A DNA stretch of 16,918 bases from positions 1 to 16,918 of the forward strand of contig JAZDNO010000017.1 of assembly GCA_043799545.1 (NCBI GenBank), given 5' to 3'. The DNA comes from Methanobacteriota archaeon (lineage in GTDB: Archaea; Thermoplasmatota; Thermoplasmata; SG8-5; DAIRED01). The first letter of the stretch is position 1. Every line of letters begins with the position of its first letter. Shown piece by piece: positions 1 to 16,918 of the stretch. Made by a program: the position numbers and the translations under genes. The notes under the pieces are model-generated. The model was not told the DNA's origin. It did not search any database and saw nothing but the letters and a program-made list of their open reading frames with translations.

Positions 1-192
1 TCTGACGATGCGGGCTACACGGTCGCCATGTTCAAGGGTGATGTCTCAGGCACGACTGTCCAGAGCGTCGAGCAGTACGACGGCGGGCAGACGTACCTGA
101 CGAGCGCGATGATAGACGCGAACCTGATGGCGCCGGACAAAGCCTACTGGGTGAAGGTCACCACGGACGGCACCTGGACTAAGGGCTACTAG
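1..192 (+). CDS. 3' end (partial) of a probable exported/surface protein
   Basis: Frame +1 is open from base 1 to TAG 190-192: SDDAGYTVAMFKGDVSGTTVQSVEQYDGGQTYLTSAMIDANLMAPDKAYWVKVTTDGTWTKGY. It has the GC3-rich codon usage of neighbouring genes. The terminal AYWVKV..W motif resembles C-termini of large Thermoplasmata extracellular proteins (recollection, not searched). Confidence 0.7.
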   Translation, partial: SDDAGYTVAMFKGDVSGTTVQSVEQYDGGQTYLTSAMIDANLMAPDKAYWVKVTTDGTWTKGY

Positions 193-210
193 GGAAAACA
201 CCGTTAGATG

Positions 211-260
211 CGGGGCCGCGACGCGGCCCCGAAATCCTTTAAATTTCACTTTTCATTTTC
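211..260 (+). terminator. GC hairpin followed by T-rich tract; probable terminator of the upstream gene, overlapping the next promoter
   Basis: Perfect 9-bp stem CGGGGCCGC(211-219)-GAC-GCGGCCCCG(223-231), followed by TTTAAATTTCACTTTTCATTTT. Confidence 0.55.
231..245 (+). promoter_or_regulatory. Archaeal BRE/TATA promoter candidate, predicted TSS near G268
   Basis: GAAATCC-TTTAAATT. A pyrimidine/purine step C267/G268 lies about 30 nt downstream of the TATA start. Confidence 0.5.
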
Positions 261-267
261 CACAACC

Positions 268-492
268 GGCGCCAGGCATCGAAATCCTTCGAGCGAGCAT
301 GCACTGGCCCAGCCATGCCATTCGTCAAGGTCCGTGTCTCGGTGGCTTCGCCACCTTCGACTGACCCGAGTTTCTTTGCGAGTAGTTCCGAATCCCTCGG
401 TCGAACCGAGCTGGTGAGGCCGAACTTTCTTTGCTCCAAATGCTTTCTTTGGTAAGGCCGAGCCAGAGAGGTGAGACTCAAAGAAAGCGTTT
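268..492 (+). ncRNA. Candidate structured non-coding RNA or long structured leader of unknown family
   Basis: No convincing ORF. Stems: 271-278/300-308 enclosing 279-283/288-292; 341-346/350-355; 384-388/422-426; 396-401/405-410; 14-bp 438-451/479-492 with one G-U pair that is valid only on the + strand. Three TTTCTTTG copies (371, 426, 444). Upstream TATA at 238-245. Confidence 0.45.
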
Positions 493-495
493 AGC

Positions 496-508
496 GGAAG
501 GTTTAAAT
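496..508 (+). promoter_or_regulatory. BRE/TATA promoter candidate for LSm-glmM
   Basis: GGAAG-GTTTAAAT about 45 nt upstream of ATG 550; RBS-like GGGGGA at 537-542. Confidence 0.5.
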
Positions 509-549
509 CCCCCCGACCAATTGCGCATATAGCAAAGGGGGATACCCGC

Positions 550-765
550 ATGACGATGCCTTTAAACGTACTGGAGCGTTCGGTGAACAAGCGCATATCG
601 CTGCTCCTGAAGGATGGGAGAACGCTCGTCGGAAAGCTCAACGGCTACGACGAGTACATGAACATGGTTCTCGAGGAAACCGAAGAGACGCAGAACGACC
701 AGGTTCGCCGCCTCGGAATAGTGGTGCTGCGCGGAAACAACGTGGTCACGATAGTTCCAGTCTGA
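550..765 (+). CDS. Sm-like (LSm/SmAP1) RNA-binding protein
   Basis: 71 aa with Sm1 motif (LKDGRTLVGKLNGYDEYMNMVLEETEE) and Sm2 motif (LGIVVLRGNNVVTI). The start could be 550 or 556. Confidence 0.95.
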   Translation: MTMPLNVLERSVNKRISLLLKDGRTLVGKLNGYDEYMNMVLEETEETQNDQVRRLGIVVLRGNNVVTIVPV

Positions 766-2135
766 TGACTGAGAGCAACGCGCCCCGCCTTTTCGGAACG
801 AACGGGATACGCGGCAGGGTCGGCGACACGCTTACTGCCGAGCTCGCGCTCCGTATCGGAGCCAGCGCAGGAACATTTTGGAAGCGCGGCACCGTTGCGA
901 TTGGCACCGATTGCAGGGAATCGGGGCTGATGCTTTCGATGGCGCTCGCCTCCGGGCTGAACTCGGCAGGACTGGACGTCACCGACCTCGGAATAGTCCC
1001 CACACCCGCTCTCCAGTACCACGTCAGGACAAGGGGGCTGGCTGGCGGGATCGTCGTCACCGCGTCGCACAACCCACCGGAATTCAACGGGCTAAAGTGC
1101 GTCTCCCCCGACGGCACGGAGATGTCGCGGACAGAGGAGGAGGAAATCGAGAGGATTCATTTTGCCGGCAAGTTCATCCAGGCCGACTGGCAAGGTATCG
1201 GGCAGCTCGTCCATGACGAGGCCGCAAACGCCAGTTACATAGACGGCGTCGCGGCGGCAATCGCACCGAATAAACCCGTGGGAATCGATGTCGTCGTGGA
1301 CTGCGGGAACGGAGCCTCCGGGTTCACGACGCCCCGGGCGCTGCGCTCCATCGGATGCAGGTTGCAGACCATAAACGCCCAGCCCGACGGTTCGTTCCCC
1401 GGCAGGCCCTCGGAGCCGACCGAGGAGAACCTGTCCGAGCTCATCGCGCTCTGCAAATCCGGAGGATTCGATTTGGGGGCGGCCCACGACGGGGACGCGG
1501 ACAGGGTCGTCTTCGTGGACGAGAAGGGCGGCTTCGTCTCGGGCGACGCCGAGCTCGGGTTGATGGCGCAGCTGGCTTGCAGGCGCACTAAGAGAGGCAA
1601 GGTCGTCGTTCCGATAGACACCTCGCGCGCGGTCCAGGAGGCCGTGGAAGGCGAGGGCGGGGAACTGATATATACTAAGGTCGGCTCGCCCGGCATCGCC
1701 AGGAAGATGAGGGAAATCTCGTCCGTCCTCGGCGGAGAGGCCAACGGAGGTATCATTTTCCCCCAATTCCAGTATTGCAGGGACGGGCTCTTCGCAGCTG
1801 CGTTTCTCGCCCGGGAGCTGGCCGAAGGCGGCGAGCCGCTTTCCAAGCTCGTCTCCCGGCTCCCGAAGCGGCAGATGAGGCGCTGGAAGCTCCCCTGCCC
1901 TTTTGAAAGGTTCGAGGAGGTTCTGGCCAAGCTCCAAAAAGAGTACCCGGACGCTAAGCGGTTCGACGGTCTGCTCGTAGAATCGAAAGACCACTGGGTA
2001 CTGTTCAGGCCGTCGGGCACGGAGCCCATCTTGCGCTTGACGGTAGAGTCTAAGAGCGATTCCGCGCTTTCGGGACTCTTCGAAAAGTATTCCGGTTCGC
2101 TCAAGGCTGCCGTCGAGGGCGCGCGCGGACGATAG
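765..2135 (+). CDS. glmM: Phosphoglucosamine mutase / phosphomannomutase (alpha-D-phosphohexomutase family)
   Basis: FGTNGIRG, catalytic TASHNP, metal loop DGDADR, GGEANGG, FRPSGTEP. The start overlaps the LSm stop (TGATG). Exact substrate specificity is not determinable from these motifs. Confidence 0.88.
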   Translation: MTESNAPRLFGTNGIRGRVGDTLTAELALRIGASAGTFWKRGTVAIGTDCRESGLMLSMALASGLNSAGLDVTDLGIVPTPALQYHVRTRGLAGGIVVTASHNPPEFNGLKCVSPDGTEMSRTEEEEIERIHFAGKFIQADWQGIGQLVHDEAANASYIDGVAAAIAPNKPVGIDVVVDCGNGASGFTTPRALRSIGCRLQTINAQPDGSFPGRPSEPTEENLSELIALCKSGGFDLGAAHDGDADRVVFVDEKGGFVSGDAELGLMAQLACRRTKRGKVVVPIDTSRAVQEAVEGEGGELIYTKVGSPGIARKMREISSVLGGEANGGIIFPQFQYCRDGLFAAAFLARELAEGGEPLSKLVSRLPKRQMRRWKLPCPFERFEEVLAKLQKEYPDAKRFDGLLVESKDHWVLFRPSGTEPILRLTVESKSDSALSGLFEKYSGSLKAAVEGARGR

Positions 2136-2682
2136 CCCCCATTTCGCGGACCATGTAAGCCAGCGCGTAACCCGCCGCGATGCCGGCGATGCTCCCGGTT
2201 ATCACCCTCATGAGGTTGGTGCTCTCGTAAGACGTGAACGCCTGCGTCAGCCCGTCGACTCCTATCGGTACGAACGCCAGGAGAAGCAAGAGGGGGTTGA
2301 ACTCCCTCCGCAGGACGAAGAAGGCCGCCATCCCCAGGGGCATACCAATGAAAATCGCAGTGCAGCGCGCGCAGAAGGGCATCTGGTTGCCGTTGAGGAA
2401 ATAGCTGCGCTCGTCTATCTGGTGGCAGTTGAGGTCTCCGGCCTGGTACAGCAATCGCACGGCTGGGTTTTCCATCTCGCCAATCGCACCTGCGTGCTCG
2501 CTGCCGCCCACGACGCCGTCCGCGCCAAAATCGACCGTGGCGTGCGGCAAGGCCAGTGGGGCGATGATTGCCGCGAGCGCCCATGCGAGCAGCAGCGCGA
2601 AGAACACGGTCTGCGCCTTGTTGGAAGCCATGTAACGTGGCAGGCCGGCGATGCCATCGATAGCGTCGCGCTTGAGACCCAT
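2101..2682 (-). CDS. DUF2085-type predicted membrane protein
   Basis: Several TM segments and the motif GDLNCHQIDERSYFLNGNQMPFCARCTAIFIG. Start is uncertain (2682 or 2631); 2682 fits a leaderless start about 30 nt from a minus-strand TTTATGTA at 2713-2706. The 3' end overlaps glmM by 35 nt. Confidence 0.8.
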   Translation of the reverse strand: MGLKRDAIDGIAGLPRYMASNKAQTVFFALLLAWALAAIIAPLALPHATVDFGADGVVGGSEHAGAIGEMENPAVRLLYQAGDLNCHQIDERSYFLNGNQMPFCARCTAIFIGMPLGMAAFFVLRREFNPLLLLLAFVPIGVDGLTQAFTSYESTNLMRVITGSIAGIAAGYALAYMVREMGAIVRARPRRQP

Positions 2683-2742
2683 GTGGGGTGCCAAGGGCAG
2701 CCCGATACATAAACAATACGCCTTACCCATGATTCATCTCAC

Positions 2743-2758
2743 CGAAACGCATTTATCC
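2743..2758 (+). promoter_or_regulatory. BRE/TATA candidate for the LarA-family gene
   Basis: CGAAAC-GCA-TTTATCC. The predicted TSS falls near ATG 2780. Confidence 0.35.
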
Positions 2759-2779
2759 GCACGCGGGACTCGGGGAGCA

Positions 2780-4036
2780 ATGAAGCGCCAAGTCGAGCTG
2801 CCTTACGGCGGCGGCACTCAGCGGTTTTCAATCGACGAGGAACGGCTCTCGGCAGTCGTTCTGCCCAGGGGCGGAGCTCCGGCAGGCCGCGGCTCGGTCA
2901 TCCCCGACGCGCTGGAGGCTCCGGTGGACGCCCCGGAGATATCTGAGTTTCTGGCGCCCGGCAGGAAGGTGCTGGTAATCGTCAACGACGGGACGCGCCC
3001 CACCCCCACGCCCGCTGTCCTGGAAGCGATATGGCCGCTTTTGAAGGCGACGAATTTCAGGTTCATGGTGGCCTGCGGGACTCACAAGGCACCGACGCCC
3101 CAGGAGAGGCCGAGGATTTTCGGCACCCTCCTGCCCGAAGCGGAGCGCCGCATCGCTGTCCACGACGCCAACGCCAAGGATTTGGTGTCCGTCGGCGAAT
3201 CGGAGCGCGGCAACCATTTCCGGATAAACAAAGCGTTCGACGAGTACGAGCGCGTGCTGGTGATAGGCTCGGTCGAGCCGCACTACTTCGCGGGCTTCAC
3301 GGGCGGGCGCAAGGGATTCTTGCCGGGCATCGCAGCGTACGACACGATAGAGCGCAACCACCGAAACGCCCTGGACCCGGCATCGCAAATCCTGCGTCTG
3401 GACGGAAACCCAGTCCACGACGAGATGGCGGAGATGGAAGCGGTTCTGAAAGCCCGGAAGCCAGATGGGATTTACACTATCCAGTCCATCGCGGCTGGCG
3501 GGACAGTGCGGCACGCGGCCTGCGGGGACATAACAAAGGCGTTCAGGTCGTTGATTCCTGCGGCGCTGGAGACGTTTTGCAGCCCGATTCCCCGCAAGAC
3601 GGATTTGGTGGTCAGCGCCGCCGTTGCCCCAGGCGACGCCTCGCTATACCAGGCGCAGAAGGCCATCGAGCATGCGAAGCCGGCGCTCGCGAAGGGTGGA
3701 ACGGCGGTCCTTGTTGCGAAGTGCCAGGACGGAATCGGTCCATCCAGCTTCTTCGACCTGCTTACTTCCGCGCCCACCCCCGAGGGGGTCATGGAGAAGA
3801 TTGGCCAGGGTTATAAGCTCGGGTACCACAAGGCGGCAAAGCTGGTCGAGCTGGTAGTTGCAGGAGGAGCGGTCCGCATAGTATCGTCGATTCAGCGGGA
3901 GGCTCTGGGGAGGGGATTCATGAAGGGCCACGCGAGCGTTCAGGAGGCCGTGGATGCAGCGCTCGCCGACGGCTGCGAATCGTGCACCGTGATGCCGGAG
4001 GGGAGCAACACCGTGCCGGTCGCCGGGAACAAGTGA
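2780..4036 (+). CDS. larA: LarA-family nickel-pincer-nucleotide-dependent 2-hydroxyacid racemase/epimerase
   Basis: VNDGTRPTP, GTHK, VEPHYFAGFTGGRKG, ERNH and LYQAQKA match the LarA catalytic and cofactor motifs. Start placed at ATG 2780 (MKRQVELPYG) after GGGGAG 2772-2777, not at the ORF-track start 2651. Confidence 0.88.
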   Translation: MKRQVELPYGGGTQRFSIDEERLSAVVLPRGGAPAGRGSVIPDALEAPVDAPEISEFLAPGRKVLVIVNDGTRPTPTPAVLEAIWPLLKATNFRFMVACGTHKAPTPQERPRIFGTLLPEAERRIAVHDANAKDLVSVGESERGNHFRINKAFDEYERVLVIGSVEPHYFAGFTGGRKGFLPGIAAYDTIERNHRNALDPASQILRLDGNPVHDEMAEMEAVLKARKPDGIYTIQSIAAGGTVRHAACGDITKAFRSLIPAALETFCSPIPRKTDLVVSAAVAPGDASLYQAQKAIEHAKPALAKGGTAVLVAKCQDGIGPSSFFDLLTSAPTPEGVMEKIGQGYKLGYHKAAKLVELVVAGGAVRIVSSIQREALGRGFMKGHASVQEAVDAALADGCESCTVMPEGSNTVPVAGNK

Positions 4037-4077
4037 TGCTGAAAGAGTGATGCAAAAGCCTCCGGTTGGCAGGGCCG

Positions 4078-5124
4078 TCAGATTCCCAGCACTTTCTTCG
4101 TAATCTGTCCGAACGCCAGGTCCTTTATCATCGCCATGTTGCCGACGCCGTACTCCTGGATGACGGGCATTGCGTCGATGAGGCCATTCTCCTTGAGATA
4201 CTGCACTTTCCGGACAGAGTCCATCTTCGCCTCGTCGTAGTCCCGGTACGCCGAGAGCATTATTGTCTCGTACTTGCGGGACGCTATGAAGAACGAGTTG
4301 TCGTTCACCACAGGCCCGGGGAGGGGACGCGAGAGGTCCAGCGGCTTCCTCGTGCTGTACCGGATGTGGTAGAAGCAGACGACCTTGAAACCCAGCTTGC
4401 GCAAATCGGGGACCAGCGCGGTCTTGATCAATCCCCCTGACTCCAGGCGCTTGCGAATCGCTGCCACCGTGTGCCTGCTGACCGGGAGCGCCTTTCCAAG
4501 CTCCGTGTCGGTCATCTCCGGATTTTCCACGAGCCCGAGGTATACCAGCTTCTCGGTCTTACCAAGCTCCACCGCTTCCCCGGGGACGAACTGCCGCGGC
4601 ACATCGGTCCGGTCCTCCATGTCGAAAGCGTCGGCCATAATCGGAGCGAAATCCATGAAACGGTCTATGCGGCTGATTGTGAACGGGAAAACGGCCTCAG
4701 TCGGAAGCGTCCCCTCCAGCAGGTTCATGCGGGCGAACGTCTCTGTCCTCACGTCGTTGATTCTGCAGGTGGCCGTGATGTTGCCGGCCAGGCTGAACGA
4801 GAAACCTTTGTTGTTCTCCCCTATGGAATAGAATATCTCGTCGAAGACCTCTATCATCTTCTTCGTCGTCTTCACGCGCTGCTCCAGCGGGATGGCGGGG
4901 TTGAAATCCGTGTGGATGACGACCAGCAGCTCGCATCCGAGGTTCTGCATCACCGGGATTCGCACGGTCCTGAAATACCCCCCGTGGTACAGCCGTTGGC
5001 GTATCGATGCCAGGGTGGACTGGTTCATTCCTATCTCCGCAGCCAGTTCCCTGTTGTTGAGAAGCGGGTTCTTGAAGGCGTGGTAAAGGACCTTCTTCTC
5101 GTTCCTCGACAGCCCGTCTTGCAT
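4078..5124 (-). CDS. Transcriptional regulator with two tandem Lrp/AsnC-like (wHTH + alpha/beta) modules
   Basis: Two homologous HTH segments (LSRNEKKVL..NPLLNNRELAAEIGMNQSTLASIRQRL and LGKTEKLVY..NPEMTDTELGKALPVSRHTVAAIRKRL), each followed by P.(L)..LG.-type linker and alpha/beta domain. Divergent from the aconitase operon. Confidence 0.8.
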   Translation of the reverse strand: MQDGLSRNEKKVLYHAFKNPLLNNRELAAEIGMNQSTLASIRQRLYHGGYFRTVRIPVMQNLGCELLVVIHTDFNPAIPLEQRVKTTKKMIEVFDEIFYSIGENNKGFSFSLAGNITATCRINDVRTETFARMNLLEGTLPTEAVFPFTISRIDRFMDFAPIMADAFDMEDRTDVPRQFVPGEAVELGKTEKLVYLGLVENPEMTDTELGKALPVSRHTVAAIRKRLESGGLIKTALVPDLRKLGFKVVCFYHIRYSTRKPLDLSRPLPGPVVNDNSFFIASRKYETIMLSAYRDYDEAKMDSVRKVQYLKENGLIDAMPVIQEYGVGNMAMIKDLAFGQITKKVLGI

Positions 5125-5336
5125 ATCCCGCCCCTATGTCGCAGGAGGGTTATGAATTTTTCCATTTCAAAATGCCGTTTGAACGTGAAACAATTTAAAC
5201 AAGGGCGAATAATGTAATAAATAATCGTTATTTTTACCGTTTTTACAGATATGATGCCGCATATATATCATTATGAGAATCCTTAAATAATCGAGCATGG
5301 ATTCCCCTGCAACCCTGCTTGGTAGGGGGGGTCACC
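5125..5336. promoter_or_regulatory. AT-rich divergent promoter region with palindromic operator candidates
   Basis: TTTAAA 5194-5199 (minus-strand TATA candidate); GAGAATCC-TTAAATA about 5275-5289 (plus-strand BRE/TATA); palindrome AAATAA-TCG-TTATTT 5219-5233; TAAATAATCG repeated at 5218 and 5284; G-rich RBS before ATG 5337. Confidence 0.6.
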
Positions 5337-7272
5337 ATGGGTAAAAACATCGTCGAGAAGATTCTGAAGGAGCATTTGAAGGTCGGAAAGTACAAGCCAG
5401 GCGAGGAAATCGGAATACGGATTGACCAGACGCTCACGCAGGACGCGACGGGCACCATGGCGTACCTCCAGTTCGAGGCCATCGGGATGAGCCGCGTCAA
5501 GACGGACCTTTCGGTGAGCTACGTGGACCACAACACCGTGCAGATAGGTTTCGAGAACGCCGACGACCACAGGTACCTCCAGACCGTCGCGGCCAAGTAC
5601 GGAGTGCTTTACTCGCGCGCGGGCAACGGCATCTGCCACCAGGTCCACCTGGAGCGCTTCGGAAAGCCTGGAACGACCTTGCTTGGTTCGGACAGCCACA
5701 CCCCGACGGGCGGCGGGATAGGCCAGATAGCCATCGGCGCAGGCGGCCTCGACGTGGCGCTCGCCATGGGCGGGGACCCGTTCTACCTCACGTGCCCGAA
5801 CGTGATAAAAATCAACCTGACGGGCCAACTAAAACCGTGGGTATCCGCGAAGGACGTCGTGCTGAAGATGCTGGAAATCTTCACTGTCAAGGGGAACGTG
5901 GGCACCGTCATGGAATACGGCGGGCCGGGCGTCGAGACCCTCAGCGTCCCGGAGCGAGCCACAATCACCAACATGGGCGCGGAGATGGGCGTCACGACAT
6001 CAATATTCCCAAGCGACAAGGTCACCAAGAAGTTCCTGAAGGCGCAGGGTCGCGTCCAGGATTACAGGCGCTTGAAGGCCGACGCGACGGCGAAATACGC
6101 CCGTGTCGTCGACCTCGACCTCTCGGCAATCGAGCCGCTGGCCGCCACGCCGCACAGCCCCGGCAACATCGCGACGGTCAAGTCCCTCGCGGGGATGCCG
6201 GTCGACCAGGTCTGCATCGGCTCCTGCACGAACTCATCGTTCAGGGACATGATGATAATCGCCAGCCTGCTCAAGGGCAAGCGCATCCACCCGAGCACGA
6301 GCGCGGTCATGGCGGCAGGGAGCAAGCAGGTGTTGACCATGCTGGCGGACAACGGCGCGCTCACAGACATCATCTCTGCGGGAGTCCGAGTCGCGGAGAA
6401 CGCCTGCGGATTCTGCATCGGCAACAGCCAGTCCCCCGCAGAGCAAGGCGATTTCAGTCCGAACCTCGAACCGCAACTTCGAAGCGCGCTCCGGCACGAA
6501 GGACGCGCAGGTCTACCTAGTGAGTCCAGAGACCGCCGCGGCGGCGATGCTCACGGGCAAGCTCACGGACCCGCGCGAGCTGGGCGTGCCGTACCCAATG
6601 GTCAAGATGCCATCTAGATTCTTGGCGGACGATTCGATGGTGCTTCCGCCGTCTCAAAATCCAGACGGCGTGAAGATTTACAGGGGTCCGAACATAGGCG
6701 AGCCGCCGAAGAACGACAAGATGCCGGACAACATCACCGCGGAGGTGACGATTAAGGTCGGCGACAAGACGACGACGGACCACATCATCCCCGCTGGAGC
6801 GAGGATGAAGTACCGCTCGAACGTCCCGAAGTACTCCGAGTTCCTCTTCGAGATGGTCGACCCGAAGTTCTACGAGAGGGCGATGGCCGCGAAGAAGGCC
6901 GGGAAGTTCAACGTGATTGTTGGAGGACTCAGCTATGGCCAGGGCTCGTCGAGGGAGCACGCGGCGCTCTGCCCGATGTACGTCGGCGTCAAGGCCGTGA
7001 TATCGAAGTCCTTCGAGCGCATCCACAGCGCGAACCTCATCAACTTCGGCATCCTGCCGCTGACGTTCGCGAACGAAGCGGACTACGACAAGGTGGCGCA
7101 GGGCGACGAGCTGGAGATTCAAAACATACACCATGTCCTGCAATCGAAGGGTAGGCTGATGGTCAAGGATAAAACAAAGAATTTCGAGTTCGAAGTCAAG
7201 TACGAGCTGACTGACCGGCAGAGGGACATCGTGTTGGCCGGCGGGATGCTCTGCAAGCTCAAGGGCAACTGA
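5337..7272 (+). CDS. acn: Single-chain aconitate hydratase (short, Aquifex/Clostridia-like type), interrupted by a +1 frameshift at the C5 run 6433-6437
   Basis: TQDATGT, GNGICHQ, DSHT, Fe-S ligands CIGSCTN and ENACGFCIG are in frame 3; [15 protein letters not shown] and the swivel domain are in frame 1. Removing one C gives a continuous 644-aa protein (..[24 protein letters not shown]..). May be a sequencing error, a pseudogene or recoding. Confidence 0.88.
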
Positions 7273-7287
7273 ATAGGAGATGAGAAT

Positions 7288-8505
7288 ATGGCAAACAAGA
7301 TAAAGGTCAAGACGACGATCGCGGAGATGGACGGAGACGAGATGACCAGGATAATGTGGCAGATGGTTAAAGATAAACTTCTGCTGCCGTACCTGGACAT
7401 GAACCTGGAGTACTACGACCTCGGTCTGAAAAAGAGGGACGAGACGGACGACAAGATAACGACCGACGCCGCCGAAGCGATTAAAAAGTACGGTGTGGGC
7501 GTGAAGTGCGCGACCATCACACCCAACAAAGACCGCATTAAAGAATACAACCTCAAGCAGGAGTGGAAGAGCCCGAACGGGACGATAAGGGCGGCGCTGG
7601 ACGGAACCGTCTTCAGGGCGCCAATCCTCGTGAAGAACATCCCTCCGGGGGTCAAATCATGGAAGAAACCAATCCACATCGGCAGGCACGCCTACGGCGA
7701 CGTGTACAAGAACTGCGAGTTCCGCGTTCCGGACGCTGGAAAGGCAGAGCTCGTCTTCACTGGCAAGGATGGGAAGGAGATGTTCCGCGGCACCATCCAC
7801 GAATTCAAGGGTCCGGGTGTCATCCAGGGAATCCACAACACCGACAAGTCCATCGCCTCGTTCGCTAAAGCCTGCTTCACCTACGCCTACGACATGAAGC
7901 TCAACCTCTGGTTCGGGACAAAGGATACGATTTCCAAGACGTACGACGGGCAGTTCAAGAAGGTGTTCCAAGAGGAATACGAGAAGAACTGGAAGCAGAA
8001 GTTCGCAGACGCGAAGCTGGAATACTTCTTCACCCTCATCGACGACACCATCGCCCGCATCATGAAGGCGGACGGCGGAATGCTATGGGCGTGCAAGAAC
8101 TACGATGGCGACGTGATGAGCGACATGCTCGGCTCGTCGTACGGGTCGCTGGCGATGATGACCTCCGTGCTCGTCAGCCCGAGCGGCTGGTACGAGTTCG
8201 AAGCCTCGCACGGCACTGTCCAGAAGCACTACTACAAGCACCTGAAAGGCGAGAAGACCTCGACGAACTCGATGGCGCTCATCTTCGCCTGGTCCGGATG
8301 CCTGAAGAAGCGTGGGGAGATTGACGGCACGCCTGAAGTGGTCGAATTCGCCAAGAAACTCGAGGCGGCGGCGCTGGAGACCATCGAGGGAGGAATAATG
8401 ACAGCCGACCTCATAAAAATCGCAGACCCCAGCCCGAAGAACAAGCAGGTCAACACAGAGGAGTTCATCGACGCGGTCCATGAGCACCTCAAGAAGAAAC
8501 TATAA
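7288..8505 (+). CDS. icd: Type II (IDH1-like) homodimeric isocitrate dehydrogenase, probably NADP-dependent
   Basis: [60 protein letters not shown] upstream. Confidence 0.95.
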
Positions 8506-8517
8506 GAGATGATTTGA

Positions 8518-9828
8518 ATGGCACAGAAGGCAATACGCGAGGCGGACGGCAAGAAGATGATCGCCCGCCTCCTGAAGGAATACAGCGCAGGCAAGCACTC
8601 GGTCGAGGACAAGTTCGTCCCGGTCGGGCCGGAAACCAACCTCGACAAGCTGCCGGGCCAGTACCCGTGGCTGAAGAAGGAGAAGCTCGTCGTCAAGCCC
8701 GACCAGCTCATCAAGCGCAGGGGCAAGAACAAGCTCATCCTCGTCGGCGCCTCGTTCGAAGAGGCGAAGAAGTGGATTAAGGAGAAGAGCAAGGGCCCGA
8801 TGACAATCTACGGCAAGTTCGATGCCAACGGCAAGCCGACCGACAAGGGCACCGTAGGCAAGCTGACCAACTTCATCATCGAGCCGATGGTGCCGCACAA
8901 GGAGTCCGATGAATGCTACGTCGCGATAACGAGCAACAACGACGGCGACTGCATCCTGTTCTACCACCGGGGCGGCGTGAACGTCGGCGACGTCGATGCC
9001 AAGGCATCGAGGCTGCAGGTGAAAATCGGCACGCTCCCGACTGCGGGGGAAATCGAGAAGGTGCTGCTGGGCAAGGTCCCGGCGGACCGCAAGAAACTCG
9101 TCGCGGGATTCATCGAGAGCCTCTTCAAGTTCTACGCGGACCTGAACTTCGCATACCTGGAAATCAACCCCATCGTTGTGACGAAGACCGCGGTGACGCC
9201 GCTGGATTTGGCCGCGAAGCTGGACGACACGGGCGCATTCGAATCCGCCAAGAAGTGGGGCGACATCGACTTCCCGACTCCGTTCGGCAGGACATTGACT
9301 CCGGAGGAGGCGTACATCGAGGAGCTCGATTCGAAAACTGGAGCTTCGCTCAAGCTGACGGTGCTGAACCCGGAGGGGCGCGTCTGGACCATGGTCGCTG
9401 GCGGAGGCGCCTCGGTCATATTCGCGGACACAATCACAGACCTGGGCTACATGTCCGAGATGGCGAACTACGGAGAATACTCGGGCGACCCGAACGAGGA
9501 GTTCACCTACAAGTACGCCAAGACCGTGCTTGATTTGATGACGAGGAAGAAGAACCCGAAGGGGAAGTTCCTCCTCATCGGAGGCGGAATCGCGAACTTC
9601 ACGGACGTGGCCAACACCTTCAAGGGCATCATTCGGGCGCTCACTGAATACAAAACCAAGCTCCAGGAAAACAAGGTGAGGATTTTCGTCCGCAGGGGCG
9701 GCCCGAATTACAAGGAAGGCCTGAGGAACATGAGGGAGGTCGGGGAGAAGCTCGGCGTCCCGATCGAGGTCTACGGCCCTGAAACGCACATGACTCGAAT
9801 CGTCAAGCTCGCGCTGGGGGGAAAGTAA
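8518..9828 (+). CDS. aclB: ATP-citrate lyase, ATP-grasp/citrate-binding subunit (N-terminal half of animal ACLY)
   Basis: KAIREADGK, LVVKPDQLIKRRGK, YLEINP, GASLKLTVLNPEGRVWTMVAGGGASV, ANYGEYSG, IGGGIANFT, RRGGPNY. Confidence 0.95.
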   Translation: MAQKAIREADGKKMIARLLKEYSAGKHSVEDKFVPVGPETNLDKLPGQYPWLKKEKLVVKPDQLIKRRGKNKLILVGASFEEAKKWIKEKSKGPMTIYGKFDANGKPTDKGTVGKLTNFIIEPMVPHKESDECYVAITSNNDGDCILFYHRGGVNVGDVDAKASRLQVKIGTLPTAGEIEKVLLGKVPADRKKLVAGFIESLFKFYADLNFAYLEINPIVVTKTAVTPLDLAAKLDDTGAFESAKKWGDIDFPTPFGRTLTPEEAYIEELDSKTGASLKLTVLNPEGRVWTMVAGGGASVIFADTITDLGYMSEMANYGEYSGDPNEEFTYKYAKTVLDLMTRKKNPKGKFLLIGGGIANFTDVANTFKGIIRALTEYKTKLQENKVRIFVRRGGPNYKEGLRNMREVGEKLGVPIEVYGPETHMTRIVKLALGGK

Positions 9829-11748
9829 ATGGCGAAGGCAAAGAAGGCAGTTGGAAAGAAGGCGACCGAAGCTAAGAACGCCGCACCGAAGACCGCAGCC
9901 GTGAAGCAGCCGGCGAAGAAGCCCGACTACCTGCTTTTCGACAGGAACACGCAGTCGTTCATCTACAACCTGCAGGTCAACGCGGCACAGCGCATGCTCG
10001 ACTTCGACTATGTGGCTGGACGGGAGCTGCCATCCGTCGCTGCGATAGTCAACCCGACCGGCAGCGACAGCTACCAGAAGCTGTTCTACGGACCCAAGGA
10101 GATTTTGGTCCCGGTATACAAGTCCCTGAAGACTGCCGCTGCGAAGTTCCCGAACGTCGACGTGATGATTAACTTCGCGTCGTTCCGGTCGGCGTACCCG
10201 TCTACGATGGAGGCGCTAGCAATCCCGCAGCTTAGGACGATTGTGATAATCGCCGAGGGCGTTCCGGAGCGAAGGATGAAGGAGCTCACGGCAGCGTCGA
10301 AGAAGCTCGGCAAGGTCCTCATCGGCCCCGCGACAGTCGGTGGTATCATGGGCGGTGCGTTCAAAATCGGCAACACCGGCGGGACGATAGAGAACATCAT
10401 CGAGTCCAAGCTGCACATCACTGGCTCGGTGGGCTTCGTGTCCAAGTCGGGCGGATTGAGCAACGAATGCTACAACATCGTCTCCCGAAACACGAACGGA
10501 GTTTACGAGGGCATAGCCATTGGCGGCGACAGGTTCCCTGGCTCCACGCTCATCGAGCACCTCCTAAGGTACGAGAAGAACCCTGATATCAAGATGCTAG
10601 TGTGCCTCGGGGAGGTTGGCGGAAGCGGCGAGTACGAGATAGTCGACGCGCTCAAGAAGAAGAAAATCACAAAGCCACTCGTCATGTGGGTCACGGGCAC
10701 TTGCTCGAAGGCGTTCAAGACCGAGGTCCAGTTCGGCCACGCCGGAGCGAAGGCCGATGCCGAAGCGGAGACCGCTGACGCTAAGAACAAGGCACTCAAG
10801 GCTGCGGGCGCGATAGTACCGGACTCGTTCGACGACTACGACCGGAAGATACGCGAGACGTACGAGAAACTCGTCAAGAAGGGCATCATCAAGCCGAAGC
10901 CGGAGCAGCCTGCGCCGAAGGTGCCGATGGACTACGCGACCGCGATGAAGACCAAGGTAATCCGCAAGCCGACCAACTTCATCTGCACAATCTCCGACGA
11001 CCGCGGCGAGGAGCTGATGTACCGAGACATGGCAATATCCGAGGTCTTCAAGGAGGACATCGGCGTCGGCGGCGTCATCAGCCTGCTGTGGTTCAAGAGG
11101 CGCCTGCCTCCGTACTGCACGAAGTTCATAGAGATGTGCCTCATGGTGACCGCGGACCACGGCCCGGCCGTCTCGGGCGCGCACAACTGCATCGTCACGA
11201 CCCGCGCCGGCAAGGACCTGATTTCGTCCGTGGTCTCGGGAATGCTGACCATCGGCCCCCGCTTCGGCGGCGCGGTCGACGGGGCGGCGCAGATGATGAG
11301 CGCCGCGCTCGACGCGGGCAAGACGCCGAAGCAGTTCATAGACGAGATGAAGGACAAGGGCGCGAACATCCAGGGTATCGGCCACCTCATCAAGTCCATC
11401 CACAACCCGGACATGCGCGTCGAGATAATCAAGGGCTTCGCGAAGAAGAACTTCAAGAAGACGGACGTGCTCGACTACGCGCTGGCTGTGGAGAAGCTGA
11501 CGACAATGAAGCGGGACAACCTCATCCTCAACGTCGACGGCTGCATCGGAGTCTGCTTCGCGGACATGCTGCGCTCGGAGATGCCCAGGGCAGAAGCCGA
11601 CGAGTACATCAAGATGGGCGCATTGAACGCGCTGTTCGTGCTCGGGCGCACGATGGGCATGATAGGCCACCACCTCGACCAGAAGAGGCTCAAGACTGCG
11701 CTGTACAGGCACCCGTGGGACGACATCGCGTACATGCTGGACCAGTAG
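9829..11748 (+). CDS. aclA: ATP-citrate lyase, CoA-binding/phospho-His/citryl-CoA lyase subunit
   Basis: LIGPATVGG, phospho-His QFGHAGA, ADHGPAVSGAHN, IGPRFGGA, NPDMRV, LNVDG, YRHPWDDI. Confidence 0.95.
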   Translation: MAKAKKAVGKKATEAKNAAPKTAAVKQPAKKPDYLLFDRNTQSFIYNLQVNAAQRMLDFDYVAGRELPSVAAIVNPTGSDSYQKLFYGPKEILVPVYKSLKTAAAKFPNVDVMINFASFRSAYPSTMEALAIPQLRTIVIIAEGVPERRMKELTAASKKLGKVLIGPATVGGIMGGAFKIGNTGGTIENIIESKLHITGSVGFVSKSGGLSNECYNIVSRNTNGVYEGIAIGGDRFPGSTLIEHLLRYEKNPDIKMLVCLGEVGGSGEYEIVDALKKKKITKPLVMWVTGTCSKAFKTEVQFGHAGAKADAEAETADAKNKALKAAGAIVPDSFDDYDRKIRETYEKLVKKGIIKPKPEQPAPKVPMDYATAMKTKVIRKPTNFICTISDDRGEELMYRDMAISEVFKEDIGVGGVISLLWFKRRLPPYCTKFIEMCLMVTADHGPAVSGAHNCIVTTRAGKDLISSVVSGMLTIGPRFGGAVDGAAQMMSAALDAGKTPKQFIDEMKDKGANIQGIGHLIKSIHNPDMRVEIIKGFAKKNFKKTDVLDYALAVEKLTTMKRDNLILNVDGCIGVCFADMLRSEMPRAEADEYIKMGALNALFVLGRTMGMIGHHLDQKRLKTALYRHPWDDIAYMLDQ

Positions 11749-11765
11749 AGTGAAAAGAAAAACCC

Positions 11766-11826
11766 TTTAATTTCTCGTTTTTTCTCTACTTTCTATTCTC
11801 GTTCAACAACCACTTTTATGTTTTTT
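11766..11826 (+). terminator. Pyrimidine/T-rich tract, probable terminator of the acn-icd-aclBA operon
   Basis: Multiple T runs (TTTTTT at 11778-11783 and 11821-11826) immediately after the aclA stop; consistent with archaeal oligo-U termination. Confidence 0.55.
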
Positions 11827-11954
11827 GAATCGCGTACAATAGCCTATTTAAGCCGTGCATGGCATATTACTTCCCGGTGGTAATCTGACGCGCATAACGC
11901 AGCGAAAGGGCGCGGATTTCGACGCGTGCAATCATCACCGCGAGGGATAATAAC

Positions 11955-14642
11955 ATGATTGGATGGCGAACAGGCAATGTTTCTGGGAAGGTTCTGGCTT
12001 GCGTAATGGTCGGTTTGTTGTGCATGAACGTGCTCTTGTGTCTCTCATTCATAACCGAAGGAGCCAATCCTGGTGAATTGACCGCGGGAACGCTCCCGCC
12101 TGTGGCGATATTGAAGCAAAGTTACAGGGACACGTATATTGCAGATCTGGTCGGTCAGGAATTGGGATTCAATGCGAACGAATCGTACGATCTGGATGGA
12201 GTGATTACCAATTACTCGTGGAATTTTGGGGACGGGAACATCATCGGTGAATGCTGGGCCAACCACACCTATGCCGTGGCGGGGAATTACACGGTAACGC
12301 TGACCGTAACCGACGACGACGGCATGGTGGGCACAGACACGGCCATCGCGAACATCACCGGCCCGTCGCCCCCCGTCGCTGTAGTTGAACCGGGATTTCA
12401 AGAGATAACCGCATGGACGGCGGCCCATTTCGACGGGAGCCAGTCGCATACCGCTGAGGGAACGATTGTGACATACCAATGGATTTTCGGATTCGCCGAT
12501 TCTGTGACTGGAATCACGGCAAGCCGGACGTACGAAGTCCCGGGGAATTACACGGTCACACTGCGCGTGGAAAACTCGCAGGGGCTGAGCGCGACGGACA
12601 CCTGCTGCGTCAATGTGATACCCGGGCTCCCCCCGCAAGCTATTGCTGACCCCGCTTATCAGACCGCGGGGATAAACGAAACAGTCTCGTTCACTGCCAA
12701 CCGCTCGTACGACCCCGAGAATCTCTTGGGGGAATGTCGGTGGTACTTCGGGGACGACCAGATTTACAATGTCACCGGCGTGTTTGCCACACATAAATAC
12801 ACTATGTCTGGTGATTACTACGTCACGTTAATCGTAGAGGACATCGAAGGAATGTTGGATGTGGATACATGTAGCGTGCACGTCACTGGCACGCAAGCGC
12901 CAAGCGCTCATCCCGAGCCGCATTACCAGGCGGTCCGGGTCAATGAAATGGTCCGATTCAACGGAAGCCTATCTCACGACGCCGATGGCGAGATAGTGGC
13001 GTACAACTGGAACTTCGGCGATAATGCTACAGGTTCGGGAATCACTCCTTTGCATATCTATACGAGTTCTGGCAACTTCACCGTGACCCTAACCGTCGAG
13101 GACAACGACGGATACACAGACACAGTCTCTTGCGCGGTGAACGTCACTGGCACCCGAACCCCGGTCGCCGTGCCCAAGCCTGCAATACAGGAAAAGGCTC
13201 TCGAAGAGGCGGCCATTTTCGACGGCACTCTCTCTTACGATCCAGACGGGCCCATATCGTCGTACCTCTGGAATTTCGGTGACGGGTCTTCCGCCTCGGG
13301 GGCGGTCCAAGCGCATTACTACCAGTCACCTGGAGATTACACCGCGACATTAACCGTCGAGGACAGCGACGGCTTCCTTGGCATCAGTGAGTGCTTGGTG
13401 AAGATAACGGACGCGACCCCACCTGCGATTTCCGACGTGAATGTGGCCTCCGCGCATCCAAACGATAGGGATAGGCTGACAATCTATTGCATAGCTTTGG
13501 ATAACGTGGGGGTGGCTGAATGCACGCTCTCCTACTTGCACAACGGAAGCGCATGGACTACGATACCTATGACGAAGGAAACGACGAATGCCTACAGCGT
13601 CACTGCGGGGCCCGTGAACCAGAGCTTCACATTTTATATTAATGCGACGGATGGAAGCGGAAACACCGCAGTCTACTCTGACCATATCCTGATTGCCAAC
13701 ATCCAGTACGAGGTCAGCGTCGATATATTGCTGTCGGACATCGATTTGAAGCCCGGTTCCACCGTCCGGCTGTCAGGTGTTGTCATAATGAATAGCGCTG
13801 CCAGCATGACTGGTTTGTGGGTCATCGCATCCCTCAACGGCGAAGAGATTCACAGAACAAATGTAAACGTGGACGGGACCTTTGCATTGGAATTCGTCAT
13901 GCCCGAACCTGGGAAAGGGGAAAATCTCATAGAGGTTCTTCTGTTTGACGAGATCAACGGCGTGGCCGTGCCCATCGGATCTGCCGTCATACAAGGCAAG
14001 CAGCCATTCCCGTGGGTCATGGTGGGATTGGCCTCATTCGTGGGGGTATCTGTCGCGCTCGGTCTAATCACCGAGGTCGGAAAATACTGGCTAATACTAC
14101 TGTTCATGCCGCTGTACGCAAAAATGAAAGAAACTACCGAACAGGATATGTACATGCGGGGCAAGATTCATGGATATATCCTGGCAAACCCCGGGGAACA
14201 TTACAATGCAATTAAACGAGCCCTGGATATCAACAACGGCTCCTTAGCGTACCATTTACACCACCTCGAAAAAGAAGGGGGCATCAAGTCCATGAAGTAC
14301 GGAGTCCTCAAACGATTCTATCCGAAGGAGATGCTCGTGCCGAACGCTGGCCCGGACAGCCTTTCCGAAGCGCAGAAGATGATACTTAGGAAAATCAGGG
14401 AAACGCCTGGCATTTCGCAGAAAGACATCGCCGCGCTCCTCGGAATTAGTGCGTCCACGATAAATTACCATGTCGACAGGATGATCGACTTGGCAGTGGT
14501 CCGAAGGGAAAGAAAGGGCATGACGGTGCGGTACTACGAGACTGAATGTGTAAAAAACTGGATTCTGGACTCGTCTCGCGACAGGCAAGCCGGAGAGGAA
14601 GTTCATAAGCCCGAGATTGAGGGCGCGCACCCGGCCGGATAA
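11955..14642 (+). CDS. Transmembrane one-component regulator: signal peptide, 5 PKD repeats, 2 Ig-like domains, TM helix, cytoplasmic double winged-helix HTH
   Basis: Hydrophobic N-terminus; five W.FGD / Y...G.YTVTLTV.D repeats; many N-x-S/T sequons; TM FPWVMVGLASFVGVSVALGLI; then RGKIHGYILANPGEHYNAIKRALDINNGSLAYHLHHLEKEG and LSEAQKMILRKIRETPGISQKDIAALLGISASTINYHV. Confidence 0.88.
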   Translation: MIGWRTGNVSGKVLACVMVGLLCMNVLLCLSFITEGANPGELTAGTLPPVAILKQSYRDTYIADLVGQELGFNANESYDLDGVITNYSWNFGDGNIIGECWANHTYAVAGNYTVTLTVTDDDGMVGTDTAIANITGPSPPVAVVEPGFQEITAWTAAHFDGSQSHTAEGTIVTYQWIFGFADSVTGITASRTYEVPGNYTVTLRVENSQGLSATDTCCVNVIPGLPPQAIADPAYQTAGINETVSFTANRSYDPENLLGECRWYFGDDQIYNVTGVFATHKYTMSGDYYVTLIVEDIEGMLDVDTCSVHVTGTQAPSAHPEPHYQAVRVNEMVRFNGSLSHDADGEIVAYNWNFGDNATGSGITPLHIYTSSGNFTVTLTVEDNDGYTDTVSCAVNVTGTRTPVAVPKPAIQEKALEEAAIFDGTLSYDPDGPISSYLWNFGDGSSASGAVQAHYYQSPGDYTATLTVEDSDGFLGISECLVKITDATPPAISDVNVASAHPNDRDRLTIYCIALDNVGVAECTLSYLHNGSAWTTIPMTKETTNAYSVTAGPVNQSFTFYINATDGSGNTAVYSDHILIANIQYEVSVDILLSDIDLKPGSTVRLSGVVIMNSAASMTGLWVIASLNGEEIHRTNVNVDGTFALEFVMPEPGKGENLIEVLLFDEINGVAVPIGSAVIQGKQPFPWVMVGLASFVGVSVALGLITEVGKYWLILLFMPLYAKMKETTEQDMYMRGKIHGYILANPGEHYNAIKRALDINNGSLAYHLHHLEKEGGIKSMKYGVLKRFYPKEMLVPNAGPDSLSEAQKMILRKIRETPGISQKDIAALLGISASTINYHVDRMIDLAVVRRERKGMTVRYYETECVKNWILDSSRDRQAGEEVHKPEIEGAHPAG
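12093..13412 (+). repeat. Five tandem PKD-domain repeats (about 88 aa each)
   Basis: Recurring P.A...F....S.D..G....Y.W.FG(D)......H.Y...G.Y.VTL.V.D pattern in the translation. Confidence 0.85.
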
Positions 14643-14711
14643 AATGGCTCCGGTAGGCGTTCGTCGGCTAGAGGGCATCGCGTGCATGCTGGACCGGTAG
14701 GGTGAGCACTG

Positions 14712-14785
14712 GAGGTTCGCGACCGAACCTCAAGAGGCTCGCGCACGAGACTCAAAAACCTTTTTACTTTTCCATTTTAATTCCT
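14712..14785 (+). terminator. Hairpins plus T-tracts downstream of the PKD-HTH gene
   Basis: GAGGTTCG(14712-14719)-CGAC-CGAACCTC(14724-14731) and CTCG-CGCA-CGAG (14738-14749), followed by CCTTTTTACTTTTCCATTTT. Confidence 0.5.
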
Positions 14786-14828
14786 TGTTCGGTAGTTCTC
14801 CATTGTTTCCAATCCGCCCAGCGCAACC

Positions 14829-14863
14829 TTTATTACCGCGTTATCCTTGCTTGAGAATATCGC
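14829..14863 (+). promoter_or_regulatory. TATA candidate followed by a ModE-like palindromic operator
   Basis: TTTATTA 14829-14835; GCGTTAT-N12-ATATCGC 14838-14863. The inner 24 bp has the length and end arms of the ModE consensus CGTTATATA-N6-TATATAACG. RBS GAGGT at 14875-14879. Confidence 0.45.
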
Positions 14864-14885
14864 ATGGTTGCGATGAGGTAAAGAT

Positions 14886-15653
14886 ATGGCAAGCAAGACG
14901 ATGATGATAATCGCGGGCGTCGTGGCGATAGCGGTCGCGGTGGCGGCGCTGGCGTACGTCGTGCTCTCGGACAACGAGGACGGCGATGCGGACGTTTCGG
15001 CCACGATAAACGGGACCGAAATCAGCTACGAGGAGATGAAGGACAAACTCGGCACGAAGACCGTCGACGGCAAGGAGGGCATACCAATCAGCGCCCTCGT
15101 GAACGACACTGGCTTGGCGAGCCCCGAGACGTTCGCGTACGTGCTGGAGGCCACCGACGGCTACGCCATGGCTGTCAACTGGACGGTCATGCAGAAGGGC
15201 ATCGTGACGCTCGTCACCGAGACGGACGAGGACACGGGAAACGAAGCGATCTACCTGATGACCGTCTTCCCCGACCTGCCCTCGGCGTACAAGGTGAAGA
15301 ACCTGGCAAGCATTGACAACCTGGAGCTCACCCCAATCGCCTGCAACGGCCTCGAGTACTACCTGGACTACATGCCCAAGAAGGTCGGGGAGAAGACAGT
15401 AGTTTACAACGAGACCTATTCGGTCACGGGCTGGTCGCTCAGCGACATGGTGAACTACACAGGTCTGGCGAACCCGGAGAGCCACGAGTACACGATATTT
15501 GCCAGCGACGGCTACAACAAGACGGTCGACTGGTCCGGCATGATGGGCGGCGTTATCTTGGACGAGAACATGAAGACCGTCTTCGGCAGCGACACCGGAT
15601 ATGCCAAGAAGGGCTACATGGTCAAGAACGTGGTTGAAATAGTCGTTGTTTAA
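14886..15653 (+). CDS. Membrane-anchored acidic extracellular protein with two internal repeats resembling the molybdopterin-oxidoreductase (sulfite oxidase/MsrP-like) fold
   Basis: N-terminal TM anchor. Repeats LVNDTGLASPETFAYVLEATDGYAMAVNW..YKVKNLASI and MVNYTGLANPESHEYTIFASDGYNKTVDW..YMVKNVVEI match the L..L...G....V...A.DGY / VK.V..I pattern. The CDS is solid; the fold call is tentative. Confidence 0.7.
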   Translation: MASKTMMIIAGVVAIAVAVAALAYVVLSDNEDGDADVSATINGTEISYEEMKDKLGTKTVDGKEGIPISALVNDTGLASPETFAYVLEATDGYAMAVNWTVMQKGIVTLVTETDEDTGNEAIYLMTVFPDLPSAYKVKNLASIDNLELTPIACNGLEYYLDYMPKKVGEKTVVYNETYSVTGWSLSDMVNYTGLANPESHEYTIFASDGYNKTVDWSGMMGGVILDENMKTVFGSDTGYAKKGYMVKNVVEIVVV

Positions 15654-15672
15654 ACCGATTCGGGCGCGCTCC

Positions 15673-16041
15673 TCAACGGTTGCGCCGAGAGAGGTGCGCG
15701 CCCATCCTTTTCATCTCCAAATCGAAACGGTCCAGAAGTTTTTCCCCTAGCCTCGTCAATCGGGAACCGCCGCCGCGCTTCCCGCCCGGCGCGGACTTGA
15801 CGACCTTGCCGCCCGCTGCCTCGGAAATCGCTTTTATTTCGGACCAGGCGTGGCTGTAGGCCATCCCCATCGAGCGGGCGGCCTCCGCGAGAGAACCGGA
15901 GGCCCTCACGCCCCGCAGCAGCTCCGCCCGCCCCTCGCCGAGGACGAAACGCGAGCCGCGCTCCAGCCAGATTTTTCCCTTGACAGCGATGGCGTTCCCA
16001 TCTCGGATGCGTTGAGATTTACCACCGTCATGAACAGCCAT
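15673..16041 (-). CDS. modE: ModE-family regulator, N-terminal wHTH domain only
   Basis: KIWLE....LGEGRAELL..V...GSLAEAARSMGMAYSHAW..I.......V....GG..GGGSRLT. No molybdate-binding Mop domain follows. RBS GGAGTGAGG upstream. Confidence 0.85.
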   Translation of the reverse strand: MAVHDGGKSQRIRDGNAIAVKGKIWLERGSRFVLGEGRAELLRGVRASGSLAEAARSMGMAYSHAWSEIKAISEAAGGKVVKSAPGGKRGGGSRLTRLGEKLLDRFDLEMKRMGAHLSRRNR

Positions 16042-16045
16042 CGCC

Positions 16046-16660
16046 TCACTCCGCCATGAACTTCACGAACTCCTCGATTGTTCGGGGCTTCAGCGTGTAG
16101 TTCGTTTTTCTCTCCTGCCCCAACGTTGAGAATGGCTGCCTTCCATAATCGTGACCCGGCAGGACGACGACGTCGTCGGGTAGTTTGGCGAGCTTGTCGA
16201 AGAAAGAATGCCAGAGGGCCTCCGCGGAGGAGCCCGGAAGGTCGGTCCTCCCACACTCTCCCACAAACAGTGTGTCGCCCGTGAACAGCGCCTTCGCCCC
16301 CGCGAGGATGCATATGCCATCCGGCGTATGTCCCGGCGTGTGCATCACCTTAAGGTCCAGCTTTCCGAGCTTCAGAACGATGCCGTCGTGGAGCGGGATG
16401 TGGTGGTGTGTCTGGCAGAGGGCGTGTGCCGCTATGCGCGCGCCGGTCGCCTTGACGAGGTCTTCGTTCGCCCCCGTGTGGTCGCCGTGGCCGTGGGTGT
16501 TGATGATGTACTTGACATCGAGCTTGAGGCCGCCAACCTCCTCCATGATTCTCGATGCGTTGGCGGACGGGTCTATGACCGCGCCCTCCAGCGTCGTCTC
16601 GTCGCCGACGATGTAGCAGAAATTGTCCATGAGCCCGAGCTTGATCTGGCGGATTATCAT
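16046..16660 (-). CDS. MBL-fold metallo-hydrolase (glyoxalase II-like)
   Basis: THGHGDH (HxHxDH), HTPGHT, LFTGDTLF, PGHDYG. Confidence 0.92.
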   Translation of the reverse strand: MIIRQIKLGLMDNFCYIVGDETTLEGAVIDPSANASRIMEEVGGLKLDVKYIINTHGHGDHTGANEDLVKATGARIAAHALCQTHHHIPLHDGIVLKLGKLDLKVMHTPGHTPDGICILAGAKALFTGDTLFVGECGRTDLPGSSAEALWHSFFDKLAKLPDDVVVLPGHDYGRQPFSTLGQERKTNYTLKPRTIEEFVKFMAE

Positions 16661-16667
16661 GCCAGCC

Positions 16668-16918
16668 CTATTTCAATCCGCCCCTCAGGGAATCCACAGT
16701 GACCTTGAACCGCCCCAGCATCTCGTCCAGCTCGCCCAGGAAATCCCTCACCCTCGGAGAGGTCATCGCCCCGTTTGCCGAAGGTAGCACCAGTCCCTCC
16801 TTCTCCAGGATGCGCAGCGAGTAGCGGACCTTGTGCTCCGGCAACTTCGTGAGCTCGGAGAGCTTAATTATCCCGATTGGCTCGTTCTTCATCACGACCT
16901 TGAGTATGGTGACGTGCC
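16668..16918 (-). CDS. Conserved archaeal small wHTH protein (COG3388-like), 5' partial
   Basis: The frame stays open to the window edge: (R)HVTILKVVMKNEPIGIIKLSELTKLPEHKVRYSLRILEKEGLVLPSANGA. Confidence 0.8.
   Translation of the reverse strand, partial: HVTILKVVMKNEPIGIIKLSELTKLPEHKVRYSLRILEKEGLVLPSANGAMTSPRVRDFLGELDEMLGRFKVTVDSLRGGLK

What the first reader, a model, noticed from the sequence alone, without database searches (positions are those of the whole stretch)
5337..11748. acn-icd-aclBA operon: ATP-citrate lyase in place of citrate synthase in an archaeon
Seen: four co-oriented genes with 0-15 nt gaps covering exactly acetyl-CoA + oxaloacetate <-> citrate <-> isocitrate <-> 2-oxoglutarate, with no citrate synthase or other TCA genes in the window. 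Established: ACL is the key rTCA enzyme, is reversible, and forms citrate with ATP gain in Desulfobacter; anaerobes often carry citrate synthase-acn-icd for glutamate synthesis. Inference, three options: (a) ATP-yielding citrate and glutamate synthesis, (b) reductive carboxylation of glutamate-derived 2-oxoglutarate to supply acetyl-CoA, e.g. for mevalonate lipids, (c) part of a full rTCA cycle. ACL alone does not demonstrate autotrophy.
Basis: partly seen in the sequence, partly recalled or inferred. Interest (0 to 1): 0.75.

Follow-up and report, generated by a model that had tools for sequence, protein, structure and literature searches.

The report
Archaeal aconitase-IDH-ATP-citrate lyase operon
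An uncultured groundwater archaeon with no citrate synthase links acetyl-CoA plus oxaloacetate to 2-oxoglutarate through one operon built around ATP-citrate lyase; the enzymes are known, the operon is common in uncultured anaerobes, and its aconitase gene is frameshifted in this assembly.

Summary
The four-gene cluster is real. It comprises acn (5337-7272), a type II NADP-icd (7288-8505), aclB (8518-9828) and aclA (9829-11748), with gaps of 15, 12 and 0 nt, a conserved archaeal TATA element in front and a T-run behind.

The ACL is the Methanothrix/eukaryote type, with all catalytic motifs present. The same gene order occurs in at least 44 of 80 related loci (Thermoplasmatota, Bathyarchaeia and several bacterial phyla). 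Where the type II icd is missing, another IDH type sits next to aclBA.

The genome (94% complete) has no full-length citrate synthase, no fumarate reductase, no SucD and no Ldh-type malate dehydrogenase, so a full reductive TCA cycle is refuted. It does have pyruvate carboxylase, pyruvate:ferredoxin oxidoreductase (POR) and two glutamate dehydrogenases. Across 301 genomes of the class, none of 29 ACL carriers has a citrate synthase, against 139 of 272 non-carriers.

Most likely the operon supplies 2-oxoglutarate and glutamate, with ACL standing in for citrate synthase. The reverse, citrate-cleaving direction is not excluded.

The scan found this operon type before on other DNA. It is a new member of a known kind and of moderate interest.

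The parts
4078..5124 (-). Divergently transcribed TrmB-like regulator with two winged-helix domains
   Evidence: HTH_24 at residues 5-45 and TrmB at residues 185-235. An orthologue sits in the same divergent position in 16 Thermoplasmatota-type loci.
5125..5336 (+). AT-rich intergenic promoter region, with a TATA-like TTAAATAA at 5283-5290 and a G-rich Shine-Dalgarno-like run just before the ATG at 5337
   Evidence: Sequence read directly. The element GAGAATCCTTAAATAA / GA(G/T/C)AATCTTTATATA is conserved at the same distance in relatives L005, L006, L023, L028 and L069. Promoter function is inferred.
5337..7272 (+). acn, aconitate hydratase (PRK07229 type, about 645 aa), interrupted by a +1 frameshift
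   Evidence: NF005558 positions 1-370 match the first frame and positions 396-642 match the second. It is one frame and about 645 aa in relatives. dN/dS against L005 is 0.08 and 0.13, similar to the other operon genes.
6433..6437 (+). C5 homopolymer holding one extra base relative to all relatives (the frameshift site)
   Evidence: The CGFC Fe-S motif lies upstream at 6405. The [10 protein letters not shown] motif lies downstream in the other frame, with no start codon before it.
7288..8505 (+). icd, homodimeric type II (eukaryote-like) NADP-dependent isocitrate dehydrogenase
   Evidence: NF006156 scores 641 bits (cut-off 335) and TIGR00127 scores 543 bits (cut-off 397).
8518..9828 (+). aclB, ATP-citrate lyase subunit with ATP-grasp and citrate-binding domains
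   Evidence: PF24948 283 bits, PF16114 303 bits. It scores 493 bits to the human ACLY N-terminal part, 478 to Methanosaeta concilii 6HXI_A and 153 to Chlorobium 6HXJ_A.
9829..11748 (+). aclA, ATP-citrate lyase subunit with CoA-binding/phosphohistidine domains and a citryl-CoA-lyase module
   Evidence: It scores 827 bits to M. concilii 6HXI_B, 817 to human ACLY and 387 to Chlorobium 6HXJ_B. Motifs present: GHAGA (residue 303), DHGPAVSGAHN (443), GIGH (516), NVDG (568). A Lys/Ala-rich N-terminal extension of about 30 aa is seen.
11766..11800 (+). T-rich tract after the aclA stop codon (T6 at 11778-11783), a likely archaeal terminator
   Evidence: Sequence read directly. Terminator function is inferred.

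Best explanation
This is a genuine operon, shared by horizontal transfer. It encodes the reversible linear path acetyl-CoA + oxaloacetate <-> citrate <-> isocitrate <-> 2-oxoglutarate. Its enzymes are a Methanothrix/eukaryote-type two-subunit ATP-citrate lyase, a short aconitase and a type II NADP-IDH.

The host is a heterotrophic Thermoplasmatota archaeon without citrate synthase, fumarate reductase, SucD-type succinyl-CoA synthetase, Ldh-type malate dehydrogenase or CODH/ACS. The operon is therefore its only recognisable citrate-to-2-oxoglutarate route.

The most likely working direction is anabolic. Pyruvate carboxylase would make oxaloacetate and POR would make acetyl-CoA. ACL would condense them to citrate while forming ATP, as it does in Desulfobacter. 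Aconitase and IDH would then deliver 2-oxoglutarate to the NADP-specific glutamate dehydrogenase and probably to a homocitrate-synthase-like enzyme.

What is shown: gene identities, operon conservation, and the absence of the other genes. What is inferred: the direction of flux.

In this assembly the aconitase gene carries a one-base insertion. The pathway works here only if that base is an assembly error or a minority allele.
For: - Gene identities and catalytic motifs.
- Operon signals: gaps of 15, 12 and 0 nt, a conserved TATA element and a T-run.
- Conservation: acn-icd-aclB-aclA occurs in at least 44 of 80 loci across Thermoplasmatota, Bathyarchaeia, Bacillota, Myxococcota and Thermodesulfobacteriota.
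- IDH stays linked: where the type II icd is absent, a monomeric IDH or a 398-aa Iso_dh lies beside aclBA. The ACL-IDH link therefore survives non-orthologous displacement.
- No citrate synthase: the genome has no full-length PF00285 protein.
- Class survey: none of 29 ACL-bearing genomes (10 families) has a full-length citrate synthase, against 139 of 272 ACL-free genomes. A Bathyarchaeia genome and an Elusimicrobia genome carrying the operon also lack citrate synthase.
- No rTCA: no FrdA/SdhA (0 of 22 genomes of the order), no SucD, no Ldh_1 or Ldh_2 MDH, no CdhC.
- Anabolic partners present: adjacent PycB and biotin carboxylase with no OadB; an NADP-specific GDH and a second GDH; PorA; a short IPMS/homocitrate-synthase-family gene next to a LysK-like deacylase.
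- Selection: purifying on all operon genes, dN/dS 0.05-0.13 against L005.
- Precedent: ACL used in place of citrate synthase in both directions in Desulfobacter hydrogenophilus, as stated in PMC7117926.
Against: - Direction cannot be read from sequence. ACL, aconitase and NADP-IDH are all reversible.
- Two bacterial genomes with the same four-gene operon (Dethiobacteria, and a deltaproteobacterial MAG) do carry full-length citrate synthases. ACL therefore does not replace citrate synthase everywhere.
- The genome has a second citrate enzyme set, citryl-CoA-lyase-like + HD + CitF.
- One short IPMS-family synthase could in principle be a Re-citrate synthase.
- The genome is 94% complete.
- acn is frameshifted as assembled, and no other bona fide aconitase exists; only LeuCD-type paralogues at about 31% identity were found.
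- Sampling gave no real frameshift among about 366 conserved ORFs, so the assembly is not generally error-ridden.
Confidence: 0.55

Rival explanations
1. Reductive, citrate-cleaving direction. Glutamate from peptides is deaminated by GDH. The 2-oxoglutarate is reductively carboxylated by the NADP-IDH, re-using the NADPH that GDH made. Citrate is then split by ACL into acetyl-CoA and oxaloacetate, for acetate/ATP formation, lipids, aspartate and gluconeogenesis.
For: - The genome looks like that of a peptide fermenter: IorA, a Por/Vor-type enzyme, a fused 2-oxoacid:ferredoxin oxidoreductase and two GDHs.
- With no SDH or MDH, this would be the only route from glutamate carbon to C2, C3 and C4 building blocks.
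- Type II NADP-IDH and this ACL type are the enzymes that carry out reductive carboxylation and citrate cleavage in eukaryotic cytosol (established knowledge).
- Some bacteria carry the operon together with a normal citrate synthase.
Against: - An ATP-dependent pyruvate carboxylase is present. No membrane oxaloacetate decarboxylase subunit was found. This suggests the cell has to make oxaloacetate rather than dispose of it.
- POR already supplies acetyl-CoA.
- All 29 archaeal ACL carriers sampled lack any other citrate-forming enzyme, so they would be glutamate auxotrophs if the path ran only in reverse.
- An AMP-forming acetyl-CoA synthetase sits beside the operon in nine relatives, which fits acetyl-CoA being an input.
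Confidence: 0.3
2. The operon is part of a complete reductive TCA cycle for autotrophic CO2 fixation.
For: ACL, POR and a 2-oxoacid:ferredoxin oxidoreductase of broad type are present. Published MAG surveys label ACL/ACO/IDH in Thermoplasmatota as rTCA (PMC12220078).
Against: - No fumarate reductase flavoprotein in this genome or in any of the 22 genomes of the order searched.
- No SucD.
- No Ldh_1 or Ldh_2 malate dehydrogenase.
- The genome is 94% complete with 0.85% contamination.
Confidence: 0.03
3. In this particular strain the operon is recently inactivated: the +1 frameshift in acn is real and the only aconitase is a fresh pseudogene. This concerns the state of the locus here, not the function of the operon family.
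For: - The extra C is absent from all six relatives inspected.
- As assembled, the catalytic [10 protein letters not shown] segment cannot be translated in either ORF.
- No real frameshift was found among about 366 conserved ORFs mapped from a relative, so base-level errors are rare in this assembly.
Against: - Both halves of acn are under purifying selection like the rest of the operon (dN/dS 0.08 and 0.13), and there are no further lesions.
- The site is a homopolymer, the classic place for a consensus error.
- Other readers' notes list a few more homopolymer frameshifts in this genome, including one in a ribosomal protein gene. I did not check these.
Confidence: 0.45

Closest known systems
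Methanothrix (Methanosaeta) concilii heteromeric ATP-citrate lyase ACLY-A/B (PDB 6HXI, 6ZNW; Verschueren et al. 2019, as cited in PMC11237513)
   Same: Two-subunit archaeal ACL. AclA scores 827 bits over residues 31-637, with all catalytic motifs aligned. AclB scores 478 bits. It is as close to human ACLY as to this archaeal enzyme, and far from Chlorobium ACL.
   Different: Different phylum. The protein here has a Lys/Ala-rich extension of about 30 aa on AclA. The gene neighbourhood of the Methanothrix enzyme was not examined.
Desulfobacter (D. postgatei / D. hydrogenophilus) citric acid cycle, with ACL used in place of citrate synthase
   Same: An organism without citrate synthase in which ACL is the citrate-forming or citrate-cleaving enzyme and can run in both directions (PMC7117926; the ATP-yielding citrate synthesis is from my own knowledge of Moeller et al. 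1987).
   Different: Desulfobacter has a complete cycle used for acetate oxidation or CO2 fixation. Here only the citrate-to-2-oxoglutarate arm exists, and no biochemical data are available.
ACL-type reductive TCA cycle gene sets (Chlorobium, Campylobacterota, Nitrospira)
   Same: An adjacent aclB-aclA pair, ferredoxin-dependent 2-oxoacid oxidoreductases and an NADP-IDH.
   Different: The ACL sequence is distant (387 and 153 bits to Chlorobium). Fumarate reductase, SucD and MDH are missing. acn and icd are fused into the operon.
acn-icd-aclBA operons noted earlier by this scan in Thorarchaeota, Micrarchaeota and a Thermoplasmatales MAG, and ACL reports for Asgard, Bathyarchaeota, DPANN and Thermoplasmatota-E3 (bioRxiv 10.1101/2022.10.25.513756; PMC11976288)
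   Same: The same four enzyme types in one operon in uncultured anaerobic archaea. Horizontal transfer was also inferred there.
   Different: This report adds three things: the lineage-wide mutual exclusion with citrate synthase, the IDH displacement pattern and the frameshift in this copy.

Membership tests
Heteromeric ATP-citrate lyase (AclAB, EC 2.3.3.8) | Small subunit with an ATP-grasp domain and a citrate-binding domain | tested here: met
   PF24948 283 bits (cut-off 83) and PF16114 303 bits (cut-off 26.8). Full-length match to the ACLY N-terminal part.
Heteromeric ATP-citrate lyase (AclAB, EC 2.3.3.8) | Large subunit with a CoA-ligase domain carrying the phosphohistidine loop GHAGA | tested here: met
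   PF00549. GHAGA at residue 303 aligns with 6HXI_B. The role of the histidine is established knowledge.
Heteromeric ATP-citrate lyase (AclAB, EC 2.3.3.8) | C-terminal citrate-synthase-like citryl-CoA lyase module fused to the large subunit | tested here: met
   PF00285 matches residues 430-627. DHGPAVSGAHN, GIGH and NVDG are conserved relative to M. concilii and human ACLY.
Heteromeric ATP-citrate lyase (AclAB, EC 2.3.3.8) | Catalytic activity: ATP- and CoA-dependent citrate cleavage, or its reverse | not testable with these tools
   Needs enzyme assays.
Reductive TCA cycle (ACL type) | Fumarate reductase | tested here: not met
   Only N-terminal FAD-motif matches to PF00890 in the own genome. 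PF02910 was found in 0 of 22 genomes of the order.
Reductive TCA cycle (ACL type) | Succinyl-CoA synthetase and malate dehydrogenase | tested here: not met
   The only Ligase_CoA domain is that of AclA. Ldh_1_C and Ldh_2 are absent. The genome is 94% complete. ACD-type ligases and malic enzyme were not searched.
Reductive TCA cycle (ACL type) | 2-oxoglutarate:ferredoxin oxidoreductase | tested here: inconclusive
   A fused 548-aa 2-oxoacid:acceptor oxidoreductase alpha subunit scores 459 bits on TIGR03710, below the 483-bit cut-off. Its substrate is unknown.
Aconitate hydratase, PRK07229/TIGR01342 type | Single polypeptide of about 645 aa carrying domains 1-4, the Fe-S ligands and the SxRNFxGR motif | tested here: not met
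   As assembled, the gene is split over two frames at 6433-6437. The motif segment has no start codon. With one C removed it would match relatives end to end.
Type II (eukaryote-like) NADP isocitrate dehydrogenase | Full-length match above the curated equivalog cut-off | tested here: met
   NF006156 641 bits against 335; TIGR00127 543 bits against 397.
ACL replacing citrate synthase (Desulfobacter-like wiring) | No citrate synthase in the genome | tested here: met
   No full-length PF00285 protein; the same holds for 29 of 29 ACL carriers in the class sample. Caveats: a citryl-CoA-lyase-like protein with CitF and one IPMS-family synthase exist.
ACL replacing citrate synthase (Desulfobacter-like wiring) | Net citrate synthesis with ATP formation in vivo | not testable with these tools
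   Needs labelling or enzyme kinetics.

The most novel reading that the evidence does not exclude
In whole orders of uncultured anaerobic archaea (Thermoplasmata lineages and Bathyarchaeia), a horizontally traded acn-IDH-aclBA cassette is the sole citrate node. It works as an ATP-conserving substitute for citrate synthase, or as a freely reversible bridge between the glutamate pool and the pyruvate/aspartate pools. If so, the routine scoring of aclAB in metagenomes as evidence for rTCA carbon fixation is systematically wrong for these groups.
Probability: 0.45. Interest if true: 0.55.

Novelty: new member of a known kind. Interest (0 to 1): 0.4.

Why it matters
ACL genes are widely used as marker genes for autotrophy in metagenome surveys. 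Here, and in the 22 genomes of the order searched, ACL sits in a genome that cannot run the reductive TCA cycle and has no citrate synthase. The marker then most likely reports ordinary 2-oxoglutarate and glutamate supply, or amino-acid carbon rerouting.

The strict separation of ACL carriers from citrate synthase carriers across the class, and the persistence of the ACL-IDH link through three different IDH types, give a testable rule for reading such genomes.

The finding does not reveal a new enzyme or mechanism.

Tried and rejected
- **Split two-subunit aconitase (LeuC/LeuD-like).** Rejected. Relatives encode one 645-aa protein, and the break lies before the catalytic SNRNFE motif, which neither ORF can translate.
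- **Programmed +1 frameshift.** Rejected as unlikely, because none of six relatives shares the extra base.
- **Error-ridden assembly as the explanation.** I mapped about 1,900 stop-to-stop ORFs from 800 kb of a same-order genome (G008) onto this genome. About 366 had strong matches, and all 4 frameshift candidates were artefacts: an rRNA region, gene junctions and an antisense ORF. This explanation was not supported, so the frameshift remains undecided.
- **Second aconitase or IDH in the genome.** None found by tblastn. Only LeuCD-type paralogues were found, at 31% identity.
- **Oxaloacetate decarboxylase sodium pump, as a sign of catabolic use.** OadB was not found, and the PycB-like gene is paired with a biotin carboxylase.
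- **Wood-Ljungdahl pathway.** CdhC was not found.
- **Literature.** Ten searches found ACL reported in Asgard, Bathyarchaeota, DPANN, Thermoplasmatota-E3 and Penumbrarchaeia. None described this operon or the exclusion of citrate synthase in Thermoplasmata. The held library is incomplete, so this is not proof of absence.
- **AclA tree.** A FastTree of AclA shows Bathyarchaeia and several bacterial clades nested among Thermoplasmatota sequences. This suggests transfer, but the tree is unrooted, built with a quick method, and uses MAG taxonomy labels.
Full report
**Anatomy**

The window is a whole 16.9-kb contig (C17) of a 2.06-Mb, 31-contig MAG that is 94% complete with 0.85% contamination. ORF listing and Pfam/NCBIfam scans give the following genes:
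- glmM at 765-2135.
- A LarA-family racemase at 2651-4036.
- A divergent TrmB-like regulator with two winged helices at 4078-5124 (minus strand).
- Four plus-strand genes: aconitase (5337-7272), type II NADP-IDH (7288-8505), aclB (8518-9828) and aclA (9829-11748).
- A protein with five PKD domains and an HTH at 11955-14642.

The junctions inside the cluster are 15, 12 and 0 nt, with purine-rich ribosome-binding stretches. The 212-nt region upstream is 40% G+C. It carries a TTAAATAA element 47 nt before the ATG that is conserved in relatives. A T-rich tract follows the aclA stop codon.

**The frameshift**

The aconitase cannot be read in one frame.
- NF005558 positions 1-370 match the ORF that starts at 5319/5337.
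- Positions 396-642 match the +1-frame ORF 6520-7272.
- The window has CAGTCCCCCGCAG, where six relatives have four bases in place of the five C.
- The relatives then read ...[26 protein letters not shown]... continuously.
- As assembled, the segment with the catalytic [10 protein letters not shown] motif has no start codon and would not be made.

Both halves show purifying selection like the neighbouring genes. dN/dS against L005 is 0.08 and 0.13, compared with 0.05-0.07 for icd and aclBA. Any inactivation is therefore recent.

To judge assembly quality I mapped conserved ORFs from 800 kb of a same-order genome onto this genome. None of about 366 conserved ORFs showed a real frameshift. The four candidates were an rRNA region, gene junctions and an antisense ORF. 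The assembly is not generally error-prone.

Whether this one base is a homopolymer error or a real mutation stays open. I put it near even odds. No other true aconitase is present.

**What the enzymes are**

AclA scores 827 bits to Methanosaeta concilii ACLY-B (6HXI_B), 817 bits to human ACLY and only 387 bits to Chlorobium AclA. AclB behaves the same way. The phosphohistidine loop GHAGA and the lyase-module motifs DHGPAVSGAHN, GIGH and NVDG are present. This is a bona fide ACL of the archaeal/eukaryote-like type whose structure is already solved.

**Distribution**

A scan of species-representative genomes found 526 relatives of AclA. The best 80 loci are Thermoplasmatota, Bathyarchaeia and bacterial MAGs at 62-92% identity.

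At least 44 of these loci have acn-icd-aclB-aclA in this order. Others are cut off by contig ends.

Where the type II icd is missing, another IDH follows aclA: a monomeric IDH (PF03971, 746 aa) in about 11 loci, or a 398-aa Iso_dh in a few. The ACL-IDH-aconitase link is thus kept through non-orthologous replacement. This is good evidence that the genes work together.

The TrmB-like regulator is conserved in the divergent position in 16 Thermoplasmatota-type loci.

An AclA tree places Bathyarchaeia, Trueperaceae and Bacillota clades among Thermoplasmatota sequences. That fits repeated transfer of the cassette. The caveats are that the tree was built with a quick method, is unrooted, and uses MAG labels.

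**Genome inventory**

| Feature | Result |
|---|---|
| Full-length citrate synthase | Not found |
| Other PF00285 protein | One 270-aa citryl-CoA-lyase-like gene, next to an HD protein and CitF |
| Fumarate reductase/SDH flavoprotein | Not found; 0 of 22 genomes of the order |
| SucD | Not found |
| Ldh_1 or Ldh_2 malate dehydrogenase | Not found |
| CdhC | Not found |
| 2-oxoacid:ferredoxin oxidoreductases | PorA, a Por/Vor-type enzyme, IorA and a fused broad-type enzyme |
| Class I fumarase | Present |
| Glutamate dehydrogenases | Two, one scoring as NADP-specific |
| Pyruvate carboxylase | PycB plus adjacent biotin carboxylase; no OadB |
| Short IPMS/homocitrate-synthase-family gene | Present, next to a LysK-like deacylase |

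A complete reductive TCA cycle is therefore refuted. The organism looks like a heterotroph.

**Lineage test of "ACL in place of citrate synthase"**

In an even sample of 301 genomes of the class, 29 carry ACL. These fall in 10 families and include 18 of 21 other genomes of the own order.

None of the 29 has a full-length citrate synthase. Their best PF00285 E-values are 1e-17 to 1e-46, which are the AclA tail or the lyase-like protein. In contrast, 139 of the 272 ACL-free genomes have one, with E-values of 1e-77 or lower.

Two of the 139 (G098, G211) are unpublished genomes. The conclusion does not depend on them.

Related genomes are not independent, so the effective contrast is about 10 families against about 15.

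Outside the class the picture is mixed:
- A Bathyarchaeia genome and an Elusimicrobia genome carrying the operon lack citrate synthase.
- A Dethiobacteria genome and a deltaproteobacterial genome with the same operon have it.
- So does a Trueperaceae genome in which no acn or type II icd accompanies aclBA.

The replacement therefore holds in the archaeal lineages examined but is not universal.

**Direction**

All three reactions are reversible, and sequence cannot settle the direction.

I favour synthesis of 2-oxoglutarate, at about 0.55, for these reasons:
- The cell has an ATP-dependent pyruvate carboxylase and no other obvious use for citrate.
- It has no alternative route to 2-oxoglutarate.
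- It has an NADP-type GDH and a homocitrate-synthase-like consumer of 2-oxoglutarate.
- Relatives place an acetyl-CoA synthetase next to the operon.
- Desulfobacter gives the precedent for ACL acting in place of citrate synthase (PMC7117926).

The reverse direction is glutamate to 2-oxoglutarate to citrate to acetyl-CoA plus oxaloacetate. It would be redox-neutral for NADPH and would be the only way to turn glutamate carbon into C2-C4 units here. I give it about 0.3, and use in both directions is plausible.

**Novelty**

ACL in Asgard, Bathyarchaeota, DPANN and Thermoplasmatota is published. This scan has already reported the same operon type in Thorarchaeota, Micrarchaeota and a Thermoplasmatales MAG.

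I found no paper describing the exclusion of citrate synthase in Thermoplasmata or the IDH displacement pattern, but the searchable library is incomplete.

This is a new member of a known kind. Its practical value is as a warning against reading aclAB as a marker of autotrophy.

Noticed in passing
window 11955-14642 (+): An 895-aa protein with five PKD domains, followed by an HVO_0163-type HTH and a MarR/HTH_24 winged helix. Surface-type repeats joined to DNA-binding domains is an unusual combination.
   Followed up: no
own genome C10:183790-186686 (L004 7791-10687): A tight cluster of a 270-aa citryl-CoA-lyase-like protein (NF004869, 287 bits against a cut-off of 212), an HD-domain protein and a full-length CitF (TIGR01584, 546 against 501). 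No citD or citE is nearby. This is a possible carrier-protein-independent citrate lyase. The lyase-like gene is present in nearly all genomes of the order. Earlier readers of this genome also noted it.
   Followed up: partly
window 2651-4036 (+): A LarA-family nickel-pincer racemase homologue. Its best match is the malate racemase LarAH6 family, at 302 bits, below the 500-bit cut-off. It lies two genes upstream of the operon. The position is conserved in L005, and the gene lies within 10 kb of aclBA in L068 and L074.
   Followed up: no
L056 11844-14081; L074 5114-6307; 13 and 4 loci respectively: Where the type II icd is absent from the operon, a monomeric IDH (PF03971) or a 398-aa Iso_dh lies directly after aclA.
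   Followed up: yes
L007 2066-4018 (-) and eight related loci; L017 14413-16299, L020 17540-18196: In one Thermoplasmatota clade, an AMP-forming acetyl-CoA synthetase sits beside the TrmB-like regulator upstream of the operon, and iorA/iorB sit downstream.
   Followed up: partly
G033:C11:885534-886740, G021:C11:310088-311294, G072:C61:6583-7783, G053:C43:10455-11654: Several genomes of the same order carry a SucC/SucD-like pair within 4-9 kb of aclBA. One member also gives a weak Citrate_bind match. The own genus lacks this pair.
   Followed up: no
L014, L024, L042, L052, L073: Several related long-contig MAGs show aconitase, icd, aclB or aclA split into HSPs in different frames. Frameshifted copies of these genes are therefore not rare in public MAGs.
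   Followed up: no
own genome C30:102100-103100: This stretch is highly conserved with G008 at DNA level and has no long ORF. It behaves like an rRNA gene and produced false frameshift candidates.
   Followed up: partly
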